DNA of 64,000 nucleotides from Alphaproteobacteria bacterium. Its GTDB lineage: Bacteria > Patescibacteriota > Minisyncoccia > Phycocordibacterales > JABAAK01. Within the stretch, counting starts at the first letter, position 1; every line of letters begins with the position of its first letter. Under the pieces are notes generated by a model that saw only the letters and a program-made list of their open reading frames with translations, was not told the origin of the DNA and ran no database searches. The DNA is taken from assembly GCA_030054135.1 (NCBI GenBank), contig JASGCN010000001.1, forward strand, positions 18,013-82,012. Direction: 5' to 3'. Of this stretch, positions 1-64,000 are shown piece by piece. The position numbers and the translations under genes are program-made.

Positions 1-107
1 GATAACGTGGCTTGCATAATAACATATTCATTGTAATATGCCGTTATCGCTTGATATATGGCGATAGCCCTATTATTAAATAATTTAATATATTTCATAC
101 TATATAT

Positions 108-395
108 ATGAATAGCGACGAAGAACTCTACGATGATGAATTAAAAGAGTACGGAGATGGATTTGATCCTGATAATGATTTTAACAGTTCTGTTGCAAAT
201 CCAGAAGATTTTTCAGGAATGCATACTGTTGGTCCAACAGATACATTGGGAATTTCGGATGAAGGATTACTTGAAGAAATGCCTGAAGAATTAACACCCG
301 CGCCAATGAAACAAAAAAATGCTCCTGCAAAAAGCATACATAAAGCTAAAAACAAAACACAAGTTGTTACTAAAAAAACAAAAAAGAAAAAGTAG
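108..395 (+). CDS. hypothetical small protein, acidic N-terminus with lysine-rich C-terminal tail
   Basis: Intact ORF from the track. No recognisable motif. Composition is strongly acidic, then a K-rich tail. Confidence 0.35.
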   Translation: MNSDEELYDDELKEYGDGFDPDNDFNSSVANPEDFSGMHTVGPTDTLGISDEGLLEEMPEELTPAPMKQKNAPAKSIHKAKNKTQVVTKKTKKKK

Positions 396-430
396 CCGAG
401 TGTGAATGTATTTGGTATGCTACAAGAATG

Positions 431-501
431 GCGGGCATAGTTTAGTGGTAAAACATCTGCCTTCCAAGCAGAGGATTGGGGTTCGATTCCCCATGCCCGC
501 A
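431..501 (+). tRNA. tRNA-Gly (anticodon TCC)
   Basis: Manual cloverleaf fold. Acceptor gcgggca/tgcccgc. D arm tagtttagtggtaaa-like. Anticodon stem ctgcc/ggcag with loop cttccaa. T arm ggttcgattcc. CCA is not encoded. Confidence 0.8.
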
Positions 502-581
502 CAAAGTACTTACTGAATAATTTCGTAACACTCTATCGAGAAATGATACGCCGTTGTATCATACACATACATTAAAAATAT

Positions 582-655
582 CCGTCCGTAGCTCAATTGG
601 ATAGAGCACTCGTCTTCGGAACGAGGGGTTGTGGGTTCAAGTCCTGCCGGGCGGG
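582..655 (+). tRNA. tRNA-Arg (anticodon TCG)
   Basis: Manual fold. Acceptor ccgtccg/cgggcgg with one G-U. D stem gctc/gagc. Anticodon stem ctcgt/acgag with loop cttcgga. T stem gtggg/cctgc with loop ttcaagt. CCA is not encoded. Confidence 0.75.
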
Positions 656-702
656 CAAAACGAAATATATTAAAGGCCGTACTACAATACTCATACATAC
701 AT

Positions 703-2181
703 ATGGAATCACATATTGAGCTTTCAGTTCCACCATCTATTGTAGATATAATTAATACACTAAAAAAAAATGGACATCAAGCGTACTGTGTTGGAGGATG
801 CGTGCGTAATATTATTATGAACATTGAACCTAAGGATTGGGATATTACTACTGACGCACTCCCAGAACAAATACAATCTTATTTTGAACATACAGTATAT
901 GAAAATACATACGGCACAGTTGGCATAGTCAACGACAATACAAACATAGCAAATCTTAATATAGTAGAAGTAACTCCATACCGAAAAGAATCAAATTATT
1001 CTGATGGTCGAAGGCCTGACAATGTCTCTTTCAACGCTTCCTTGAGTGACGATCTAAAACGAAGAGATTTTACGGTGAATGCTCTCGCGTATGACCCCAC
1101 CACATATACTCTTATTGATGAACACGAAGGAATACAACATCTTACCCAAAAATTTCTCGTGGCAGTGGGAGATCCGCACGAACGTTTTAAAGAAGATGCA
1201 CTTCGTTTACTACGAGGAGTGCGTCTTGCCACAGAACTTAGTTTTACTCTTGAAGAAAAAACTGAAGAAGCACTTATTGCTAATGCAAAAAATATACAGC
1301 ACATAGCTGTAGAACGTGTACGTGATGAACTTGTAAAAATTATAGAAAGTGATGCGCCTATGCTTGGCATTATGCATTTAGAACAAGTAGGGTTATTGGA
1401 ATACATCATTCCAGAATTACGAGATGGCATTGGTATTGATCAAAATCAAGCTCATTCATTTGATGTTTTTGAGCACAACTTACGAACATTGGAACACGCA
1501 GGAGTAAAAAAACTTCCACTTGATTTGCGTCTTGCTGCACTATTTCATGACGTTTCAAAACCAGAAACACGCGCGTGGAGTGAAGATAACAAAGATTGGA
1601 CTTTTTATATTCATGAAGTAGTTGGTGCGAAACGGACTAAAAAAATACTTGAGAGACTTAAATTTTCATACGATCTCATTGAACGAGTGGTGATGTTTGT
1701 ACGGTGGCATATGTTTTTTTCTGATCCAGACCAACTTTCATTATCAGGAGTACGAAGAATGATTGCTCGAGTAGGAAAAGAAAAAATATGGCAATTGATT
1801 GATTTGCGTATGTGTGATCGTATTGGTACAGGAAGACCAAAAGAAGAACCGTACCGACTTCGTCAATATCAATCTATGGTTGAAGAAGTGTTGCGTGATC
1901 CAATTACTCCAGGGATCCTTGCTCTTGATGGAAATGATTTAATGCAAACATATAATTTACAGCCTGGAAAAAAAATAGGAAATATTATTTCAGCGTTATT
2001 AGGAGAAACATTAGAAAATCCGGAGATTAATAAAAAAGAAATCCTTTTGGCGAGGGCAAAAGAATTATTATTATTAGATCAAAAAACATTAGAAGAACTT
2101 GCAGATAAAGGAAGATTCATCCGCGATGAAATAGAGGAACAAGAAATTGAAGCTATCAAAAAAAAGAACCGAGTGCGGTAA
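703..2181 (+). CDS. cca: CCA-adding tRNA nucleotidyltransferase with HD domain
   Basis: N-terminal polymerase-beta nucleotidyltransferase signature (GGCVRN...DxD region, RRDFTVNALAY). HD motif in the LFHDVSKP region. The start was moved to the first ATG downstream of tRNA-Arg, because the track ORF start overlaps that tRNA. Confidence 0.85.
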   Translation: MESHIELSVPPSIVDIINTLKKNGHQAYCVGGCVRNIIMNIEPKDWDITTDALPEQIQSYFEHTVYENTYGTVGIVNDNTNIANLNIVEVTPYRKESNYSDGRRPDNVSFNASLSDDLKRRDFTVNALAYDPTTYTLIDEHEGIQHLTQKFLVAVGDPHERFKEDALRLLRGVRLATELSFTLEEKTEEALIANAKNIQHIAVERVRDELVKIIESDAPMLGIMHLEQVGLLEYIIPELRDGIGIDQNQAHSFDVFEHNLRTLEHAGVKKLPLDLRLAALFHDVSKPETRAWSEDNKDWTFYIHEVVGAKRTKKILERLKFSYDLIERVVMFVRWHMFFSDPDQLSLSGVRRMIARVGKEKIWQLIDLRMCDRIGTGRPKEEPYRLRQYQSMVEEVLRDPITPGILALDGNDLMQTYNLQPGKKIGNIISALLGETLENPEINKKEILLARAKELLLLDQKTLEELADKGRFIRDEIEEQEIEAIKKKNRVR

Positions 2182-2184
2182 TTA

Positions 2185-2994
2185 TTATTTTTTTAAATTA
2201 ATCGTAACTGAAATAGGGCAGTGGTCTGATCCAAATATGTCTGCATGAATATGTGCTTGTGTGATTTTTTTGTTCAATTCAGTGTCTGCAAATAAATAAT
2301 CAATGCGCCATCCACGATTAACTTCTCTTGGTTTTGTACCTTTTGGTAAACTAAAATCAAAATTATCCCAATATGTATATGCACCTTCTTTATTTACATT
2401 GCGTGATCGATATGTGTCAACTAAATCATTTCCCATGTAGTCGGTCAAAAGAGTGCGCACTGTATGATTAAAATGAGTGTGCCCTTCGTATTTCTCTGGT
2501 TCTGCAAGATCGAGAGCACTATGCGCAATATTAAAATCCCCACCAATAACTACCATCCTTTTTGTTTTAATCAATCTTTTGGCGTGTTCTCCTAATTTTT
2601 TAATAAAATCTATTTTTTGTACATAATGCTCGTCTGACTTTCCTCCGTTGGGAATGTATACCGATATTACTGTTATTCCGTTGTTTAAATCAATTTGAAC
2701 AAATCTTCCTTCTGTGTCTTTATATTTTGAAAATGTGTTTATTTGATTTTCTATCATTGAAGCGTATTGTCTATGCACCCATACTGCAGTACCCGAATAT
2801 CCTGCTTTTTGAGCCGAATGATACACCTGTGTGTATCCTTCATACATTTTTTGTTCCTCGGTAAGTTGATCTTCTTTTACCTTTACCTCTTGTAATAAAA
2901 CAATATCTGGTTTTTCTTTAGTAATAAATTCTTGAATAGATCCTTTTTTGAACACTGCGCGCAAACCATTCACATTCCAAGAATATATCTTCAT
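2185..2994 (-). CDS. xth: exodeoxyribonuclease III (AP endonuclease)
   Basis: N-terminus MKIYSWNVNGLRA...LLQEVK, and a C-terminal SDHCP motif typical of the ExoIII/EEP family. Confidence 0.85.
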   Translation of the reverse strand: MKIYSWNVNGLRAVFKKGSIQEFITKEKPDIVLLQEVKVKEDQLTEEQKMYEGYTQVYHSAQKAGYSGTAVWVHRQYASMIENQINTFSKYKDTEGRFVQIDLNNGITVISVYIPNGGKSDEHYVQKIDFIKKLGEHAKRLIKTKRMVVIGGDFNIAHSALDLAEPEKYEGHTHFNHTVRTLLTDYMGNDLVDTYRSRNVNKEGAYTYWDNFDFSLPKGTKPREVNRGWRIDYLFADTELNKKITQAHIHADIFGSDHCPISVTINLKK

Positions 2995-3017
2995 AGATAT
3001 AGTATACTGTTTTTAAT

Positions 3018-3710
3018 ATGCTCATCGTTATAAAAATATCAGGAGAAGCATTAAAAAATGATAGTAATGACATGTACGATAATACAGTATTAAAAATAAT
3101 TGCAACACAGATTAAGCAATTACAAAAGAAACACCGTATCATGATAGTTATTGGAGGAGGTAATATATTTCGAGGAAGAAATATTGATACATTAAAAGGC
3201 ATTGAACGAAGCACTGGCGATTACATGGGAATGCTTGCAACACTTATGAATGCACTTTTACTTCGTGATATATGTACTGCGTATGGAATTGACTCACGAG
3301 TAGTAAGTGCCATTCAAGCAAATCAAATAGTAGAACCAATGATTACTGGAAGAGTTAAAAAACATCTTGAGAAAAAGAGAGTTGTTATTTTTGGTGGAGG
3401 ATTGGGCACACCATACTTTACTACTGATACCACTACCGTACAGCGTGCTCTTGAATTAAAAGCTGATTTAATTATTATGACAAAAAATGGTGTGCAAGGA
3501 GTGTATGACAGTGACCCAAGAACAAACAAAAATGCCATTATGTATAAAGAATTAACCGCAACTGAATCACTGAAAAAGAATCTTACTTTTGCGGATAATA
3601 CTGCAATTGCACTCGCGCGTGAACACAAGATTAAAATAAAGGTGGTTTCTCTGGAAGATCTTACGAGTTTTGAGGATAAAAAAGTTGGAACAATGGTTAT
3701 CCCTGAATAA
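3018..3710 (+). CDS. pyrH: uridylate (UMP) kinase
   Basis: IKISGEAL...VIGGGNIFRG motif of the amino-acid kinase family. Length is ~230 aa. Confidence 0.85.
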   Translation: MLIVIKISGEALKNDSNDMYDNTVLKIIATQIKQLQKKHRIMIVIGGGNIFRGRNIDTLKGIERSTGDYMGMLATLMNALLLRDICTAYGIDSRVVSAIQANQIVEPMITGRVKKHLEKKRVVIFGGGLGTPYFTTDTTTVQRALELKADLIIMTKNGVQGVYDSDPRTNKNAIMYKELTATESLKKNLTFADNTAIALAREHKIKIKVVSLEDLTSFEDKKVGTMVIPE

Positions 3711-3712
3711 TG

Positions 3713-4609
3713 TTACTCATGAAGAAATTGTTTATGAACATCTTTGAGACGTTTGTTAGTAACGTGTGTATACACTTGTGTGGTAGCAATATTAGCATGC
3801 CCCAATAGTTCTTGTACTGAACGAATGTCTGCACCGTTGGAAAGAAGTGTCGTTGCAAACATATGTCGCAATACATGGGGAGTTACTTTTTTACTTACTC
3901 CTGCCTTGCGAGCATATTTTTGAATGATGCGTTGCACTGAACGCGCAGGAATAGCATTGGTTCCTTTTCCTGCAAATAATGCCTCCGACATGTCTTCTCT
4001 TTTTTGAAGGTAGGTTTGTATTGCAGATATTGCAGTATCAGTAAAAAAAACTACTCGTACTTTTTCTCCTTTTCCACGAATACTCATTTCTTTTTTTGTA
4101 AGATCAAGTGAGCGAGGAAGCCCTACAAGTTCTGATACGCGAAGTCCGGTTGAGAAAAGTGTTTCAATGATTGCTTTATCTCGTACATCTTCAATGGTTT
4201 TACTCCCAACTGCATCACGTATTCGTTTTAATTCATCAATTGATATGAGTTCAAGTTCACGCATGCCAGTTTTTGCAAGAATAATAGAATCAGGCGCAAG
4301 TGTTTTCACTCCACGAGTGTGCATATATTTAAGAAACACTCGCAGTGCAATTAAATAATAATTTTGAGTATTTTTTTTTATAGTAGAGCCACCACGCCCT
4401 GCATGCCTATTTAAAAATAATCTAAATTGATGCACTACGTCATCAGTAACATCTTCTACTGAAGAAATCTTACTGTGGGCAACAAAAAAATCTAGATAGT
4501 GTTGATAATTGTTTATTGTTTTTAATGAACGGCCTAATGACACCTCTACATGTTCCAAAAACATACGTATACCATCATGAATATTCATATACCCCATTGT
4601 ACAGGGCAA
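3713..4609 (-). CDS. tyrosine site-specific recombinase XerC/XerD family
   Basis: C-terminal catalytic region with R..HxxR...LLGHANIATTQVYTHV (the tyrosine nucleophile). Confidence 0.85.
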   Translation of the reverse strand: MPCTMGYMNIHDGIRMFLEHVEVSLGRSLKTINNYQHYLDFFVAHSKISSVEDVTDDVVHQFRLFLNRHAGRGGSTIKKNTQNYYLIALRVFLKYMHTRGVKTLAPDSIILAKTGMRELELISIDELKRIRDAVGSKTIEDVRDKAIIETLFSTGLRVSELVGLPRSLDLTKKEMSIRGKGEKVRVVFFTDTAISAIQTYLQKREDMSEALFAGKGTNAIPARSVQRIIQKYARKAGVSKKVTPHVLRHMFATTLLSNGADIRSVQELLGHANIATTQVYTHVTNKRLKDVHKQFLHE

Positions 4610-4659
4610 TATTTTAAAACATATTGCATTTTTATTACAATACCGTTATACTGAACGAT

Positions 4660-4926
4660 ATGCTCACTACAACAGCAAAAAAAATGGCACAATCAAAAGT
4701 GCAGATACATAGTACAGACACAGGATCTTCTGCCGTGCAAGTAGCCTTGCTTACTGCAGAAATACTGGAACTTAATTCACATTTAAATACTCATAAAAAA
4801 GATAAACACTCTCGAAAAGGTCTCAATCAAAAAATAGAGAACAGAAGAAAACATCTTTCGTACCTTAAAAAAACTAATAAACCATTATACGAAAAGGTTC
4901 TAAAAGAGTGTGATTTGCGTAAATAA
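4660..4926 (+). CDS. rpsO: 30S ribosomal protein S15
   Basis: DTGSSAVQVALLTAEILELNSHL..HKKDKHSRKGL motif characteristic of S15. The start was chosen at the internal ATG at 4660 (the track ORF begins at a TTG at 4624). Confidence 0.8.
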   Translation: MLTTTAKKMAQSKVQIHSTDTGSSAVQVALLTAEILELNSHLNTHKKDKHSRKGLNQKIENRRKHLSYLKKTNKPLYEKVLKECDLRK

Positions 4927-4982
4927 CTAGTAGTGCAGTAACCATTATTTTTTAACATTCGTACATAACGTACACTATATAT

Positions 4983-5582
4983 ATGACAGCAATTAAACAC
5001 CCAGCTCAACGTGTCGGCGTATTCATTGACACACAAAACTTATATCACAGTGCAAGAAATTTATACAAAGCAAGAGTAAATTTTGATTCAGTGGTAAAAT
5101 ACGCGGTAGACGGACGATACATCGTTCGTGCACTTGCATATGTTATTACCACAGAATCTGGAGAAGAAGCAAATTTTCTTGAAGCTCTTGGGGAGGCAGG
5201 AATTGAAACACGATCAAAAGAATTACAAATTTTTCATGACAACAGCAAAAAAGCAGATTGGGATGTAGGTCTTGCTGTGGATATGATTTCTCTTGCAGAA
5301 AAATTAGATGTAATTATTCTCATATCAGGAGATGGAGATTTTATACCTGCACTTGAATACTTAAAAAGAAAAGGTTGTCAAATTGAAGTTGCTTCATTTG
5401 TACAATCGACTTCACAAAAACTTGTTGAATGTGCAGATACCTTCATTGATCTTTCACTTGAATCTGAAAAATTTATATTTGGATATACTCCAGTGAGAAC
5501 ATCTCATTCTCGACAACAAAAATCTCCACACAGATATAAAACAAATGCTCCACAAAAAAGAAGGATGAGAAGAAATTCTTAA
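4983..5582 (+). CDS. NYN-domain (LabA-like) protein, predicted RNase
   Basis: VGVFIDTQNLYHSA...ISGDGDF motifs of the NYN/LabA PIN-like fold. Basic C-terminal tail. Confidence 0.7.
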   Translation: MTAIKHPAQRVGVFIDTQNLYHSARNLYKARVNFDSVVKYAVDGRYIVRALAYVITTESGEEANFLEALGEAGIETRSKELQIFHDNSKKADWDVGLAVDMISLAEKLDVIILISGDGDFIPALEYLKRKGCQIEVASFVQSTSQKLVECADTFIDLSLESEKFIFGYTPVRTSHSRQQKSPHRYKTNAPQKRRMRRNS

Positions 5583-5608
5583 TTTCTTTTTCATGTTACA
5601 CTACCAGC

Positions 5609-7720
5609 ATGAATATACTACACACATATACCACCACTCTTGATGGTATTTCCATTGAAGCAATGGTAACTGATCTTGCAATTAAAACAGAGAGTGCGAT
5701 ATTAATGAAAGCGCTTGATTCGCAAGTCTTTGTGACTGTTGCTGTTGGGAAACACAGCCCTGATAAAGATTATTTTCCTCTTCGTGTTGACTTTGAAGAA
5801 AAATTTTATTCTGTAGGAGCGCTATTAGGTAGTAGATATTCTCGAAGGGAAGGAAAGCCGTCAGATGAGGCAACATTAAAAGCTCGTATAATTGATAGAA
5901 CAATTCGTCCATTGTTTCCTACTCATTACAAAAAAGAAATATGGGTATGCGCAACAGTACTCGTGCAAGGATCTTTCCCAACTGAGATGCTTGCAGTTCT
6001 TGGTGCAAGTATTGCACTTAATATATCTTCAGTTCCTTTTCACGGGCCAATATCTGGCGTACGCATGATTCTCAATGAATCAAAGTGGTGCATAGGAAAA
6101 CGTAACACTTCTGCACAACACGTCTCTGAACTCACAGTATGTGGAATGGAAGAAGGAATCACTATGATTGAGATGGGGGGTAATCAAATTGAAAAAACAA
6201 AAGTAAAAACAGGCATTGATGCTAGTCGAACACATATACAGTCACTACAACAATTTCAAAGAAATATTATTAAAGAAATTGGAAAAACAAAAGAAGCATT
6301 GGCTGACATTCAGATTCCTACTGCAATTCAAGATGCATTTACACCTGTGCAAGAGACCATGCGCACATTGGCTATATCTCATAAAAAAAATGAAATCAAC
6401 ACACTTTCTTCTACATGGCATCAAACACTTATTTCATTAAATATTTCCGATGCTGAAAAAATCATTGGGTATGATTTATTTGACAATACACTTAAAAAAA
6501 TAATTAATGAGATGGGTATCATTTCACATACTCGCATTGATGGAAGAAAACTCACTGATTTACGATCACTTCATGCAGAAGCAGGAGGATTTTCTCAACT
6601 TCTGCACGGCACTGGTACGTTTTACAGAGGAGATACTCACATCATGACAGTACTTACTCTCGCGAGCCCCGACAAAGCACAACTTATAGATGCAGTAGGT
6701 TTTCAAGAATCAAAAAAAAGGTTTATTCATCACTACAATTTTCCACAGTATGCAACTGGTGAAGTTGGAAAAATTGGGTCTCCCGGTAGAAGAGAAATAG
6801 GGCACGGAGCACTTGCAGAAAAAGCATTATTGTATGTAATTCCAAAAGAAGAAATATTTCCATACACTATTCGATTAGTATCTGAATCTTTTACATCCGA
6901 TGGTTCTACTTCGATGGCATCAGTCTGCGCTTCAACACTTGCACTTATGGATGGAGGAGTTCCTATTGACGCACCTGTAGCAGGAATTGCGATGGGTCTT
7001 TTAATACACAATAATACATATGAAATCATTACTGACTTAAGTGGTTTTGAAGATCATTATGGGTATATGGATTTCAAGGTTGCAGGGACTGTACATGGCA
7101 TCACCGCCATGCAACTTGATATTAAATCTACACATATTCCAATCGAAGTAATACATGAAGCGATTGATCGTTCTTGTGAAACACACATAAAAATTCTCTC
7201 TGTTATGCATACCGCATTAGAAAAACCACGTCCACATATTTCTACATCTGCGCCACACATTGAACAAATGAATATTAATCCAGATGACATTGGACTAATT
7301 ATAGGATCTGGTGGAAAAGTAATAAAAAAAATAAAGGAAGACTACGCACTTGATGGTATTGATATTGTAGACAGTGGTGTAGTAACAATTACTGGTAAAA
7401 AAGAACAGGTGAGTAATGTAATCCAACATATTAAACATCTTACAAAACAATTTGATATCGGATCATCATTTACTGGAGTTGTTACAAAAGTAGTTGAATT
7501 TGGTGCATTCGTTGAAATTGTTCCCGAAGTTGAAGGATTGGTGCATGTATCAGAGTTCTCTCCTGAACGAATACTGTCCCCATTTGATGTCTTACACGTT
7601 GGAGATACTGTTCCAATAATTCTTAAAAATATCGATCATGAAAGAAGATTAAGTTTGTCAATAAAAATGAAAGACCCTCATTTTTTTGATCCTATACTAA
7701 AAAAACTAAAAAATATATAA
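5609..7720 (+). CDS. pnp: polyribonucleotide nucleotidyltransferase (PNPase)
   Basis: Two RNase PH domains (GRREIGHGALAEKAL), KH (GSGGKVIKKI) and C-terminal S1 domain. Classic rpsO-pnp neighbourhood. Confidence 0.9.
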   Translation: MNILHTYTTTLDGISIEAMVTDLAIKTESAILMKALDSQVFVTVAVGKHSPDKDYFPLRVDFEEKFYSVGALLGSRYSRREGKPSDEATLKARIIDRTIRPLFPTHYKKEIWVCATVLVQGSFPTEMLAVLGASIALNISSVPFHGPISGVRMILNESKWCIGKRNTSAQHVSELTVCGMEEGITMIEMGGNQIEKTKVKTGIDASRTHIQSLQQFQRNIIKEIGKTKEALADIQIPTAIQDAFTPVQETMRTLAISHKKNEINTLSSTWHQTLISLNISDAEKIIGYDLFDNTLKKIINEMGIISHTRIDGRKLTDLRSLHAEAGGFSQLLHGTGTFYRGDTHIMTVLTLASPDKAQLIDAVGFQESKKRFIHHYNFPQYATGEVGKIGSPGRREIGHGALAEKALLYVIPKEEIFPYTIRLVSESFTSDGSTSMASVCASTLALMDGGVPIDAPVAGIAMGLLIHNNTYEIITDLSGFEDHYGYMDFKVAGTVHGITAMQLDIKSTHIPIEVIHEAIDRSCETHIKILSVMHTALEKPRPHISTSAPHIEQMNINPDDIGLIIGSGGKVIKKIKEDYALDGIDIVDSGVVTITGKKEQVSNVIQHIKHLTKQFDIGSSFTGVVTKVVEFGAFVEIVPEVEGLVHVSEFSPERILSPFDVLHVGDTVPIILKNIDHERRLSLSIKMKDPHFFDPILKKLKNI

Positions 7721-7757
7721 TATTAATTGCAGATAAAAATACTACGAGATATACTAC

Positions 7758-8894
7758 TTGTATACAAAAAATATGATAGAAAAAAGAGATACTCCTCTGG
7801 GGACATCTGAATCATTTGATTCTACGCGAGATAAAATATTAGAGCAGCTACGCATGCATGCACAAAATAATCATTTACTGACTGATTCAAAAGATGATCT
7901 CCCACAGATAATTCCAATTACGCCAAAAAAAATAAACACCTCTACTCCTAGTGGTATTGAAGAAAAAAAAACACCAACGAAAATAGACACAGTCCTTGCA
8001 AATGACATCATTGAGCAAACTCAATCGATGCAAAAAAAAAATACCGTACTGAAAGATATAACCACAGCACGAAATGAAATTGAAATAAAAAAAGAATGGG
8101 GAAACTTTGAAAAAAAACGTACACAATTTGCAACCTCTGGATTAATCACCTACACTCAAATTCCAGAAGAAAAAGCAAAAATATCTTTTATAAAAAACAC
8201 AACCCGTATAACTATTTTACTTTTTCTCATTGGGGGAATAATTGCGCTTGTTTTGGCAATTATTTTGCGCCCAACTCCAATTGTTGTGCAAGATACTATC
8301 ACAAGTTTTCAAAATAAATTGCTCCCCATTATAGATCCAGAGTATATACACTATGTTGAATTTTCTAACACAACTCCTAAAGAATCATTTATAAAAAATT
8401 TTTCTCTACCATTTAAAGATGGTATTACTGAGCATGTATATATCCTCAACAAAGACGTTACCCACGTTGCGAATTTCTCTCAAATTGCTCCATTGCTTTT
8501 TCCTACCGCACAACATGCATCAGATCTTTTTTCTCAAGTAACATCGCACACACTCGCAACGGATGTCTATGGAGATGAACGTACTTTTATACTCACCGTA
8601 CGAATTCCACAAACACAAAAAAATATATTCTCCCTTTCTGAAACTGAAACTCATTTTATTACCGATTTTGCAACTCTTCTTCCAGATTATTTTCAAGATG
8701 ATTCAGAAGTATCTACCAGGTCTCCGTTTACTCCTATAATTTTATATAACAAAGAAGCCAAGATTTATCCTGGAAAAGTAGGATCAATTCTGTATTATTT
8801 TTTTAATAATGACATTTTAGTGCTCATTGCAGGAGATATTACTATTACTAAAAAAATAAACGACTTACTCGCGTCAAGTCAAAGTGTAAAATAA
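7758..8894 (+). CDS. hypothetical protein with one central transmembrane helix
   Basis: Intact ORF. One hydrophobic segment (ITILLFLIGGIIALVLAIIL). No recognisable catalytic motif. Confidence 0.4.
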   Translation: MYTKNMIEKRDTPLGTSESFDSTRDKILEQLRMHAQNNHLLTDSKDDLPQIIPITPKKINTSTPSGIEEKKTPTKIDTVLANDIIEQTQSMQKKNTVLKDITTARNEIEIKKEWGNFEKKRTQFATSGLITYTQIPEEKAKISFIKNTTRITILLFLIGGIIALVLAIILRPTPIVVQDTITSFQNKLLPIIDPEYIHYVEFSNTTPKESFIKNFSLPFKDGITEHVYILNKDVTHVANFSQIAPLLFPTAQHASDLFSQVTSHTLATDVYGDERTFILTVRIPQTQKNIFSLSETETHFITDFATLLPDYFQDDSEVSTRSPFTPIILYNKEAKIYPGKVGSILYYFFNNDILVLIAGDITITKKINDLLASSQSVK

Positions 8895-8906
8895 ACACCC
8901 ATATAT

Positions 8907-10487
8907 ATGCCGATGAACCCTATTCATACCACGCACATTAAAACAACACACAGTACAACACGCATTCAAAGTGCACAACCATTTGGATTGGCAGCACAGG
9001 GCGTTGTGGTTGAAATAGACATTGGCGGAAGTGGCATACATGAATTTCGTATTATTGGTCTTCCTGATAAAGCGGTTGAAGAAGCACGCGATCGAGTAAA
9101 TTCTGCAATCGTACATACACATCTTACTTCTCCAAAAAAACAAAGAAAAAAAATAGTTGTTTCACTTGCTCCAGGAGATTTAAAAAAAACTGGAACTCAT
9201 TTTGATGTACCAATTGCAATCGCATATCTTGTTGCAATAGGAGAAATTACACAAAACATTTCAAATTCATTGTTTGTAGGAGAACTTGCGCTCAATGGAG
9301 ACATACGTCCAATTCCTGGAATACTTCCGATACTTACTTATGCAAAAGAACACGGACATACACATGTATATATTCCTTTTGCTAACAGCAAAGAAGCTGA
9401 ACTCGTAGAGGGTATTTCTATATACCCAGTACGAAATCTTGAATCATGTGTTAATCACCTTAATCAAAAAGAAATTCTGAGTCCAATTGTTCAATCAAAA
9501 AAAGATGCACCGCATTATTACCATCAACACACGTTTGGTCACATTAAAGGACAAGATGCTGCAAAACGTGCACTCACCATTGCAGCAGCGGGAAGACACA
9601 ATATTTGTTTGTATGGTTCTCCTGGAACCGGAAAGACATTGCTCGCAAAAGCAATGCGCTCAATACTTCCACCACTCACAAAAGAAGAAGTTCTTGAAGT
9701 AACTGCCATACATTCTATTTCTTCTGTGCTTCCTGACGGCCCGATATATACCCCTCCGATACGCACACCACATCATTCGTCATCGTATGTATCTCTTGTT
9801 GGCGGTGGGTCAAATATTCGTCCTGGAGAAATTACTCTTGCACATCGCGGAGTACTTTTTTTGGATGAGTTCCCAGAGTTTGATAGACGAGTGATTGAAA
9901 GTTTACGGGAACCTCTTGAAGAACACACTATTACTATTTCTCGTGCTCAAGGTTCAATGCGTTATCCTGCCTCATGTATTGTTATTGTTGCATGCAATCC
10001 ATGTCCGTGTGGAAACTGGGGCAGTAGTACTCCATGTACATGTACATATAAAGCAAAAGAACAATATCAAAAAAAAATAAGTGGACCGATTGCTGATCGT
10101 ATAGATTTATGGGTACATGTTGATCGCATTGAAATTGATGATCTTGAAAAACCACTTAATGCAAAAGATGATCCAACAGAAAGTATCAGAGACCAGGTCT
10201 CAAAAGCCCGTAAAAATCAAAGAAAGAGGCTTGCTCCACACGGCATACATACCAATTGTGATATTCACGCTGGAAACATAGATGTGCTTTGTCCACTCAA
10301 TCAAAAGTTACAGAAAATACTTCGCGATGCAGCCACGACTCTTGGATTAACCCCTCGAGGGTATCATCGAACAATAAAATGTGCAAGGACTATTGCCGAT
10401 CTTGACTCCTCTGACCATATTGAAGAACGACATCTTCTTGAAGCATTGCAATACAGATCCCCTCAACATATCAATTCACACAATTAA
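8907..10487 (+). CDS. comM: Mg-chelatase-like AAA+ ATPase, ComM/YifB family
   Basis: Lon-protease-like N-domain, then Walker A GSPGTGKT and Walker B LFLDEF. The C-terminal region is typical of the YifB/ComM family. Confidence 0.8.
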   Translation: MPMNPIHTTHIKTTHSTTRIQSAQPFGLAAQGVVVEIDIGGSGIHEFRIIGLPDKAVEEARDRVNSAIVHTHLTSPKKQRKKIVVSLAPGDLKKTGTHFDVPIAIAYLVAIGEITQNISNSLFVGELALNGDIRPIPGILPILTYAKEHGHTHVYIPFANSKEAELVEGISIYPVRNLESCVNHLNQKEILSPIVQSKKDAPHYYHQHTFGHIKGQDAAKRALTIAAAGRHNICLYGSPGTGKTLLAKAMRSILPPLTKEEVLEVTAIHSISSVLPDGPIYTPPIRTPHHSSSYVSLVGGGSNIRPGEITLAHRGVLFLDEFPEFDRRVIESLREPLEEHTITISRAQGSMRYPASCIVIVACNPCPCGNWGSSTPCTCTYKAKEQYQKKISGPIADRIDLWVHVDRIEIDDLEKPLNAKDDPTESIRDQVSKARKNQRKRLAPHGIHTNCDIHAGNIDVLCPLNQKLQKILRDAATTLGLTPRGYHRTIKCARTIADLDSSDHIEERHLLEALQYRSPQHINSHN

Positions 10488-10744
10488 TTTAGTCCAACAA
10501 CCGGAGTTGTTTGTGAATTAAGAAATGTATTATTAAATTTTTCTTTAGTATCATTGGGATCTCCAATGGCATATATAACACTTGTTACTCCTGCAATCAC
10601 AATGACAAGTACACATATACTCTGTAAATATGATAAAGAACTTTTTTTTGACTCTATATGTAAAGATGAGTGCTGTGTTGGGAGATAAAAATTTTTCATA
10701 ATTTTATTGTACATATATTGTACACATAGAATATCCAAAGGCAA
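10484..10744 (-). CDS. possible small membrane protein in the comM-uvrD intergenic gap
   Basis: 86-aa ORF in an otherwise ~300-bp gap with one hydrophobic helix. No homology recognised. Confidence 0.2.
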   Translation of the reverse strand: MPLDILCVQYMYNKIMKNFYLPTQHSSLHIESKKSSLSYLQSICVLVIVIAGVTSVIYAIGDPNDTKEKFNNTFLNSQTTPVVGLN

Positions 10745-10793
10745 GTATTTTTACACACTGTGATGTTTACACAATACCCCATATAATACCCCT

Positions 10794-12725
10794 ATGCATA
10801 AAAATACCTTTCTCAATGAACAGCAAAAAAAAGCAATCGCTACCACTGATCGATCACTCCTTATTGTAGCAGGAGCAGGCACTGGAAAAACGCGTGTACT
10901 TACAGAAAAAATTGCAAATCTTATCACACAAAAAATTGATTCAAAACATATACTAGCCCTCACTTTTACAAATAAAGCGGCAGACGAAATGCGCGCTCGT
11001 ATACAATCTCTTGTGGAATTACTTCCTTTTATTGGAACATTTCATGCGTTTGGAGTACACATACTACGAGAGCACGGAGAACATATTGGTGTTCCAAAAG
11101 ATTTTACCATCGCCGACAGAGATGATACTAATAGTATTGTTAGAAAAATACTAAAAGAAAAAAATATTCAAGATGTATCCCCACGTGTATGTATAAGCCA
11201 TATTGCGCGAATTAAAATACGCACACCTTCTGAAAAAAAACAATCCGTATCTCGTGCTGAAGAAATTGCTCGATTACTATATCCTGAATATGCACTTGCC
11301 CTACAAAGATCACACTTACTTGATTTTGAAGATTTACTCACAAAAAGCATACATGTATTAGAAGAGTTTCCAAACATACGCACTGCATATAATTTTTCTT
11401 ATATTCTTGTTGATGAATTTCAAGATACCGACACAACGCAAAATACATTACTGCATCTTTTAAAAGTTCCTCACACGAAAGTTATAGCGGTAGGAGACAG
11501 TGATCAAACTATTTATAGTTGGCGTGGTGCTCGAGTAGAGCATATGCTTACTTTTCAAGAAGATCATGCTCCAGCAACACATATTATATTAGATAAAAAT
11601 TATCGATCAACAAAAAACATTCTTGAAGCAGCAAATAGTATTATTTCAAAAAATACTCTCAGGTTTGAGAAAAATCTCACAACTGACGCAGACCGAGGAG
11701 GTCCTGTTCAATTTCTTGAATCTCATAATGAAGATGAAGAAGCAGATACTATTATTGATACATGTATACAGAAACACAAACAGGGAGCTCCGTACTCATC
11801 TATGGCAATACTCTATCGTGCAAATTTTCAATCACGCGCATTGGAACTTGCCTGTATTCGTGCACACATCCCATATCAAGTTATCGGGGTTCGTTTTTTT
11901 GAAAGAGCAGAAATAAAAAATTTACTTGCCTATTGCATTGTGATGCTTAACACACACGCAGAACACGCGTACACTCGTATTGCAAAAACTCTTGCCTGTT
12001 CAATAGGGACTCAAACGCTTAATTCATATTTCGCGTCAATAAAAAACAACACAACCCTCCCCCCTCGTATTGCAAAAAAAATTGAACCTCTTGTGCACAC
12101 ACTGTTTCGGTTAAAAAAAAATATCTCCGTGTATACACTTTCAAAATGGCTTTCCTCTCTTGTTGAAGATATACAATATGCAACATATCTTGCAAACACA
12201 TATGACAATCATCAAGAGCGTTTGCAAAGTGTTAAAGAGTTAATTGCTTTTGTAGAAAAATTTGATTACCTTGATGGAGAAACTGCTCTTCGTGCACTAT
12301 TAACTGACGCATCTCTTGGAAGTGACCAAGATGATTTGCGACATATTCATAACCAACGAGGAGTATCTCTTATGACAATTCACGCATCGAAGGGGCTCGA
12401 ATTTGATATCGTAGTGGTAGCTGGCATGGAAGAAGGGCTTTTTCCATACGAAGAACATTGGGGGGAAGAAAACGTCAGAGACCCAGAGGAAGAAAGACGA
12501 TTATGTTATGTTGCATTCACTCGAGCAAAAAAAGAACTTATATGTTCATATGCAAAAACCCGTTCAATTTTTGGAAAAAAAAATTATAAAGCTCCATCAA
12601 TATTTTTATACGACATTGGATTTAAAAATACTGAAATGTATTACAATTCCAATCAATCCAATACACTCAACCAATCTAAAAAAATAGAAGATTATATTGA
12701 TGAAGATGATTCTATTGTTTGGTAG
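10794..12725 (+). CDS. UvrD/PcrA/Rep family ATP-dependent DNA helicase
   Basis: Walker A AGAGTGKT, DEFQDT motif II, VGDSDQTIYSWRGA motif III. C-terminal helicase motifs. Confidence 0.85.
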   Translation: MHKNTFLNEQQKKAIATTDRSLLIVAGAGTGKTRVLTEKIANLITQKIDSKHILALTFTNKAADEMRARIQSLVELLPFIGTFHAFGVHILREHGEHIGVPKDFTIADRDDTNSIVRKILKEKNIQDVSPRVCISHIARIKIRTPSEKKQSVSRAEEIARLLYPEYALALQRSHLLDFEDLLTKSIHVLEEFPNIRTAYNFSYILVDEFQDTDTTQNTLLHLLKVPHTKVIAVGDSDQTIYSWRGARVEHMLTFQEDHAPATHIILDKNYRSTKNILEAANSIISKNTLRFEKNLTTDADRGGPVQFLESHNEDEEADTIIDTCIQKHKQGAPYSSMAILYRANFQSRALELACIRAHIPYQVIGVRFFERAEIKNLLAYCIVMLNTHAEHAYTRIAKTLACSIGTQTLNSYFASIKNNTTLPPRIAKKIEPLVHTLFRLKKNISVYTLSKWLSSLVEDIQYATYLANTYDNHQERLQSVKELIAFVEKFDYLDGETALRALLTDASLGSDQDDLRHIHNQRGVSLMTIHASKGLEFDIVVVAGMEEGLFPYEEHWGEENVRDPEEERRLCYVAFTRAKKELICSYAKTRSIFGKKNYKAPSIFLYDIGFKNTEMYYNSNQSNTLNQSKKIEDYIDEDDSIVW

Positions 12726-12742
12726 TGGTACGCTATCCTTAT

Positions 12743-13501
12743 ATGTCTCGTCATACTCATCTTGGACAACATTTTCTTATTGACATTAACAGTATCGAAA
12801 CACTTGCTTCTGCATTGTCGTTGCCCCCAACAACACCAATTCTTGAGATAGGTCCTGGGCGTGGATCACTTACTCGCGCACTTCTTAAAAAATATCACAC
12901 CGTACATGCTATAGAAAAAGACCCTTCTCTTGTTGCATATCTTCAAGATCATTTTTCGACACACATAAAAAATGGATCTCTGAAGCTACATAATTTTGAT
13001 ATTCGAGATATCAATGCACATATTCATGTAATACCAGAAGGGTACGCTGTTATTGCAAATATCCCGTATTACATCACAGGATCTATTCTTACTGATTTTC
13101 TTACTCAAGAAAAAAAACCTACCGCTATGACACTTCTTATGCAAAATGAAGTAGCTCTTCGCATCACCAATAAAAAAAAATCATCTATTCTTTCACTTGC
13201 AGTTTCTCTGTATGGCACCCCACACTATATCTCTCTTGTATCTCATACTTCATTTGCTCCACCTCCAAAAGTTGAAAGTGCAATTATTACCATTACCGAT
13301 ATACGAAATGTTCCAAAAAATATCTCTACTGCTTTTTTTGCAATTGTGCACGCTGCATTTGCACATAAGCGTCAATACATGCTCAAACACATTAAACATG
13401 CTGGTATACAAGAGATATGCATGATGCACGGCATTACTAATACCACTCGCGCAGAAGATGTTCCATTTGAAACATGGCTTGCAATTGCAAAAAAAATATA
13501 A
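12743..13501 (+). CDS. rsmA: 16S rRNA (adenine1518/1519-N6)-dimethyltransferase
   Basis: GQHFL...EIGPGRGSLT SAM-binding motif and NIPYYIT motif of KsgA/RsmA. Start set at the ATG at 12743. Confidence 0.8.
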   Translation: MSRHTHLGQHFLIDINSIETLASALSLPPTTPILEIGPGRGSLTRALLKKYHTVHAIEKDPSLVAYLQDHFSTHIKNGSLKLHNFDIRDINAHIHVIPEGYAVIANIPYYITGSILTDFLTQEKKPTAMTLLMQNEVALRITNKKKSSILSLAVSLYGTPHYISLVSHTSFAPPPKVESAIITITDIRNVPKNISTAFFAIVHAAFAHKRQYMLKHIKHAGIQEICMMHGITNTTRAEDVPFETWLAIAKKI

Positions 13502-13915
13502 TTATTTTGTAGGAATTTTTGATGTCCCCAAACGATATACATACCCCCAATAGGGAATAGCCGCAGTACCTATCGGACACGCAGCTCCAGACGGAATCCA
13601 AACAAATCTTCCAAATGCTGCAAATGAAGGTTCTACAATTGAACCTTTTTCAGCCATTACTGCAAATGGAACAAATATTGGGAATGGACTAAATTTATTT
13701 TGAACAGTAAATACAATTCCCAAATTGCATGGAGTAATACTAAGTATTCTTCCACCAAAACTTCTTAAAAAAACAGACGCCGCGATTGTACCTCCCACAA
13801 ACACGCCTGCAGAGCTATTTGATAATTGTGCAAATGATTTATGTATACCTATGAAAAAAAATAGAGTGGCGACTGTGACCAGTATAATTATTTTTCTAGT
13901 ATTCGTTACTATCAT
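13502..13915 (-). CDS. hypothetical small protein with N-terminal hydrophobic segment (uncertain)
   Basis: 137-aa ORF. It overlaps the 5' end of the downstream plus-strand gene by ~65 nt, so one of the two starts may be wrong. Confidence 0.25.
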   Translation of the reverse strand: MIVTNTRKIIILVTVATLFFFIGIHKSFAQLSNSSAGVFVGGTIAASVFLRSFGGRILSITPCNLGIVFTVQNKFSPFPIFVPFAVMAEKGSIVEPSFAAFGRFVWIPSGAACPIGTAAIPYWGYVYRLGTSKIPTK

Positions 13916-14804
13916 ACCAATAGTATACTCGTGTTACACTTTATATATGGCAGAACCGTATCCAAAAGAATACACCACGCGATTCACTGGATCTTATTAT
14001 AAAATATATATTGTATGCATATTAATACTAGGCAGTATTGTTGGTTTTTTGTATATAACAAAAAAAAATAATCCTCTACTCACTGTATCTTTGAGTAGCA
14101 ACACTACGTACGCAGAGACAGACTCAGATCAAGATTCTTATCCGGATTGGCTCGAACATGTTTCAGGATCAAATCCATATCAAAGTAATTCTGTCCCTGA
14201 AGGAAACATTCTTGATGAAGTATCAACATACATTCCTCCTGCCCGTAGACCTATTCCAAATGATTTATTAAAACTGACTGTTTCTCTTGCAAATGGGACT
14301 CTTACTGAATCTGAACAAAAACTTATTCAACAAAAAAGTATAGCGTATCTTACTGATACTCAATTAAATACATCTATCCCACCATTTGTGTATTCAATTA
14401 ATAATACTGTAAACCCAGCGTTAGTTGCTGAAACAATTTCTTTTGGATTACAAATTATGACCGTACCCGTTCCTATTGAAAAAGTTATTGCTGAATATTT
14501 AGCCGATCCAATCGCCAATGAAGCAAAAATTAAAAATGTCTCTATTCGTTGTGCACGAGCACTTAAAATATTTCCACGTGCAATTCCATCCGCTATAGAA
14601 ATTGAATACAAAAAGATTGTTTTTCGTATTGCGAGACTTTGCGAAGCAACCAACATTGCTTCAACCGGAACCACTTTTGATGAATTTGTTTACATGGCTT
14701 ATTTACTTGTTACCACAGAGTTTACTGCAAATAATTTTAGAAATGATTACATAACAACTATCACCAAACTTGGTGATACACTTGACGTACTAATTAAAAA
14801 ATAA
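13851..14804 (+). CDS. membrane-anchored hypothetical protein; first gene of the T4SS-like operon
   Basis: Start chosen at MKKNRVATV followed by a TM helix (IIIFLVFVTIIPIVY). No catalytic motif. Confidence 0.45.
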   Translation: MKKNRVATVTSIIIFLVFVTIIPIVYSCYTLYMAEPYPKEYTTRFTGSYYKIYIVCILILGSIVGFLYITKKNNPLLTVSLSSNTTYAETDSDQDSYPDWLEHVSGSNPYQSNSVPEGNILDEVSTYIPPARRPIPNDLLKLTVSLANGTLTESEQKLIQQKSIAYLTDTQLNTSIPPFVYSINNTVNPALVAETISFGLQIMTVPVPIEKVIAEYLADPIANEAKIKNVSIRCARALKIFPRAIPSAIEIEYKKIVFRIARLCEATNIASTGTTFDEFVYMAYLLVTTEFTANNFRNDYITTITKLGDTLDVLIKK

Positions 14805-14832
14805 ACACATTTATACGATATACTACGCGTAT

Positions 14833-17295
14833 ATGATTTCTGTTCGTGCATTGCTCTTAGGAGGATTATCTGTTGCGGCAGTGCTTGGAATTTATTTTGC
14901 CCTTAATCAAGATAGTGCACAAAATCCAACTACTACAGTTCGCCCACCCACCGAAGAACCTGATGTATTCGGTGGTGTTATTGAAGTTCCTGGTGAAGAC
15001 CAAGCTTTTTTTGATAAACTATTTAGACGCCCAAGTACACCCCTCCCACCGAAGAATGAAAACGTTTTTGTTCCGCCAACTAATATTCAATCAGAAACAT
15101 TTATTCCCGACATCGTTCCTGGAACTCCATACACCAGGTCAGAACTTCTCAATCTTGGTATTGATCCGCTTTTATATTTACAAATTACTAACAATCCATT
15201 TATTCCTACCTATACACCATATATAGCCCCCACAAATTCAAATACTTCAACAATCACAACAACGACTACACAATTACTTGCGAACAATTCAGAAGTTGAT
15301 GCCGCTATTGGAACTGATGTAGTTAATGATGCAATTTTTAAAGAAAATATTGAATTAATAGCACCAGCAAAAAAAACTACTCTTGGTGATGCAGTAAAAC
15401 AATTTGGCATTTCACTTGCAACTTCCATTGCTTTGTGTAAATCATTAGAGGCAATTTTTCCAGAAGGAGTCGCTGTAAACGAAGGAGGAACTGCAAAAGA
15501 CTGCGGTCTTGATTCGCTGGCAGAAAGCTTGGAATATTCATTTATAAAAAAATTAGCAAATCAATATGCGCAATGGGCATCAACTGGGTTTCAAGGAAAA
15601 CCTCTTGATCTTGACAATCCAATTGCATTTTGGAATGATGTTACCGAATATGTTACTTCTGAATATAATGCTGGATGGGATCCAAACAATCTTGCATGTA
15701 GCTTTGGGCCAGATATTCAAGCAAAATTGCGCATTGCTCTTTCAACTGGAGACACCTCTCTACAAAAAAAAGGATGTTCCACTTCTGATATTATTAAAAA
15801 CACACTTCGTGTAGTAAATGAAACCGCAAAAGGTCTTGCGAGCGCTGCCATTACTCCTGTGGAAAGCAAAACCATAGCTCTTGAACAAGCAAGGTACGAA
15901 CGCGCTAAAGCCCAAGCGAGATTAGAAGATCAACGGCGCTACACCGAAGCAAATGGAAAATTGGCAGCCCTTAGTGGATGCAACAGTAGTGATATTAATT
16001 ACTCAATTTTTACTAATAAAATAAGTGCTCTTATTAATACAAGCATGCTTCCTTCAAAAGTTTTTGAAGAAGTAAATACAATTCTTGGTGATGCTGGAGC
16101 TCAAAAACTTGGAGGAATAAACAATTATGTAGATGCACGATATGAGGCTTCGTATCAATTAAATAAAAAGTTAAATTTTGAAGCAGATGTAAATTTTGGT
16201 GAACTTGTTTTGGGAAATACAAAAGAAGGATTTTCAGGTAGTGAAAACGCTAGCATTTTGGAAGATCCAATTTTATCAGAACAACGAGCACGAATCATTG
16301 CTGCCGCTACTACCCTATTAGAAAGCAAAATAAAACAAAAATTTCCAGATCTAAAAGATTGTAAAAAAGTGGATTCTGCAGAAGAAAATAAAGAAAAAGA
16401 AGATAACAAAACTGACCTAGAAAAAGCAAAATTAAAAAAAGAAGCTCGACTTGAGGGCATTGCAAAACTAGTAATCGATGCGAGTATTAAAGGACTTATA
16501 AAAGGAGGAGTCAATGCGAGTCCAGGACTCAGCACAAAAACAACAGCAGAGCTAGAGCGATTCTGTTTACAAGCAAAAAAGACAGTTATAGTAGGGAAAC
16601 CAGGCTCAACTGATGATTGTTTTGATGGTCGTGAAAATCTAACCCCTCCTGTACGAGTATCAGTTACTTGTTTTGAAAATAGAACAGTAATAAAAGATGA
16701 GATTCTTTTTGACGGTTCCTACTACAAGGTAGTGGTCGGTGGGAAATGTTCTCCAAAAGGTGGTGATGTTATTGTGGTTCAAGAAATAGAAGAATCATCT
16801 CAAAAAAGTACTCCTGTGGATAGTGTAGACAAAGAAAATATTATCAAACCACCAACAGAAGAAGGAGCTGCCCCAAGTACGGCTACAGGTGCTCTCACAG
16901 ATACTGAGAAAAAAATATGGATGTATAATTATGCGCTTGTTCTTTACAGACAACCAAACTCGAATAATGATGCATCTATTAAAATAAATAGAGAAACAAT
17001 AAAAAATGTTGGCTACGAGGATCTCAAAAAAATTGTTGACGCAAAATTAATTTTTAATACTGCGGAAGAATACACAAACGCATGTAAGCAATTGATAAAT
17101 AATGATAGGGGTAAGGATTGGATATTAGGCGCAGGGGGAAACGACATTGACGTCTTTAAAAACAACAAATTAAGAGGCAGTGGGGTGAGCAGTACCAAGG
17201 GTATATGTTATATACAATCAAACCCTAATAAACAAAAATCATTAGATAGCTATATACAAGAAACATTAACAGCATTAGGAATCGAACAGAAATAG
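14833..17295 (+). CDS. large (820 aa) membrane-anchored extracytoplasmic protein
   Basis: N-terminal signal anchor, Pro-rich linker and Lys/Glu-rich central region. Lies within a co-directional cluster with tiny intergenic gaps. Confidence 0.5.
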   Translation: MISVRALLLGGLSVAAVLGIYFALNQDSAQNPTTTVRPPTEEPDVFGGVIEVPGEDQAFFDKLFRRPSTPLPPKNENVFVPPTNIQSETFIPDIVPGTPYTRSELLNLGIDPLLYLQITNNPFIPTYTPYIAPTNSNTSTITTTTTQLLANNSEVDAAIGTDVVNDAIFKENIELIAPAKKTTLGDAVKQFGISLATSIALCKSLEAIFPEGVAVNEGGTAKDCGLDSLAESLEYSFIKKLANQYAQWASTGFQGKPLDLDNPIAFWNDVTEYVTSEYNAGWDPNNLACSFGPDIQAKLRIALSTGDTSLQKKGCSTSDIIKNTLRVVNETAKGLASAAITPVESKTIALEQARYERAKAQARLEDQRRYTEANGKLAALSGCNSSDINYSIFTNKISALINTSMLPSKVFEEVNTILGDAGAQKLGGINNYVDARYEASYQLNKKLNFEADVNFGELVLGNTKEGFSGSENASILEDPILSEQRARIIAAATTLLESKIKQKFPDLKDCKKVDSAEENKEKEDNKTDLEKAKLKKEARLEGIAKLVIDASIKGLIKGGVNASPGLSTKTTAELERFCLQAKKTVIVGKPGSTDDCFDGRENLTPPVRVSVTCFENRTVIKDEILFDGSYYKVVVGGKCSPKGGDVIVVQEIEESSQKSTPVDSVDKENIIKPPTEEGAAPSTATGALTDTEKKIWMYNYALVLYRQPNSNNDASIKINRETIKNVGYEDLKKIVDAKLIFNTAEEYTNACKQLINNDRGKDWILGAGGNDIDVFKNNKLRGSGVSSTKGICYIQSNPNKQKSLDSYIQETLTALGIEQK

Positions 17296-17323
17296 AAGAT
17301 ATTAATCTTGTATACTGTGTATA

Positions 17324-19138
17324 ATGAGTATTGCATTACGATATATTTTTATTGTTATTTTATTTTTTGTACTGTGTGCATATACTGCGTATGCACAAAT
17401 TGCAACGACAGGAATCACTGACAATTTCACCGGAAATAGCACTGAGGTTGAATCTATTTTTTCTAATAATGTTTACACTGATTTGAGCACTGCTGATGGA
17501 TATCAAAAAGCAACTACCAAAAGTTTTCATGCACGTGTACGCCAATACCTGTATCTTTTATCTGATGCAAAAAATATTCTTCTTACATTTCCTCATCGTG
17601 GGGGTCTGCGTGTAAAATTAAAAAAATCAAGTGAACCCGATGATGGATTTCCAGGCATTGTAGATACATCTCTTAATGTATTTCCAGTTACAGAAACACA
17701 ACGTGACACTATTCTTTCTATTATCGCCATTAAAGATGACAGTTCAATTAAAAATATAGGCGAAATAAATAATTTTAAAACAGCTTTTAATGATACCTAT
17801 GGAAGAATAAAAAATATGGCTACATGTGACATTGCTCCTGTGTATGTTGAAGCTACCATTAGTGCAGAACATAAAATAAAAAGTGTGCCCTATGAATTAA
17901 TAGGAGGAGCCACTATACATGTGTGTGCTACTCACAAGTATACTCTTTCAACATATAATTTTAAAGATAATGTATCTTTAATACAAAATGATATAAATGA
18001 AATTGAAAAAAATATATCGTTGTTAAAAAAATATGAACAAGTGTATGGAGATACTCGAGAATATCTTGATGCCTACATTATTGCGTTAAACTCAAAAGAA
18101 GATAAAGGACGAAGTGAAGAAAATGAAGTGCTTATTGCAGAAGCGCAGCGAGATAAAGAATGTTTGTTTGGTATACAAATTGCAGGAAATAGTCCAAAAA
18201 TAGAATCTTACCAAACCTGTCAATTTGCACCCACAGAAAATAATATTATTGATGGGGTATCTGGAAGTACACAAAACTACAATATAGAAACCGGCTTATA
18301 CGATAAGGGACAAAAAAATATTATTCCTACATATAAAGGAGAATTTGTTCCTCTATATGTAAATCCGCGATTGCCAGAATTAATTGCAACAACAAAAACT
18401 GTAGCATCGTTACAAAAAGAAACACTCATATCAGGTATTTCTCCATCAAGTACTTCTAAAAAAACTGTAGTGAATGTTGATGAAGTAAAAGAATTTCTTA
18501 CAAAAAAACCAGCTCTCTACTATGGTGGTGTGCTCCCTGCAAAATGTTTTACCAACATATCTGCTACTACACAAGTAACTGGGTATATCCGACTTAACTG
18601 TTCACTAGCTGATATTAATATTTCTTTCGCAAAACGGATTAAAAAAATTCCCAATGAGACTTCTGTTCGTCAATTGCTTGCCATTATGCGTGAACTTTCA
18701 GATACAAAAGAATTCACTGGTGTTACAGTTAAAAAAACAGATGTTGCAAAAGAAGAATCTCCAAAATGTATAAATAACGACCTCGCAAAAATTATTACCG
18801 GCGTGCTTAAAGTTGTGAGTATTGTACCTGGATTGGGAGGAGATGGTGTAGATGATAGTTGTAAAAGTTACCCAAGGGGAGAAAGCGCTGATGGATCTTT
18901 TACTGTTTGGACAACAGAACTTGTTAAAAGACAAGCACCGCTTGTTTCTTTATTTTCTATAGCTGATATTTACAAATATGCTCCTCCTACACCAACAACT
19001 GAAGAAGCATCAGATCTTAAAACAAAAAATTTAAAGCCCCTTCTTGGCACTATTCCAGTAAGTGAATTGGTTAAATTATATCGAAATGGGCTTCGTGAAC
19101 GCTGGGTGCAAAAACAAATTGAAAACCTGGTAAAATAG
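17324..19138 (+). CDS. secreted protein (604 aa) with signal peptide
   Basis: N-terminal signal sequence ending ...AYTAYAQ. Several Cys residues. No homology recognised. Confidence 0.5.
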   Translation: MSIALRYIFIVILFFVLCAYTAYAQIATTGITDNFTGNSTEVESIFSNNVYTDLSTADGYQKATTKSFHARVRQYLYLLSDAKNILLTFPHRGGLRVKLKKSSEPDDGFPGIVDTSLNVFPVTETQRDTILSIIAIKDDSSIKNIGEINNFKTAFNDTYGRIKNMATCDIAPVYVEATISAEHKIKSVPYELIGGATIHVCATHKYTLSTYNFKDNVSLIQNDINEIEKNISLLKKYEQVYGDTREYLDAYIIALNSKEDKGRSEENEVLIAEAQRDKECLFGIQIAGNSPKIESYQTCQFAPTENNIIDGVSGSTQNYNIETGLYDKGQKNIIPTYKGEFVPLYVNPRLPELIATTKTVASLQKETLISGISPSSTSKKTVVNVDEVKEFLTKKPALYYGGVLPAKCFTNISATTQVTGYIRLNCSLADINISFAKRIKKIPNETSVRQLLAIMRELSDTKEFTGVTVKKTDVAKEESPKCINNDLAKIITGVLKVVSIVPGLGGDGVDDSCKSYPRGESADGSFTVWTTELVKRQAPLVSLFSIADIYKYAPPTPTTEEASDLKTKNLKPLLGTIPVSELVKLYRNGLRERWVQKQIENLVK

Positions 19139-19148
19139 AGACAGCTAT

Positions 19149-21230
19149 ATGTTTTTTATCACCACAACACGAATACGGGCATGCGTTCTTGTAATAATAA
19201 TTGCGAGTATATTTTTACTGCTATACTCATCTCATGGATATGCCATTAGCGTAGCAGGTGCAGTGGAAGATGCTCTTTCAACAATTCTTAAAGGATTGAT
19301 TTTATTAATTGCATCTATGTTGAACATCATACTTTCTATTGTTCTGACATTTGCAGAATTTACACTACGATTAGTAAGTTTGGTAATTAATCTTAATTTA
19401 AGCATTGTTGGATTTTTTATTAATTTTGGAATTTTTGGAATAGTGGCAAACATCTTAAAAGATATTATTAACCTATTTATTATCGGAGCATTGATATGGT
19501 TGGCAATAAAAAATCTTTTCACTGAAGAAGCAGAGGCTTCAATTGGGAAAAAAATGCTTATTATTTTTGCAACAATTATTGTAGTAAACTTTAGTGGGTA
19601 TATTATATTATTTCTTGTTGACGCGTCAACATATATATTACAGTTTTCTTCTTATTATTATATTGATTCTAGTCCAAGAGAAGGTTTTGATCCAAATCTA
19701 GTCAATTTTGTACAACACAATCTAAATATTGTAAGATCACTTAATACTGAAACAATAAACGTTGATAACGCATTGGGGATTATGTTCCCATTTCTAGGAC
19801 TTACAGCGGTGTTTTTTTTAATGTTTATATTTTTTAGAGTATGTATGCTTTTAATCATACGATTTATATACACACTTCTTATTATTATGTGCGCACCGTT
19901 GCTAGGAATACAATTTATTAATTCTGCTGCAAGTGGGAATGCTGGCATAGACTATCCTTTTAAAACACAAATAAAAGCAATAGTTGATGAATGGTGGAAT
20001 CAGTTGATAAAAGTATTTCTTTTTATCCCTATATTTTTGCTCGGTATTGGAATTCTTGGAGAAATAATTTCAGATCTCATTGTTCAGAGTGGGTCAAGTT
20101 TTTCAACTAAGCTCGATGTGAAAGGTGTGGCACTTGCACGTAATCAAACACAACTTGCATTTATTCTTCTCATGGTTATTGGATATGGCATTGTATTAAA
20201 AAAAGCTGTTGATTTTGTTGATAGTAAAATTGAAAAAACTATAACAAAAAAAACATGGGACTGGGCATATAGAAAATTTGTTGTTAGCCCTGCAGGACGT
20301 TTCGCAGGAAAAGCAGTTCAAATTGCAGAAAAATATAAACCTACACGCGCTATTTTAAATGGAATAAAATCAGCAGACGAATGGAGAAAAAATACAGACA
20401 ACAGATCTAATAAAGAAATATTTGCAAGTGCATATACTGCTGCAAAAAATAAATTTGAACCTACTGTAGAGCTTAAAAATAATGAATACATAAGAAAACC
20501 AAGCTCTACACTTAATAGGCTGCAAACACAATTAATTGATTTAGAAACAAGAAAAAATGTGGCCGCCAGTAAAAACCAATCAACTGAATCTTTCGATACT
20601 GAAATAAAAAAAATAGGGAAAGAAATAGGGCGTTTAAAAATTACCGAAGATGCAGAAGTAAAACAATATGCTACAAAACTTGCAGTTGATAGTGCTACAC
20701 CCAATTCAACACAAAAAGATGAAGACCAACTTATTAAAGCGGCAGAGAAAATACACAAAACCGCTATCACGCATACAGAAAAAATAGCTTCCATAAAAAA
20801 AAGAGATGACATTACTGATAAAGAAAAACAAATGGAAATTGGTAAAGTAGATACGATAGCAGGAGAAAATTTTTCTGCCGCCATGAATAGTATAACTAAT
20901 AGATCGAATCAAAAAAGTTATGAACAAAATATTCTAAACCCCAAGAGTAGATTTTTAGAAACTATGTATGGCGACGATTTTGCAAGAGTTGCGCGTGGAC
21001 AATCATCCCAAACTCCGCCATCTACATCAACTCCGCCGCCTGCATCAACTCCGCCATCTGCACCACTAGAATTGATGCCCCAAGAAGCACCACTAGAATT
21101 GATGCCCCAAGAAGCACCACTAGAATTGATGCCCCAAGAAGCACCACTAGAATTGATGCCCGAAGAAGGAACACAAGAAGAAGTAAATGCTACTTTGAGA
21201 GAATTGAAAAAAATAGTAGAAAATAAATGA
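19149..21230 (+). CDS. polytopic membrane protein, VirB6/TrbL-like candidate, with C-terminal Pro-rich tandem repeats
   Basis: At least 6-8 hydrophobic helices in the N-terminal 350 aa. Long hydrophilic C-terminal domain ending in PPSTSTPPPASTPPS and 4x APLELMPQE. Positioned just upstream of the VirB3/VirB4-like genes. Confidence 0.55.
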   Translation: MFFITTTRIRACVLVIIIASIFLLLYSSHGYAISVAGAVEDALSTILKGLILLIASMLNIILSIVLTFAEFTLRLVSLVINLNLSIVGFFINFGIFGIVANILKDIINLFIIGALIWLAIKNLFTEEAEASIGKKMLIIFATIIVVNFSGYIILFLVDASTYILQFSSYYYIDSSPREGFDPNLVNFVQHNLNIVRSLNTETINVDNALGIMFPFLGLTAVFFLMFIFFRVCMLLIIRFIYTLLIIMCAPLLGIQFINSAASGNAGIDYPFKTQIKAIVDEWWNQLIKVFLFIPIFLLGIGILGEIISDLIVQSGSSFSTKLDVKGVALARNQTQLAFILLMVIGYGIVLKKAVDFVDSKIEKTITKKTWDWAYRKFVVSPAGRFAGKAVQIAEKYKPTRAILNGIKSADEWRKNTDNRSNKEIFASAYTAAKNKFEPTVELKNNEYIRKPSSTLNRLQTQLIDLETRKNVAASKNQSTESFDTEIKKIGKEIGRLKITEDAEVKQYATKLAVDSATPNSTQKDEDQLIKAAEKIHKTAITHTEKIASIKKRDDITDKEKQMEIGKVDTIAGENFSAAMNSITNRSNQKSYEQNILNPKSRFLETMYGDDFARVARGQSSQTPPSTSTPPPASTPPSAPLELMPQEAPLELMPQEAPLELMPQEAPLELMPEEGTQEEVNATLRELKKIVENK
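21058..21165 (+). repeat. 27-bp tandem repeat x4 (caccactagaattgatgccccaagaag) inside the 3' end of the VirB6-like gene
   Basis: Three identical copies plus one variant. In frame; encodes APLELMPQE repeats. Confidence 0.85.
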
Positions 21231-21388
21231 CATTTTTAAAATTCACAATGTATTAATAAAATCATTTCACCAAAACTACACGTATACTTTAGAAAAAATA
21301 ATGCCCTAATTGATCCAACATAATGGCAATAATCACAGACACATGTATCTCTAGGAGATATTACAACAAACGGTGTATATCAAAATAA

Positions 21389-21404
21389 TAATCACATGTG
21401 ATTA
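21389..21404. promoter_or_regulatory. perfect 16-bp palindrome taatcacatgtgatta, ~35 nt upstream of the VirB3-like start; candidate operator
   Basis: Exact reverse-complement symmetry in the only sizeable (207-bp) intergenic gap inside the cluster. Confidence 0.4.
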
Positions 21405-21437
21405 CCAATACAATTCAAAATGCTATGATACATATAT

Positions 21438-21836
21438 ATGCAATATAAAGTGCCACAAAATCTTGATATTAAAGATACTGTCATTTTTGGCTTATCTTTT
21501 ATGCAAATGATATATCTTGGAGGAGCTATTGGCTTATTTATTCTTCTTGTTCTTTTTTTAGGATTTTTACCTGGGATTATTTTTAGTACACCTATAGCAA
21601 TACTTGCAGTTTTGTTTTCTTTTTATCAAATTAACAATCAAACATTTGTTACGATATTTCAAGCGATGCTTTTGTACGCATTTCGATCACGTCTATACAC
21701 ATGGCAAAGAAACAAAATTGACAACATTGAACCAAAAATATTTTTAGCGAAAAATGATTACGCCCCCGATGCTAAATATAAAACAAGTGTTCGTGTAGAA
21801 GATTTAAAAACATCTCTCGATTTTAATCCAGAATAA
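21438..21836 (+). CDS. small 2-TM membrane protein, VirB3/PrgI-like candidate
   Basis: 132 aa with two adjacent hydrophobic helices. Immediately precedes the VirB4 N-domain gene, as VirB3-like proteins do in monoderm T4SS loci. Confidence 0.45.
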   Translation: MQYKVPQNLDIKDTVIFGLSFMQMIYLGGAIGLFILLVLFLGFLPGIIFSTPIAILAVLFSFYQINNQTFVTIFQAMLLYAFRSRLYTWQRNKIDNIEPKIFLAKNDYAPDAKYKTSVRVEDLKTSLDFNPE

Positions 21837-21839
21837 TCT

Positions 21840-22472
21840 ATGCCGCAGTCCACACAATCGTTTATTCCAATTAAAGAAATTCGTGACGGTATCATAGTGC
21901 ATGATGATGGAAGTCTTTCTGCTATTGTTCTTGTCTCTGCTATGAACTTTGATTTAAAATCTGCAGATGAACAACAAGCGACCTTATATCAATTTCAATC
22001 TCTCATTAATTCACTTGAATCTTCTACTCAAATTATTGTGCAGTCTCGCAGAGTAGACCTGAAAGAGTACCTTACATACTTACAAGAATTGTATGAGAAA
22101 CAAACAAATGATTTACTTCGTCTGCAAACAAAAGAATATATTGTATTTATAAAAAAATTTTTAGAGACGCATGATATTATGTCTAAACGATTTTTTGTTG
22201 TATTGCAATACGTTCCTCTATCAATAAAACAGGGGTTTACATCTCTATTTACATCTACACCATCAAAAAATAATGATGCAAATGCAATAGAAAAATCTTT
22301 TGAAGAAGCAAAAACTCAACTGGTACAAAGAATATCATTCGTGCAAAGTAATGTTCGATCATTAGGGTTGCGCGCAGTAATGCTCGATACTGAAGAAGCA
22401 ATTGAAACTTTTTATCAAACTTTTAATCCGGGAGACACTCAATCGCCTAAACAAAAAATTTCTGCAGAATAG
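21840..22472 (+). CDS. virB4: VirB4/TraC/CagE-family protein, N-terminal domain (separate ORF)
   Basis: The ...IPIKEIRDGIIVHDDGSLSAIVLVSAMNFDLKSADEQQATLYQFQSLINSL pattern matches the N-terminal CagE/TrbE/VirB region of VirB4-like ATPases. It terminates at TAG 17 nt before the next ORF, which is in a different frame. Confidence 0.6.
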   Translation: MPQSTQSFIPIKEIRDGIIVHDDGSLSAIVLVSAMNFDLKSADEQQATLYQFQSLINSLESSTQIIVQSRRVDLKEYLTYLQELYEKQTNDLLRLQTKEYIVFIKKFLETHDIMSKRFFVVLQYVPLSIKQGFTSLFTSTPSKNNDANAIEKSFEEAKTQLVQRISFVQSNVRSLGLRAVMLDTEEAIETFYQTFNPGDTQSPKQKISAE

Positions 22473-22489
22473 CTCTATACTATAGATAT

Positions 22490-24244
22490 ATGCCAACATC
22501 TGCGTCGGACTACCAAACATTTTCAAGTGGAGGGAACATATCCATTAGAGATATTCTTGCCCCAATGTCTATTAAAATAAACACGAAACACATTGAGCTT
22601 GGGGATAAAGTTGCTCGTACACTTTCTATTGTGTCATACCCTCGTTTTCTTAATAATGGCTGGCTTTCGCCAATTATTAATCTAAGTAGAGAATTTGATT
22701 TATGTATTTTTATACACCCGATTGATTCGAGAGATATCTTACGCCAATTTAGAAAAAAAGTTGCTCAAGTAGAAAGTCAAATTATTGATAGAGAGCGTCA
22801 TGGGCTTGTACGAGATCCACAACTTGATGTTGCTTTTAAAGATATTGAAGAACTTCGTAATAGCATACAACAAGCAACTGAAAAAATATTTAATGTTGGT
22901 GTATACATCACCATATATGCAGATACCGTTGAAAATTTAAATAGAACAGAGCAGGATATCCGAGCAGTACTTGAAGGAAGACTTATTTTTGTAAAGCCAA
23001 CTCTCTTTCAACAAGAAAAAGGATTTCAATCAACTACACCGCTTGGAGTAGATTCTCTTGAGATACATACAAAATTAAACACTGAACCCCTATCTAGTTT
23101 TTTTCCTTTTATTTCTTTTGATCTTTCTTCAGATAAGGGGATCCTTTACGGCATTAACCGTCACAATGCTTCTCTAATTCTTTTTGATCGTTTTTCTTTG
23201 CCAAACTATAACTCTGTTACTTTTGCAACTTCTGGAGCAGGAAAATCATACGCTATGAAACTTGAAATTATTCGTTCTCTTATGTTTGGAACTGATGTTA
23301 TTGTAATAGATCCAGAAAATGAATTTCGAAAACTTGCCATTGCTACAGGGGGGAAAACTTTTGATGTTTCTCTTAGTTCTGAAAGTCATATTAATCCTTT
23401 TGATCTCCCTACGCTTACCGAAGATGAATCTCTTTCTGATGCATTAAGAAACAATGTTATAAATCTTGTAGGACTATTTCGAGTTCTTCTTGGTGGACTC
23501 ACAGCTGAAGAAGAGTCTATTATTGATAGAGCAATAAATGAAACCTATGCTCTTAAAGATGTCACACCAGATATTGAAACTTTTGAAGGCCTAGAACCAC
23601 CACTTCTTTCTGATTTTGCAGTAGTACTTGCAGGTATTGAAGGAGGGAAAAATATAACATCTCGATTAAGTCGATATGTTACTGGTTCATGGTCTGGTTT
23701 TATGAATCAGCCAACAAATATAGACATCAATAAACAATTTATTGTATTTTCAATTCGTGATATGGAAGCAGATTTAAAACCTGCGGGTATGTATATTATT
23801 ACTCGCTATATTTGGAATCATGTACGAAAAACACTAAAAAAGAGGCTTCTCGTCGTGGATGAAGCGTGGGTTATGATGCAATCTGAAGACACGGCCCAAT
23901 TTTTATATGGGCTTGTTAAACGAGGAAGAAAATACTATCTCGGTGTTGGAACCATTACACAAGATGTGGGAGATTTTCTTAAAAGTCAATATGGAAAAGC
24001 AATACTTACGAACTCATCTCTTGTGTTGCTTCTAAGACAGTCCCCCACCACCATTGATCTTGTAAAAGAAACATTCAATCTCACAGAAAATGAAAAATAT
24101 CTTTTACTTGAATCTGATGTGGGAGAAGGACTTTTTATTGCGGGGCTTAAACGGGTTGCAATAAAAATTATTAGTTCATACACAGAAAATCAAATTATCA
24201 CCACAGATCCAAGTCAACTTGTACAAAAAATAAATAATGCCTAA
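22490..24244 (+). CDS. virB4: VirB4/TraC/CagE-family conjugation/T4SS ATPase, central and C-terminal ATPase part
   Basis: Middle-domain pattern (LGDKVARTLSIVSYPRFLNNGWL), Walker A ATSGAGKS, Walker B LLVVDEAW. Together with the preceding ORF the length is ~795 aa, typical of VirB4. Confidence 0.8.
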   Translation: MPTSASDYQTFSSGGNISIRDILAPMSIKINTKHIELGDKVARTLSIVSYPRFLNNGWLSPIINLSREFDLCIFIHPIDSRDILRQFRKKVAQVESQIIDRERHGLVRDPQLDVAFKDIEELRNSIQQATEKIFNVGVYITIYADTVENLNRTEQDIRAVLEGRLIFVKPTLFQQEKGFQSTTPLGVDSLEIHTKLNTEPLSSFFPFISFDLSSDKGILYGINRHNASLILFDRFSLPNYNSVTFATSGAGKSYAMKLEIIRSLMFGTDVIVIDPENEFRKLAIATGGKTFDVSLSSESHINPFDLPTLTEDESLSDALRNNVINLVGLFRVLLGGLTAEEESIIDRAINETYALKDVTPDIETFEGLEPPLLSDFAVVLAGIEGGKNITSRLSRYVTGSWSGFMNQPTNIDINKQFIVFSIRDMEADLKPAGMYIITRYIWNHVRKTLKKRLLVVDEAWVMMQSEDTAQFLYGLVKRGRKYYLGVGTITQDVGDFLKSQYGKAILTNSSLVLLLRQSPTTIDLVKETFNLTENEKYLLLESDVGEGLFIAGLKRVAIKIISSYTENQIITTDPSQLVQKINNA

Positions 24245-24626
24245 GCCAGCCCAAAAAAAAGAAAGCGACGGTGGTTCTTTACTTGGAAAATATTTTGTTG
24301 GGTGTTTTTACATAGTGCATACTATTATTGGATCAATGATATCTTCCTTGCTCATGGCAGGAGGTGTAGCATTAATCACTGGTATATTGACTTTATTCAT
24401 TGGTATTCCAGTATTTATGCTAGGATATATTTTGCGGATTACCATGGCAGTAATTACTTTTTTTATATTTTTTACAATAATGATTGCAGACAATAGACTG
24501 AGTTTTAATTTGGTTATACGACTTATACTTGGATTTGTTATTGAGTTAGCGCCTACACCAATATTTCTGTCGTCATATACACATTTTTTTATTTCCTACG
24601 TATTTCTATCCAAAACAAAAAAATAA
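24237..24626 (+). CDS. small polytopic membrane protein (3-4 TM)
   Basis: 129 aa, almost entirely hydrophobic helices. Overlaps the virB4 stop by 8 nt, which suggests translational coupling. Confidence 0.45.
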   Translation: MPKPAQKKESDGGSLLGKYFVGCFYIVHTIIGSMISSLLMAGGVALITGILTLFIGIPVFMLGYILRITMAVITFFIFFTIMIADNRLSFNLVIRLILGFVIELAPTPIFLSSYTHFFISYVFLSKTKK

Positions 24627-24653
24627 TTCCTGCACGATGGCTATACTAGAGAT

Positions 24654-25814
24654 ATGCATATGTTTCTAAAAAATAGCCTGGGTGTACTTTTTATAATTTG
24701 CATATGTATATGGAGCGCGTATCATGTGCATGCACAAGTTCCTTCTGCATTTGCTGATGATCCTACACAAGCAACTGATGATTCGAATCGTCTTGATGAA
24801 TTAAAAAATATTGAAAATGGTGAAGGATTAAATGTGCAACAAGATTCAGATTCTTGTAATAGCGCTGACCCCTTATACAATGAATACTGTAGAACATTAA
24901 ACAATTTGGAAGATACTCACCCTGCATACACCTTAGAAACTGATCCTCCATTTCCAGAACCGAACACTTCGGCAAATGTGTCTATTAAAGCAGGGGCTAT
25001 GAGTGTTGATAATATTCAATCAGTTGAGTGGACAGTTCGTGGAAAAACATTTACCTCCCGTAGTACAAATACTGTTGTTTCTATAAATGATCTTGATGAT
25101 CAAACAACAGTCAAAGCACGGGTGTTCCATTATACTGATGCAGGATTAGTTGAATATAAAAAAATACTTACACTCACACTTACTCCCATGATATTTGATT
25201 TACATTGGGAAGGAAAAACTGTAGTGCCACCACTATATGAAGGAGTTAAATATATGGGGCCAAATACTGATGTTCAAGTACAGGCATACATTCGATTACT
25301 TCAAAATAATATTCTTTACACAGAAAAAGATTTTAATTTTCGATGGGAAAGAGAATCACTTCCTCATATTTCAAAAGGAGCAACTGCCATAGTCTCTGGA
25401 ACTGATTATACTTCATCTCCATTGCGCGTCGCCTGTTTTATAAAATTTAAATATGGAGACCTTTCTTTTGATAAGAGCATTCAAATACCGATTGTAAACC
25501 CATATTCAGTGATATATCAACAAGACAATCTTAATGGGAAAAACCACCTCACGCTACAAAAAAATTCAACTATTGCTAACAGATTCACTTTATTATCTTT
25601 TTATCCACTCTACACCAATGTGGATTCTTTTGTTCAAGGACTCAATACATACGAATGGGATATTGCTGGGAATAAAAAAAATCAAAAAAGAACTGTACGT
25701 ATAGAGAGTAGTGGCGAAGGAACTGTTGGGATAGGTATTTTTATGACACCCGGAAAAGAAAGTGATTTTCTTCAAAGTGTAGACCAGTCACTTTCATTAA
25801 ACTTTGTTCAATAA
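24654..25814 (+). CDS. secreted protein (386 aa) with signal peptide
   Basis: Signal peptide MHMFLKNSLGVLFIICICIWSAYHVHAQ. No recognisable motif. Confidence 0.5.
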   Translation: MHMFLKNSLGVLFIICICIWSAYHVHAQVPSAFADDPTQATDDSNRLDELKNIENGEGLNVQQDSDSCNSADPLYNEYCRTLNNLEDTHPAYTLETDPPFPEPNTSANVSIKAGAMSVDNIQSVEWTVRGKTFTSRSTNTVVSINDLDDQTTVKARVFHYTDAGLVEYKKILTLTLTPMIFDLHWEGKTVVPPLYEGVKYMGPNTDVQVQAYIRLLQNNILYTEKDFNFRWERESLPHISKGATAIVSGTDYTSSPLRVACFIKFKYGDLSFDKSIQIPIVNPYSVIYQQDNLNGKNHLTLQKNSTIANRFTLLSFYPLYTNVDSFVQGLNTYEWDIAGNKKNQKRTVRIESSGEGTVGIGIFMTPGKESDFLQSVDQSLSLNFVQ

Positions 25815-25846
25815 ATTCAATGTAGTCGTGTTACACTATCATTAAC

Positions 25847-28800
25847 ATGCCATTACAACAAATACTTCGAAGCGTATTAGTGTGCATATATTTATGTGTT
25901 TTTGTCATATTCATTTTTATTAATTATACTCATGCAGAAATTTCAACAACTGATCAATCAGGCTCCGAAAAAGATTTAATTTCAATAGGAGATGTTCCAG
26001 AAGAAAGATATTTCACAGAAATATTTAAAAATAAATTTAATCTAGATTTGCAAAAAGAAGGTTCTGATGAAATGAAAAAAAAAGACCAGTTTACTAAATT
26101 TAAAGATTTATTAGTTACATTTTTAAAAATAATTCTTGCCATATCTGCAGCCATAGTAACAATAAGAATAATGATTACTGGCATTAAAACGCTTAGTGCA
26201 GGGTACTCAGGAAATGTTGGGAATCTTGTTAACGCACTTTCTGAATTTAAAAAATCTATTTTTGCAGTATTTGTTCTTGCGATTTCTATTCCAGCAGTTG
26301 AATACATCCACGGAAAACTTGTTCCTCGAGATCTTTATTCTGGACAAATCGCCACCACAACCACCACCACGAGCGCTAAAAAGGCCTCGCCATCAACAGG
26401 AACACCAAATGGAAATTCTCAACCTACCTCTACAACTCCATTATCTAACAATAATGATTCTTCAAGCGCACCAACCTCTCCTCCTTCTGAAAAATCTCTT
26501 TCTATCCGTGCTCAATGGATGATTGAAGAAACTTCTGGTAAAAATGAGGAAGAGAAGGAAGCTATAAGAAAAGATTTTGTAGACGCAGTATCCAAGGCAA
26601 TAGAAAATTGCAAAACACTAAGTACAAATAATAATTGTACAATACTTACAAAGTATGCCGACGGCGATGCAAAAATTCCGATAGAAGAACAGAAACAATA
26701 CAAAGACGTTTTAACTAATGCTTATAACATATACATATTTAATAAAAGTCAAAATATAAAACCTAATGAAACTATTACAACGACTACATCTACCCGTGGT
26801 AGTCCTAAAGTACCAAATGTACAAACCAAAAGCATTACAAATCCAGCAGCAACAGAATTACAAAATATTGCCCTTAGTGATATTTCACTCAATCCTAGTA
26901 ATTCTCTTTCTGGGAAAACGGCTGGTTCCATTATTAACAATGCTTTAATTTCTGGAGTCGAACGATCAGAAATACAAAGATTAGAAGATTTATATAACAC
27001 GGCAGTTAAAGAATTAAACAGCGGAAAAGTTGAAACGATTGCACAAGAAAGGCGCGCTCTTTTTGAGAAAATTGCAAATATGAAGCCAACATATGAACAA
27101 CCGAAAACTGCTACGTCTGTAGATATACCAGGTATCCCATCCATTCTTCTTCAAAAAAATAATCCTCTACCACTCAAAATACCAGGTAGTATACAGATAC
27201 CCGACAGATTAGGTGCTGTACAAGATACTGCACGATCCTCTCAGTCCTCTAGTGTTTTTACTCAAGAAAAGGCTCCAACAATTAATGGCCAGACAAGTAT
27301 AAATATAGATAAAAAAGTTAACATCATAATGCCTTTGAATAATAACCCTAGTTCATTACCAATTCTTTCTACTCTTTCTACAAAAAATATATCCTCAAGT
27401 ACTCCTGAAACAATCAATGGGGAAAATACTTTAATTAGTCAAGTGGATATAAATAAATGGCAGACAGAACAAATAGCGACTGCAAGAGCAGAAATCGAAC
27501 AAGATAAAATAGTTGAAAAACAGAAAGTTCAAACTGCTGTTGCAAGAGCAGAAATAGCACTCGAAAAAGCAAATGAAGAGTACAAAAAAAATTCAACAAA
27601 TGAAAATAAAGCATTGGTACAAAACGCAAAAGAAGCTCTTGCTGAGGCTCGTGTACAAGCACAAGAATTTGGTATCCTTGAAGCAATTGATAGAAAAAAC
27701 GAGGGGTTTGGTTCTATTATTGAAATTCCCGATTACGGAGATTATTTCCCCAATGACAAAACAGTCAGAGATGCTTTTTTTGAAAAAGAAAGAGCACAAA
27801 TGAAAGCATTTGAAGAAGCATCAAATGCTCTAGAGGAAAAAAGAAAAATTGCAATTAAAAATGGGAATACAAAAATGGCGAATGATATTGTAAAAGAACA
27901 AAGAAAATTATTTAACGATTACAACACAAAATTAGAAACAATTGTGAATGACGCAAAAAATAAAGATGACATAATCGCTTTTTCATTAGCAAGAGAGGAA
28001 AAAGAAAAAAAAGAAACTCTTCAAACAAATTCAAATACATGGTTTGATTCAATAAAAGGTTTTTTTTCTCCAAAAAAAGATGAGCCTGCTCCATCTGCTC
28101 CAATTGTCCTTACAAAACAGAATATAACAAATACTCCCACCTCACAAGAATATGCGAATAATAAATCTGTAGCCACAACAAATGTATCAGCCGGGGTTAT
28201 TAAAAGAGAAACACCTAACAGCGCAACTCCTATAAATATAAATAGAGAAAATCTTTCAAATATTCAATCACTTCCACAAGTTAATTCACTCGCTTTGCCA
28301 ACACCAAAAGATATACCTAATTTAAAAGTGCATTCTGCGCCACCAGAGAAAAGATCTACACCACAAAACAATGAGAAAAAAGTACTCACACAAAATAACC
28401 CACAGGACTTTTCGCAATCAATACTATCACCACCTAACTCATTTTTTGGAAACATTGTCAATGTAACACAGAATTTAGGATGTAGTACAGGTATACAAAT
28501 ACTTTGTACTACAAATAATATAAACACTAAAACGGCCCCCACAACACAAAAAACACAAACGGAACCTATATCTATTACAGAAACAGATTTGAAAAATATA
28601 ACAACCCCCAACAATCAAAAGATATCTTTTACACAGCAAAATGTGAACTATGAGAAACAATATACACCTACACGAGCATTCGACACTATAAAAAACATAG
28701 GAAAAGAAATAGACAAAAAAAATATCACCAAAGAAGATAGAGCATACGTATTGGATATTTTAAAAAAAACGAAAGATCTTGACACAATACAAGCAAAAGA

Positions 28801-29908
28801 ATTTCCTAAAGAAGTTGGTATATTGCTTGGTAATATTCTAGATACAAACATACCAGTAGAATTACTCTCTAACAATTTTTTAACGGCCGTTGCTGACAGA
28901 GCACGCGAGTATTATAACCCTAAGGGCGTTCCCTCAGTAGGAGCTATGGTAGAGGATTTACTGCCGAGACTGTCTTTTAAACAAATTTATGATTTAGAGC
29001 AAAAAAGAATTTCAAATCCCAATTGGGTAAAAAATTCAGAAGCGTTAGCATACAGTGTTGGTGAGACTTACCGTAAAGCCAAAAAAGATGTTTTAGACGA
29101 AAATATTACCAGTGATGCTACTTTTTGGCCCGGGCAGAATGAAAGACTATCATTAAATTCAGACGATGAGAAAACATATCTAACCTTATATGCCAATGGT
29201 CAAAAAGATAAAGCATACGAATATAGAGATAATATTTTTAAAGAATTAAATTCATACATACTTGAAAATGGAGGTACTGATACATTAACAAAAGAACAAA
29301 AACAAATATTTAGCGCATATATACGCGAAGGTATTTCAGCTGCGGCACAAGAGACAAACAGCATAAAACAAGCCAAAGAAAACACAAAACAAGTCAATGA
29401 AAACAATACACGAGCAGTCAAAGACTTTTATCTAGAAAAAGCAAATGGGGAACGAATTTATTTTGATGGAAATGGAAAATATAATAATCGTTTAAATTAT
29501 TTTTCACAACAAATAGAATTTAAAAAAAATGAGAAAACTGGAAAAATAATATCAAATATTACCATAGATAACTTAACTCCTAAAGACAGAGAACAATATA
29601 CAGATGACATTGATTCTATAAAGAGAAACCGCAACAACTATGATCAAGTAGTAAATGTGCAATTGCGAACAGTGGAGTATAGATTAAAACCTGAATACCG
29701 TAAATATGAGAACATATCGACAGAGACTATTCAAGCAGAAAATAACATACGAGCTCAAGAATCAATTAAAAAATTAAATACTATTCTTTTGAAACATATT
29801 GAGAATGGAGTACTCAATAAAAATGGTGAAAAACTATATTCACTATACAAAAATGGCGAAGCTTCAATTGATGATCTAAATGAATATTCAGACGCTATTA
29901 AAAAATAA
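25847..29908 (+). CDS. giant (1353 aa) membrane-anchored surface protein with Ser/Thr/Pro-rich linker and coiled-coil-like Lys/Glu-rich regions
   Basis: N-terminal signal-like segment plus two further hydrophobic helices (LVTFLKIILAISAAIVTIRIMITGI; IFAVFVLAISIPAVEYI) in the first ~150 aa, which is pilin/VirB2-like topology. Then TTTTTTSAKKASPSTGTP low-complexity region and internal ARAEIEQ/ARAEIALE repeats. Confidence 0.55.
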   Translation: MPLQQILRSVLVCIYLCVFVIFIFINYTHAEISTTDQSGSEKDLISIGDVPEERYFTEIFKNKFNLDLQKEGSDEMKKKDQFTKFKDLLVTFLKIILAISAAIVTIRIMITGIKTLSAGYSGNVGNLVNALSEFKKSIFAVFVLAISIPAVEYIHGKLVPRDLYSGQIATTTTTTSAKKASPSTGTPNGNSQPTSTTPLSNNNDSSSAPTSPPSEKSLSIRAQWMIEETSGKNEEEKEAIRKDFVDAVSKAIENCKTLSTNNNCTILTKYADGDAKIPIEEQKQYKDVLTNAYNIYIFNKSQNIKPNETITTTTSTRGSPKVPNVQTKSITNPAATELQNIALSDISLNPSNSLSGKTAGSIINNALISGVERSEIQRLEDLYNTAVKELNSGKVETIAQERRALFEKIANMKPTYEQPKTATSVDIPGIPSILLQKNNPLPLKIPGSIQIPDRLGAVQDTARSSQSSSVFTQEKAPTINGQTSINIDKKVNIIMPLNNNPSSLPILSTLSTKNISSSTPETINGENTLISQVDINKWQTEQIATARAEIEQDKIVEKQKVQTAVARAEIALEKANEEYKKNSTNENKALVQNAKEALAEARVQAQEFGILEAIDRKNEGFGSIIEIPDYGDYFPNDKTVRDAFFEKERAQMKAFEEASNALEEKRKIAIKNGNTKMANDIVKEQRKLFNDYNTKLETIVNDAKNKDDIIAFSLAREEKEKKETLQTNSNTWFDSIKGFFSPKKDEPAPSAPIVLTKQNITNTPTSQEYANNKSVATTNVSAGVIKRETPNSATPININRENLSNIQSLPQVNSLALPTPKDIPNLKVHSAPPEKRSTPQNNEKKVLTQNNPQDFSQSILSPPNSFFGNIVNVTQNLGCSTGIQILCTTNNINTKTAPTTQKTQTEPISITETDLKNITTPNNQKISFTQQNVNYEKQYTPTRAFDTIKNIGKEIDKKNITKEDRAYVLDILKKTKDLDTIQAKEFPKEVGILLGNILDTNIPVELLSNNFLTAVADRAREYYNPKGVPSVGAMVEDLLPRLSFKQIYDLEQKRISNPNWVKNSEALAYSVGETYRKAKKDVLDENITSDATFWPGQNERLSLNSDDEKTYLTLYANGQKDKAYEYRDNIFKELNSYILENGGTDTLTKEQKQIFSAYIREGISAAAQETNSIKQAKENTKQVNENNTRAVKDFYLEKANGERIYFDGNGKYNNRLNYFSQQIEFKKNEKTGKIISNITIDNLTPKDREQYTDDIDSIKRNRNNYDQVVNVQLRTVEYRLKPEYRKYENISTETIQAENNIRAQESIKKLNTILLKHIENGVLNKNGEKLYSLYKNGEASIDDLNEYSDAIKK

Positions 29909-29917
29909 ATTAAAACA

Positions 29918-30769
29918 TCATCTATTCAAATTATTTCTTTCGTCCCATTGATTTTTCCCGTCTTTCAGTAATTGAATAACCTTTTCCCAGTATGTAGAAT
30001 AAAAAGTTGATAAGTATGTATAAGAAGAAGAGATAAGAAGAGATTGTTCTATTTTGAACTGAAACTGAAGAGGATCATGTAAAGAATTAGAGATATCTAT
30101 ATTGTACTCTTCTTTAATTTTTTTAGTAACGATATGTGTAATAAATATAGAAAATAATTTGAATTGTTCTTTAGAAAAATCGTTTGGAGATATCAGTGCA
30201 GGCATTGTTTGTACCAGATGTTGTTCTTCTGTAGATAGCGCAGTTTCACCTATTGCTTTTTTTGCAATTGCTACAAAATCTTCAATAGAATAACTTTTCT
30301 CTCCATTGGTATACATAGTAATTCCTTTTAACACATACGCACGATGCCAATAAAGAAAATTTAATTCTAATTCTTTTTCATATTTTTTTATACATTCTTT
30401 CGCTTCTTTGTGATATTGAAAATTATTTTTTTCATTACTAATATAAGACAAAACATATTCTATTCCAATAGAAAATATTAATTGTATATTTTTATTGTAT
30501 GTTTCGTTATTTTCCAAATGAAACATTTTTTGTAAAGCATTTAATTCTTCTAGATTTTGTTGCATAAGATATTTTTCTTTATACAAAAAATCATGTATTT
30601 CTTTGTATGTAGGAGGGATATACTCATTATCAATATCATTGTTTTTATTTGCTTGTGCATGTACTGCCATTCCTAACAATATTGGAAGTATAAATGTATT
30701 AATAAAAGCTGAAGAGGGACTTTTTTTTTCTTTATTCTTAGGATATTTCATATATGTACATAATAACAC
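29918..30769 (-). CDS. secreted hypothetical protein (283 aa)
   Basis: Signal peptide (ILPILLGMAVHAQA). Helical, repeat-like composition. Convergent with the giant gene. Confidence 0.45.
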   Translation of the reverse strand: MLLCTYMKYPKNKEKKSPSSAFINTFILPILLGMAVHAQANKNNDIDNEYIPPTYKEIHDFLYKEKYLMQQNLEELNALQKMFHLENNETYNKNIQLIFSIGIEYVLSYISNEKNNFQYHKEAKECIKKYEKELELNFLYWHRAYVLKGITMYTNGEKSYSIEDFVAIAKKAIGETALSTEEQHLVQTMPALISPNDFSKEQFKLFSIFITHIVTKKIKEEYNIDISNSLHDPLQFQFKIEQSLLISSSYTYLSTFYSTYWEKVIQLLKDGKNQWDERNNLNR

Positions 30770-30778
30770 GGTATACTA

Positions 30779-32149
30779 ATGTTATATCTTTATTTTTATA
30801 TGTTAAATGACCCTCTTTCGCAAACACCCGTACCACAAAATACAAATGATGAAAAAAAAGAAAAGCGTGTTACCATTGCGTCTGTTATTGCATTGTTGAT
30901 ATTGCTAGGATTAATAGCAATATTTTTTTTCTTTTTTTACAATAAAGATAAAACCAGCCAGCAAATAAATGAAAAAAAAACCGCAGGAACTCTCACCAGT
31001 GGCGAAGTTGTCCCCCAACTTAATCTTGATGATTTGTATAAAAAAACTCCTGACTATATACCTGATGAAGATATAGTATCAACTGCTCCGGATAGATCCC
31101 AAACATCTGCCAAGCCCCCCATCACACTTCCAATACCGCTTGTATTTAAAATATTCGATGGTCCTACCGCAGGATATAAAATACGAGAAGATACGGCTGG
31201 TATTACTCGAATAGACATAGTTGAAGGAGGCAGTGGTACACGATATTCAACACCACTTTTCCCCCCTGCGATATCTCGCGTTGGGGGAGGAGAGGTTACT
31301 CGTGTAAAAAAGGCACATATTTTTGATGCAAACAAAGTTCTTCTTATTTACGAAAATCAAAGTGATGAATTGCAAACAAATTCTGCATTTGTTCCTTTTA
31401 ATACGCTACAATCACAGGGCATAGAATTATTCTTAAAAAATATAAAAGCAACCACTAACAATGCAAATAAACTATTCTATTTACAAAAAACCCCTGACGG
31501 TTCTATTGGTGGTGTCATTGACGCTACTGATGCAAAATCGAAAACAATTATTTGGAAAAATGCAATTACACAATGGAATATACAGTGGGGGAATAATGAT
31601 CTCATTACTATAAAAACCCCACTCAGTGAAACACTAAGTAGTTTTGTATACCGTGCAGATCCAAATGGTATTAAACCGACAAAACGTACCCACGGAAGAG
31701 TATTGGGCACTTCAATTCTTTATCACGACGAACAAAACACTTCTGTGCAAAATTATATTTTAAATAAAAAATTTGTAACTGAAATAAAAACTCCTGAACA
31801 AAGTACTTGGGCGATTGAAACTACATTGCCAGAAAAATGTGCCGGTTACAAAGCTGTTTTTATTTGTGGATTACCCATTTATCTTCCTCAAATAACAAGA
31901 TCTGGGAATCCATTTGTATTCCCAGATTCATGGTATTTAGGAGATGCGACATTTGATGATATTATTATTCTTTTTGATAGTACCACAAAACAAAGATACG
32001 AATTGGTGAACCCAGATTCTACTACAGTTCAAAATCTTACCGATTCTGCACGATTTGATATTGTCGATCCGTACATTTCAAAAAAACTTACATTTTTCTT
32101 TTTCATTAACAATGTGGATCTCTCTTTATGGGCGGTTCGTTTGCAGTAA
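30779..32149 (+). CDS. membrane-anchored extracytoplasmic hypothetical protein (456 aa)
   Basis: N-terminal TM (VTIASVIALLILLGLIAIFFFFF) followed by a large hydrophilic domain. Confidence 0.45.
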   Translation: MLYLYFYMLNDPLSQTPVPQNTNDEKKEKRVTIASVIALLILLGLIAIFFFFFYNKDKTSQQINEKKTAGTLTSGEVVPQLNLDDLYKKTPDYIPDEDIVSTAPDRSQTSAKPPITLPIPLVFKIFDGPTAGYKIREDTAGITRIDIVEGGSGTRYSTPLFPPAISRVGGGEVTRVKKAHIFDANKVLLIYENQSDELQTNSAFVPFNTLQSQGIELFLKNIKATTNNANKLFYLQKTPDGSIGGVIDATDAKSKTIIWKNAITQWNIQWGNNDLITIKTPLSETLSSFVYRADPNGIKPTKRTHGRVLGTSILYHDEQNTSVQNYILNKKFVTEIKTPEQSTWAIETTLPEKCAGYKAVFICGLPIYLPQITRSGNPFVFPDSWYLGDATFDDIIILFDSTTKQRYELVNPDSTTVQNLTDSARFDIVDPYISKKLTFFFFINNVDLSLWAVRLQ

Positions 32150-32845
32150 AGAAAACTTTTTCTTGAAAAGCATATATTGAATAGCAGTGGCTATATTATT
32201 TACTATCCAATATAGCGCAATAACAGCATGAAGAAAGAATGAAATAATTGCTACAACTACTGGCAACACGTATAAAACATTTTTTTTCATCGTAATGGCA
32301 AAGTCTGTCTCACTCGCAGACGGGGGCGTATGTAGCTGCATAACATATGTTGCATACCATTGAGTTACTCCTACAAATAATGCAAGCAAAAAACTTCCTG
32401 CCACATACAAATCAATTGCTCCCAATGAACGCACAAGCGTTTCTGGATTTTTCACAAAAGAATATAAATGAGTCACATCAATTCCTTGTGTGCTTGCGTC
32501 AGTCAACACAAAATAAATTCCTAGATATAGGGGAATTTGTATGATAAGTATGACAATAATTATAAAAGGATTAATTCTATTTTTTCTATATACATCGATA
32601 ATCTGTATTCCTAATTCTTGTTTATTGTCAGCAAATTTTTTTTGCAATGTTACAATTTCCGGTTGAACTCGTGCGAGCATTTGTTGATTGTAATACATTG
32701 AGTATGAAAAAGAATATAGTAATAATTTTATCAGTATTACAAGAACAACTGTTGCTAATACTACAATACCTCCAGTACTATCCAATAAAAATGTATACAC
32801 ATTTGCGATTGGGTTATACACTATGTGTTGATACCATGTGAACAT
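32126..32845 (-). CDS. yidC: membrane protein insertase YidC/Oxa1 (short form)
   Basis: Pattern ...LLYSFSYSMYYNQQMLARVQPEIVTLQKKFADNKQELGIQIIDVYRKNRINPF...QIPLYLGIYFVL typical of YidC. Lies in the conserved rpmH-rnpA-yidC arrangement. Confidence 0.75.
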   Translation of the reverse strand: MFTWYQHIVYNPIANVYTFLLDSTGGIVVLATVVLVILIKLLLYSFSYSMYYNQQMLARVQPEIVTLQKKFADNKQELGIQIIDVYRKNRINPFIIIVILIIQIPLYLGIYFVLTDASTQGIDVTHLYSFVKNPETLVRSLGAIDLYVAGSFLLALFVGVTQWYATYVMQLHTPPSASETDFAITMKKNVLYVLPVVVAIISFFLHAVIALYWIVNNIATAIQYMLFKKKFSLLQTNRP

Positions 32846-32846
32846 A

Positions 32847-33170
32847 CTATGTGGTTAGTATACCTATTTCTATAGATCTTTGCTCGTCCTGGGTTAATCT
32901 TTTTGTACCATAATAATAAAACAAAAATGCATTTTCTTTTATTCCTTTTTTTTGTACACGAATACAAATGTGTCGCAACTGTCTTTTAATTGCATTTCTT
33001 ACTACTGATGTTTTTACACACGATTTGGGGACTATAATAATGCACTTTTTTTCTATGTGAGTATTTTGATACCAATGAACACCTGGTGCTATACACGACT
33101 TTCTTTTAAAATCTTTTTTAAAATCTTCAATAGATGCTTTGTGTTTCATACATATTACTATACTGCCCAA
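32847..33170 (-). CDS. rnpA: ribonuclease P protein component
   Basis: RNR-like motif VVRNAIKRQLRH. ~107-aa basic protein between rpmH and yidC. Confidence 0.7.
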   Translation of the reverse strand: MGSIVICMKHKASIEDFKKDFKRKSCIAPGVHWYQNTHIEKKCIIIVPKSCVKTSVVRNAIKRQLRHICIRVQKKGIKENAFLFYYYGTKRLTQDEQRSIEIGILTT

Positions 33171-33194
33171 ACATCATTACGAAAATCTATAATG

Positions 33195-33320
33195 CTATGC
33201 AGAAAGTTTATTTCTTCCTTTCCTTCTACGAGTACGCAAAATTCTTTTTCCACTTGCCGAAGAGGATCTATGTAAAAAACCATGTTTTCGTGCTCGTTTA
33301 ACTTTTTTTATTTTTGCCAT
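33195..33320 (-). CDS. rpmH: 50S ribosomal protein L34
   Basis: Hand translation of the minus strand gives [41 protein letters not shown] (41 aa), the classic L34 pattern. Absent from the supplied ORF track because it is below the length cutoff. Confidence 0.8.
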
Positions 33321-33438
33321 GGTCATACTATAAACTCTTATACACTGTTTTGCAAGTCACAAAAACACTATAAAATAAAAAACATAAAAAATACACAAAA
33401 CAAGTGTCACACAACATAAACATTTTTTTTGTAAAGAT

Positions 33439-33467
33439 TTGCACTTAAAATAAAAAAAACATAATAT
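33439..33467 (+). promoter_or_regulatory. candidate sigma70-type promoter for dnaA (ttgcac - 17 nt - taatat) abutting the annotated start
   Basis: The -35 and -10 like hexamers have 17-nt spacing. The -10 ends 1 nt before ATG 33468, and a second in-frame ATG is at 33474. Confidence 0.3.
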
Positions 33468-34826
33468 ATGGGCATGCAATCTGATATTACAAACATCCAA
33501 GAGTTGTGGCAATCAGTTCTTTCTACTTTTAAAACTCAGCTATCAGAATCTCAATTTAAAACATGGTTTGAAAAAGTACATGCACTTCGTCTTGATGATA
33601 ACAATTGTCTCGTTCTTGGAACTGAAAACAATTTCACTAGAGATTGGATTATGCAAAAATATCAAAAACAAATTGCCAGTGAAGTTGCTAAACGATACGC
33701 ACACATCAAACACATAAAAATAATAACTTCACGCCGAACTGCACCACCTCAAAAGGCACATCAAATTTCTACGCCAAACACAGCGCTCCCTATTGAATCT
33801 ATAGAAAAGAAAAATAATTTAAACCCACGATTCACATTTAAAAATTTTTATGTTGCTCCTTGTAATGAATACGCACACGCAGCAGCGCAAGTAGTTGCTA
33901 CTCGACTAGGTATTGCATACAATCCATGTTTTATTTACGGAGCAAGTGGTTGTGGCAAAACTCACCTCATTCAAGCAATAGGGAATAAAGTTGCTGCTAT
34001 GTATCCCAATATGAATGTTCGATACATCACTGCAGAAGCATTCACAGACGCATACGTGCAAGCATTACGTACAGAAAAAATGCATGAATTTAGAAAAGAA
34101 TACCAAAATACACAACTCCTCATCCTTGACGATGTACATTTTTTTCAGAAAAAAATTCAAACTGCTGTTGAACTTTTTCACCTATTTAACCATCTCCACA
34201 ACAACAATTGGCAAATAGTATTCGCTGCAGATTGTCACCCGAATCTTATTTCCGAGATTGAAGATCGTGTGCGTACTCGTTTTGCCGCAGGAATGATTCT
34301 TGATATTAACTCAATAGACAATGAATCGATGATGCTTATTGCGAAAAAGAAAGCAGAACAGATGGAATTAAATATGGATGCAGAAGTGTTTGAGTATATT
34401 ATTAAACATGTCAATACCAGTGTTCGCGAGCTTGAAGGTGTTTTCAAAAGTCTTGCTCTTTATCAAGAAATACAAAAAAAACCTCTTACTCTTTCTAATG
34501 TGCAACATTTTATTAAAAATAATCTAAAACCACACGCGTCTACAAATCAAAAAGATATTATCGAAAAAATATGTGAATTTTATGAAATATCACCTTCTGC
34601 GATTACCTCCAAATCAAGAAAACAAGAATTTGTACTCGCTCGTCAAATGATTATGTACGTAATGCGTGAATGTCTTGATATTTCTTTTGCAACAATCGGA
34701 GCAAAAATGGGGGGCCGCGACCATACCACCACCATGCACGCATGTGAAAAAATTAAAAAACGATTGACAACTGATAGGGATTTAGTTATCCAGTTAGAAA
34801 AAATAAAACGCCTTCTTAATCTTTAA
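33468..34826 (+). CDS. dnaA: chromosomal replication initiator protein DnaA
   Basis: AAA+ Walker A GASGCGKTHL, Walker B LILDDVHF, and a C-terminal DNA-binding domain of the DnaA signature type. Confidence 0.9.
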   Translation: MGMQSDITNIQELWQSVLSTFKTQLSESQFKTWFEKVHALRLDDNNCLVLGTENNFTRDWIMQKYQKQIASEVAKRYAHIKHIKIITSRRTAPPQKAHQISTPNTALPIESIEKKNNLNPRFTFKNFYVAPCNEYAHAAAQVVATRLGIAYNPCFIYGASGCGKTHLIQAIGNKVAAMYPNMNVRYITAEAFTDAYVQALRTEKMHEFRKEYQNTQLLILDDVHFFQKKIQTAVELFHLFNHLHNNNWQIVFAADCHPNLISEIEDRVRTRFAAGMILDINSIDNESMMLIAKKKAEQMELNMDAEVFEYIIKHVNTSVRELEGVFKSLALYQEIQKKPLTLSNVQHFIKNNLKPHASTNQKDIIEKICEFYEISPSAITSKSRKQEFVLARQMIMYVMRECLDISFATIGAKMGGRDHTTTMHACEKIKKRLTTDRDLVIQLEKIKRLLNL

Positions 34827-35248
34827 TGTTGTCGTGTGTGTATCGTTTAGCAACTGTACTGGTTTACATTGTATTTTTATGTATCCATGAATGTATGTAT
34901 GTACTGTGTATATATATTGTATAACTAACGGTCACAGTGTCTATATTAATAATAAAAAATATGTACATGATCCACTTTTTTACAGTATAGTTTATTTATT
35001 TTTGTATATAAAACTCTTTTTCAACATTGTATAATCGAGATACAGATACGCGACAATACATCCACACTGTCCACCATATTTTTTATTTTTATTGAAAAAA
35101 CATTAATTTTGTTTAAAAGAAAGTTTGCTTTTATAACTTTGTTAATAATTTTTTTATTTTTTTACTTGATATTATTGATTATTATTATACTTTTTAACTT
35201 TATCTACTTATCCACGTATGCTATAGTAATAGTAACTTATATCTATAT
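34827..35248. promoter_or_regulatory. candidate oriC: AT-rich dnaA-dnaN intergenic region with DnaA-box-like 9-mers
   Basis: ttatccacg (35208-35216; 8/9 to TTATCCACA), acatccaca (35058-35066), tgtccacca (35068-35076), tgatccact (34968-34976). A very AT-rich stretch 35085-35200 could be the unwinding element. Confidence 0.6.
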
Positions 35249-36379
35249 ATGTACTTTACAACCAACACAACTTTACTGAAAACAGTTTTAAACACATTAA
35301 TTAAAATTCAATGGAAAGATGTAACACAAACACACGGGACTCCTCTGACGCTTTCCTTTGAGGACGATACCCTAACGTTAAGTGTCGCAAGTTTTGATAT
35401 GAATGCTTCGTACACTATTCCAATAGAAAATAAAGAAAAAAAAGTTGGGAAGGAAGTTGTTCTTTTGGAGGCGTTTCAATCTATTATCGATCCGCTAACA
35501 AATACACAGTGTGTTGTTAAAAGAGAAGACAATGAAATACATATCCAAACACAGGGAAGTAAATCAAGAATAATTATTCCTCATTTTGAAAAAGAACAAG
35601 TGCAACCAAATATTCAAGATCCACAAAAAGGAGAACAATTCGATATTTCAAGAGAAATTTTAATTGAAGGATTGCGTGGAGTGCAAACATCAGCGTCATC
35701 TTCCACCATGAGACCAGAACTTGCTTCTGTGTATATGTATACAAAAAATAGCACAGTCTATTTTGTTGCAACGGATACATTTCAATTATCTGAAATGCGT
35801 TTTTCTGTTGAGGCAAAGAAAGAAATTGAAGTGCTCATTCCTCAAAAAACAGCGCATTCGCTTGTAAAATTGTTTGAAAATCTTATATCTGATAATGTTG
35901 TTATTACAAAAACAAATTATGGTGTGTATTGTGAGTCAGAAGGATGTGTGGTGTACGCGCGAACAACGCAAGGAAACTTTTTTGATTATAAAGCAGCATT
36001 GCCAAAAACATACAATGTTGAAATAGTATTGTTAAAAAGTGATGTAACGAATTTTTTCAAGAAAGCAAGATTATTTGCCGACGGGGTACATAGAGTCTCA
36101 ATTGTCATTGAGGACAAAAAAACTGTTCAATTTGTTTTTAAAAATGATCACATGGGAGAAACAAAAGACATTCTTATTGCGCGAGAAATAACAGGAGACG
36201 GCTCTCCTCGTTCGTATAATTACAAATATATACAATCTGCTCTACAAACAATAAAAGATGACTTCGTTATGTTCCGTTTTGTCATTGGTGGTGGGGGGTC
36301 AATGTGCATTACAGGAGTTTCAAATACAAATTATCTAAGTATAATCGCACCACTTATCGAAACAGACGAATTAAAATAG
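35249..36379 (+). CDS. dnaN: DNA polymerase III beta subunit (sliding clamp)
   Basis: ~376 aa. Directly downstream of dnaA. Three-domain clamp-like length and N-terminal pattern. Assigned mainly from context and size. Confidence 0.7.
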   Translation: MYFTTNTTLLKTVLNTLIKIQWKDVTQTHGTPLTLSFEDDTLTLSVASFDMNASYTIPIENKEKKVGKEVVLLEAFQSIIDPLTNTQCVVKREDNEIHIQTQGSKSRIIIPHFEKEQVQPNIQDPQKGEQFDISREILIEGLRGVQTSASSSTMRPELASVYMYTKNSTVYFVATDTFQLSEMRFSVEAKKEIEVLIPQKTAHSLVKLFENLISDNVVITKTNYGVYCESEGCVVYARTTQGNFFDYKAALPKTYNVEIVLLKSDVTNFFKKARLFADGVHRVSIVIEDKKTVQFVFKNDHMGETKDILIAREITGDGSPRSYNYKYIQSALQTIKDDFVMFRFVIGGGGSMCITGVSNTNYLSIIAPLIETDELK

Positions 36380-36387
36380 TTTGTTAA

Positions 36388-38871
36388 TTAGAGAAGCGGA
36401 TATTTCTCTCGCAGGGTTATATTTTTTATCTTAGTGCGAATGATAACGGTAAGTGTAATGCTTTGACTATTGTCATTAATTACATCTCTTGGGGTAACGG
36501 TAATAACTGGTTGACGAGAGGTCCCAATATGATTTCCATTCATATAATATTCAAAACTTGCAGCTTGGTCTTGTGGTGGATTTGCTATTTGAATGAGTAA
36601 TTGATTATTTCTGTAAATAGATACACCAGCGCGTGGAGAAAAAATGTAGGGGTCTAGCACTAGTGGGGCAACAATACTATCTCCACTTTTGTTTTCTATT
36701 CCTATTGTTTTTTTAAGAAAAGAAATAGTGCCTGTATTATTATTCGCCCAACGGGTAATCGCATACTCCCAATTATTGTATTGAGAATCATCAGTACTAG
36801 TTCCGGGTTCCTTTGGATTTTTCTTTTTTACAAAATGAAGAATTGAATGAGGGGCACCGTCTTCACTCCACCATTTCCCAAGTAGGTGTGGATTAGCGGG
36901 AAGCGGTATAGTCGATGTGCTAAATGCTATTTTTTCTTGATCAAATTTTTCTGTCATATAATCTGAAAGTGGCCGCAGAAGTGGAAGAAGTACAGACCCA
37001 GCAGCAGATTCATGAAGCGGAGTTGCATCACTGTTTCCTCCCCATAGCACAATAATATAACGAGGTGTGTATCCAACTGTCCAGATGTCTTTTATGTTAT
37101 TCGTTGTTCCTGTTTTTATTGCGATCTCTCTTCCCATGTTACTATATACAGAAAGAATTGGTCTGCGCGCAGTTTCATTAGTGAGGATACTATTAACTTT
37201 TTGCACTGCGTCTTCTTCAAATACACGGGTACCTTCATCGACTTCATCTTCATAGAACACTCGAAATTGTTTTACTATTCCATCGTTTGCAAGTGCAGTG
37301 TATGCTTGCGCAAGTTCAAGGGGGGTTACTTCAGCACAACCGATGGCAAGCCCCAATCCACATGAATCGTCCTTTATGCTTGTAATCAAAAGTTGTTTTA
37401 ATTTTGTCACCACTGTTTCAGTGGAAACGAGATACATGACCTTAATGGCAATAATATTAATTGATTGCGCAAGGGCATTGGTAAAATTAATTGGACCTCG
37501 AAATAGGTTACCAAAGTTTGTTGGTGCGTAACATCCTTTTTCTAAATCAGTAGCAAGATTTTCTGGTTCACAATTCGTACCAAATTGTGTTGGCACATCA
37601 AATTCTATTGTTTGTGGGGTGTATCCTTTTTCAAATGCTGCGGCATAAATAAATGGTTTGAGAGTAGACCCGGGTTGTCTAAGGGAATTTGCGATATTAA
37701 CTTGACCCTGTATCTCTTTATTAAAATAATTTGCAGATCCAACCATGGCAAGAACATCTGCAGTTTGTGAATCAAGAATAACAGCAGATATATTTTTTAG
37801 ATTTTGTGTTTCATCTTTCCCCTCAAGAAATCTTTCTATCTGTTGTTGTACATATAGCTGTAAATTATAATCCAGGGTGGTTTTTATTTTTTTACCAGTA
37901 AGAGCCTCAATGCTTCCGTATTCTTTTTCAAGTAATTCACGAACAAAGAATACAAAATGAGGAGCAAAAATAGAAGTTTTTTTAGAACCATAAAAAGACA
38001 CTCGTTCTTGTTCTGCATTTCGGTATTCTTTTTCAGTGATAAATCCCTGTTGAAACATTTTAAATAAAATAATGTTTTTTCTTTTTTCTAATGCGTTAAA
38101 ATTTTTTCCATACGGCGAATAGTATGAAGGGGCATTGGGGATTGCCGCAAGATATGCTGCCTCAGCGATAGTAACGTTGGTTGCGTCTTTTTTGAAAAAA
38201 TCTTGAGATGCTTGTTTTACTCCGTATATAACTCCTCCGTATGAAATAGTGTTAAAATAAATCTCTAGTATTTTATTTTTATCAATATTTTTTTCTAATC
38301 TGTAGGAAAGAATAATTTCTCGTGCTTTGCGCAAGACACTTTTATCTTTTGTGAGAAAAACATTTTTTACCACTTGTTGAGTAATGGTAGACCCTCCTTG
38401 TACAAAACCAAAATTGGTAGCGTTAATAAAAAGTGCTCGTGCAAACGACAGAGGTTTAAAACCTTTGTGTTGATAAAAATCTTTGTCTTCTATTGCGATT
38501 GCAGCATTGATAATATTTTTTGAAATAGAACCGATAGGGGTGTACTCTCGTTGAATATCTGCAGAATAATTAAACAGTTCTTTATCATTTCTGTCAAGAA
38601 GATGTATTGATTGGAGTTCATTTCTACTTCCTAAAAGATCAATGGTGGGAAGTGGGGATAATGTGAGAAACAAAAGAACTATCGCAGATGCGAAAAAAAA
38701 TAATGTGGCCACAAGCATACCCCATTCAACAAGTGAGTATGCTTGTGTCTGTGATCGAGTGTGACGATATAGATGATGTATATATTTTTGATAGGTGCGC
38801 AAATGTTTCATAATAATAGTTACAGTATACCGTAATCTTTTATTACTACATTTGAGAATTATGTATTGCAA
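36388..38871 (-). CDS. class A penicillin-binding protein (bifunctional transglycosylase/transpeptidase)
   Basis: N-terminal TM. GT51 motifs (EDKDFYQHKG, GGSTITQQVVKN). Transpeptidase SxxK (GSTLKP) and KTGT. C-terminal extension. Confidence 0.85.
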   Translation of the reverse strand: MQYIILKCSNKRLRYTVTIIMKHLRTYQKYIHHLYRHTRSQTQAYSLVEWGMLVATLFFFASAIVLLFLTLSPLPTIDLLGSRNELQSIHLLDRNDKELFNYSADIQREYTPIGSISKNIINAAIAIEDKDFYQHKGFKPLSFARALFINATNFGFVQGGSTITQQVVKNVFLTKDKSVLRKAREIILSYRLEKNIDKNKILEIYFNTISYGGVIYGVKQASQDFFKKDATNVTIAEAAYLAAIPNAPSYYSPYGKNFNALEKRKNIILFKMFQQGFITEKEYRNAEQERVSFYGSKKTSIFAPHFVFFVRELLEKEYGSIEALTGKKIKTTLDYNLQLYVQQQIERFLEGKDETQNLKNISAVILDSQTADVLAMVGSANYFNKEIQGQVNIANSLRQPGSTLKPFIYAAAFEKGYTPQTIEFDVPTQFGTNCEPENLATDLEKGCYAPTNFGNLFRGPINFTNALAQSINIIAIKVMYLVSTETVVTKLKQLLITSIKDDSCGLGLAIGCAEVTPLELAQAYTALANDGIVKQFRVFYEDEVDEGTRVFEEDAVQKVNSILTNETARRPILSVYSNMGREIAIKTGTTNNIKDIWTVGYTPRYIIVLWGGNSDATPLHESAAGSVLLPLLRPLSDYMTEKFDQEKIAFSTSTIPLPANPHLLGKWWSEDGAPHSILHFVKKKNPKEPGTSTDDSQYNNWEYAITRWANNNTGTISFLKKTIGIENKSGDSIVAPLVLDPYIFSPRAGVSIYRNNQLLIQIANPPQDQAASFEYYMNGNHIGTSRQPVITVTPRDVINDNSQSITLTVIIRTKIKNITLREKYPLL

Positions 38872-39325
38872 TCGCAGTGAGCGCTATGGCAATAGCGTCA
38901 TACTCGTCATCTAATCTTTTTTTTTCAGGTATTGCAAGTATGTGAGCAACCATAGTGGCTACATTTTTTTTTGAACTATTGCCATATCCGGTAATAGATT
39001 GTTTTACTTCAGCGGGAGTTACTTCAATAAGGGGAAGACGCCTTTCTTCGCTTATGTGGCGAAGTGCTCCACGAACTTCAGCAATGGAAAGTGCTGTTTT
39101 TTTATTTGCACTAAAATATACTTTTTCGAGTGCTATATGTGTTGGATGAAATCTATCTATAAGTATGTGGAGATGTTCTCCAACAAGCGATAGTCTTTTT
39201 TCAAATGGAAGAGATTTTGATGTTACAAAACATTCAGAGTACACATATAAATCTACTCCATGAGTATGGTCAATACAACTGAATCCAGCTCTATCGTATC
39301 CAGGATCTATACCAAGCATGCGCAT
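38846..39325 (-). CDS. ruvC: crossover junction endodeoxyribonuclease RuvC
   Basis: MRMLGIDPGYDRAGFS N-terminus of the RNase-H fold resolvase. Start set 4 nt after the ruvB stop. 3' end overlaps PBP1A by 26 nt. Confidence 0.8.
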   Translation of the reverse strand: MRMLGIDPGYDRAGFSCIDHTHGVDLYVYSECFVTSKSLPFEKRLSLVGEHLHILIDRFHPTHIALEKVYFSANKKTALSIAEVRGALRHISEERRLPLIEVTPAEVKQSITGYGNSSKKNVATMVAHILAIPEKKRLDDEYDAIAIALTAIAIHNSQM

Positions 39326-39329
39326 AGTG

Positions 39330-40307
39330 TTATGTAGATTGTATGTAAGCAATACCTTTGTCAGTAAGTTTTCTTCCTCGAGGGGATCTTTCAATAAAAC
39401 CAAGCTGTAATAAATATGGTTCGTGAACTTCCTCTAATGTTACCTCATCTTCTGAAAGCGCGTGCGCAAGTGTTTGCAATCCTACCGGGCCGTTTTTAAA
39501 TTGTTTATGGATTACTTGAAGAAATTGTCTATCTTCTTCTGTGAGCCCATATTCGTCTATGTTGTGTATGAGCAGTGCTTCAGTTACAACCGCAGGATTA
39601 ATTTTTTTATTGTGCACTTCTGCATAATCACGTACACGTTTCAAAAGATAATTTGCAATACGTGGTGTTGACCGTGAACGAATTGCGAGGGCCTCGGCTG
39701 ATTGTGTGTCCAACGCAACCCCCAATTTTTCTGCAGAGTGCGTAATAATTTTTACAAGTTCTGGGGTAGTATAGTACGCAAGTTTATGTGTTCCTCCAGA
39801 AAAACGTGTGCGTAAGGGATGGGATAGTTTTCCTATTTGAGTAGTCGCAGCAATAATCGTAATGGGAGGCATATTAATACGTACCGATCGTGCAGTAGGG
39901 CCTTTGCCAACCATAATATCAATGCCACCAGACTCCATAATAGGATACAACACTTCTTCTATGTTTTTATTTAAACGGTGTATTTCATCTATAAAAATGA
40001 CACCACCTCCAGTTGCTGCAGAAAATAAAGAAATAACATCACTTGCTTTGTTGAGGGTTGCACCAGAAGCAGTGCGTACAGGAACATTTAACTCCTTACC
40101 AATGAGATGAGCGAGGGTTGTCTTTCCCAATCCTGCGGGGCCATACAAAAGAACGTGTTCCGGTGCTTGATTTCTTTTTTTGGCGGCTTCAATAAGAATG
40201 TATAAATTATTTTTAAGTTCTTCTTGGCCAATATAGAGATCCCATGCGGGTGGGCGTAAAAAAGTATCCAGGGAGTGTTCTCTAAAAGTATGTTTTTCTT
40301 TCTGCAT
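39330..40307 (-). CDS. ruvB: Holliday junction branch-migration helicase RuvB
   Basis: Walker A GPAGLGKTTLA, Walker B IFIDEIHR. C-terminal winged helix. Confidence 0.9.
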   Translation of the reverse strand: MQKEKHTFREHSLDTFLRPPAWDLYIGQEELKNNLYILIEAAKKRNQAPEHVLLYGPAGLGKTTLAHLIGKELNVPVRTASGATLNKASDVISLFSAATGGGVIFIDEIHRLNKNIEEVLYPIMESGGIDIMVGKGPTARSVRINMPPITIIAATTQIGKLSHPLRTRFSGGTHKLAYYTTPELVKIITHSAEKLGVALDTQSAEALAIRSRSTPRIANYLLKRVRDYAEVHNKKINPAVVTEALLIHNIDEYGLTEEDRQFLQVIHKQFKNGPVGLQTLAHALSEDEVTLEEVHEPYLLQLGFIERSPRGRKLTDKGIAYIQST

Positions 40308-40353
40308 ATCTCTATAGTACCTGAAAAGAAACTTGCAAATAAATCAGTTACTC

Positions 40354-42045
40354 TTACAAAGAAGTTATATTTCCTACAGTAGATTCAAGTTCTTGAAGAG
40401 AAGTTTCTCCACGGCACACTTTTACCAATCCATCTTGCATAAGAGTTGGGAGTTGTTGTGACACTATTGCTTTTTGTATATCGCGGGCGCCACCATTTTG
40501 AAGCATTACTTCTTCTACTTCTTTAGTTACCAAAAACAATTCATAAATACCAGTTCGTCCTTTGTATCCTTCATAACAGTTAGGACAGGTGTTTGATTTT
40601 TCGCCTGGTGCAAACATAGACGTAAGCATTGGATTATCTGCCTTGTATCCAACGGGTAGTTCCGCAATAATTTTTTCAAGAATAGTCTTTTGTTCTGGAG
40701 AAGGTGTGTAAGGCACTTTACACACTGGGCATAATTTTCTAAGTAATCGTTGTGCCATAATTACATTGATAGAACGAGAGAATACTTTTGGGTCTATTTT
40801 CATTTGCATAAGACGAGGAAGAGCCCCGATTGCATCGTTAGTGTGCAGTGTTGAAAGTACCAAGTGTCCAGTGAGAGCTGCGTCTACTGCAGTTTGTGCA
40901 ACCTCTCCATCACGAATTTCTCCAACCAAAATAACATCTGGGTCTTGTCTTAAGATCGCGCGCAATCCTCCTGCGAATGTATATCCTTCTTCTACTTGAG
41001 TTTGTACTAATCCGGGCAATACATATTCAATTGGGTCTTCAAGGGTAATTATTTTTAATTCAGGATTTTTAATAAAATTAAGTAATGAATACAGCGTTGT
41101 TGTTTTTCCTGACCCAGTTGGTCCAGTAGTGATAATCATACCGTGTGGTTTTTCTATTTCTTTTTTTAGCACAGAAAGTATTACAGGGTGTATTCCTAAT
41201 TTTTCAATATCAACGATAACATTTTTTGGATCAAGTATACGCAATACAAACGATTCGTGTTGTCCTTCAGGAATACTTGACGCACGAATGCGTAACTTTC
41301 GATCTACCATATCAATAGTAAATGCGCCGTCTTGAGCTTCATCAATGATATTAATTTTCATACCAGCAACCAATTTCATGCGGATAACAATCTGCCTGTA
41401 TTCGTCAGCCTTGAGTTCATGCATGACTACGAGCACTCCGTCAAGTCGAAAGCGAACAACTCCACCTTCGGGGGCTGCTTCAATGTGTATGTCGGATGCA
41501 TTTAATGCAACTGCTCCAGAAACTATGTATTCAATATTTTTTGATATTTTTGCGGATCGTTGGAGTGTGTGTAATGAGAAAAGTAATTTTTTTACTGATT
41601 GCACGGTTTGTGGAGTATTCGTAATAGCATCAAGTTCTTCGTTGAGGATGCTAATCTCTCCCAATTTAGTTGCAGATGTAAGAACAATGTCTTTATATGA
41701 ATCCCAAAACAAGTTAAGAGTTCGTGTTGAGCACACAAAAAGCTCAGGTTGATATTTTTTTTCTAAAAGCATTTTTAGTGTTTTGAGAAATATTTCTGAC
41801 CGTGGATTACGACAAGCAATTTTTATTTTTTTTTGCATACGGTAAAAAATTGCCATTTGTGCTTCGCGAGCTTCCTTTTCTGTAAGAATTTGTAGTGCAT
41901 TGTTATCAAGATCCACAGAAAATGGAGCCATATAGGGAAGTTCGTTTATCTCTGATATATATTGAACAAGACGCTCTTCTTCTTCAGTAAGATGAGTTTT
42001 ATGTATCTCATCAAATTCTTTGATAGGTGAACTATGTTGCATCAT
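40354..42045 (-). CDS. type II/IV secretion-family ATPase (GspE/PilB-like)
   Basis: Walker A GPTGSGKTT, Asp box, His box. C-terminal tetracysteine CPVCK...CPNC. Start set at the ATGATG at 42045. Confidence 0.85.
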   Translation of the reverse strand: MMQHSSPIKEFDEIHKTHLTEEEERLVQYISEINELPYMAPFSVDLDNNALQILTEKEAREAQMAIFYRMQKKIKIACRNPRSEIFLKTLKMLLEKKYQPELFVCSTRTLNLFWDSYKDIVLTSATKLGEISILNEELDAITNTPQTVQSVKKLLFSLHTLQRSAKISKNIEYIVSGAVALNASDIHIEAAPEGGVVRFRLDGVLVVMHELKADEYRQIVIRMKLVAGMKINIIDEAQDGAFTIDMVDRKLRIRASSIPEGQHESFVLRILDPKNVIVDIEKLGIHPVILSVLKKEIEKPHGMIITTGPTGSGKTTTLYSLLNFIKNPELKIITLEDPIEYVLPGLVQTQVEEGYTFAGGLRAILRQDPDVILVGEIRDGEVAQTAVDAALTGHLVLSTLHTNDAIGALPRLMQMKIDPKVFSRSINVIMAQRLLRKLCPVCKVPYTPSPEQKTILEKIIAELPVGYKADNPMLTSMFAPGEKSNTCPNCYEGYKGRTGIYELFLVTKEVEEVMLQNGGARDIQKAIVSQQLPTLMQDGLVKVCRGETSLQELESTVGNITSL

Positions 42046-42105
42046 ATTTCTAGTGTAGCACCTTACTGAGATAGTGGTGGTATTGATAAATGCTATACTC
42101 AAAAT

Positions 42106-42582
42106 ATGTATTTCAAGATGACCAATGAAGAAGATGTTCGAGAAACGGCACAAAAAATATTAGCATATTGTGGTTCGCATAAAAATAAAATTGGTGCTAC
42201 TGTTCTTTCTCTTGAAGGAATTCTTGGAGCAGGCAAAACCACCCTCACTAAAGACATCGCCATATGCATTGGAGTTACCGATACTGTAACATCTCCTACA
42301 TTTGTTATTCGAAAAGAATATCAAGCATATCACCCACAATTTGAACATTTTTTTCATTGCGATGTGTATCGATTTGAATCTCCAGATGAATTGAAAGCAA
42401 TACAATGGAGCGATATGTTGCAAATGAAAGATACCCTCATCGTTGTTGAATGGGGAAACATTATCAAACAATATCTTCCGCCATTTGCATTTCGTGTAAT
42501 TATTACTATTGAAAAAGAAGAACGCATTGTTGAATTCATAGATCCTCATACAAGGAAAGATGATAGTGTCACCATTGTATGA
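42106..42582 (+). CDS. tsaE: tRNA threonylcarbamoyladenosine biosynthesis protein TsaE
   Basis: P-loop LEGILGAGKTTLTK and size typical of the YjeE family. Confidence 0.75.
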   Translation: MYFKMTNEEDVRETAQKILAYCGSHKNKIGATVLSLEGILGAGKTTLTKDIAICIGVTDTVTSPTFVIRKEYQAYHPQFEHFFHCDVYRFESPDELKAIQWSDMLQMKDTLIVVEWGNIIKQYLPPFAFRVIITIEKEERIVEFIDPHTRKDDSVTIV

Positions 42583-44909
42583 AGCGAATACTTCTCATAG
42601 ATACTCTCGCATTACTTCATCGGGCGTATCATGCAATTCCCGAACTTACCACAAAAAATGGAATTCCAACCGGGGCTCTTTTTGGTGTTGGGAATACACT
42701 TCTTACCATGATAGATTCACTTTCTCCAGATGTAATTGTTGCGTGTTATGACCGCCCAGAAAAAACACTTCGTGCGCAAGCAAACGCTGAATACAAAGGT
42801 ACACGAAAAGAATTAGATGATGCGTTGATCAGTCAAATTGAATCGTCAAAAATATTTTTACGTGCCTGCGGAGTGGCAGTGTGTGAAAAAGCAGGATACG
42901 AAGCTGATGATTTAATTGGAACACTCGCTGAACATTGGGGTAAAGAGACCCATGATGTGCATATTGTTTCTTGTGATAATGATTTATTACAATTGGTAAC
43001 CGACGGAGTAACGGTGCATCTCACAGTAAAAGGAATGCGTGAGCTTAAAGAATTCCACAAAAAAGAAGTAATTGAAAAATTTGGATTTGCTCCAGAATAT
43101 ATTCCTGATTACAAAGGACTTGCAGGTGATCAATCGGATAACATTTCTGGCATTAAAGGAATAGGAGAAAAAACAGCCACTACTCTCATCCAAGATGCAG
43201 GACATCTTGAAGACATATACCAAAAATTAAAATCAAAAAAATTAACACTCACAGAACGTTTGCAAAAATTATTGCATACCGGAGAGAAAGATGCATTCAA
43301 TTCTCGCGATCTTGCAACAATTCACAGAGAAGTCCCCATTACACAAGATATTCTTGCATTGCGTGAGTGGAGGGAGTCAATACAAACACAAGTATTGTAT
43401 TCTTTTTGTCTGTCTCATGAACTCAATTCTTTTCTCAAGCGTGCACGAGAAAAAGGACTTATGAATGAAGAAAAATCAAAAGAAGAATATGAAGGATATA
43501 CCTCTCCCACTCAAACAAAACAACCACACGCAGAGACAATATATCGATTGGGTGTGATGTGTTTTACTGCAAACTCTGACATGACAAAACCATCATGGGA
43601 AGAAATATGTGAATACACAAAAGAAACCGAAGAAGAGAAAATTGAAAAAATACTTCTTGAAAAAATACAAAAAAATAAACAAGAATTCATTTGGGAAAAT
43701 ATAGAACAACCTCTTATTAATGTGTTGTCTGATATGCGTGCATATGGCATTTTGCTTGATAGAAAAAAACTGAAATCCTTGAAATATGAGTATGAAAAAA
43801 ATATTACTCTAATAGAAAAAAAGATATACACTTTGGCAAAAAAAGAATTTAATATCAATTCACCAAAACAATTAGGTGAAGTACTTTTTGATGATCTACA
43901 ACTGGTGGCTCCCGGAAAAAACAAAACATCAGGTGGTGCTCGTTCTACACGAGAAGAAGTGCTTGTGTCTCTTGTGTCACAACATGCAATTATTGAGTAC
44001 ATTTTAAAACATCGCCACTATAGAAAAATACTTACCACATACATTGAAACTCTTCTTGAAAGTATGGATGAACAAGATAGAATTCATCCAACCTATTTAC
44101 AACATGGTGCAGTGACTGGGCGATTTGCGACCACCAATCCAAGTATTCAAAACATTCCACATAGTGAAGACACTAAAGAGCTTCGTGAGTGTTTCATTGC
44201 ACCAAAGGGACGAGTTATTATGAGCATTGATTACAGTCAAGTAGAACTTCGCATTGCTTCAATTCTTTCTAAAGATAAGAACTTTATTGACGTATTTAAA
44301 CGGGGGGAAGACGTGCATACCTCTGTCGCTAGTAAAATGTTTAATGTAAGGATAGATGCAGTTACAAAAGACATGCGAAGGTCAGCTAAGGGTATTAATT
44401 TTGGCATTTTATACGGTATGGGAGCGCAAGCTCTCAAAGATGTGCTTGGGGTAACAAAAACAGAAGCAGAGAGCTATTTATATACCTATAAAGACACATT
44501 TAGAGATTTAATGAAATTTCTTGAAGCAACAAAAGCACATATGTATAAATACGGCTATGTGCTAACTGCTTTTGGAAGAAGAAGAAATATTGAAGGACAT
44601 GCATCAAAACTTCCGTTTATTCGTGCACAAGCAGAACGATTCGCCATTAACGCACCCATTCAAGGAACAAGTGCTGATATTATTAAAATTGCAATGAAAG
44701 AAATTATTGCTGCCCTTAAAAAAAACAACCTTGAAGATGATGTAAAAATGATAATGCAAATACATGATGAATTAGTATTTGAAGTGGCAAACAAAAAACA
44801 AAAAGAAGCAGAACAATTAATCACTTCAATTATGGAAAATGTCTATCCTCCCAACAAAGATCCAATACCACTTACCACCTCTGTCTCTGTGCAGGATACA
44901 TGGGTCTAA
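42579..44909 (+). CDS. polA: DNA polymerase I (5'-3' exonuclease + polymerase; compact)
   Basis: N-terminal FEN/5'-3' exo motifs. Pol A motifs RRSAKGINFGILYGMG and HDELVFE. At 776 aa the central 3'-5' exo region appears reduced. Confidence 0.85.
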   Translation: MKRILLIDTLALLHRAYHAIPELTTKNGIPTGALFGVGNTLLTMIDSLSPDVIVACYDRPEKTLRAQANAEYKGTRKELDDALISQIESSKIFLRACGVAVCEKAGYEADDLIGTLAEHWGKETHDVHIVSCDNDLLQLVTDGVTVHLTVKGMRELKEFHKKEVIEKFGFAPEYIPDYKGLAGDQSDNISGIKGIGEKTATTLIQDAGHLEDIYQKLKSKKLTLTERLQKLLHTGEKDAFNSRDLATIHREVPITQDILALREWRESIQTQVLYSFCLSHELNSFLKRAREKGLMNEEKSKEEYEGYTSPTQTKQPHAETIYRLGVMCFTANSDMTKPSWEEICEYTKETEEEKIEKILLEKIQKNKQEFIWENIEQPLINVLSDMRAYGILLDRKKLKSLKYEYEKNITLIEKKIYTLAKKEFNINSPKQLGEVLFDDLQLVAPGKNKTSGGARSTREEVLVSLVSQHAIIEYILKHRHYRKILTTYIETLLESMDEQDRIHPTYLQHGAVTGRFATTNPSIQNIPHSEDTKELRECFIAPKGRVIMSIDYSQVELRIASILSKDKNFIDVFKRGEDVHTSVASKMFNVRIDAVTKDMRRSAKGINFGILYGMGAQALKDVLGVTKTEAESYLYTYKDTFRDLMKFLEATKAHMYKYGYVLTAFGRRRNIEGHASKLPFIRAQAERFAINAPIQGTSADIIKIAMKEIIAALKKNNLEDDVKMIMQIHDELVFEVANKKQKEAEQLITSIMENVYPPNKDPIPLTTSVSVQDTWV

Positions 44910-45036
44910 TGGAAACAAAAAATAAGCAGAGAATCTGTTTTTGTGGTAGCATATGGGGTAGCATTTTATCTAATTAAGAATTTTTTTTTGATCATAAAAT
45001 ATTGCATTATTAATTAATTACATCTATTTTTTTTCT

Positions 45037-46428
45037 ATGAATAACAACAATATATTATTTGCAATTGTCATTGTTATTATTTTGGCCGTTGGTGCATATG
45101 TTTATATAAATAATTCTTCAACACACTCATCAAGTAAAGATGGTATTGGAGGGTATATATATACTTCACTGAACGGACAAAATGGCACTGATAACAAAAT
45201 TATTAAATTTGAAAGACTGTCTGACGGGTCTCTTGGTGCACAAACAAATTATCGCACACTAGGAAAAGGAGGCGCTAATATATCTGCAGGAGGAGACGCT
45301 CATGGAGATTTCGATGCACAAGAAGCTATTAGCATTATTGATAAAAAGTATTTGCTCGTAGCAAATGCGGGGAGCAATGATATTACAGTATTTAATCTTG
45401 ATAGTGAAAATGGAAACTTGAGCAACGCAAAAGTGTATCCTTCAAAAGGTACTCGTCCAGTATCTATCGCATACACAAAAAAAAGCGATGGAAATTATTG
45501 GGTGGTGGTAGGAAATCAATGGAACAATCCTAATAAACAAAAAGGAGGAGTGGGGGAAGCTCCAATTGAAAGGTATCCAAACGATGCTTTTTTTACAAAT
45601 ACAGTAAATGAAATATTACAAGATAGAAATATATCTCTTTTTACATTTGACAAAGAGACAGGAGCTCTTTCTTTTGAAAAAGTATTAGATACATATTCTG
45701 GAATAAACGGTGGGCCAACAACAGTTGCATTCAATAGAACTGGAAAAAAATTGGCAGTAACAACATGGGGGGTGGCACACTTTAACACTGCATCTCCAAG
45801 TTTAAAAGAACAACTTCCAGGTCGTGTGTATGTATATGATTTTCAAGATGGATCTGTAGAAAACGAACACTACTTTGAAGAGAAAGGTATTTCGGGAAGT
45901 ATTGGGTTTGCTTGGAGTACAAAATCTGATCACATATATGTATCCAACTTTAATTTAACAAAAGAAAAAAGAGACGCAGGAAATAGCGTGACGGTATTGC
46001 TTCCAACAAAAACTGGTATTTCTAAAGTTCAAAATTTTGCAACAGGAACAGGAGATATTGATGAAGCATGTTGGGTATATGTTGACAAAAAAAATGACAG
46101 AGTGTTAGTTTCGAGTTTCGGGGCAAACTGGATCTCTACTTTCAAAATGAACGGAAATGGTACTCTTTCAAAAATTGGCAGTGATAAAAACACCACCTAT
46201 ACCAAAAGAGCTGCTTCTGTTCCAAATGGAGACACGAAAGATCTTTTTGTAGCCGAAGGAAAATATCTTTATGCTGCCGGTGCATTTCAAACATACACCA
46301 TTGGTGTAATGCATATTAATAAAGACGGTTCACTTACACAAGTGGCCGAAGTTCCAGTGAAAGACGCAACAAACAAACAAGGGCCAGGTTCGTATAACTT
46401 TCTTGGTTTAGTTGGGTTTGATCTTTAA
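45037..46428 (+). CDS. membrane-anchored beta-propeller protein (lactonase/YVTN-repeat-like)
   Basis: N-terminal TM. Repeated motifs such as LVANAGSNDITVFNLD and YVSNF, resembling 7-bladed lactonase-family propellers. Confidence 0.5.
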   Translation: MNNNNILFAIVIVIILAVGAYVYINNSSTHSSSKDGIGGYIYTSLNGQNGTDNKIIKFERLSDGSLGAQTNYRTLGKGGANISAGGDAHGDFDAQEAISIIDKKYLLVANAGSNDITVFNLDSENGNLSNAKVYPSKGTRPVSIAYTKKSDGNYWVVVGNQWNNPNKQKGGVGEAPIERYPNDAFFTNTVNEILQDRNISLFTFDKETGALSFEKVLDTYSGINGGPTTVAFNRTGKKLAVTTWGVAHFNTASPSLKEQLPGRVYVYDFQDGSVENEHYFEEKGISGSIGFAWSTKSDHIYVSNFNLTKEKRDAGNSVTVLLPTKTGISKVQNFATGTGDIDEACWVYVDKKNDRVLVSSFGANWISTFKMNGNGTLSKIGSDKNTTYTKRAASVPNGDTKDLFVAEGKYLYAAGAFQTYTIGVMHINKDGSLTQVAEVPVKDATNKQGPGSYNFLGLVGFDL

Positions 46429-46450
46429 TTATTTTTTAAAGAACAAAAAA

Positions 46451-46472
46451 GACGGCAAGGCCGTCTTTTTTG
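46451..46472 (+). terminator. rho-independent terminator gacggcAAGgccgtc + TTTTTT
   Basis: 6-bp GC-rich perfect stem with 3-nt loop followed by T6, 23 nt after the stop of the preceding gene. Confidence 0.8.
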
Positions 46473-46516
46473 TGTCTTAACTGTCAACAAAAGTATTCTT
46501 ATGCGTATAATATGTT

Positions 46517-48238
46517 ATGAATGAATCATTTTTTATTAGCATAGGAAGGTTTTTTATAAGCAGTAAGGGAGTAGTGGTTATATTGTTTATTATTGGAGGT
46601 ATATGGGGGTGGGTGGCAATGACAAAAAATATTGATACTCAAACACTATATACACTAACAGCTCCAGAAGTGCGTCAAATTCAAGATGGTATAGAAATAT
46701 CGGGGGCAGTTGTTCCAGATGTATCTGTTGATATCAAGCCTCTTTCTACTGCACAAGTAGTAAAGGTAAACATTACTCAAGGACAAAAAGTTAAAAAAAA
46801 TCAAGTGCTCGTTGTGCTTGATCAAAAAAATGCCCTCCAATCGCTTAATCAAGCAAAAAATAATTATGAATCTATCCAAGCACAATATAATAAATTTTTA
46901 AAACGAAATCTTACGGAAACTGACAAACGCATTTTAGAGGAAGATTTAAAACAAAGTGAAATAGTTCTTGCACAAGGGCATACCAGTGCAATAGAAAAAA
47001 TTAAATCTTTATTTATTGAATCTCAAAAAATTATCGAGGATACAAATATTTATTTTTCCAATATATACACGCCGTTTGTCTATTTTACTGGTAATAAGGT
47101 TTCTTTTCAAGAAAACATTTTTATAAACAATATTAACAACATACAATCAAATCTTGTTGAACTAAGAAAAAAACTTGTAACTGAAATTGCTCGAATATCT
47201 CCGATTATTTTGACGAGTACTACAAATACATATGCACAATCATTTAAAGAATACGAAACATTTCTTAATATTCAAAAAGAATATTTTGGGCATTTTCATG
47301 TGCTTGCGACACAATACGCTTTTGATCAAACATCACCACAAACACTTGCTCTTATTTCACAAATGCAAAGTGGGCTTTCTCAAACGCAGTCTATGCAAAC
47401 AAATATTATTACTACTGATCAATTACTTACACAAACAAAAACTTCCTATACACAAAAACAATTGATGTATCAACAAAAAACTGAAGAACCAACAAAAGAA
47501 GACCATACAATACAAGCTGCGTTGGTTGAAAATTCAAGACTTAATTATATACAAGCACAAAACAATTATAATAATACAATCATTCTAGCCCCATTTGATG
47601 GAGTAATTTCAAGTGTGAATGCAAAAATAGGTGAAGCAGGAACAGGTAATATCGCAAGCATCATAGGATTAAAAAAAATTGTAAAGGTATTTATTAATGA
47701 AAATGACATTTCCTCTATTATGTTGGGACAAAAAGTGACTATCGCAGTAGATGCATTACATGGAAAAGAATTTGAAGGAAAAATATCTGCAATTGATCCA
47801 ATTGGGGTGTCAACGCAGGGGGTAGTTACCTATCCCGTTACTATTGAATTTGATAATATAATCGATGAAGTAAAAATAAATATGTCAGTATCTACAAAAA
47901 TTATTATTAGAGATTTTGGTGAAGCTCTCTCAGTTCCCATATCTGCCATTAAAAAGAAAGACGGTGTTGATTATGTGCTTGTAGTTCCTCACTATTTGAA
48001 TAGTCAAATTTCTCGTACAGGCGTGGTACTTACTTCAGATCCAATCCCTACGCATGTAATTACTGGGAATCAAAATTCTGAATATATAGAAATTATTAGT
48101 GGTATTGATGAAAATACAGTTATTGTGCAAAAAATAACAACTGGCACTGCATCGGTAGCACCACAAAAAAATATATTTAATGCTATCGGAGTTCAAGGAG
48201 GAAGTCAAAACAGATCAGCTGGAGGCCCTCGTTTTTAA
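46517..48238 (+). CDS. periplasmic adaptor / membrane-fusion protein (HlyD/MacA family)
   Basis: N-terminal TM, long coiled-coil region, beta-barrel/lipoyl-like segments. First of a three-gene ABC efflux operon. Confidence 0.7.
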   Translation: MNESFFISIGRFFISSKGVVVILFIIGGIWGWVAMTKNIDTQTLYTLTAPEVRQIQDGIEISGAVVPDVSVDIKPLSTAQVVKVNITQGQKVKKNQVLVVLDQKNALQSLNQAKNNYESIQAQYNKFLKRNLTETDKRILEEDLKQSEIVLAQGHTSAIEKIKSLFIESQKIIEDTNIYFSNIYTPFVYFTGNKVSFQENIFINNINNIQSNLVELRKKLVTEIARISPIILTSTTNTYAQSFKEYETFLNIQKEYFGHFHVLATQYAFDQTSPQTLALISQMQSGLSQTQSMQTNIITTDQLLTQTKTSYTQKQLMYQQKTEEPTKEDHTIQAALVENSRLNYIQAQNNYNNTIILAPFDGVISSVNAKIGEAGTGNIASIIGLKKIVKVFINENDISSIMLGQKVTIAVDALHGKEFEGKISAIDPIGVSTQGVVTYPVTIEFDNIIDEVKINMSVSTKIIIRDFGEALSVPISAIKKKDGVDYVLVVPHYLNSQISRTGVVLTSDPIPTHVITGNQNSEYIEIISGIDENTVIVQKITTGTASVAPQKNIFNAIGVQGGSQNRSAGGPRF

Positions 48239-48241
48239 TAT

Positions 48242-48958
48242 ATGTTGCAATTAAAAAATATATATAAAGAATATGGAGGTGGCGATACTTGTGTTCCTGT
48301 GCTTTATGATATCACTCTTAGTATTAATGATGGAGAGTTTGTTGCGATTATGGGGCCATCTGGATCTGGAAAATCAACGCTTATGCATATTCTTGGATGT
48401 CTTGATATAGCTACACGAGGAAACTATACTATTAATAATATTGAAGTTGGGCATGCGCACGAAGAAAAACTAGAAGAATTGCGTAGAAATGAAATAGGAT
48501 TTGTTTTTCAATCATTTAATCTTCTCCCACGGCGCACTGTTCTTGAAAATGTTATGCTTCCTCTCGTATACGCACATGTTCCATTTGAAAAAAGAGAATC
48601 TCGTGCAATTGAAGCACTTGCAAAGGCTGGCTTTGATACCTCTCGTATACATCATAAAAGTAATCAAATTTCTGGAGGGCAAGCACAGCGTGTCGCCATT
48701 GCTCGTGCTTTAGTGAATAATCCGCATATTATTCTTGCTGATGAACCAACGGGGAATCTTGATAGCAAAACAGGGGAAATAGTTCTTGGCACATTTCAAT
48801 CTATAAACAAGAGAGAAAAAGCAACAGTTATACTTATTACTCATGAACGAGATGTAGCAGAACATGCGGACAGGATTATCTTTTTGAAAGATGGCAAAAT
48901 TGCTTCGGACGAAAAAAATAAACATATTAGAAAAACTATTTATTATGACGCTCATTGA
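48242..48958 (+). CDS. ABC transporter ATP-binding protein (MacB/LolD-type)
   Basis: Walker [10 protein letters not shown], signature [15 protein letters not shown], Walker [12 protein letters not shown]. Confidence 0.9.
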
Positions 48959-50165
48959 TCTTTTTAGAGAAGTGTATACTGCCATCGTAGCGAATAAGTT
49001 TCGGTCTGGGCTCACAGTACTTGGAATTATAATCGGCATTAGTTCAGTGGTAGTACTATTGGCCATTGGTGCGGGTACGCAAAAAAGTATTGAAGAAAGA
49101 ATTCAATCAATTGGATCAAACCTTATTATGGTACAGCCTAGTTTTGGGAGAGGGCAAGGGGCGGTTAATCAAGGAAGAGGGTCAGTTCAAACTCTCACAA
49201 TAGATGATTTTGAAAAAATTTCAAAAGAAATAGACGGCATTCGAGCAATTTCTCCAGAAATAAATGGAAGAAGACAGGTGATATATCAAAGAAAAAATAC
49301 CAATACACAAGTCATTGGAGTAAGTGATACATATCAACACATTCGAGCGTTAGAAATTGATGTAGGGGACTTTTTTACAGAACAGCAGGTTGCTAATGTA
49401 TCACGATTTGCAGTATTGGGAAGTACCACAAAAACAGATTTATTTGGAGACGATGACGCAATTAAAAAACGTATTCGTATAGGAGGGATAGATTTTACTG
49501 TTATTGGAATTATTAAATCAAAAGGGCAATCAGGATTTGGAAGCCAAGATGACAGAATTATTATTCCGTACACAACTGCACAGCGTTATTTTTCAAAAAA
49601 TAATTATATTAGTTCAATTCAAATATCATCTCTTTTTTCAGGGGAAGAGATGATCGTGGTGCAAGAAAAAATACAACAATTACTTCTTTCTATACATAAA
49701 ATAAATAATCCTGCACAGGCGGATTTTAGTGTTGTAAATCAATCAGATATTATTGATACCGCTTCGAGTATTACAAAAACTCTTACAGGATTTCTAATAT
49801 CTGTTGCTGCCATTTCTCTTATCGTTGGGGGCATTGGTATCATGAATATGATGCTTACAAATGTAACTGAACGAATACGAGAAATTGGATTACGAAAAGC
49901 AGTGGGTGCAAGTAAAAAAAATATTCGGATGCAATTTTTGTTTGAAGCGATAGTGCTCACAAGTATAGGTGGCGTATGTGGTATTATCTTAGGAATTGTA
50001 ATTTCATTTATTCTTGAATATTTTTTTAACATTGCGAGTGATGTATCTCTCAATTCTATACTTGTATCTGTTTTAGTATCTTCTGTTATTGGTATAGTGT
50101 TTGGATATATTCCAGCGCGCACAGCAGCTAATTTAAGCCCAATTGATGCACTTCGGCATGAATAA
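48945..50165 (+). CDS. ABC transporter permease, FtsX/MacB family
   Basis: N-terminal TM, large extracytoplasmic domain, C-terminal 3-TM FtsX-like bundle. Start set at ATG 48945, overlapping the ATPase gene by 14 nt. Confidence 0.8.
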   Translation: MTLIDLFREVYTAIVANKFRSGLTVLGIIIGISSVVVLLAIGAGTQKSIEERIQSIGSNLIMVQPSFGRGQGAVNQGRGSVQTLTIDDFEKISKEIDGIRAISPEINGRRQVIYQRKNTNTQVIGVSDTYQHIRALEIDVGDFFTEQQVANVSRFAVLGSTTKTDLFGDDDAIKKRIRIGGIDFTVIGIIKSKGQSGFGSQDDRIIIPYTTAQRYFSKNNYISSIQISSLFSGEEMIVVQEKIQQLLLSIHKINNPAQADFSVVNQSDIIDTASSITKTLTGFLISVAAISLIVGGIGIMNMMLTNVTERIREIGLRKAVGASKKNIRMQFLFEAIVLTSIGGVCGIILGIVISFILEYFFNIASDVSLNSILVSVLVSSVIGIVFGYIPARTAANLSPIDALRHE

Positions 50166-50660
50166 ATGTATGGTACTGCTATGTTAATTCCATTAGAACA
50201 AATTCTTGTAACACACAATGAAATTCGAAATAAAGATTCAGTTGAGAATCTTTTGTTACATACCAATAATGGAATAGTTCTTTCTGAAAGTATTGTGTGT
50301 AAAGATGATATGTGCGCTAAAATAATTTTAGTACCAATAGAAAAAGATAAATATTTATTACACGATGGGCATCACAGAGTACGAGCAATTCATTTAAGCG
50401 GGAGAACACACCTCGATCCCTTGGAATATAGATTTGAAAATATTCCTATATCTATATACAATGAAATAAATTTTGAAGCAAAGTGGGTAACACCTTTTGA
50501 TATCTATACTGAAGTACGAAAAAAAGATTTTCTCGCATTTAAAAAAAGGGTTTTTGATATATATACATACAGCGAGAAAGAAGCTCGTGCATTTATTTAT
50601 GCACATGCAGATGAATACAAGGAACCTCGTAGAGCCAATACCATTGCAGATGTACGGTAG
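50166..50660 (+). CDS. ParB/sulfiredoxin-like domain protein
   Basis: LLHDGHHRVRAI matches the DGHHR signature of ParB-like nuclease/Srx-fold domains. 164 aa. Confidence 0.45.
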   Translation: MYGTAMLIPLEQILVTHNEIRNKDSVENLLLHTNNGIVLSESIVCKDDMCAKIILVPIEKDKYLLHDGHHRVRAIHLSGRTHLDPLEYRFENIPISIYNEINFEAKWVTPFDIYTEVRKKDFLAFKKRVFDIYTYSEKEARAFIYAHADEYKEPRRANTIADVR

Positions 50661-50663
50661 ATA

Positions 50664-51206
50664 TTATTTTTTTTTATATATATCGGTATCACTAAAAGAT
50701 GCTTGTAATTCCCAGAAATGTGTATCTTGGAGGTGTGCATGATATTCTCGAGTAGATGATCCATCAAATTGACCAAAGAGATGTTTGTTCGTACTTATCA
50801 GATACCCACACGGTAAGAGATATTTTTTATATATAGGGATAAGTGTCATATCTGGAGCATACCCATCAAAAATAATGCAATCATATTTTTTGGACGCTAC
50901 ATATTCTTGTGCGCTGGTGTGGTGAAGAGTTACGTGTGGGAGATGTAGTAGGTTTTCTTTTGCGAGAGCAACGTGTGTCGCGTCTTCTTCAATAGTATCA
51001 ATGTATGCGTGTGGATAGGTGTGTGCCAGTATGGTGGTTAAAAATCCAGTACCTGTACCAATTTCAAGCATATGTGTGCAGGGAATATATTGTAACTGTA
51101 CACACAATTCTTTATATGATGTATATGGAGCTCCTCCACATTTGTGCTCTATGTGATGTTTATTTGCTTTTTCAAGTAGTGCATCAAAATATCTATCATC
51201 TTTCAT
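50664..51206 (-). CDS. class I SAM-dependent methyltransferase
   Basis: Motif I LEIGTGTGFLT and acidic post-I residue (DTIE). Small single-domain MTase of O-methyltransferase/PCMT-like type. Confidence 0.6.
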   Translation of the reverse strand: MKDDRYFDALLEKANKHHIEHKCGGAPYTSYKELCVQLQYIPCTHMLEIGTGTGFLTTILAHTYPHAYIDTIEEDATHVALAKENLLHLPHVTLHHTSAQEYVASKKYDCIIFDGYAPDMTLIPIYKKYLLPCGYLISTNKHLFGQFDGSSTREYHAHLQDTHFWELQASFSDTDIYKKK

Positions 51207-51207
51207 G

Positions 51208-51645
51208 TTAGTCCACTATATAGTGACTAGACACACGAGATGATTTTTTTTTGGAGGAAGATATATTTAATATGTGTTTAATATTTTCTATGAATTCTTG
51301 ATATCTTTTGAATTGTTCAAAAGAAACAGATGATACCCCCAGCTTAATTTGTATGTACTCTTTTTGCTTGCTTGGTGTGAATATGTTGTTTTGGGATAGT
51401 GTGCCAAATTGTACGGTAAGTTTTATTTTTTCCATTGCTTTCTTGTTTCGCTCAATTGCTTGTTCTATTGTTTTACTAGGTGTATATAACAGAACAGTAT
51501 TTTTTTCTTCACTACTAATAAAAATTTCTTCTGGCCGTTTTTTGTTTGTGGGAGCGTATCTTCTCTCAATTTCTCTTTGACTGTGTTTTGAATCAATGCT
51601 TCCAGGCCTAAAATGATGTCCTCGCATGTTCGGTGTTCTATTCAT
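51208..51645 (-). CDS. hypothetical basic protein
   Basis: Intact 145-aa ORF. No motif recognised. Confidence 0.35.
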   Translation of the reverse strand: MNRTPNMRGHHFRPGSIDSKHSQREIERRYAPTNKKRPEEIFISSEEKNTVLLYTPSKTIEQAIERNKKAMEKIKLTVQFGTLSQNNIFTPSKQKEYIQIKLGVSSVSFEQFKRYQEFIENIKHILNISSSKKKSSRVSSHYIVD

Positions 51646-51702
51646 ATTTGTATATTAATGCACATTGTGAGAAATGTAAAAATCTTATCAACATGATATG
51701 CT

Positions 51703-52440
51703 GTGGGTATGTTATATATCTATACTGGCAATGGAAAAAATGTTCGCACAGAGGCACGAGCATTAATAGAACTGTGCAAAAAAAAGAGGCCCGATGCATT
51801 ATATGAAGTTTTTTCTTCTGTGCGAGAATCTCAATTGACTCTTGGTGAAATAGTGTATGGGACTGGACTTTTTGCAAAGAAACATATTGTTTTTATTGAT
51901 GAGCCAAAAAATTTTGATGGGGAATGGCGTGGGGTATATGACTATCTGTTGGAGCACGCGTCTGTTATTGTGGCTTCAGAGCACATGTTTGTTTTAGTAG
52001 AATCAGAAATTCCTCCAAAGGAGCTTGAAACATTTAAAAAGACAGGAGCAGTCATACACAGTAAAAGTGAAGTAGTTGAAGAAACACGCCCTTCCTTTGC
52101 GCTTGCACAAGCGCTTGCATCAAAAAATAGAAAAGAATTTTTTGTAACTGTGCATCGTATGCGTTTGCGTGGAGAAAATATTGATGCGTGTGTCCCAACA
52201 TTGTATTGGCAGTTGCGGATGTTGTTGCTTGCAAAAAATCATTCAACTGCGCAAGACGCAGGAGTAAAAGAATATCCATTTGCACAGGCAAAAAAATATG
52301 CGCCCTTGTGGAGTAGCAGTGAATTGCTTTCAGTGCATATAGCAATTGATGAAGCAGAACGATTAGAGCGTATGAAACGATTGTCGTTTGTAGATATGTT
52401 TGACTACATTATGCTTTCCATTCCTGTGGCTCGGGTATAG
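51703..52440 (+). CDS. hypothetical protein, possibly DNA polymerase III delta (HolA)-like
   Basis: N-terminus MLYIYTGNG resembles HolA starts, with helical C-terminal domains, but it is shorter than typical HolA. Assigned weakly. Confidence 0.3.
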   Translation: MGMLYIYTGNGKNVRTEARALIELCKKKRPDALYEVFSSVRESQLTLGEIVYGTGLFAKKHIVFIDEPKNFDGEWRGVYDYLLEHASVIVASEHMFVLVESEIPPKELETFKKTGAVIHSKSEVVEETRPSFALAQALASKNRKEFFVTVHRMRLRGENIDACVPTLYWQLRMLLLAKNHSTAQDAGVKEYPFAQAKKYAPLWSSSELLSVHIAIDEAERLERMKRLSFVDMFDYIMLSIPVARV

Positions 52441-52450
52441 CAGTGTCGCG

Positions 52451-52525
52451 TGGCCCCCTCAGCTGGAATCGAACCAACATCAACGGCTTAGAAGTCCGCT
52501 GTTCTATCCATTGAACTATGAGGGG
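52451..52525 (-). tRNA. tRNA-Arg (anticodon TCT), CCA encoded
   Basis: Manual fold of the reverse complement. Acceptor cccctca/tgagggg. D stem gttc/gaac. Anticodon loop cttctaa. T stem gttgg/ccagc with loop ttcgatt. The anticodon stem has an A31-G39 mismatch. Confidence 0.7.
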
Positions 52526-52620
52526 AGAACAATTCTAGTATACTGAATTGTTTTTTATTTTGCTTATAGTGGATATATCTTTTTTTTGTAATTTAGTTTA
52601 CAATATATTTCATAGCGCAT

Positions 52621-52707
52621 GGAAGGATGGCTGAGTGGTTGAAAGCACCCGTCTTGAAAACGGGCAGGCGCGTAAGCGTCTCGAGAGTTCGAATCTCTCT
52701 CCTTCCG
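52621..52707 (+). tRNA. tRNA-Ser (anticodon TGA), long variable arm
   Basis: Acceptor ggaagga/tccttcc. Anticodon stem cccgt/acggg with loop cttgaaa. Long variable arm gcaggcgcgtaagcgtc. T arm gagag-ttcgaat-ctctc. 87 nt. Confidence 0.8.
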
Positions 52708-52760
52708 CAATGTATTCATTGTACAAAGTTCGAATGTATTTTGAGCAAAACCCTAATGAT

Positions 52761-52913
52761 GAATGAATCGTTCCGCCACTGCCTCGCAAAGCCTCGGCAA
52801 CCCCGAAAGAAAAAACACTCCTTACATTTCTGATTTGGTGGGGGTGAAATTTCTTTTGAAAAAGGAAAGGGTGTTTTTCTTTCGGGGTTCTGCCTTCCAA
52901 GTATTCAGGCAGG
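52761..52913 (+). ncRNA. candidate structured ncRNA: ~150-nt long irregular hairpin with central bubble (6S-RNA-like architecture)
   Basis: Outer stem gttccgccac(tgcct)/(aggc)gtggcggaac, ~15 bp. Internal loop of 16 nt on the left and 19 nt on the right. Inner stem ccccgaaagaaaaaacac/gtgtttttctttcgggg, ~17 bp. Apical sub-hairpin. Higher GC than surroundings. The strand is not determined. Confidence 0.4.
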
Positions 52914-52922
52914 TGGCGGAAC

Positions 52923-53082
52923 AATGCGGACGAAGTTTTGGCAAAACTATTTTTTGGGGAAAGGATTTGCCAAAACTTCGGCTCATTTGTTTTTGAATTC
53001 GGATGTCGCAGATGGAAAAGGAGGGGTTTGGGGAGGAATTTTCCATTTGCTCCTCTGATTTCTTTTGGCGAAATTCTGGCAT
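52923..53082 (+). repeat. GC-rich structured repeat element, left copy (contains 15-bp perfect hairpin 52931-52945/52966-52980)
   Basis: Homologous to the inverted copy at 56441-56574. Begins aatgcggacga. Hairpin stem cgaagttttggcaaa/tttgccaaaacttcg with 20-nt loop. Conserved ggaggggtttggggaggaatttt and tttcttttggcgaaattc blocks. Confidence 0.7.
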
Positions 53083-53163
53083 TGAGAAAAGAATGGGAAG
53101 CTGATATAATTCTATTGCAAGTCATAAGAGTATTATATCACTTTCCATACATTATAGTCTACT

Positions 53164-53364
53164 ATGTCCACAATAGGGAAAAACATCAAAAAATTTAGGC
53201 AAGAAAAAGGGCTTTCGCAAGATAAGCTCTCAAAACTTTCTGACCTTTCATTAAATACTGTTGTTAAAATAGAGTTGGACGATACCCCTAACCCTACCAT
53301 TGAGACAATGCAAAGGATCGCGAAAGCCCTTGTAGTATCAGTTGATGATTTACTCAAAAAATAG
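53164..53364 (+). CDS. XRE-family helix-turn-helix regulator, probable controller (C) protein of the R-M cassette
   Basis: 66-aa HTH (KFRQEKGLSQDKLSKLSDLSLNTVVKIE). First gene of the cassette, 2 nt upstream of the methyltransferase gene. Confidence 0.6.
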   Translation: MSTIGKNIKKFRQEKGLSQDKLSKLSDLSLNTVVKIELDDTPNPTIETMQRIAKALVVSVDDLLKK

Positions 53365-53366
53365 TT

Positions 53367-54197
53367 ATGCAAAAAACTACCGAACAAATTAAATACAAAT
53401 CCGTGCAAACAGTTTTCAATAAACCATTTTTTGCTTCCAGCGATGGTGTCATTAAAATTTATCAAAATGATGCCATTAATTTTTTGAAATCATTGCCAGA
53501 TAATAGCGTTGATTTAATAACAACAGACCCTGCATATTCTGGAATGAATCAAATGTTGAAATTAGGAAAAGGTAAAATAATAGGAACCTACAAAGATAAG
53601 GGCGAAAATGGTGCAAAATGGTTTGAGGAATTCCATGATACGGAAAAAAACTATGCCGAATTTTTAAATGAATGTAAAAGAGTTTTAAAGAATGATAGAC
53701 ATATTTATATTATGTTTGACTCCTATTCTTTATTATCTCTTGCACCGATGGTTCGTCAAATTTTTGATGTTAAAAACATTTTATGCTGGGATAAGGCCAA
53801 CATTGGGCTTGGTCATTATTTCAGAAGAAGACACGAGTTTATTCTATTTGCTAGTAAGGGCAAAAGGCACTTAAAATCAAAAGCTATACCAGATGTATGG
53901 AAAATTAAAAGAGTGACTAAAATAAAATATCCAACTCAAAAACCGACAGAAATCTTTGAGTTGATGATTAAAGGAAGTGCCGAAGACGGATTTGTTGTTT
54001 GCGATCCATTTCTAGGAAGCGGTTCGGCGATGATTGCAAGTATAAAAAATAATTGTAATTTTATTGGTTGCGATATTTCTGAAAAATCAATCAATATATC
54101 TAAACAAAGAGCTGAAGAGTTTTTTAAAACTGGAAAAGACATTTTGCAACCCCAATCATTGCTTTCTGATGATAATTTAACCAACAAACTATTTTGA
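53367..54197 (+). CDS. DNA methyltransferase, beta-class amino-MTase (N6-adenine or N4-cytosine)
   Basis: Motif IV-like LITTDPAYSG near the N-terminus. Motif I VVCDPFLGSGSA near the C-terminus. ParB-like/N-MTase domain order typical of beta-class R-M methylases. Confidence 0.7.
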   Translation: MQKTTEQIKYKSVQTVFNKPFFASSDGVIKIYQNDAINFLKSLPDNSVDLITTDPAYSGMNQMLKLGKGKIIGTYKDKGENGAKWFEEFHDTEKNYAEFLNECKRVLKNDRHIYIMFDSYSLLSLAPMVRQIFDVKNILCWDKANIGLGHYFRRRHEFILFASKGKRHLKSKAIPDVWKIKRVTKIKYPTQKPTEIFELMIKGSAEDGFVVCDPFLGSGSAMIASIKNNCNFIGCDISEKSINISKQRAEEFFKTGKDILQPQSLLSDDNLTNKLF

Positions 54198-54198
54198 T

Positions 54199-55866
54199 AT
54201 GGCAAATTTAAATAAATCTAAAACAATTTTTGCCTTCACATCGCCGAGAACTATTGAAAAAATAATTCCCGAGATTCAAATTTTGATTGACGGATATACT
54301 GGCAAAAAATGGAATAGTGAAACACAAGAAGCATTTTTTAATGATCTTTTTGGGTCTGAGTTTTATGAGGGAAAAGAAAAACCTAAAGATATAACCTTTG
54401 CTGCAAGAGATAGAATCACAAGAGCTCCGAAAGCACTTGGCTTTGTTGATTTAAAACCAGTCATAAAATTAACCGAGGTAGGACAGCAATTATTAAGTGG
54501 CAAGAGAATAAATGAAGTAATAGCAAGACAGTTATTAAAATTCCAACTACCGTCGCCATATCATAAAGTACCAGAAGAAAGAGATTTTAATGTTCGTCCA
54601 TATTTAGAATTATTGAGACTTGTCAAAACCATAGGCAACATTTCAAAAACAGAAATAGCCATATTTTTTGTACAATTAACAAACTACAAAAAATTTGATG
54701 AGATAGTCCGAGCGATTAAAGAATATAGATCTGATTATTCGGCACATACAGGAAATAAAAAAGCCTTTATTGATTCAATTTTTACAAAAGAGATATTGAA
54801 AATTTATGAAGAAGATATAGAAAACGAAGAATTTAAAGGCAGGCAAGATAATGATACTACTTTGCAAGATTTTATAGCTAGAAAGAAAAGTAATCATATT
54901 GATTATGCAGACGCTCTTATTCGATATTTGAGAGCAACACAACTAATAACTTTTGATAAAAATTTTAGAATTATAGTTGCTCCGTCTCGTAACGCCGAGG
55001 TGGATTTTATTTTGCAAAATATAGAAAGAAAGGCACTATTATTTAAAAATGAACAGACTTTTAAAACTTATTTATTTAGTTCAAGCACTTTAGAGCTATT
55101 AACTGATAAGAGAGAAAACGTAGAAAAACAACTGAGTAAAATTGGAGTTGGTTATGATGAAAAAGCAACAGTTGAAGATCTAAAAGACTTATTAGAAAAA
55201 ACCGAAACGGATAGAGTTAATCAAGCAATAGCTCAAACAGAAAAAGGACTCAAGGACTACAAAGAGTTTGATGATATTTTAAGTATATTCGATAAGATAG
55301 ATCAAAAAATCGTCCCCGACCCCTCGCTATATTTAGAATGGAACATTTGGCGTTCAATGGTAATGATTAACTATGCAAAAAAAGTGCAAGGTAATTTTAA
55401 ACTTGACTTAGACGGAGTCCCACTTAATACCGCTGGGGCAAGAATGCCCGACATAGAGATAGATTATGAGAATTTTAAAATGATCGTTGAAGTTACGATG
55501 TCGTCAGGACAAAAACAATATGACATGGAGGGCGAACCAGTACCAAGACATTTTGGAAACGCCAAAAGTTCAACAAATAAGCCTGTGTATTGTTTGTTTA
55601 TCGCTCCTAAAATAAGCGAGGGAACACTCGCTCACTTTTTTGCATTAAATCAAAAAGCTCCTAAATTTTACGGTGGACAAACAAACATAGTCCCTATGAA
55701 TTTAGGAAATTTTAGGCAATTTATCACAACTGCAAAAAATAATAATTTTAATAATCCAAACAACTTACAAGGATATTTAGATAACTTATTGAAACAAAAT
55801 AGGACGATTGATGATGAAGCTGTATGGTTTAAAAATATCGAGGAGTCGGTCGGTCAATGGGTGTAA
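54199..55866 (+). CDS. putative restriction endonuclease partner of the adjacent methyltransferase (555 aa)
   Basis: Assigned by context only (C-protein/MTase/large ORF with tight spacing). No catalytic motif recognised confidently. Confidence 0.35.
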   Translation: MANLNKSKTIFAFTSPRTIEKIIPEIQILIDGYTGKKWNSETQEAFFNDLFGSEFYEGKEKPKDITFAARDRITRAPKALGFVDLKPVIKLTEVGQQLLSGKRINEVIARQLLKFQLPSPYHKVPEERDFNVRPYLELLRLVKTIGNISKTEIAIFFVQLTNYKKFDEIVRAIKEYRSDYSAHTGNKKAFIDSIFTKEILKIYEEDIENEEFKGRQDNDTTLQDFIARKKSNHIDYADALIRYLRATQLITFDKNFRIIVAPSRNAEVDFILQNIERKALLFKNEQTFKTYLFSSSTLELLTDKRENVEKQLSKIGVGYDEKATVEDLKDLLEKTETDRVNQAIAQTEKGLKDYKEFDDILSIFDKIDQKIVPDPSLYLEWNIWRSMVMINYAKKVQGNFKLDLDGVPLNTAGARMPDIEIDYENFKMIVEVTMSSGQKQYDMEGEPVPRHFGNAKSSTNKPVYCLFIAPKISEGTLAHFFALNQKAPKFYGGQTNIVPMNLGNFRQFITTAKNNNFNNPNNLQGYLDNLLKQNRTIDDEAVWFKNIEESVGQWV

Positions 55867-56423
55867 GTATCATTTTTATGACGAGTGATTTGATGACAAT
55901 ACTTAGTTTAATAATCGGAATACTCGGTTTAGTTGTGACTTTGGCTGGGACATATTTTGCCTATATTTCGTTTGTAAATCCGATAATAAGGTTCAAAAAA
56001 TATCTGAAAAATCCTGAAAATTGGGAAAAGTTTCAAGGCATAGACGATCATCTTTCTTTTTATCGCCATAAAAAATATCCTAATTTCCAAATTGTTGTAG
56101 ATTGGGATAAAGAACTTGTGGAAAATTTTCACGAGGAGTGGATAAATGACGGTCTTTATCCCGACAAAACAAACAACGCCTCTTATTATGTTCGGTTAGA
56201 GGCTAATGCAATGTTGTTAGAAAAGGAACTGTTTGTTTCTTTGGACGGACATCGATATTTTGTGCCAGTACCAAAAGTTTTGAGTGTAAAAAATGACGAA
56301 AGAGAGTTTTATTACGACAAGCAACAAGTTCAATTAGCAAAAATTGTTGGACGACATCATTTCGAGAAAGATATTTACGATTTTGCCAAAGAGTGTAAAA
56401 AGCCCATAATGATCAAGGAATAG
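55857..56423 (+). CDS. hypothetical protein with N-terminal TM helix, last gene of the cassette
   Basis: 188-aa ORF overlapping the preceding gene by 10 nt. One N-terminal hydrophobic helix. Confidence 0.35.
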   Translation: MGVSIIFMTSDLMTILSLIIGILGLVVTLAGTYFAYISFVNPIIRFKKYLKNPENWEKFQGIDDHLSFYRHKKYPNFQIVVDWDKELVENFHEEWINDGLYPDKTNNASYYVRLEANAMLLEKELFVSLDGHRYFVPVPKVLSVKNDEREFYYDKQQVQLAKIVGRHHFEKDIYDFAKECKKPIMIKE

Positions 56424-56440
56424 TTTTTCAATCTAGTTGC

Positions 56441-56574
56441 CCGAAATTCGCCAAAAGAAAACAGCGGAGCAAGCGGAGAATTCCTCCCCAGACCCCTCCT
56501 GCGGGCGGGAAATCAGCCGAGGCAAGGCGAATCCATTCCCCCGATAAATAGTTTCGCCTTGCCTCGTCCGCATT
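56441..56574 (-). repeat. GC-rich structured repeat element, right copy (inverted; contains 14-bp perfect hairpin 56518-56531/56553-56566)
   Basis: The reverse complement aligns along its length with 52923-53082. Hairpin stem cgaggcaaggcgaa/ttcgccttgcctcg differs from the left copy by paired compensatory changes. The loop is similar. Confidence 0.7.
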
Positions 56575-56676
56575 AGTATTTTTAATCATTTGGATTTTCT
56601 TGGAAAAACATTCGAACTTTGTCCAACAAACACCGCAATGTATTCAGGAAAGAATAATCTGGTGTATTATAAAAAT

Positions 56677-59154
56677 ATGCAATTTAGTCCTGAAATCTTT
56701 GAAAAAAAGTGGCAACAAAAATGGCAAGAGGACAATGTATATCGGACTGAGAATTTTACTGATACACCACACTGCTTTGTGTTGGATATGTTTCCATATC
56801 CATCGGGAAGCTCAATGCATGTGGGACATCCTCGTGGGTATGTGGCAACAGATATTTACAGTCGCTTTAAAAGAATGAATGGATTTAATGTATTGCACCC
56901 AATGGGATGGGATGCGTTTGGTCTCCCTGCGGAAGAAACTGCAATAGAGAATAAAGAATATCCAACAGAGACAGTGGAGAGAAATATTAAAAAATTTAAA
57001 ATTCAGCTCAATATGCTTGGACTTGGGTACGATTGGTCTCGAGAAATTAATACCACCGATCCTGAATATTATGTGCATACGCAAAGAATTTTTCTTGAAT
57101 TTTTTAAACGAGGGCTTGCAACAAATAAAACTATTCCTGTTAATTGGTGTGAAGAATTGGGCACCGTGCTTGCAAACGAAGACATAGTAGACGGAAAAAG
57201 TGAACGCGGAGGACACCCCGTGTTTCAAAAACCAATGCGTCAATGGATTCTTGCGATTACAAAATATGCAGATCGTCTTATTGATGATTTAGATTTATTA
57301 GATCAATGGCCTGAAAAAATAAAAAATGCACAGCGCAACTGGATTGGTAGAAGTGAAGGACATGAATTTTCTTTTTCAACAAGTGCGGGCATTCCTATTT
57401 CCATATACACTACAAAAATTGAAACGCTCCCGGGTGCCACTTGTGTAGTGGTTGCTCCAGACGGAGAACTCACAGAGCAGTTGCTTGCTACCTCTACCAA
57501 CGCACAACAAATTAAAAACTATATAACACAAAGCAGTCAAAAAACAACTTTAGAAAGACAAGCGGTTACAGAAAAAACAGGAGTAATTATTGAAGGCGTT
57601 ACTGCAACAAATCCATTTACAAAAGAACAAATACCAATTATAGTTTCTGATTATGTACTATCTTCATACGGAACAGGAGCAATTATGGCAGTTCCTGCAC
57701 ATGATGAACGCGATAGTGAAATTGCAAAAGTTTTTAATATAGAATCACGCACAGTAATTGAACATGATGTGCTCGTACACGCGCACGCATTAAATGGAAA
57801 AACGGTTGAGGAGGCGCGAACAATCCTTTCTGACATGGTTGATGCAAAAAAACAAAAACGCTACAAAATTCGTGATTGGGTTTTTTCAAGACAGCGATTT
57901 TGGGGTGAGCCGTTTCCTATTGTATGGATTGAAGGAAAAAATAATTATGAATTAGTAGCACAGGGGCCAGTTGGTGCGTGGCTACCAAAAGAAGCAGTGA
58001 TGTATATTCACGATGGAAAAGAACAATACGCCGTACCAGTATTGCCTGAATTTTTACACACAATGCAATTGCCAAAAGTTGCTTCATATCAGCCAACAGG
58101 AACTCTTGAAGGGCCACTTGCGGGCATTGATACATGGGTCAATGTGTTTCTTGATCCAACAACAGGGGCAATTTCACAAAACAAAGAAACTACACACGCA
58201 ATTCCTGCACGAAGAGAAACAAATACTATGCCTCAATGGGCGGGCTCTTCGTGGTATTGGTTTCGATACATGGATACAAAAAACAAAGAACTTCCTTTTT
58301 CAAAACAATCTGTTGATTACTGGGGGCCGGTACACATATATGCAGGAGCAGATCATGCCGTTGCACATTTGATTTATGCACGGTTCTGGCACAAAGTTAT
58401 GCAAGACGCAGGTATGGTTGATTTTCCAGAGCCATTTACACGATTAGAATTTCTTGGATACATTCTTGCACCAGACGGCTCAAAAATATCAAAAAGAAAA
58501 GGGAACAGTCGTTCTCCAGAAGATGTCATCAACACTGTTGGCGCAGATGCATTTCGTATGTATGAAATGTTTATAGGTCCGTTTGAAAAGTCAGCTCCTT
58601 GGAGTGATGATGGGCTTGTTGGATCACGCAGATTTCTTGAACGAGTGTGGCGTCTGCATGAATCAGTAGTTGAAAAAAATGTAGCCACTACAGATGCACA
58701 CGCACTTTCATCAATTCACAAAACAATACAGAAAGTGGGAAACGACATTGAAACATTTAAATTTAATACTGCCGTTTCAAGTATGATGATTTGCTTAAAT
58801 GAAATACAAGATGTAGATATTGCTGTCGCAGATTTTAAACATTTCATTTCTATTCTTGCACCATTTGCACCACACATAACAGAAGAGATGTGGCATGTGA
58901 TGGGACACACATCGTCAATTCATCTCTCTACATGGCCCACAGTAAATAAAAGTGTCATTCGTCAAGAAAGTATCACAGTACCAATCCAAATTAATGGAAA
59001 AGTACGATCACAAATTGATGTACCGATGGATATGCCTGAAAAAGAACTTGAAACACTTGCTCTTGAAGATGCAGCTATTCAAAAACATCTTTCTGGAAAA
59101 ACCACACAAAAAATAATAATAGTACCTAATCGTATCGTGAATATACTGGTGTAA
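56677..59154 (+). CDS. leuS: leucyl-tRNA synthetase
   Basis: HIGH-region P.PSGS.HVGHPRGY. Editing CP1 domain. KMSKS-like KISKRKGN. The start was moved to ATG 56677 (MQFSPEIFEKKWQQKW); the track ORF begins at 56590 inside the repeat element. Confidence 0.9.
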   Translation: MQFSPEIFEKKWQQKWQEDNVYRTENFTDTPHCFVLDMFPYPSGSSMHVGHPRGYVATDIYSRFKRMNGFNVLHPMGWDAFGLPAEETAIENKEYPTETVERNIKKFKIQLNMLGLGYDWSREINTTDPEYYVHTQRIFLEFFKRGLATNKTIPVNWCEELGTVLANEDIVDGKSERGGHPVFQKPMRQWILAITKYADRLIDDLDLLDQWPEKIKNAQRNWIGRSEGHEFSFSTSAGIPISIYTTKIETLPGATCVVVAPDGELTEQLLATSTNAQQIKNYITQSSQKTTLERQAVTEKTGVIIEGVTATNPFTKEQIPIIVSDYVLSSYGTGAIMAVPAHDERDSEIAKVFNIESRTVIEHDVLVHAHALNGKTVEEARTILSDMVDAKKQKRYKIRDWVFSRQRFWGEPFPIVWIEGKNNYELVAQGPVGAWLPKEAVMYIHDGKEQYAVPVLPEFLHTMQLPKVASYQPTGTLEGPLAGIDTWVNVFLDPTTGAISQNKETTHAIPARRETNTMPQWAGSSWYWFRYMDTKNKELPFSKQSVDYWGPVHIYAGADHAVAHLIYARFWHKVMQDAGMVDFPEPFTRLEFLGYILAPDGSKISKRKGNSRSPEDVINTVGADAFRMYEMFIGPFEKSAPWSDDGLVGSRRFLERVWRLHESVVEKNVATTDAHALSSIHKTIQKVGNDIETFKFNTAVSSMMICLNEIQDVDIAVADFKHFISILAPFAPHITEEMWHVMGHTSSIHLSTWPTVNKSVIRQESITVPIQINGKVRSQIDVPMDMPEKELETLALEDAAIQKHLSGKTTQKIIIVPNRIVNILV

Positions 59155-59434
59155 TGATATATTGTGAATATGAAGGAACAAAGAAAAAAAAATAAGACAA
59201 CACAAGATCCTGCATTAAAAAATGCTCGCAGAATAGAGTTATTGGAAAAAAACCATTTAGGAATTATAACAGAAATAGAAAAAAATGAACTCAAAATAGT
59301 AGTATTTTTTATGTTCGTATAGGTTCGTCAATTTCCAGAAAATAGTTAAACAATTTTTTATCTTTCCAAAATAAACGGAGCAATGTGTTTGCAAAACACC
59401 TTCAATTTTTTCACATCTCATTATAAACGAGCAC

Positions 59435-59589
59435 GATATATCTCTCACTTCCGTTATTTGAGCCACGAGCGAAGCATTCGGTTTATATTAGAAAACTGTA
59501 ACTGTTTGAGCGTAGCGAGTTTTACAGTTTTCAATATAAGAGAATGCAAAAGCGAGTGTTAGGCGAAAATTGGAAGCGAGAGATATATC
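59435..59589. repeat. 155-bp element bracketed by 18-bp imperfect inverted repeats (gatatatctctcacttcc / ggaagcgagagatatatc), abutting tRNA-Arg
   Basis: 12-bp perfect IR extended to 17/18. Internal 10-bp hairpin aaaactgtaa/ttacagtttt. Ends 7 nt from the tRNA 3' end. Confidence 0.5.
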
Positions 59590-59595
59590 TGCGAG

Positions 59596-59670
59596 TGGCC
59601 TCCCCACCAGGAATCGAACCTGGATCGTACGCTCCGCAAGCGTATGTTCTATCCGTTGAACTACAGGGAG
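59596..59670 (-). tRNA. tRNA-Arg (anticodon GCG), CCA encoded
   Basis: Manual fold. Acceptor ctccctg/tggggag (two G-U). D arm gttcaacggatagaac. Anticodon stem tacgc/gcgta with loop ttgcgga. T arm ccagg-ttcgatt-cctgg. Confidence 0.65.
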
Positions 59671-59672
59671 AT

Positions 59673-59939
59673 CTATGTACCTATTTTTGCAATAGTGGCA
59701 AGTAACCGTGATTTTTTACGGGCACCGTTATTTGCCTTGATGATGCCTCTTTTCACTGCTTTGTCTATCGCTTGTTGCGCAAGAGTGAACAATTTTTTTG
59801 CTTCAGTTTTATTTTTTTCAGTAACAGCTTTTTTTACAGCATGCATAGTGTCTTTCATTGCTCTATCTTTTCGTATATTGAATACGCGCTTATTTTTTGA
59901 AGCACGGAGTGCTTTTTTTGCTGACAATATTATTGGCAT
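59673..59939 (-). CDS. rpsT: 30S ribosomal protein S20
   Basis: MPIILSAKKALRASKNKRVFNIRK...KRGIIKANNGARKKSRL. S20 pattern and size (88 aa). Confidence 0.8.
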   Translation of the reverse strand: MPIILSAKKALRASKNKRVFNIRKDRAMKDTMHAVKKAVTEKNKTEAKKLFTLAQQAIDKAVKRGIIKANNGARKKSRLLATIAKIGT

Positions 59940-60019
59940 ATAAATACTTTAGCATAGCAGTATATCTATACGCTAGAGTGAAAAAGTAGATCAAGATAAT
60001 AACAGAGTATGATAGATAT

Positions 60020-60592
60020 ATGATAGGTTTACTCACAGGAACAATTATCGACGCAGGTAAGGACAATGTGCTTGTTTCCACCGAAGGAGGTGTGGGGTAT
60101 TTAGTACAGGTGACTTCATCAATAAAAAAAGAGCTTCTTGTAAAAAAGAAAGCAACACTCTACACACATCTTGCTATAAAACAAAATGGCATGGATTTGT
60201 ATGGGTTTGCCACACAAAGTGAATATTCTGTTTTTTTGCTCATGTTAACTGTGTCTGGCGTTGGCCCAAAATCTGCGCTTTCAATTCTTTCTCATGCTTC
60301 TCCTGAAGATATACTTATGTGCATTCGTGGGAAAGATAGCAACACTTTGCACCATGTATATGGCATTAGCAAAAAACAGGCAGATAAAATTATTCTTGAA
60401 TTGTCTGGTAAGGTGGATTCAGTTGATGGATATGAGCATAAAGATGTTGCAGATATTGTTATGGTACTGAGTACTTTGGGATATGAAAAAAAAGATATTC
60501 GTGAAGTGGTAATGCAAATTAAAAACAAACAAGCGCCTCTTGAAGAGCAAACACAAGAAGCATTGCGTCTATTGCGTACTCGCACATCATAA
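60020..60592 (+). CDS. ruvA: Holliday junction DNA helicase subunit RuvA
   Basis: MIGLLTGTI... N-terminal OB domain. Central HhH pairs (GVGPKSALSIL; GISKKQADKIILEL). C-terminal domain III. Confidence 0.8.
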   Translation: MIGLLTGTIIDAGKDNVLVSTEGGVGYLVQVTSSIKKELLVKKKATLYTHLAIKQNGMDLYGFATQSEYSVFLLMLTVSGVGPKSALSILSHASPEDILMCIRGKDSNTLHHVYGISKKQADKIILELSGKVDSVDGYEHKDVADIVMVLSTLGYEKKDIREVVMQIKNKQAPLEEQTQEALRLLRTRTS

Positions 60593-60614
60593 TGCCAGAT
60601 GATATCATACCAGT

Positions 60615-61652
60615 ATGAAAGCCATTCCAGTGCTCATGATGATTATAGTAGCAGGAATTATTTTTTTATTAGTGCAGGAACAAATTTTTTATGCACGCAG
60701 TGATATTTCTCAAAGCAATGGCACAGGAGACATACTTGTTGATCTTCTTGATGGCGGATCTTTACAAGGAAACACATTTAATACCAGTTCTATTGTCACT
60801 CAAAAAGATGCAGTAGTAGAGCCTCCATTGAATGTCTTCACTGGAAATAACACACTTGCTCTTAAAAAAGGAATTGCGTCAGGACACATTAGCCACACAG
60901 TGCCAGAAAATATAAACGCAACACTTCTTACTGCATATGTTGATTATGTTTCTGCACAATACACACCATCTCCGTTTGCAGGACTGGTTGCTTTCTACGA
61001 TATTCCGTTACGAAAAACAACTGTGGCACAAGAACAAAATGTATTATTGTGGGGGACACATCACATTACCTCTTCAGTAAACATTACTGGTTGGAAGTTG
61101 GTCAATCATCGTACACGCAACTACTACACGCTTCCCAGTGCCATTGAACAATTCAATGTACCTGCGAGTGCTGGTGGATCAGTGCAAGCTCCGTTGCAAT
61201 TGAAAACACAAGACATTGTATTTGTAAATTCAGGACGATCGCCCACGGGGTATTCATTTAAAGTAAATACTTGTACTGGATTTCGAACACAATTTTTTAT
61301 TTTTAATCCACCCATTAAACAACGGTGTCCAAGTCCGCAACAACTACTTGCTGAAAGTGGGTATGAAGCTGGGAGAGATCCGTTGTGTTTAAATGCAGTA
61401 ATAGGATTCCCGCGATGTACTGCGCTTACCACCGCAACACAAGCAACTATTCCACAATCTTGTATTGACATCGTACAGAGACAGGTAACGGAAGAATCCT
61501 GTATCAGACAGAGAAGATTTGATGCAAATTTTCTTGTAAAAGAATGGCGTGTATATTTGGAAAGTGGATCGGCGATATGGCCAACAGCTACCAACAATGC
61601 AATTTATCTATTAGATGCTCAAGATCGTTTGGTTGCAACCTACATTTATTAA
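60615..61652 (+). CDS. membrane-anchored hypothetical protein (345 aa)
   Basis: N-terminal TM. Cys-rich C-terminal half. No homology recognised. Confidence 0.4.
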   Translation: MKAIPVLMMIIVAGIIFLLVQEQIFYARSDISQSNGTGDILVDLLDGGSLQGNTFNTSSIVTQKDAVVEPPLNVFTGNNTLALKKGIASGHISHTVPENINATLLTAYVDYVSAQYTPSPFAGLVAFYDIPLRKTTVAQEQNVLLWGTHHITSSVNITGWKLVNHRTRNYYTLPSAIEQFNVPASAGGSVQAPLQLKTQDIVFVNSGRSPTGYSFKVNTCTGFRTQFFIFNPPIKQRCPSPQQLLAESGYEAGRDPLCLNAVIGFPRCTALTTATQATIPQSCIDIVQRQVTEESCIRQRRFDANFLVKEWRVYLESGSAIWPTATNNAIYLLDAQDRLVATYIY

Positions 61653-61888
61653 TATTATAAAAAATATATTGCAAGCCCAAGTGAAATAATTCCAATAATG
61701 ATGAGATCTGATTCAACCTTCATACTTCTAGTATATGGCAAAAACAAAAAATGTATAGTATTATTTTGTTACCGACGGTGCGGTGGGTAACTCCCATCTA
61801 CGCCGACCATTTTTTATACATAGGTACGGCGGTTGCGAATAACATGTATTCGTGTAAAAAAAACAGTACGATAGACATATACAATATA

Positions 61889-61961
61889 CCGCCCATAGCT
61901 CAGCTGGTAGAGCAACCGCCTTTTAAGCGGTGGGTCGCAGGTTCGATTCCTGCTGGGCGGA
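61889..61961 (+). tRNA. tRNA-Lys (anticodon TTT)
   Basis: Acceptor ccgccca/tgggcgg. D stem gctc/gagc. Anticodon stem accgc/gcggt with loop cttttaa. T arm gcagg-ttcgatt-cctgc. CCA is not encoded. Confidence 0.8.
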
Positions 61962-62069
61962 CTAATGGCTCGCAGATACATATTATCTGCTCGTTAAAGT
62001 GTAGAAAAACAAAAGTTAAAAGTTAAAACGAAAAGAAAGCGTACAGTATCTTAACGAAGAGATGGCATA

Positions 62070-62957
62070 TTATCTCCGAGTAAGTTCTAAAGTAAAGCGT
62101 TTCGTATTTTTGCGACATGTATAGGAACAAAACGCTGGAGCATGTGGCGCACAGGTTTCACACATCAGCACATGGGTATGACATTCATCATTTGCACAAT
62201 CAATATATCTTTCAGTTGATTGTTTGCACTTTGTGCATTCACCAACTACATCATGGGTGCTGGTAGTATGCATAACTTTTCTTTTATCAAATGTGTACAG
62301 TGATCCAGAAAAATACCCATGAGGGTATTCTTCCAGATAGGTGTGTATACCTCCATCAAGCTGACATACTTCTGTAAATCCTTGATCAAGTAAGTATGCA
62401 GACATTTTTTCACAACGCACACCACCAGTGCAAACAGTTACAATTTTTTTATTACGATATTGATTAAGTGTTGGAATTGCTTTTGGTAAATCACGAGCGT
62501 GATTAAGATGAGGATTAACAGTATGTTTGAAAAAGCCAGAAGCAAGTTCGTACTCATTGCGCATATCTACCACTACAAAGTCTTTTTCTTCTTGAAACAT
62601 TTTGTGAAGTTCCGTTGGGGATATATGTGTTGCCGTGCGTACTTGTGGATCAATATGTTTAGGAAACTTGGTACCTACAATTTCATCTCTTATTTTTATT
62701 GAACATTTTGGAAATGTATCTCCATTGCTTGTGCTTTTTTTAATATGCATATTTTTAAACAATGGATTGTTATGAATTTCTGCAATAACATCTGGCACAT
62801 CACTTGTTAGTATTTCTATCGTGCTATTAAATCCTTCTTTGGCAATAATAGTACGCCCTTTTGCTTTATAGTGGTGAGATATATTTTTATACCAAGTACG
62901 GATTGCCTGTGGGTCTGGTATGGTGATGTATTGATACATGAGTAGTGTTGTGTACAT
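62070..62957 (-). CDS. trhO: rhodanese-domain protein, tRNA U34 hydroxylase TrhO (YceA/UPF0176) family
   Basis: N-terminal MYTTLLMYQYITIPDP. Rhodanese active-site region VCTGGVRCEK. C-terminal Cys cluster. Start set at the internal ATG at 62957. Confidence 0.7.
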   Translation of the reverse strand: MYTTLLMYQYITIPDPQAIRTWYKNISHHYKAKGRTIIAKEGFNSTIEILTSDVPDVIAEIHNNPLFKNMHIKKSTSNGDTFPKCSIKIRDEIVGTKFPKHIDPQVRTATHISPTELHKMFQEEKDFVVVDMRNEYELASGFFKHTVNPHLNHARDLPKAIPTLNQYRNKKIVTVCTGGVRCEKMSAYLLDQGFTEVCQLDGGIHTYLEEYPHGYFSGSLYTFDKRKVMHTTSTHDVVGECTKCKQSTERYIDCANDECHTHVLMCETCAPHAPAFCSYTCRKNTKRFTLELTRR

Positions 62958-63017
62958 AGTGTCTACTATATCAAATTGTGTTCTCAAAATGAAATTACAA
63001 CATGATATGATGTAGAT

Positions 63018-63536
63018 ATGGCAGATCATACGCATATTGGATGGGCAATTCCGGTAAGTAAAAAAAAATATAGCAAAGAGAGAGAAATAATATATGTGTT
63101 GGTAGGGATTACCTTTGTGCTTTGGGCTTTGTTTGCCAAACAGTATGTTTTTGCTTTATTGCTTTCTGTATATTCAGTGATACTGATACAAATTCATAGA
63201 AAAGATCCAACAATGACCTATCACGCATTTACTGATAAAGGATTTGTGTATAATAACGAAAAAACAATTCTCTATGAACATATTGTGGGATATAATTTTA
63301 TAGATATACCAGACGAATACGCACACATGCTCATCGCTGCACAAGAGCCAGTTGAAATTATAACAAACACAACAGAGCAAGAGAGCACTATACCACCCAC
63401 AACATATCGTGTGTATACTGTGCAGGTGTTTGATTCTAATGTAGAAAATCTTGAGAAAGTTTTTAGAGATAACAATATCCAATATCAAAAACAATTGCAA
63501 TTGCCTCTTATAGATTTTTTGTCACGATATGTATAG
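63018..63536 (+). CDS. hypothetical membrane protein (172 aa)
   Basis: One TM (IIYVLVGITFVLWALFA). No motif recognised. Confidence 0.35.
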   Translation: MADHTHIGWAIPVSKKKYSKEREIIYVLVGITFVLWALFAKQYVFALLLSVYSVILIQIHRKDPTMTYHAFTDKGFVYNNEKTILYEHIVGYNFIDIPDEYAHMLIAAQEPVEIITNTTEQESTIPPTTYRVYTVQVFDSNVENLEKVFRDNNIQYQKQLQLPLIDFLSRYV

Positions 63537-63557
63537 CACAATATCTATGACGAATAC

Positions 63558-64000
63558 ATGTTACCATTGAATATGCAAGAAGAAACTGCTTTAGTTTTTT
63601 TTCAAGAAAATAATTATGTGTATATGGTGCTTCTCATGGCTATTGTAGTGTTGATTATATTGGCATTTGTACGATACATCAGTGTATGGCTATACCGTCT
63701 TGCAAAAGTTCCTGCGAAGGAAACAGAAGAATCGTTCGCTATGCATATTTTCCGTCACATAGGATTTATTTTTGCAGTGTCTAGTGGTGTGTGGGTCGGG
63801 CTTTCGTATTTGGTGCTTCCAGCAGATTCTTTTGTACGAGACATCAAAGAAGCGATGTTTTTTATTTCTTTAATTTCTTTGGGATATGGGTGTATGCGTG
63901 GTGTGCAAGAAACATTTATTGTACGCATAAAAAACTTACTTCCTTCTGAAACATTGAGAGCCTCTTTTTTGCCAGTGGCAAGTATACTTACACAAATTAC
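63558..64000 (+). CDS. partial (5' portion) membrane protein, possibly mechanosensitive-channel-like; continues beyond the window
   Basis: Open frame from ATG 63558 to the window end with 3 hydrophobic helices. Not in the track because no stop falls inside the window. Confidence 0.3.
   Translation, partial: MLPLNMQEETALVFFQENNYVYMVLLMAIVVLIILAFVRYISVWLYRLAKVPAKETEESFAMHIFRHIGFIFAVSSGVWVGLSYLVLPADSFVRDIKEAMFFISLISLGYGCMRGVQETFIVRIKNLLPSETLRASFLPVASILTQI

Follow-up and report, generated by a model that had tools for sequence, protein, structure and literature searches.

Mobile insertion cassettes (MICs), of which MIC231 of Bacillus cereus is an example, carry passenger genes between inverted terminal repeats, encode no transposase, are presumed to be mobilised in trans and are flanked by direct repeats. 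In the pdif modules of Acinetobacter plasmids, diverse cargo without a recombinase of its own lies between inverted 28-bp XerC/XerD sites, on which presumably a host enzyme acts, and casposons bring a Cas1-type integrase and a polymerase within terminal inverted repeats and leave a 14-15-bp duplication at the 3' ends of tRNA genes. To our knowledge, the CPR bacteria (Patescibacteria) have tiny genomes in which recognisable mobile elements are few and CRISPR is mostly absent, and little is understood of how they gain and exchange their defence systems. Restriction-modification units with long inverted repeats, and with them 'insertion with long, variable target duplication', were described by Furuta, Abe and Kobayashi (2010; PMC2853133).

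The window analysed here, that is the whole 64-kb stretch of DNA, holds an element whose kind is known in outline from the MICs and from these restriction-modification units (PMC2853133). As in MICs and other non-autonomous cargo transposon derivatives, two inverted repeats bracket passenger genes, in the window as well as in two contigs of other genomes (LBUF02000001 and CALRBR010000003) and in 29 metagenome units; no mobility family recurs in the cargo, and the same unit is found in different flanks (loci L193 and L143). MIC ends, however, are short IS ends, whereas the repeats here are ~370 nt long and consist of three covarying hairpins. Moreover, the flanking duplications range from 14 to 59 nt, about 240 loci examined yielded neither an autonomous relative nor a cognate IS or transposase sharing these ends, and the family appears largely confined to CPR among the named matches and specialised in defence cargo. 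The units of Furuta and colleagues likewise have imperfect long inverted repeats around restriction-modification genes, no mobility genes, a target duplication and sometimes a position beside tRNA genes, but they are isolated, with repeats of 26-65 bp that are each unique to one genome, whereas here one conserved, structured repeat family encloses dozens of cargos in many lineages.

The pdif modules share with the present element the diverse cargo without a recombinase between inverted sites; here, in contrast, the ends are ~370 nt long with multiple hairpins, the location is chromosomal and target duplications are present. Integron attC sites and other folded single-strand DNA sites are also imperfect palindromes (60-150 nt) that keep structure over sequence and accompany gene cassettes. 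Unlike the inverted repeats found here, attC sites stand in direct orientation at the 3' ends of cassettes, have RYYYAAC/GTTRRRY cores and are used by the integron integrase; the termini GTTCCGCC/GGCGGAAC do not fit GTTRRRY/RYYYAAC and no integrase lies in or beside the cassette. The 14-nt direct repeat and the adjacency to a tRNA gene recall a casposon in two cases (the window and LBUF02000001), a candidate we rejected because the cargo families include no Cas1 or polymerase, the other direct repeats are 52-59 nt long and a tRNA gene adjoins no more than about 6 of 42 ends. No description of such a mobile-element family was found in the literature searched, and the family differs from the known systems in four respects: a long, modular repeat with three hairpins, its breadth across CPR, a defence-rich and hyper-diverse cargo, and variable target duplications. 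In our reading, to which we give a probability of roughly 60%, the long hairpin beside tRNA-Ser (hairpin 1) acts in cis as a structural module of a terminal inverted repeat, ~370 nt long and with three hairpins, that bounds a transposase-less type IIS restriction-modification cargo element, inserted between tRNA-Ser and leuS.

The insertion between tRNA-Ser and leuS

The gene for tRNA-Ser(UGA) was identified at 52621-52708 on the + strand (ARAGORN; Rfam tRNA model, 60.8 bits), and its 3' end abuts the element. The last 3 nt of the tRNA lie inside a 14-nt direct repeat, CCGCAATGTATTCA, which occurs exactly twice in the window, on the left at 52705-52718 and on the right at 56633-56646 (both +). 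On the far side of the insertion follows the host gene leuS (56677-59154, +; Pfam tRNA-synt_1 and editing domain), whose product is 100% identical to the 825-aa protein P0001. Between the direct repeats, the whole-window repeat search returned two inverted matches, 53019-53081 versus 56438-56500 (63 nt, 87%) and 52712-52763 versus 56582-56633 (52 nt, 77%), and alignment of both sides showed a single repeat unit in two inverted copies. The left terminal inverted repeat (52719-53081, +; ~363 nt), delimited by its inverted matches to 56438-56633 and kept in CPR loci, consists of an outer segment, hairpin 1, hairpin 2, hairpin 3, a G-rich loop and a T-rich inner edge. The right copy (56438-56632, -; ~195 nt) has the outer segment, hairpin 2 and hairpin 3; its outer segment joins AATGCGGAC directly and hairpin 1 is cleanly absent. 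Hairpin 2 (52920-52991 in the left repeat), present in both copies, differs between them by compensatory changes (GACGAAGTTTTGGCAAA versus GACGAGGCAAGGCGAA), and hairpin 3 (53008-53050), a 12-bp stem around the conserved loop GGAGGGGTTTGGGGAGGAA, shows covariation from ATGGAAAA/TTTTCCAT to GCGGAGGA/TCCTCCGC. No strand is assigned to any of the three hairpins. The loop motif of hairpin 3 occurs twice in the window. A Logan contig of the same strain breaks within the left repeat. The inner repeat edge GGGCGGACAAAA was considered as a Tn7-like end and dropped, as order and orientation do not fit.

The two repeats bracket a 3.4-kb cassette. From the repeat architecture and the direct repeats it follows that a 3.9-kb insertion separates tRNA-Ser from leuS and that hairpin 1 belongs to the left end of this insertion; of all modules of the terminal inverted repeat it is the largest. 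At the inner edge of the left repeat lies a strong sigma-70-like promoter of the cargo (TTGAGA-17-TGnTATAAT, 53082-53110, +; 11 of 12 matches), and the scan for promoters and terminators found this cargo promoter alone, with no signal for a stand-alone RNA gene. It is followed on the same strand by genes for a controller-type protein of 66 aa (53164-53364; Pfam HTH_3, 5e-13), an N6/N4 DNA methyltransferase of 276 aa (53367-54197; Pfam N6_N4_Mtase, 1e-30) and an AlwI-family restriction endonuclease of 555 aa (54199-55866; Pfam RE_AlwI, 9e-54), and by a 188-aa ORF (55857-56423) with no significant Pfam family. Searches with Pfam revealed no recombinase, transposase or integrase in or beside the window cassette.

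Hairpin 1 spans 52767-52925, as determined by the repeat search, by folding as RNA and as DNA, and by 37 homologues and their covariation. It is a long imperfect palindrome whose outer arms, ATCGTTCCGCCAC (52767-52779) and GTGGCGGAACAAT (52913-52925), form 13-nt terminal inverted repeats. The closing stem (52770-52784 paired with 52907-52922) has 15 bp, interrupted by a single bulged G, and ten of them form the perfect core GTTCCGCCAC/GTGGCGGAAC; within the inner stem (52796-52814 with 52874-52894) lies a perfect 16-bp block (52799-52814 with 52874-52889), and a sub-hairpin is predicted at the apex. Between the two stems, TGCC/GGCA pairs on either side limit the internal loop to 11 nt (52785-52795) by 12 nt (52895-52906). 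The loop strands are predicted to form alternative side hairpins (TGCC..GGCA and CTGCCY..RGGCAG), which would give a four-way junction, and the side stem CTGCCY..RGGCAG covaries from C-G to U-A (54 versus 20). The full span folds as RNA with -68.2 kcal/mol (z -6.2) and as DNA with -39.3 kcal/mol (z -7.0), values equalled in both cases by none of 200 shuffles, and the fold of the reverse strand is equal in quality to that of the forward strand.

A first-pass annotation had drawn an irregular hairpin of ~150 nt at 52761-52913. The hairpin is there and folds far beyond chance, but an end at 52913 cuts its 3' arm, and the span so bounded reaches only -51.4 kcal/mol as RNA (z -2.9). Its closing stem of ~15 bp with a 10-bp perfect core, its internal stem and its position directly 3' of tRNA-Ser were confirmed and its apical sub-hairpin is likewise predicted, while the central bubble of 16/19 nt that it had described shrinks to the 11 x 12-nt loop given above. 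The same annotation had correctly noted a GC content above that of the flanks (0.41-0.47 in the hairpin region versus about 0.30-0.35 in the cassette) and a lack of coding potential. A 77-aa ORF (52763-52996) does run over the hairpin; it is not conserved, since homologues are 148, 149, 150, 152 or 153 nt long, and a coding reading of the repeat (MNRSATASL...) was rejected because these length differences of 1-2 nt disrupt the frame.

Distribution, cargo and target sites of the repeat

To find homologues we scanned one genome per species with the pattern GTTCCGCCAC-N(120-150)-GTGGCGGAAC. The scan yielded 118 stretches, of which 37 are clear homologues (148-153 nt, about 85-95% identical); about 80 GC-rich stretches were set aside as chance or coding matches. 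For the majority of the 37 homologues, the MAG bears the name of a CPR lineage (Parcubacteria, Paceibacteria, Saccharibacteria, Moranbacteria, Uhrbacteria, Berkelbacteria, Doudnabacteria, Campbellbacteria, Taylorbacteria, Ryanbacteria and Nomurabacteria), several come from records labelled only 'bacterium' and one from a record labelled Nitrospirota, and the outer segment upstream of hairpin 1 occurs among them in three variants. The next relatives of the LeuRS of this genome are at most 74% identical, those with a name being Patescibacteria, Moranbacteria and Falkowbacteria. The hairpin keeps 85-95% identity in lineages whose LeuRS shares no more than 74% identity with that of this genome, which points to horizontal spread and not to a housekeeping gene. 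The regions upstream of leuS in two relatives have neither synteny nor repeats in common with the window, and an empty site in a close relative was not recovered (nearest LeuRS 74%, tRNA-Ser-leuS synteny lost). A reconstructed empty site is only marginally similar to the 3' loop of hairpin 1, with 5 of 500 shuffles scoring as high. A 153-nt palindrome with the same 10-nt termini on an Abditibacterium contig (L118) was discarded as an unrelated longer palindrome. Phage and plasmid collections contained no BLAST match to the whole repeat, viral contigs, scanned twice, yielded a chance match or nothing, and the loop motif of hairpin 3 was absent from the viral collection.

LBUF02000001 and CALRBR010000003 each carry two facing copies 5 kb apart, and between them Dam-like and N4/N6 methyltransferases, an endonuclease-like protein and a protease-like or DUF262-like protein. 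The two loci form a mosaic, in which 3.1 kb of cargo and the repeats are common and the remaining cargo and the flanks differ. Likewise, L193 and L143 are 93% identical over 3.96 kb from the outer repeat end, and their flanks are unrelated. In metagenomes, the loop motif of hairpin 3 was found on at least 120 contigs, and 29 contigs among the matches listed hold a complete unit, repeat(+) to repeat(-), with 2-10.5 kb between the repeats. The 116 ORFs of these 29 units fall into 95 clusters. Pfam and PADLOC were applied to the window cargo, to 107 cargo ORFs of complete units and to 20 further cargo ORFs, and the cargo of the 29 units proved to consist mostly of restriction-modification and other defence genes. 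Among the 107 ORFs were methyltransferases (nine N6/N4, three C5 and three D12), endonucleases (EcoRI, MvaI/BcnI, Tsp45I and HaeIII), ResIII helicases, HNH nucleases, ThsB-TIR, GmrSD and AbiEii-like ATPases; metabolic genes were few, including those for PPDK-like, class-V aminotransferase and AlaRS-like proteins. The 107 cargo ORFs include no recurrent transposase, integrase or Cas1 family. In the longer one-ended loci the cargo comprises type I and type III-like systems, a Z1-domain protein or a lipid-metabolism cluster, and no mobility gene was found there either.

The outer terminus has the consensus ..TKGCGGTGTGTATTAA|ACAAAGTTCGAATGTATTTTG or a related form, GCTGTGTCTCCTGAACAAAATCCGAAC. 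In LBUF02000001 the direct repeat is 14 nt long (TTAAATACGAAATT) and starts 2 nt after a tRNA-Gln gene, whereas the direct repeats of L165 (52 nt) and L238 (59 nt) are a palindromic terminator duplicated in direct orientation. Direct repeats of 14, 14, 52 and 59 nt, partly overlapping terminus-like sequence, do not match a transposase with a fixed stagger. In both 14-mers the half next to one end resembles the terminus of the repeat itself; in the window the inner 7 nt of the left one (GTATTCA) also match the consensus terminus. The true target duplication may therefore measure 7-8 bp and adjoin a target that would resemble the repeat end. Outer ends abut a tRNA 3' end in the window and in L113, L121, L165, L126 and L238, the tRNA in L238 carrying a group I intron. 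A tRNA gene lies within 200 nt of about 6 of the 42 evaluable outer ends, all of which face the tRNA 3' end, and a strict tRNA target was rejected on this count, as tRNA genes are enriched but not the rule.

The first-pass annotation had offered two fallback ideas, and these came closer than its headline reading of a 6S-like RNA. It had suggested a third, diverged member of the flanking repeat family: hairpin 1 does belong with the repeats that flank the cassette, but as an extra module of the left copy and not as a third copy. An attachment region of an integrase, its other suggestion, finds no counterpart, as neither an integrase nor a classical att core is evident; such a core was rejected, given direct repeats that are not the same from one insertion to another.

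Pairing, strand and alternative readings

Hairpin 1 is under selection for pairing. A consensus structure on 24 homologues had 98% of cells paired and six pairs with two-sided changes, and these changes exceed those in shuffled and slid controls; the invariance of helix 1 among the 24 is imposed by the search pattern. Copies of the repeat show compensated variants of the closing stem, GTTCCGCCAC/GTGGCGGAAC, ..CCCGCCAC/GTGGCGGGAC and GCCCCGC../GCGTGGGGC. Among pairs common to both strands, a larger set gave 1522 Watson-Crick, 19 GU, 9 AC and 9 other pairs for hairpin 1, and hairpin 3 gave 886, 5, 7 and 7, respectively; the low count of non-Watson-Crick pairs is partly a matter of low divergence. 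Against shuffles, the whole repeat scored z -5.6 on the top (+) strand and -7.9 on the bottom (-) strand. Thus, with these values and pairs that are nearly all Watson-Crick, no strand-specific signature is seen, and the pairing pattern would fit DNA palindromes kept complementary.

An alternative of low probability is that the repeat is a transcriptional insulator or another RNA-level element. The three hairpins would then terminate or process inward read-through, here from tRNA-Ser, and so shield the toxic cargo (the endonuclease) and the host neighbours, with hairpin 1 as a long dsRNA processing or roadblock module. Such a role would agree with the outer-to-inner strand of the whole repeat being ~19 kcal/mol more stable in 71 of 71 copies; that strand is, however, G+T-rich, and we rejected the 19 kcal/mol advantage of the top strand as evidence for an RNA, because it is compositional and disappears against composition-matched shuffles, which favour the bottom strand. 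The conserved T-rich tracts on the inward side of hairpins 2 and 3 (CATTTGTTTTTG, TCCTCTTTTTGTTTT) would also suit a transcriptional role, the strong promoter of the cargo lies directly inside the repeat, and the element begins 11 nt after the tRNA gene with no terminator between. On the other hand, no canonical intrinsic terminator was detected, the loops being 19-20 nt long and the T-runs standing 4-5 nt past the stems, and GU pairs are not commoner than AC mismatches in the core helices. Furthermore, insulation leaves unexplained why the transferred unit begins and ends with the repeats.

The clean absence of hairpin 1 from the right copy also admits a reading in which a miniature inverted-repeat element, independent now or formerly, landed in the left repeat as hairpin 1 and has no function in the cassette. 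We consider this quite improbable. The 13-nt terminal inverted repeats and the MITE-like size would fit it, and other mobile DNA does nest in these repeats: the one transposase seen, of the IS110 family in L165, is a nested insertion in the repeat and not a partner of it. The modularity of the repeat would fit as well, since modules are present, absent or swapped among copies; some copies have a different long hairpin at the position of hairpin 1, and in L146 hairpins 1 and 2 were lost between GCTC microhomologies. Hairpins 1 and 2 are, however, present in 78 of the 93 distinct repeat copies with enough upstream sequence (84%), so that the missing hairpin 1 in the right copy of the window is most simply a deletion, comparable to that in L146. 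Moreover, 36 of the 37 genomic homologues stand in the identical repeat context, with the same hairpin 2 following, no solo copies were seen among the 37, the 64-kb window holds one copy only and the alignment of left and right repeats shows no target-site duplication around hairpin 1. A stand-alone MITE was rejected on these grounds.

Hairpin 1 is very probably not a 6S-like gene. With Rfam, the whole window gave tRNAs only at the gathering score, the segment 52500-53200 at E ≤ 10 gave weak noise of microRNA type and no 6S, SRP, Y RNA or other bacterial family, and five related loci gave tRNAs and one group I intron only, again with no 6S; the scan that the first-pass annotation had proposed thus went against its own headline. 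6S RNA proper is abundant, binds RNA polymerase and acts as a template for product RNA. Like 6S RNA (Rfam RF00013 and relatives), hairpin 1 is long and irregular and has an internal loop that separates a closing stem from a long inner stem, its size of ~150-160 nt is near the low end of 6S, its fold is highly significant with covariation that keeps the pairing, and weak promoter-like hexamers (TTGAGC-16-ATGAAT, read by eye and absent from the promoter scan) end just upstream. Nevertheless, a 6S-like or other trans-acting small RNA gene, with its own transcription and a bubble that mimics an open promoter and binds RNA polymerase, is very improbable, as no covariance model matches, the loop is only 11 x 12 nt, strand asymmetry is lacking, and, whereas 6S RNA is a housekeeping RNA, usually one per genome and inherited vertically, hairpin 1 is found as two inverted copies per element in other genomes, is patchy, horizontally spread and tied to the accessory cassettes that its repeats bracket, and is dispensable, having been lost from the right copy of the window.

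Proposed mobilisation and the repeat as a marker

If hairpin 1 is a module of the end of a cargo element, as we favour, the cargo unit would move, or would have moved, as a whole, with an enzyme that is supplied in trans and recognises the ends of the repeat. Hairpin 1 would act as a DNA palindrome that extrudes as a hairpin on either strand, and the extruded form could be, for example, a recognition or architectural site and not a strand-specific RNA. It would be common yet dispensable for the persistence of the element, the right copy having probably lost it, most simply by palindrome deletion. We infer the exact role of hairpin 1 and the mobilising enzyme from these sequence patterns.

A broader proposal, which we hold tentatively and at somewhat less than even odds, is that these elements are undescribed transposase-less 'cassette shuttles', apparently centred on CPR, which enclose diverse defence operons and some metabolic operons within the ~370-nt three-hairpin inverted repeat. 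They would spread among distant Patescibacteria and insert with duplications of variable length, often at terminators and tRNA 3' flanks, by a mechanism acting in trans that reads DNA hairpins. This mechanism could be coupled to the uptake of single-stranded DNA, and the bubble of hairpin 1 might then serve as a single-strand promoter or recognition site.

If the favoured reading is true, defence genes in CPR would have a major route in one structured terminal repeat with dozens of cassettes of restriction-modification, Thoeris-like, GmrSD-like and other types, and the repeat would offer a concrete, searchable marker for new cargo. Hairpin-rich ends, duplications of variable length and the lack of an encoded recombinase suggest that insertion follows a mechanism outside the standard transposon families. 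For annotation, recognition of the repeat prevents a false call of 6S RNA. It also accounts for the breaks of CPR assemblies at such loci: many copies are found within 50-400 nt of the end of a contig that breaks off inside the repeat, because inverted repeats break short-read assemblies.

Direct repeats at the element boundaries

In two loci that carry the same repeat family as the restriction-modification cassette between tRNA-Ser and leuS, a palindromic terminator adjoins the repeat at both ends and forms a direct repeat of 52 nt (L165) or 59 nt (L238), the loop of which looks flipped when each end is read from outside to inside. Either an extended duplication of the target or flip-flop inversion of a terminal hairpin could account for this arrangement. 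Within the window, the 14-nt direct repeat (52705-52718 and 56633-56646) consists in both copies half of flank and half of sequence like the repeat terminus: CCGCAAT corresponds to the right terminus ATTGCGG in reverse complement, and the left terminus starts with GTATTCA. The direct repeat of the CPR contig LBUF02000001, around restriction-modification-type cargo, is likewise composed of flank and terminus-like halves (TTAAATAC and GAAATT). In L238, a group I intron (2018-2267; Rfam, 73 bits) splits the tRNA gene adjoining the terminal repeat, and ARAGORN did not call this tRNA because the intron interrupts the gene. Directly inside the repeat edge, a conserved stretch of about 90 nt (containing GGGTCCATCCTCGGCATTCGCCTCGGACATTTCCGCTAGGGCTACTCGCGCCTAGATGTCTAGG) is common to L021, L025 and L102; in L025 a tRNA-Arg was called within it on the opposite strand (4737-4809).

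Marginal similarity of the hairpin 1 loop to the reconstructed target, and its association with terminus variants

Hairpin 1, the left-repeat module at 52767-52925, bears on its 3' loop side (52888-52909, TCTGCCTTCCAAGTATTCAGG) a marginal resemblance to the target TCTCCTTCCGCAATGTATTCAGG, reconstructed as an empty site by joining window positions 52697-52718 and 56647-56655. The alignment score was 26, compared to 16.9 +/- 2.5 for shuffled sequences, 5 of 500 of which scored as high. The motif GTATTCA also begins the left repeat terminus in the window. Across repeat copies, the 3' loop variant tends to co-occur with a particular variant of the outer terminus: GGTCTC in the loop coincided with GTGTCTCC at the terminus in 10 of 12 copies and GTATTC mostly with GTATTCA or GTGTAT termini (groups L013, L028, L036, L056, L057, L063, L102, L103, L106 and L113 versus L012, L015, L025, L040 and others). 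This association could reflect linkage or a putative common binding motif.

Insertion into a repeat hairpin

The L165 locus contains an insertion of about 1.36 kb (230-1590), the ORF of which (279-1364) encodes an IS110-family transposase with the Pfam domains DEDD_Tnp_IS110 and Transposase_20. It interrupts the element's left terminal repeat, where it occupies the loop of an outer hairpin designated "type B" (CACGCGC-GGAG-CGCGTG). Therefore, the hairpins of the terminal repeats are themselves targeted by hairpin-seeking insertion sequences.

Source genome and additional window features

The MAG encoding P0001, the 825-aa LeuRS record identical to the window leuS product, is named "Alphaproteobacteria bacterium" in NCBI. 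Since both its LeuRS relatives and the hosts of the repeat family are Patescibacteria, this label looks wrong. The fourth cassette gene, a 188-aa ORF (55857-56423) that begins before the preceding AlwI-family endonuclease gene ends, matched no significant Pfam family. At 21033-21194, about five copies of a 27-nt unit (GCACCACTAGAATTGATGCCCCAAGAA) with 98-100% identity form a tandem array, probably a coding repeat.

Follow-up and report, generated by a model that had tools for sequence, protein, structure and literature searches.

The window, by which we mean the whole 64-kb stretch of DNA that was analysed, contains what is probably an integrated gene cassette of 3.9 kb (52709-56636) between a tRNA-Ser(UGA) gene and leuS. 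The tRNA gene (52621..52708, + strand) was called by ARAGORN and Rfam and, on the basis of half-site spacing, is the proposed integration target. Both outer junctions carry a 14-nt direct repeat, CCGCAATGTATTCA, whose copies are 100% identical and each span the core: the left copy (52705..52718, +) lies at the tRNA/arm junction and is a candidate att core (attL), and the right copy (56633..56646, +) lies at the arm/flank junction (attR). The left copy comprises the tRNA-Ser 3′ end plus 10 nt, the final 6 nt of which enter the tip of the left arm, and the initial 4 nt of the right copy form the tip of the right arm. For site-specific insertion, we find a 14-nt core at both junctions and a tRNA-Ser 3′ end as target.

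The leuS gene (56677..59154, +; Pfam and homologue lengths) is an intact neighbour, a flanking host gene outside the element. A sequence-only reading of the locus had embedded its start in the right-hand repeat, but we place it at the ATG at 56677, 41 nt past the right arm, because close LeuS homologues are 825 aa long (P0001 is 100% identical over 825 aa, and the remaining close homologues are mostly of this length). The TTG at 56590 is a mechanical ORF start only and was rejected.

Just inside the left arm lies the region's best promoter match (TTGAGA-17-TATAAT, 53082-53110, +; 11/12 with TG), overlapped by a palindromic, operator-like 21-nt inverted repeat (53096-53116 and 53126-53146, +); judged from sequence, the stretch 53082-53146 may act as promoter and operator for the gene downstream. 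That gene encodes a 66-aa XRE/HTH_3 regulator (53164..53364, +; Pfam HTH_3, 5e-13) and is followed by a beta-class N6/N4 DNA methyltransferase (53367..54197, +; Pfam N6_N4_Mtase, 1e-30), whose closest solved and NCBIfam relatives are CcrM-like, under the family cut-off. Next come an AlwI-family type IIS restriction endonuclease (54199..55866, +; Pfam RE_AlwI, 9e-54), with PDB matches to N.BspD6I (9e-53) and the R.BspD6I small subunit (2e-21), and a 188-aa protein with an N-terminal transmembrane (TM) segment (55857..56423, +) that matches no Pfam or NCBIfam family. This is the gene content that had been proposed from sequence alone, and it was recovered with Pfam. Since methyltransferase and endonuclease genes are both present, the locus encodes a Type II restriction-modification (R-M) system, which is accessory cargo in a probably non-autonomous cassette.

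The regulator had been described as C-protein-like. An HTH_3 gene is indeed present, but a role dedicated to R-M control is doubtful: 25 copies with unrelated cargos have an XRE-type HTH gene of 65-73 aa downstream of one arm and not the other, at a distance of 66-260 nt. Because it adjoins one arm whatever the cargo, we assign it to the backbone of the arm family, as the arm-proximal gene, although it may still regulate whatever is downstream.

Paired arms and their hairpins

The cassette is bracketed by inverted, homologous arms beside tRNA genes, as the sequence-only reading had proposed, and the homology is far beyond chance. The arm cores (53019-53081 versus 56438-56500) align over 63 nt at 87% identity (blastn, E = 5e-17), a second block (52719-52763 versus 56582-56626) aligns over 45 nt at 80% (E = 1e-5), and a search of the 64-kb window with a covariance model built on the element recovers these two copies and no others, scoring 141.7 and 83.3 bits. 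The motifs quoted in that reading are likewise confined to these two sites within 64 kb. Its limits of 52923-53082 and 56441-56574 were correct but incomplete, since homology reaches out to 52719 and 56632 once a 153-nt palindromic module, X (52770-52922, +), present in the left arm and absent from the right, is spliced out. The arms extend over 52719..53082 (+; long form, 141.7 bits) and 56438..56636 (−; short form and hybrid, 83.3 bits), and are GC-rich, as had been stated, with a G+C content of 0.43-0.48 versus about 0.27-0.40 in the cargo.

From its outer tip, the left arm carries a pseudo-tRNA P-type half-site (52719-52745, +), then AATGCGGACGA (52923-52933, +), hairpin 1 (stems 52931-52945 and 52966-52980, +), hairpin 2 (stems 53008-53019 and 53039-53050, +) with the conserved loop GGAGGGGTTTGGGGAGGAA (53020-53038), and a T-rich tail that runs to 53082 (+). 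The right arm has a corresponding half-site at its tip (56608-56636, −; spacing 26 nt), hairpin 1 (stems 56518-56537 and 56547-56566, −) and the conserved loop (56481-56499, −). Its hairpin 2 cannot form because the two strands are of different arm types, the 5′ strand short and the 3′ strand long. The left arm is 83-95% identical to arms at L117, L118, L027, L122 and L075, and the outer part of the right arm (56480-56640) is 88-92% identical to short-type arms at L099, L029 and L023.

Across the family, the stems of both hairpins covary strongly and the loops are conserved, and the hairpins recur as conserved structures within a single large arm subfamily. The near absence of G-U pairs and the lack of strand asymmetry argue against an RNA-only role. 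Rfam 15 covariance models recovered only tRNAs at gathering score in the window and gave no credible match in 52400-56800 at E ≤ 5, and a simple terminator scan gave no call at the hairpins, which have loops of 19-24 nt. Candidate roles are that of an accessory site in recombination or its regulation and that of an insulator or terminator.

The arm family in Patescibacteria

A scan of genome loci with the 19-mer GGAGGGGTNTGGGGAGGAA returned at least 120 loci, mostly from Patescibacteria and spanning many classes, and nhmmer identified 134 arm copies. About 20 loci hold +/− arm pairs that enclose 1.4-6.9 kb of varied, largely defence-related cargo. R-M systems are carried at L021, L055, L111 and L122, and other cargos include a diversity-generating retroelement (DGR; RT plus bAvd, L041), a ThsB-TIR protein (L116) and an ABC transporter (L050). 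Particularly close to the window are L117, which shares its left arm and HTH gene (86%), and L111, in which the same frame of HTH gene, TM-protein gene and arm has a Type III R-M system within. The L111 homologue of the TM protein is 88% identical and lies between that system and the arm; this is the one other genome in which the protein travels with the right arm. The arm at L048 is also a hybrid, with its breakpoint in the conserved 19-nt loop as in the window right arm, and at L151 and L152 the architecture is retained with arms devoid of the hairpin motif. An IS110-family insertion inside an arm at L109 is the sole transposase seen with the family. The arms constitute a widespread and apparently undescribed family of elements in Patescibacteria.

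Serine recombinase and half-site geometry

In relatives, the arm pairs are linked to a large serine recombinase (LSR) with Resolvase, Recombinase and Zn_ribbon_recom domains. In 10 of 13 informative pairs, the LSR gene directly adjoins the outer side of the arm next to the HTH gene, always in one orientation; pairs without an LSR are those of L051, L075 and the window. Among 14 complete LSR genes, 12 end convergent on a tRNA gene, and at L118 and L067 the recombinase abuts a tRNA of the window's isoacceptor, tRNA-Ser(UGA). The gene is itself enclosed in a perfect inverted repeat of 80-195 nt (b), giving a full-length layout of tRNA / b-LSR-b′ / arm-HTH-cargo-arm′ / flank. We also surveyed four LSR contexts chosen independently of the arm motif: the LSR lies within its own inverted repeat in all four, and a divergent HTH gene and cargo lie within a second inverted repeat in three. 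At L154, the recombinase and its repeat occur without a cassette. Recombinase clusters numbered more than 7,000, and the best 120 were at least 79% identical. Phage integrases are at most 27% identical to the LSR, and the nearest NCBIfam families are CcrB (the best match, below cut-off) and XisF. A tblastn search with the family LSR found no homologue in the 64-kb window, so the window copy can only be a non-autonomous or relic member.

The three junctions of the full element (tRNA/b, inverted arm/b and arm/flank) have the tRNA 3′ end as their common core. Shared cores in relatives are 4-7 nt long and matched to their tRNA, and the arm-tip core follows the target (CCGCCA for Ser, GCACCA for Leu and CCACA for Ala). 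TTCGAA and the core are 21 nt apart in seven of seven tRNAs examined, and 26 nt apart at the arm tips of seven of eight elements; in the window tRNA-Ser, 21 nt separate the T-loop TTCGAA from the end of its CCGC core. The motif offset between attP and attB is 5 bp in A118-type serine integrases (PMC3783163), and the arm tips, which are pseudo-tRNA 3′ ends, show this 5-bp shift relative to the tRNAs; TTCGAA may be the motif that the enzyme recognizes. In the presumed attB, only the tRNA half has a recognizable motif; none was found in the outer half, the native flank.

Interpretation and rival readings

We consider it likely that the window segment is an integrated, recombinase-less cassette of this LSR-linked family. 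The outermost ~26 nt of each arm would serve as an attP-type half-site for the LSR and the tRNA 3′ end as an attB-type half-site. The LSR would join the cassette's pseudo-palindromic attP, formed by the fused arm tips, to the tRNA 3′ end, and the products would be tRNA/arm (attL) and arm/flank (attR) with a short common core, in the window CCGCAATGTATTCA. The anatomy, family membership, hairpin covariation, linkage with LSR and tRNA genes and half-site geometry are observed directly; movement of the cassette by the LSR, a circular intermediate and the position of the crossover are inferred. The window copy has no LSR, its two arms have diverged to 80-87% identity, and two arm subtypes have recombined in the right one; it would therefore be either a non-autonomous cassette that depends on an enzyme in trans or an immobilized relic.

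A mobile or mobilizable unit, as the sequence-only reading had suggested, is the best reading of the comparative data, in which the arm family brackets differing cargos in many Patescibacteria. Neither an empty site nor a circular junction was found for the window or any arm-family member, so movement is inferred rather than observed. Metagenome contigs scanned for the exact junction yielded a single chance match, on a high-GC contig without a tRNA; contigs encoding an identical LeuS or REase were all filled at the site, and LeuS relatives at ≤70% identity were not syntenic with the window.

Several features sit uneasily with simple att function. At 130-400 nt, the arms greatly exceed every serine-integrase att site in length, such function leaves unexplained why the arms of each relative are almost identical to one another, and the internal inverted arm/b junction of full-length relatives is unpredicted by integration of a circle with one attP. 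The 14-nt core also exceeds what a serine recombinase needs, and part of it may be coincidence or the trace of an older event because its last 6 nt are the usual arm tip.

It is unlikely, in our view, that the arms are structured modules (insulators, terminators or RNA elements) with no part in recombination, the cassettes being swapped by homologous recombination after DNA uptake and the LSR being a separate element that shares the tRNA hotspot. Strong covariation of both hairpins and the T-rich tracts after them would suit such modules, and breakpoints in the conserved 19-nt loop of the window right arm and L048 are expected of homologous exchange in the longest identical stretch; the retained architecture of L151 and L152, the cassette-free recombinase of L154 and the LSR-less pairs (L051, L075 and the window) point the same way. 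However, arm tips that mimic a tRNA 3′ end at an attP-type +5 bp spacing are left unaccounted for, an insulator would have no cause to vary its tip core with the target tRNA, and cassette and recombinase adjoin in fixed orientation in the 10 of 13 cases above. The Rfam and terminator searches and the pairing pattern of the hairpins also speak against modules of this kind. A phase-variable segment, with the HTH-R-M block flipped between the arms in the manner of Gin and the G segment or of Hin, would account for the bounding inverted repeats, for a serine recombinase gene directly outside one repeat in relatives and for the near identity of arms within each relative. We nevertheless find it very improbable: the HTH gene is on the LSR side in seven of seven pairs that show both, with no flipped orientation seen, and the cargo's own promoter lies directly inside the arm, so orientation would be no switch. 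Moreover, the enzyme is of the large integrase type (nearest CcrB and XisF) rather than a small invertase, and the window arms are only 80-87% alike, with hairpin 2 of the right arm broken.

MITE capture or a long-TIR transposon had also been suggested, and a composite or non-autonomous DDE-type transposon would combine MITE-like terminal inverted repeats with a transposase acting in trans, the 14-nt repeat being its target-site duplication. Long terminal inverted repeats, outer junctions marked by a perfect direct repeat and an interior with no recombinase fit this description, and R-M units with long inverted repeats and short target duplications are on record in a published survey (PMC2853133). 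Yet target-site duplications were absent at all eight near-perfect arm pairs in relatives, the IS110-family insertion at L109 is the only transposase and none is linked, the repeat takes in a tRNA 3′ end and the arm tip tracks the target tRNA as an att site would, and individual arms lack terminal inverted repeats; such a transposon is extremely unlikely.

Returning to the LSR-linked cassette, a related reading goes further, and we hold it only as a doubtful extension: the arms would be a new class of conserved structured DNA element, with hairpins sharing the loop YCTGGGGARRGRAT, and together with the internal inverted att junction would define a new serine-recombinase system that is the main vehicle of defence genes across Patescibacteria. 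Its free form would be a small circle in which two unique segments (the recombinase versus the HTH gene and cargo) are kept apart by long inverted repeats with the att core at their centre, an arrangement that recalls the 2-micron plasmid; another version would place the att site on a cruciform. If this were true, recombinase-less cassettes such as that of the window would ride on the system.

Several known systems resemble the LSR-linked cassette in part. Acinetobacter pdif modules are recombinase-less cargos between inverted recombination sites (28-bp XerC/D sites on plasmids), with no target duplications and a recombinase encoded elsewhere. The arm family shares the recombinase-less cargo, inverted sites and lack of duplications, but its sites are half-sites of the serine-recombinase type, carried by long structured arms at their tips, and are chromosomal. 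Staphylococcal cassette chromosome (SCC) elements, and the ccr-less or defence cassettes beside them, are mobilized by Ccr large serine recombinases (PMC11470126). Like the arm family, whose LSR has CcrB as its top, sub-cut-off NCBIfam match, they are LSR-associated cassettes with R-M and defence cargo that insert into a single conserved host gene at its 3′ end, have direct and inverted repeats at their ends, and include tandem accretions and recombinase-less cassettes at the same site. In contrast to SCC, which targets rlmH, the arm family targets tRNA 3′ ends, has near-perfect inverted repeats of 130-400 nt with conserved hairpins, encloses its recombinase gene in a separate 80-195-nt inverted repeat, retains an internal inverted arm/b junction and is hosted by Patescibacteria.

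The attP of the A118/LI integrase (PMC3783163) is also pseudo-palindromic and has its zinc-ribbon-domain motif 5 bp farther from the crossover, which the 26 versus 21 nt seen here would parallel, whereas the presumed attB of the arm family has the motif in its tRNA half only and its sites are embedded in much longer repeats. Genomic islands at tRNA genes and tycheposons (10.1101/2020.12.28.424599; Islander, PMC4383910) share integration at tRNA 3′ ends, a displaced pseudo-3′-end at the far boundary, small cargo units and recombinase-less derivatives (tycheposons have cargo-only satellites), but they rely mainly on tyrosine integrases and have direct repeats as their boundaries, unlike the inverted pseudo-tRNA tips at both ends and the large serine recombinase of the arm family. 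Lastly, Furuta, Abe & Kobayashi 2010 (PMC2853133) describe R-M complexes with long inverted repeats and an R-M and integrase unit in a tRNA gene, and the window R-M system fits these categories. In the part of the survey considered here no enzyme or repeat family is named for the inverted-repeat cases, in contrast to arms that form one conserved family with many non-R-M cargos.

The arm system would offer a concrete, testable route of horizontal transfer for defence genes, whose exchange in Patescibacteria is largely unexplained. Patescibacteria (CPR) have tiny genomes in which few types of mobile element have been described. With cargo that includes R-M systems, a Thoeris-like TIR protein and a DGR, a very abundant and highly conserved recombinase/arm system is found here beside tRNA genes in many CPR classes, and would offer natural serine-recombinase att sites of unusual architecture. 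Many arm-family copies are located at contig ends, and the system would account for how often assemblies break at arm loci.

The cassette locus and its arms

Upstream of leuS, the window encodes tRNA-Arg(UCU) (52451-52525, minus strand) and tRNA-Ser(UGA) (52621-52708, plus strand), and the interval from tRNA-Ser to leuS holds four genes on the same strand: an HTH_3 protein of 66 aa (53164-53364), a CcrM-like beta-class N6/N4 methyltransferase that scores under the family cut-off (53367-54197), a 555-aa AlwI-family endonuclease that matches N.BspD6I and the R.BspD6I small subunit (54199-55866), and a protein of 188 aa, here called TM after its N-terminal membrane segment (55857-56423). Homology tentatively suggests GANTC/GAGTC, with m6A, as the recognition site of the BspD6I-like endonuclease and the CcrM-like methyltransferase. 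Of the promoter-like matches in the region, the best (TTGAGA-17-TATAAT, 53082-53110) starts at the end of the left arm and overlaps a 21-nt palindrome, which suggests that the HTH-led genes form an autoregulated operon. The sequence-only reading had embedded the start of leuS in the right-hand repeat; the start is instead ATG 56677, outside the arm, and both the database protein identical to this LeuS (P0001) and most close homologues have 825 aa. On L001, an independent Logan assembly of the locus (SRR23378605), the gene caller starts leuS at ATG 56638, inside the right direct repeat (838 aa).

The inverted homology that the same reading had proposed is real. The left arm (52719-53082, plus) and right arm (56438-56636, minus) share a block of 63 nt (53019-53081 versus 56438-56500; 87% identical, E=5e-17) and a second of 45 nt (52719-52763 versus 56582-56626; 80% identical). 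Only the left arm contains the long-form module, a 153-nt imperfect palindrome (52770-52922; DNA fold -39 kcal/mol, z=-6.5), and once this is spliced out, 52719-53082 aligns to 56438-56632. A covariance model made from relatives found just these two arm copies in the 64 kb. We rejected the 153-nt segment as a foreign nested MITE because the same module occurs in the long-form arms of several relatives (L051, L125, L048 and others). This optional module of ~155 nt lies at L051:1330-1482, L125:1164-1318 and L048:672-828. The arms were likewise rejected as tRNA-like or tmRNA structures, as ARAGORN calls nothing in them; the TTCGAA they contain either mimics a T-loop or is what is left of one, and is not part of a folded arm. 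Rfam searches, at gathering and at E<=5, returned tRNAs only, and the arms match no described RNA family.

A perfect 14-nt direct repeat, CCGCAATGTATTCA, spans the core at both outer junctions (52705-52718 and 56633-56646); its final 6 nt match the usual arm tip (TATTCATTGTAC...), so that the core proper may be 8 nt long (CCGCAATG). The window arms are 80-87% alike, as against >99% in most relatives, and the right arm is chimeric. Over its outer 160 nt it matches short-type arms from Saccharibacteria and Kaiserbacteria MAGs at 88-92% identity, inside the loop it is long-type, as in the left arm, and hairpin 2 consequently cannot form. An arm of L048 is a comparable hybrid, and the conserved loop is thus a recurrent breakpoint, most simply caused by homologous exchange in the longest identical stretch. 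Divergent arms, the module in one arm and a chimeric right arm give the window copy the look of an old or reworked element. Over 6856 bp, L001 matches window positions 52981-59836 at 100% identity; it terminates within hairpin 1 of the left arm, the repeat having broken the assembly there.

Hairpin arms around a variable cargo

Towards the cargo, an arm consists of the tip GCGGTRTTYRTTGKACAAAGTTCGAA, the optional ~155-nt palindromic module, AATGCGGAC, hairpin 1, CGGCTGATT, hairpin 2 with the 19-nt loop GGAGGGGTNTGGGGAGGAA, and a T-rich tail. An exact scan for this 19-mer in one genome per species yielded at least 120 loci. Among the matches listed, most were in Patescibacteria MAGs of many classes, including Saccharibacteria, Paceibacteria, Nomurabacteria, Kaiserbacteria, Levybacteria, Woesebacteria, Dojkabacteria, Doudnabacteria, Moranbacteria, Uhrbacteria and Peribacteria, and ~20 loci had plus/minus arm pairs 1.4-6.9 kb apart; a minority of matches, in Planctomycetia, Alistipes/Tidjanibacter, cyanobacteria and phage, were discarded as unrelated sequence. 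All 22 matches to the 19-mer in viral contigs were unrelated coding or G-rich sequence, and in a phage collection the arm had no DNA match and the recombinase described below was at most 27% identical to phage integrases. Many arm copies lie at the ends of contigs, which is what repeats that interrupt assembly would produce. Arms differ greatly between loci and are near-identical within a pair (141/141, 161/161, 188/188 and 340/342 positions in four examples).

Across 29 distinct copies, 97.5% of stem cells were paired, compared with 64% in column shuffles and at most 51% with slid partners, and both sides change in 19 of the 21 stem pairs. The loops of hairpins 1 and 2 have the motif YCTGGGGARRGRAT in common. 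Because G-U pairs make up ~1% of stem cells and strand asymmetry is absent, the hairpins fit a structure equally complementary on both DNA strands, and RNA is not singled out. Invariance of the hairpin 2 loop is partly built in, as the 19-mer itself served as the scan query; an HMM search of the loci found the exact 19-mer missing in just 4 of 134 arm copies. One of the four (L109:100-1560) is split exactly in the 19-nt loop by an insertion of ~1.4 kb encoding a 385-aa transposase that, as read from its protein sequence, appears IS110-family-like, and the position of this insertion suggests that the conserved loop is the target of an IS. Some arms have, at their inner end, a third hairpin whose stem comes in two versions, GTGCCAGTTGAAAACTGGCGC and GTATTTTGCAAAGCAAAATGC, with GCC(A/G)C after it (L051:1630-1665 and L051:4150-4110, where each arm of the pair has a different version; also L015, L022, L024, L028, L070, L091 and L111).

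In 25 copies, the 19-mer is followed at a distance of 66-260 nt by the start of an XRE-type HTH gene (65-73 aa), encoded on the same strand as the arm and found beside exactly one arm per pair. The cargo past it is unrelated between loci: an Eco57I-type methyltransferase with an AccI endonuclease (L021), Type III R-M (L111), DGR reverse transcriptases with bAvd (L041), a ThsB-type TIR protein (L116), an ABC transporter (L050), and elsewhere aminotransferase-like and membrane proteins. The HTH is thus a backbone gene and the cargo the variable part. L111 has the window's frame, running from the HTH to a TM protein 88% identical to the window's and then the arm, with its Type III R-M in between, and in L117 the left arm and HTH are 86% identical to those of the window.

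A serine recombinase at tRNA 3' ends

In relatives, the arm on the HTH side is adjoined on its outside by the gene for a large serine recombinase (LSR; 500-540 aa; domains Resolvase, Recombinase and Zn_ribbon_recom), whose transcription leads away from the arm. Of the 13 pairs with flanks long enough to tell, 10 have this gene; it is absent from L051, L075 and the window. The gene has an inverted repeat of its own, 'b' (80-195 nt, 82-100% identity), one copy of which contains the 3' end of the gene, and 12 of 14 complete LSR copies run towards, and end at, a convergent tRNA gene (Ser, Leu, Ala, Gln or Gly). The LSRs of L067 and L118 (L118:519-2024) both adjoin tRNA-Ser(UGA). Written in the sense of the tRNA, the order of parts in a full element is tRNA / b - LSR (antisense) - b' / arm - HTH - cargo - arm' / flank; the idea that an arm always adjoins the tRNA was dropped, since in full elements the recombinase sits between the two. 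Some recombinases (L125:5997, L030 and L152:10503) end at tRNA-like sequence that ARAGORN does not call, which could represent different targets or tRNA genes with introns; group I introns have been reported from tRNA genes of Patescibacteria (PMC13011429).

Searches with the recombinase returned >7000 clusters at E<1e-40, the best 120 of which are at least 79% identical. These 120 (P0121-P0240) come from MAGs named as different candidate phyla, and many recombinase matches are on contigs of just 1.7-2.1 kb, about the length of the LSR and its repeats. Such abundance, conservation and short contigs would fit recent horizontal spread together with assemblies broken at the repeats. Four long contigs were picked from the LSR side, blind to arms: all four had the b repeat, three had a divergent HTH and cargo within a second inverted repeat, and the arms of two of these three lacked the hairpin motif. 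The double inverted-repeat architecture thus extends beyond elements with the hairpins. At L154:8787-10575, a family recombinase lies within its own 195-nt inverted repeat, with no adjoining HTH/cargo cassette or tRNA detected, and may be a solo recombinase unit.

Full elements have three junctions, tRNA/b, arm/b (inverted) and arm/flank, and these have in common a core of 4-7 nt that is the tRNA 3' end and varies with the target tRNA: CCGCCA (Ser), GCACCA (Leu) or CCACA (Ala). Arm tips are decayed 3' ends of tRNAs, with TTCGAA 26 nt from the core end (7 of 8 elements), compared with 21 nt in all seven tRNAs examined. In A118-family serine integrases, attP is pseudo-palindromic and the zinc-ribbon-domain motif lies 5 bp further out than in attB (PMC3783163), the same outward shift of 5 bp that separates arm tips from tRNAs. 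Joined arm tips would accordingly form a pseudo-palindromic attP of ~50 bp. Neither the 'b' half-sites nor native flanks showed a consistent motif position. In most loci, 'b' has TTCCGAA or TTCGAA ~15-16 nt from the core, ~5 bp nearer than in the tRNA and 10 bp nearer than in the arm tip (L116:2822-2865, L067:1091-1134, L151:8860-8903, L152:8861-8904 and L023:290-333; L048 and L118 deviate).

Proposed origin of the window copy

The window reads tRNA-Ser / arm - HTH - R-M - TM - arm' / leuS flank, and the b - LSR - b' block is absent; it is a degraded, recombinase-less member of the family. The analysis establishes the anatomy, the membership in the family, covariation of the hairpins, the HTH as a backbone gene, linkage to the LSR as well as to tRNA 3' ends, shared cores and the +5 bp geometry. 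We infer that the recombinase moves the cassette through a circular intermediate, as well as where crossover occurs, and that the window copy depends on a recombinase acting in trans. A cassette circle with joined tips would recombine with the tRNA 3' end to give the window arrangement, with attL at tRNA/arm and attR at arm/flank, both carrying the direct repeat; the predicted empty site is ...GAGAGTTCGAATCTCTCTCCTTCCGCAATGTATTCAGGAAAGAATAATCTGGTG... and the predicted circle junction ...CATTCGAACTTTGTCCAACAAACACCGCAATGTATTCATTGTACAAAGTTCGAATG... More speculatively, the CG/GC of the core could provide a palindromic crossover dinucleotide, a feature that references within PMC3783163 associate with recombination without polarity; the inverted junctions, as well as loss of the recombinase block, would then become possible.

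Searches for the empty site found none: the closest LeuS relatives are 69-74% identical, with unrelated upstream genes and neither the tRNA nor the arms, and look-ups of identical endonuclease and LeuS proteins returned the same filled locus only. The exact predicted junction CCTTCCGCAATGTATTCAGG had one match in metagenome contigs, on an unrelated high-GC contig without a tRNA, which we attribute to chance.

Among other explanations, a DDE or MITE mechanism is unlikely, given that relatives lack target duplications and no transposase is linked to the cassette, and a phase-variable invertible segment is unlikely too, as 7 of 7 pairs show one fixed orientation and the cargo comes with its own promoter. 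The strongest remaining rival would make the arms insulator or homology modules only, with the recombinase no more than a neighbour; against it, the arm tips are matched to the tRNA and spaced as in attP. Recombinase-mediated insertion, for its part, leaves unexplained the length of the arms, their near-identity within an element and the retained inverted arm/b junction.

LSR integration and tRNA-targeting islands are already known, as are SCC-type cassettes without a recombinase (PMC11470126) and R-M units inside long inverted repeats (PMC2853133). In the literature covered, which is incomplete and so no proof of novelty, we found no account of this family across Patescibacteria, of its double inverted-repeat layout or of its conserved hairpin arms. 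The identical LeuS (P0001) is deposited as 'MAG: Alphaproteobacteria bacterium', and its close relatives and the arm-family carriers are all Patescibacteria. Bins named Gammaproteobacteria, Bdellovibrionales, Nitrospirota or Bacteroidetes contain several contigs with arms, and these are probably mislabelled or misbinned contigs of Patescibacteria.

What the first reader, a model, noticed from the sequence alone, without database searches (positions are those of the whole stretch)
52931..56566. Compensatory base changes preserve a 14-15-bp hairpin in the two repeat copies (structural covariation)
Left stem cgaagttttggcaaa/tttgccaaaacttcg versus right stem cgaggcaaggcgaa/ttcgccttgcctcg. About half the stem positions differ, yet both arms changed together so perfect pairing is kept. 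The ~20-nt loops (actattttttggggaaaggat versus actatttatcgggggaatgga) stay similar. Covariation implies selection on structure (RNA element, or DNA cruciform recognised by a transposase or recombinase), not mere sequence drift.
Basis: seen in the sequence. Interest (0 to 1): 0.7.

Follow-up and report, generated by a model that had tools for sequence, protein, structure and literature searches.

The report
Hairpin-rich inverted ends of mobile defence cassette
The two hairpins are real and their compensatory stem changes hold up in over 100 related copies; they sit in the long inverted end-repeats of a restriction-modification gene cassette, one of a widespread and apparently undescribed cassette family in Patescibacteria that lodges at tRNA gene ends and is linked to a large serine recombinase.

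Summary
Perfect 15-bp (52931-52980) and 14-bp (56518-56566) hairpins have similar ~20-nt loops and stems that differ by 5 substitutions plus 1 indel per arm, all compensated.

The two copies are inverted relative to each other. They lie in 200-370-nt terminal inverted repeats (TIRs) that flank a C-protein / methyltransferase / AlwI-like endonuclease cassette. The cassette sits between tRNA-Ser and leuS and is bounded by a 14-bp direct repeat.

The same TIR occurs at least 115 times in 100 public MAG loci, almost all Patescibacteria. It always occurs as inward-facing pairs around variable cargo, which is dominated by R-M and other defence genes. No recurrent transposase was seen.

Across the copies, both this hairpin and a second one (loop GGAGGGGTNTGGGGAGGAA) keep their loops while the stems covary. 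In the wider alignment 24 of 27 pairs show double changes and 94.5% of cells are paired, against 74% in shuffles. G-U intermediates are almost absent.

A large serine recombinase lies next to these TIRs in about 13 loci. In 51 of 60 independently fetched recombinase loci it abuts a tRNA 3' end.

Best reading (inferred): the hairpins are folded-DNA recognition modules in the ends of recombinase-mobilised cassettes. An RNA-level role is not excluded. The window's two stems are pre-existing alleles joined by recombination, not in-situ drift.

The parts
52621..52708 (+). tRNA-Ser(UGA) gene. The cassette starts at its 3' end.
   Evidence: ARAGORN; Rfam tRNA 60.8 bits.
52705..52718 (+). Left copy of the 14-bp direct repeat CCGCAATGTATTCA. 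It covers the last 4 nt of the tRNA plus 10 nt.
   Evidence: blastn and longest common substring. The part TGTATTCA also matches the TIR terminus of L105.
52719..52769 (+). Outer terminal segment of the left TIR (TTGTACAAAGTTCGAATG...).
   Evidence: Aligns with the right end and with the termini of L018, L105 and L061.
52770..52923 (+). 'Hairpin 0': an optional ~155-nt long hairpin module closed by GTTCCGCCAC/GTGGCGGAAC. It is absent from the right TIR.
   Evidence: Inverted repeat I22 and the alignment gap. The same module is present in many family copies.
52931..52980 (+). Hairpin 1, left copy (the finding): 15-bp stem of the majority allele GGCAAA/TTTGCC, 20-nt loop.
53008..53050 (+). Hairpin 2, left copy: GCAGATGGAAAA / loop GGAGGGGTTTGGGGAGGAA / TTTTCCATTTGC (12 bp, one G-T pair).
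53051..53081 (+). Inner segment of the left TIR (TCCTCTGATTTCTTTTGGCGAAATTCTGGCA). The repeat ends here.
   Evidence: I1 arms 53019-53081 / 56438-56500, 87% complementary.
53082..53110 (+). Best sigma-70-like promoter of the cargo operon (TTGAGA-17-TATAAT, with TG), starting exactly at the TIR boundary.
   Evidence: Similar sequence follows the TIR in L118, L002 and L031.
53164..53364 (+). Cargo: 66-aa HTH_3 controller (C) protein.
   Evidence: Pfam PF01381, 5e-13.
53367..54197 (+). Cargo: N6/N4 DNA methyltransferase.
   Evidence: Pfam PF01555, 1e-30.
54199..55866 (+). Cargo: AlwI-family restriction endonuclease.
   Evidence: Pfam PF09491, 9e-54.
55857..56423 (+). Cargo: 188-aa ORF with an N-terminal hydrophobic segment, function unknown.
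   Evidence: Also called as a gene on the Logan contig L001.
56438..56468 (-). Inner segment of the right TIR.
   Evidence: (I1).
56469..56509 (-). Hairpin 2, right copy. The loop is intact (GGAGGGGTCTGGGGAGGAA) but the arms do not pair: the 5' arm CCCGCCCGCA is of the L032 type and the 3' arm TTCTCCGCTTGC is of the L011 type. It is a recombinant joined in or at the loop.
56518..56566 (-). Hairpin 1, right copy (the finding): 14-bp stem GAGGCAAGGCGAA/TTCGCCTTGCCTC, 21-nt loop. Its closest relative is the right TIR of L032, which differs by one more compensated pair.
56567..56636 (-). Outer terminal segment of the right TIR, 'compact' type (GCGGTGTTTGTTGGACAAAGTTCGAATG...).
   Evidence: Same type as the termini of L036/L119 and L070.
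56633..56646 (+). Right copy of the 14-bp direct repeat CCGCAATGTATTCA, just upstream of leuS.

Best explanation
**Shown**
- The two hairpins are homologous modules ('hairpin 1') inside long terminal inverted repeats.
- The repeats bound a 3.9-kb cassette (controller protein, methyltransferase, AlwI-like endonuclease, one unknown ORF). The cassette is inserted at the 3' end of tRNA-Ser.
- The TIR belongs to a very widespread family in Patescibacteria. The family has modular ends: an outer terminus TGGTG... that mirrors a tRNA 3' end, optional hairpin modules, hairpin 1, hairpin 2 and an inner segment.
- In the family the loops are conserved. Loop 1 is RCWWTTTTYTGGGG-A/T-GGA and loop 2 is GGAGGGGTNTGGGGAGGAA; both contain TTTGGGG.
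- The stems vary freely but stay complementary, almost always as Watson-Crick pairs.
- Loop orientation relative to the flanks never flips.
- Cargo is variable and mostly R-M or other defence genes.
- A large serine recombinase (LSR) of one family lies just outside such TIRs in about 13 loci. The recombinase gene is itself bracketed by perfect inverted repeats and sits exactly at tRNA 3' ends.

**Inferred**
- The cassettes are moved or exchanged by this recombinase. For recombinase-less cassettes such as the one in the window it would act in trans.
- The hairpins act as folded DNA (an extruded cruciform or a single-strand hairpin). The stem only has to pair, and the loop is read sequence-specifically by the recombination machinery or an accessory protein.
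- The window's left and right stems are two old alleles of this module. They were combined by recombination between elements, as the broken chimeric hairpin 2 at the right end also indicates.
For: **TIR and cassette anatomy**
-.

**Family size and architecture**
- Of the copies found, 115 are of the Patescibacteria (CPR) type and 20 carry the same loop on other stems.
- Pairs are always inward-facing.

**Cargo**
- Pfam and PADLOC summaries are dominated by methyltransferases, restriction enzymes, GmrSD, SMODS and OLD. No transposase appears among the recurrent families.

**Covariation**
-; stem allele lists.
- One-sided (G-U) changes: 12 cells. Double changes: 161 cells.
- Several copies have an ~80-nt insertion inside the hairpin-1 loop with both arms kept.
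- Loop orientation is fixed: 100 to 0 for hairpin 2 and 67 to 0 for hairpin 1.

**Recombinase link**
- Pfam domains Resolvase + Recombinase + Zn_ribbon_recom.
- Homologues sit next to the TIRs in L006, L013, L014, L016, L052, L070, L071, L089, L094, L099 and L119.
- In L071 the inverted repeats around the recombinase gene carry the G-rich-loop hairpin.
- Among 80 recombinase loci fetched independently of the hairpin, 51 of the 60 with enough downstream sequence have a convergent tRNA 62-128 nt past the stop codon. Ten tRNA identities are represented.
- A G-run-loop hairpin lies 50-650 nt upstream of the recombinase in 15 of 47 loci by a strict detector, plus about 7 more with long imperfect stems. 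The same detector hits 6 of 344 control windows.

**Recombination between alleles**
- Chimeric hairpins have their junction between the arms.
- In L036/L119, 5 of about 9 left/right differences cluster at the apex of hairpin 1.
Against: - No recombinase homologue is present in the 64-kb window, so mobilisation in trans is assumed.
- Large serine recombinases are known to act on ~40-50-bp duplex sites. None is known to need hairpins (established knowledge).
- Only the window element has a clear direct repeat (14 bp). Five other complete elements have none longer than 5-8 nt.
- No excised circle or empty site was found.
- Single transitions in stems give G-T versus A-C at about 7 to 4. This does not single out one strand.
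- T-rich tracts follow hairpins 1 and 2 in the inward direction. This would also suit an RNA or terminator role.
- The Pfam summary shows only the 25 commonest families, so a rare transposase or integrase in single cassettes could have been missed.
Confidence: 0.5

Rival explanations
1. RNA-level element. Each TIR is transcribed inward, from the flanking tRNA or host gene or from a promoter in the terminus. The hairpins then act in RNA as insulators or terminators that stop read-through into a toxic R-M cassette, as stabilising stem-loops, or as a protein-binding small RNA. The GGA/GGAGG-containing loops would suit CsrA-like or ribosome binding.
For: - Covarying stems with conserved loops is the classical RNA signature.
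- Loop orientation is fixed and G-rich on the inward-reading strand at both ends.
- T-rich tracts (GCTCATTTGTTTTTG...GATTTCTTTTGG) follow hairpins 1 and 2 in that direction.
- The element sits directly behind highly transcribed tRNA genes.
- Large insertions inside the hairpin-1 loop and extra small helices resemble the peripheral variation of structured RNAs.
Against: - No Rfam family matches, even at E <= 10.
- The terminator scan finds nothing at the hairpins. The loops are ~20 nt and the T-tract is 5-8 nt from the stem.
- No sigma-70-like promoter lies in the TIR.
- G-U pairs are nearly absent: 1 of about 520 cells in hairpin 1. This is unusual for RNA helices.
- The loop motif tracks a recombinase gene rather than any cargo gene or cargo orientation.
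Confidence: 0.25
2. No selection on folding. The perfect stems are a by-product of palindrome maintenance, in which one arm is copied from the other by template switching or hairpin-templated repair. The different stems spread by gene conversion among many TIR copies, so 'compensation' is automatic.
For: - Stems are almost always perfect Watson-Crick, with very few wobble intermediates.
- Left and right TIRs of one element are often 97-100% identical, which shows active homogenisation.
- Differences between ends cluster as patches.
Against: - Chimeric copies with 2-5 mismatches persist (about 5 of 62 for hairpin 1, about 8 of 69 haplotypes for hairpin 2, including the window's right hairpin 2). 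Arms are therefore not corrected automatically.
- Loops are conserved across stems that share no sequence, which points to purifying selection on a hairpin-presented motif.
- There is no flip-flop of loops, which hairpin-primed copying would produce.
Confidence: 0.15
3. Ordinary dyad-symmetric duplex binding sites. A dimeric protein (the recombinase or a regulator) binds the two arms as half-sites in double-stranded DNA. The arms change together because both must fit the same protein, and no hairpin ever forms.
For: - Arm-spacer-arm length (12+19+12 = 43 bp for hairpin 2) is in the size range of serine-integrase att sites (established knowledge).
- The recombinase is adjacent in many loci.
Against: - Within otherwise near-identical TIRs, hairpin-1 arms take at least 7 unrelated sequences while the spacer is conserved. 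This is the opposite of what half-site recognition predicts.
- The conserved centre of hairpin 2 is a purine mirror repeat, not a dyad.
- Stem length varies from 9 to 18 bp and tolerates an 80-nt insertion in the 'spacer'.
Confidence: 0.07

Closest known systems
Staphylococcal/enterococcal cassette chromosome elements (SCCmec and relatives; Ccr large serine recombinases)
   Same: - A large serine recombinase.
- Insertion at the 3' end of a conserved housekeeping gene.
- Cassettes with or without their own recombinase stacked at one site.
- Cargo that includes R-M and other accessory genes.
- Short repeats of the target end at cassette borders.
   Different: - The target here is the 3' end of many different tRNA genes, not rlmH.
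- The borders are 130-450-nt inverted repeats built from covarying hairpins with conserved G-rich loops. SCC has only short imperfect inverted repeats.
- The recombinase gene is itself bracketed by perfect 77-211-nt inverted repeats and occurs in both orientations.
- The hosts are Patescibacteria.
Tycheposons of Prochlorococcus (bioRxiv 10.1101/2020.12.28.424599)
   Same: - Cargo-carrying elements that integrate next to tRNA genes and pile up in tandem.
- They leave remnants, carry adaptive or defence cargo, and sometimes use a large serine recombinase (27 of 937 elements per that paper).
   Different: - Tycheposons mostly use tyrosine recombinases, are flanked by direct partial-tRNA repeats and often carry replication genes.
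- The paper does not mention hairpins, and its only occurrence of 'inverted repeat' is in the reference list.
Integron attC sites
   Same: - Recombination sites defined by folded single-strand structure rather than sequence.
- Stems covary between cassettes.
- The cassettes carry no mobility gene of their own and depend on a platform-encoded recombinase.
   Different: - attC sites lie in direct orientation, one per cassette, and are used by a tyrosine recombinase (IntI).
- In attC the conserved boxes are in the stem and the centre is variable. Here the loop is conserved, the stem is free, the sites come as inverted pairs, and the linked enzyme is a serine recombinase.
IS200/IS605 subterminal hairpins and REP/RAYT elements (HUH Y1 transposases)
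   Same: - Imperfect palindromes at element ends that work as single-strand DNA hairpins.
- Stem covariation.
- Cargo-less or non-autonomous derivatives mobilised in trans.
   Different: - Those elements have no terminal inverted repeats, and both hairpins are on one strand.
- They are 20-40 nt long and are served by a Y1 HUH enzyme. No such gene recurs in or beside these cassettes.
Casposons
   Same: - Terminal inverted repeats of variable length.
- Integration at tRNA 3' ends.
- A 14-15-bp target duplication, which is the length of the direct repeat in the window.
   Different: - No Cas1 or PolB appears among cargo families.
- Five other complete elements lack any 14-bp duplication.
- Part of the window's repeat looks like TIR sequence rather than target.

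Membership tests
Any curated structured RNA family (Rfam 15) | Covariance-model match at the family's gathering score | tested here: not met
   The whole window and 18 related loci give tRNAs only. At E <= 10 over 52600-56700 there are only sub-threshold chance hits, for example microRNA-precursor models at 27 bits against a gathering score of 80.
Intrinsic (rho-independent) terminator | GC-rich stem, 3-8-nt loop, U-tract starting 0-2 nt after the stem | tested here: not met
   The terminator scan reports no site at either hairpin. The loops are 20-21 nt and the T-rich tract starts 5-8 nt after the stem.
Large-serine-recombinase cassette element (SCC-like) | A large serine recombinase (Resolvase + Recombinase + Zn-ribbon domains) encoded in or next to the element | tested here: inconclusive
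   Present next to family members in about 13 loci. Absent from the 64-kb window. The rest of the source genome could not be searched.
Large-serine-recombinase cassette element (SCC-like) | Site-specific insertion at the 3' end of a conserved gene | tested here: met
   The window cassette starts at the tRNA-Ser 3' end. 19 of 82 TIR copies with flank are tRNA-proximal. 51 of 60 recombinase loci abut a tRNA 3' end.
Large-serine-recombinase cassette element (SCC-like) | Excision as a circle and a 2-bp crossover at att sites | not testable with these tools
   The junctions of L108 (TG) and L036/L119 (GC) are compatible with a 2-bp crossover. This is inference only. No circle junction or empty site was recovered.
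DDE-type transposon / MITE | Terminal inverted repeats plus a target-site duplication of fixed length | tested here: not met
   TIRs are present. The flanking repeat is 14 bp in the window, and no significant repeat (longest shared string 6-8 nt, as expected by chance) flanks the five other complete elements.
DDE-type transposon / MITE | A cognate DDE transposase in autonomous copies | tested here: inconclusive
   None appears among the 25 commonest Pfam families of 126 cargo proteins or among the large proteins of complete elements. Singletons are not visible in that summary.
Integron gene cassette / attC | One attC per cassette, all in direct orientation, downstream of the gene | tested here: not met
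   Cassettes are bounded by inverted pairs in every case.
IS200/IS605 or REP-RAYT | Y1 HUH transposase (TnpA/RAYT) associated with the hairpins, and no terminal inverted repeats | tested here: not met
   The elements have long TIRs. No such family recurs in the cargo or in 224 flanking ORFs. The only recurrent flank family is the serine recombinase.
Casposon | Cas1 casposase and family-B polymerase; 14-15-bp target duplication | tested here: not met
   No Cas1 or PolB among recurrent cargo families. A 14-bp repeat occurs only in the window element.
Parvovirus-like hairpin telomere (rolling-hairpin replication) | Flip and flop orientations of the terminal palindrome | tested here: not met
   Loop orientation relative to the flanks is 100 to 0 for hairpin 2 and 67 to 0 for hairpin 1.

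The most novel reading that the evidence does not exclude
Patescibacteria carry an integron-like cassette platform built on a large serine recombinase. Defence-gene cassettes would be bracketed by inverted, hairpin-forming ends, and the conserved G-run loops (G4-7 N1-3 G4-7, TTTGGGG) would be read as folded DNA. The loops might even pair the two ends through loop-loop or quadruplex contacts, allowing capture at tRNA 3' ends, inversion, and exchange of cassettes between lineages. This would be a structure-specific site class not known for serine recombinases.
Probability: 0.15. Interest if true: 0.85.

Novelty: new variant of a known kind. Interest (0 to 1): 0.65.

Why it matters
Patescibacteria (CPR) make up a large share of bacterial diversity. 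They rely mostly on R-M systems rather than CRISPR, and how they exchange genes is poorly understood.

A single end-repeat family is nearly identical in sequence across many CPR classes and many sampling sites. It brackets highly variable defence cargo and is tied to one recombinase family that targets tRNA ends. That points to a common vehicle for shuffling defence genes in these organisms.

The hairpins provide a compact, searchable marker for such cassettes. The combination of conserved loops and free stems gives a directly testable hypothesis about structure-specific recognition. If a serine recombinase system really depends on folded DNA sites, that would be new enzymology and possibly a new tool.

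Tried and rejected
- **Protein-coding reading of the repeats.** The 44- and 46-aa ORFs starting MRT... in the two TIRs are frame-shifted relative to each other by the 1-nt stem length difference, so they are not conserved as protein. Rejected.
- **Known RNA families.** No Rfam hit at gathering score or at E <= 10.
- **Viral origin.** The loop motif has 0 hits in viral contigs.
- **Other copies in the window.** None.
- **Empty-site test.** The closest LeuRS relatives are only 69-74% identical and are not syntenic upstream of leuS. No tRNA-Ser/leuS junction without the cassette was found.
- **Exact-protein look-ups.** The endonuclease and the 188-aa ORF returned only the same locus on a Logan contig that breaks inside the left TIR.
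- **Fixed target-site duplication.** Not found outside the window.
- **Strand test (G-T versus A-C single mismatches).** About 7 to 4, uninformative.
- **Flip-flop of loops.** None.
- **GNA-triloop mini-hairpins as a DNA-structure marker.** 26% of triloops near the TIRs against 18% elsewhere, too weak to use.
- **Co-variation of recombinase clade with loop sequence.** 66% versus 60% mean identity, weak.
- **Sigma-70 promoter inside the TIR.** None. The best promoter starts at the TIR's inner edge and belongs to the cargo.
- **Literature.** Searches combining Patescibacteria/CPR, inverted repeats, R-M, serine recombinase and tRNA found no description of this family in the held library.

Full report
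**1. The observation**

- The left hairpin has 15 perfect pairs (52931-52945 with 52966-52980) around a 20-nt loop.
- The right hairpin has 14 perfect pairs (56518-56531 with 56553-56566) around a 21-nt loop.
- Each folds far better than its shuffles: z = -5.6 and -5.8, with 0 of 200 shuffles as good.
- The two are homologous and inverted relative to each other. Read in the same sense they share the flanks AATGCGGACGA...TCGGCT(C/G)ATTT and most of the loop.
- Inside the stem, five positions are substituted and one base pair is missing, and every change is mirrored in the other arm.
- There are only two copies in the window.

**2. What surrounds the hairpins**

The hairpins lie in terminal inverted repeats.
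- The left repeat runs from about 52719 to 53081 and the right from 56438 to about 56636.
- Between them are four co-oriented genes: a 66-aa HTH controller protein, an N6/N4 DNA methyltransferase, an AlwI-family restriction endonuclease and a 188-aa ORF of unknown function.
- A strong promoter-like site starts exactly at the inner edge of the left repeat.
- The unit sits between tRNA-Ser(UGA) and leuS.
- It is bounded by a 14-bp direct repeat, CCGCAATGTATTCA. The left copy overlaps the last bases of the tRNA.
- The left repeat carries an extra ~155-nt long hairpin (52770-52923) that the right one lacks.
- Each repeat also has a second hairpin, with loop GGAGGGGTNTGGGGAGGAA.
- The short ORFs that run through the repeats are out of frame with each other and are not coding.
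- No Rfam family matches.

**3. The family**

I scanned one genome per species for the best-conserved 21-mer of the repeat (the hairpin-2 loop).
Viral contigs gave none.
- 115 copies in 100 loci are the same repeat, often nearly identical over 130-330 nt. They come from MAGs of many Patescibacteria classes and many independent studies, plus short contigs binned elsewhere.
- Wherever both ends are on one contig they face inward, 2.8-10 kb apart. Many contigs break inside the repeat.
- The ends are modular. The order is an outer terminus (TGGTGY...ATTGTACMAAGYTCGAA), optional modules, hairpin 1, hairpin 2 and a ~45-nt inner segment.
- L061 has the minimal form, with the terminus joined directly to hairpin 2.
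- Several copies carry an ~80-nt insertion inside the hairpin-1 loop with both arms retained.
- Left and right ends of one element are usually 97-100% identical. The window, L032 and L105 combine ends of different types.

**4. Cargo**

- 273 ORFs inward of the repeats fall into 212 clusters.
- The recurrent Pfam and PADLOC families are DNA methyltransferases (several classes, including a LexA-fused one), restriction endonucleases, type I subunits, GmrSD, SMODS, SDH-type protease and McrB-like ATPases.
- Large proteins of complete elements are helicase-nucleases, an ABC transporter or unknowns.
- No transposase or integrase family is recurrent. That summary lists only the 25 commonest families, so rare ones could be missed.

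**5. Covariation**

MAFFT alignment of 56 distinct copies spanning both hairpins:
- 96.3% of cells are paired.
- 12 pairs have changes on both sides, against 3.7 +/- 1.1 in column shuffles (0 of 500) and 1-3 when partners are slid.

Covariance-model alignment (model) that adds more distant copies found next to recombinase genes, 40 distinct sequences:
- 94.5% of cells are paired, against 74.4% in shuffles.
- 24 of 27 pairs have double changes, against 15.2 in shuffles and 6-12 slid.
- The covariation score is 0.419 against 0.122.
- This second alignment is fitted to the structure and leans towards it. The first is not.

Hairpin-1 stems seen, each internally complementary:
- ...GGCAAA, GCAAAA, GCGAAA, GCCAAA, GCGGAA, GCGGAG
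- GAGGCAAGGCGAA (window right)
- GGCAGGGCGAA (L032)
- CTCGGTTTTGCGAA (L064)
- CTCGGAAAAGTGAAA (L149)
- GGAAAATGGAAA (L193)
- GGCAGGACGA (L198)
- CACTCCGCC (L083)
- GTCGCCGCC (L126)

The loop keeps the consensus RCWWTTTTYTGGGG-(A/T-rich)-GGA throughout.

Hairpin 2 behaves the same way over a wider range. The loop GG(A/G)GGGG-T-N-T-GGGG(A/G)GGAA sits on stems as different as GCAAATGGAAAA, GCAAGCGGAGGA, CCCGCCCGCA, GGGCGGGCGGAA, GCCAGCCCTTCCCGCCAA and GTGGCGGAA.

Two further features stand out.
- One-sided (wobble) changes are rare: 12 cells against 161 double changes. Hairpin 1 has one G-U in about 520 cells.
- The loops never occur flipped relative to the flanks: 100 to 0 and 67 to 0.

**6. Recombination between alleles**

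- About 5 of 62 hairpin-1 copies and about 8 of 69 hairpin-2 haplotypes are chimeras. They join the 5' arm of one allele to the 3' arm of another, so the junction lies in the loop.
- The window's right hairpin 2 is one of these. Its 5' arm CCCGCCCGCA pairs perfectly in L032, and its 3' arm TTCTCCGCTTGC belongs to the allele seen intact in L011. The hairpin is therefore broken in the window.
- Some chimeras could be assembly artefacts. The window's is also present on an independent Logan contig.
- Within one element (L036/L119), five of about nine differences between the two ends cluster at the apex of hairpin 1, including a compensated G-C/A-T pair.
- In L013 the two ends differ by a compensated C-G/G-C pair in hairpin 2.
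- The window's two stems are therefore best seen as two long-standing alleles brought into one element, not as divergence in place.

**7. The recombinase and tRNA link**

- Clustering 224 ORFs from the outer flanks gave one recurrent family, a large serine recombinase. Its domains are Resolvase + Recombinase + Zn-ribbon.
- Homologues lie just outside the repeats in about 13 loci, in both the Patescibacteria-type family and the 'other-stem' families.
- The geometry is constant. The order is tRNA 3' end, then the recombinase gene transcribed towards the tRNA, then the cassette.
- The recombinase gene is itself bracketed by perfect 77-211-nt inverted repeats, and the tRNA-side arm begins in the last 3-5 nt of the tRNA.
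- In L071 those inverted repeats carry the G-rich-loop hairpin.
- L099 shows a ScaI R-M plus OLD-family cassette with 158-nt hairpin-bearing ends beside such a recombinase and a tRNA array.

As an independent test I fetched 80 metagenome loci using the recombinase protein alone.
- 51 of the 60 with enough downstream sequence have a convergent tRNA 62-128 nt past the stop codon. Ten tRNA identities are represented.
- Two loci have the module in the opposite orientation.
- A G-run-loop hairpin lies 50-650 nt upstream in 15 of 47 loci by a strict detector, and in about 7 more with long imperfect stems. Control windows give 6 of 344.

Other points on tRNA targeting:
- Of 82 repeat copies with at least 1.5 kb of outer flank, 14 have a tRNA within 900 nt and 9 have the recombinase within 3.5 kb. 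In five recombinase-adjacent loci (L006, L014, L016, L052, L094) a tRNA lies just beyond the recombinase.
- The outer terminus of the repeat (TGGTG...) is the reverse complement of a tRNA 3' end. The distal end of an element therefore repeats the tRNA end: GCACCA in L108 and CCGC... in the window.
- The window itself has no recombinase homologue.

**8. How it most likely works**

Shown: structure-preserving variation with sequence-conserved loops; a place in the ends of a mobile, cargo-variable cassette family; physical linkage of that family to one serine-recombinase family at tRNA ends.

Inferred:
- The recombinase moves or exchanges the cassettes. It would act in trans for cassettes like the window's.
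- The hairpins act as folded DNA in which only pairing matters in the stem and the loop is read.

I favour DNA over RNA for four reasons: wobble pairs are almost absent, the stems are perfect palindromes, the motif follows a recombinase rather than any gene or transcription direction, and no promoter or canonical terminator is seen.

The RNA alternative (an insulator or terminator behind tRNA genes, or a protein-binding RNA) remains reasonable. Loop polarity is fixed and T-rich tracts follow both hairpins in the inward direction.

Automatic arm-to-arm copying is made less likely by persistent chimeras, by loop conservation and by the absence of flip-flop. Plain dyad-symmetric duplex sites are unlikely because the arms, not the centre, are the variable part.

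What remains unexplained:
- How a serine recombinase, which is known to use duplex sites, would use hairpins.
- Why only the window element has a 14-bp direct repeat. Part of that repeat (TGTATTCA) looks like TIR terminus rather than target.
- Why every module is bracketed by long perfect inverted repeats.

**9. Comparison and novelty**

- As a whole element it works most like SCC-type cassette elements and like tycheposons. The shared features are a site-specific recombinase, insertion at a conserved gene's 3' end, and stacked cassettes with or without the enzyme.
- The hairpins work most like integron attC sites or IS200/IS605/REP hairpins, in that structure rather than stem sequence is conserved.
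- It fails defining features of each of these families (see the membership table).
- I found no description of the family in the searchable literature.
- I rate it a new variant of a known kind: recombinase-mobilised cassettes at tRNA genes, with an unusual hairpin-based end architecture.

**10. Host**

The LeuRS is identical to one from an NCBI MAG labelled Alphaproteobacteria. Its next relatives, at 69-74% identity, are Moraniibacteriota, Falkowbacteria and other Patescibacteria. The window is therefore almost certainly from a Patescibacteria genome.

Noticed in passing
window 56469-56509: The second hairpin of the right repeat is broken. Its two arms come from different family alleles and are joined at the conserved G-rich loop, so this end may be functionally impaired.
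   Followed up: yes
window 52770-52923: A ~155-nt long hairpin module closed by GTTCCGCCAC/GTGGCGGAAC, with a G-rich apex (GGTGGGGGTG), is present only in the left repeat. Related long hairpins with G-run loops occur upstream of recombinase genes (L137, L157, L170, L180, L194, L173).
   Followed up: partly
window 52705-52718 and 56633-56646: The 14-bp direct repeat CCGCAATGTATTCA is unique to this element among six complete ones. Its TGTATTCA part matches the repeat terminus of L105, so it may be element sequence rather than duplicated target. The origin is unresolved.
   Followed up: partly
window 53082-53163; L118, L002, L031 just inside their repeats: The promoter and leader of the controller-protein operon (CATTGAGAAAAGAATGG..TATAAT) recur next to the repeat in other loci. 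This suggests related C-protein-controlled R-M cassettes in distant MAGs.
   Followed up: no
window 55857-56423: A 188-aa ORF with an N-terminal hydrophobic segment overlaps the endonuclease stop codon by 10 nt. It has no Pfam family and its role in the R-M cassette is unknown.
   Followed up: no
L052 371-502 / 1917-2048; L094 3856-3932 / 5350-5426; L099 1527-1618 / 3121-3212; L006, L014, L016, L071: The serine-recombinase gene is bracketed by perfect 77-211-nt inverted repeats that start within the last bases of a tRNA gene. In L120 and L122 the same module (98% identical protein) lies in the opposite orientation to the tRNA, so it either inverts or inserts both ways.
   Followed up: partly
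L108 232-285: Between tRNA-Tyr and the repeat terminus lies a 42-nt palindromic unit (GCACCA-CAAAG...CTTTG-TGGTGC) that begins like the recombinase-module repeat (ACGAAAC). It is possibly the collapsed remnant of a lost recombinase module.
   Followed up: no
L202 1-60 (relative with 74% identical LeuRS): The contig upstream of leuS in the closest relative starts inside a sequence resembling the long G-loop hairpin repeat (GAAAGGAAATTTTTGGTTTTGC) and carries an HTH gene plus unrelated genes. The leuS-upstream region may be a recurrent insertion spot.
   Followed up: no
L016, L018, L032, L082, L111, L117 (module CACGCGCG-N-AGCGCGTG) and recombinase-module repeats: There are many small GC hairpins with G-N-A triloops (GCGAAGC, GCGGAGC, GCGTAGC), a motif known to give very stable DNA mini-hairpins. 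Enrichment near the repeats was only modest (26% against 18% of triloops).
   Followed up: partly
P0001 (LeuRS of window 56668-59151): The source MAG is labelled Alphaproteobacteria at NCBI, but all close LeuRS relatives are Patescibacteria. Several family loci are likewise short contigs binned into unrelated phyla (Nitrospirota, Gammaproteobacteria, Nostocoides), probably mis-binned.
   Followed up: partly
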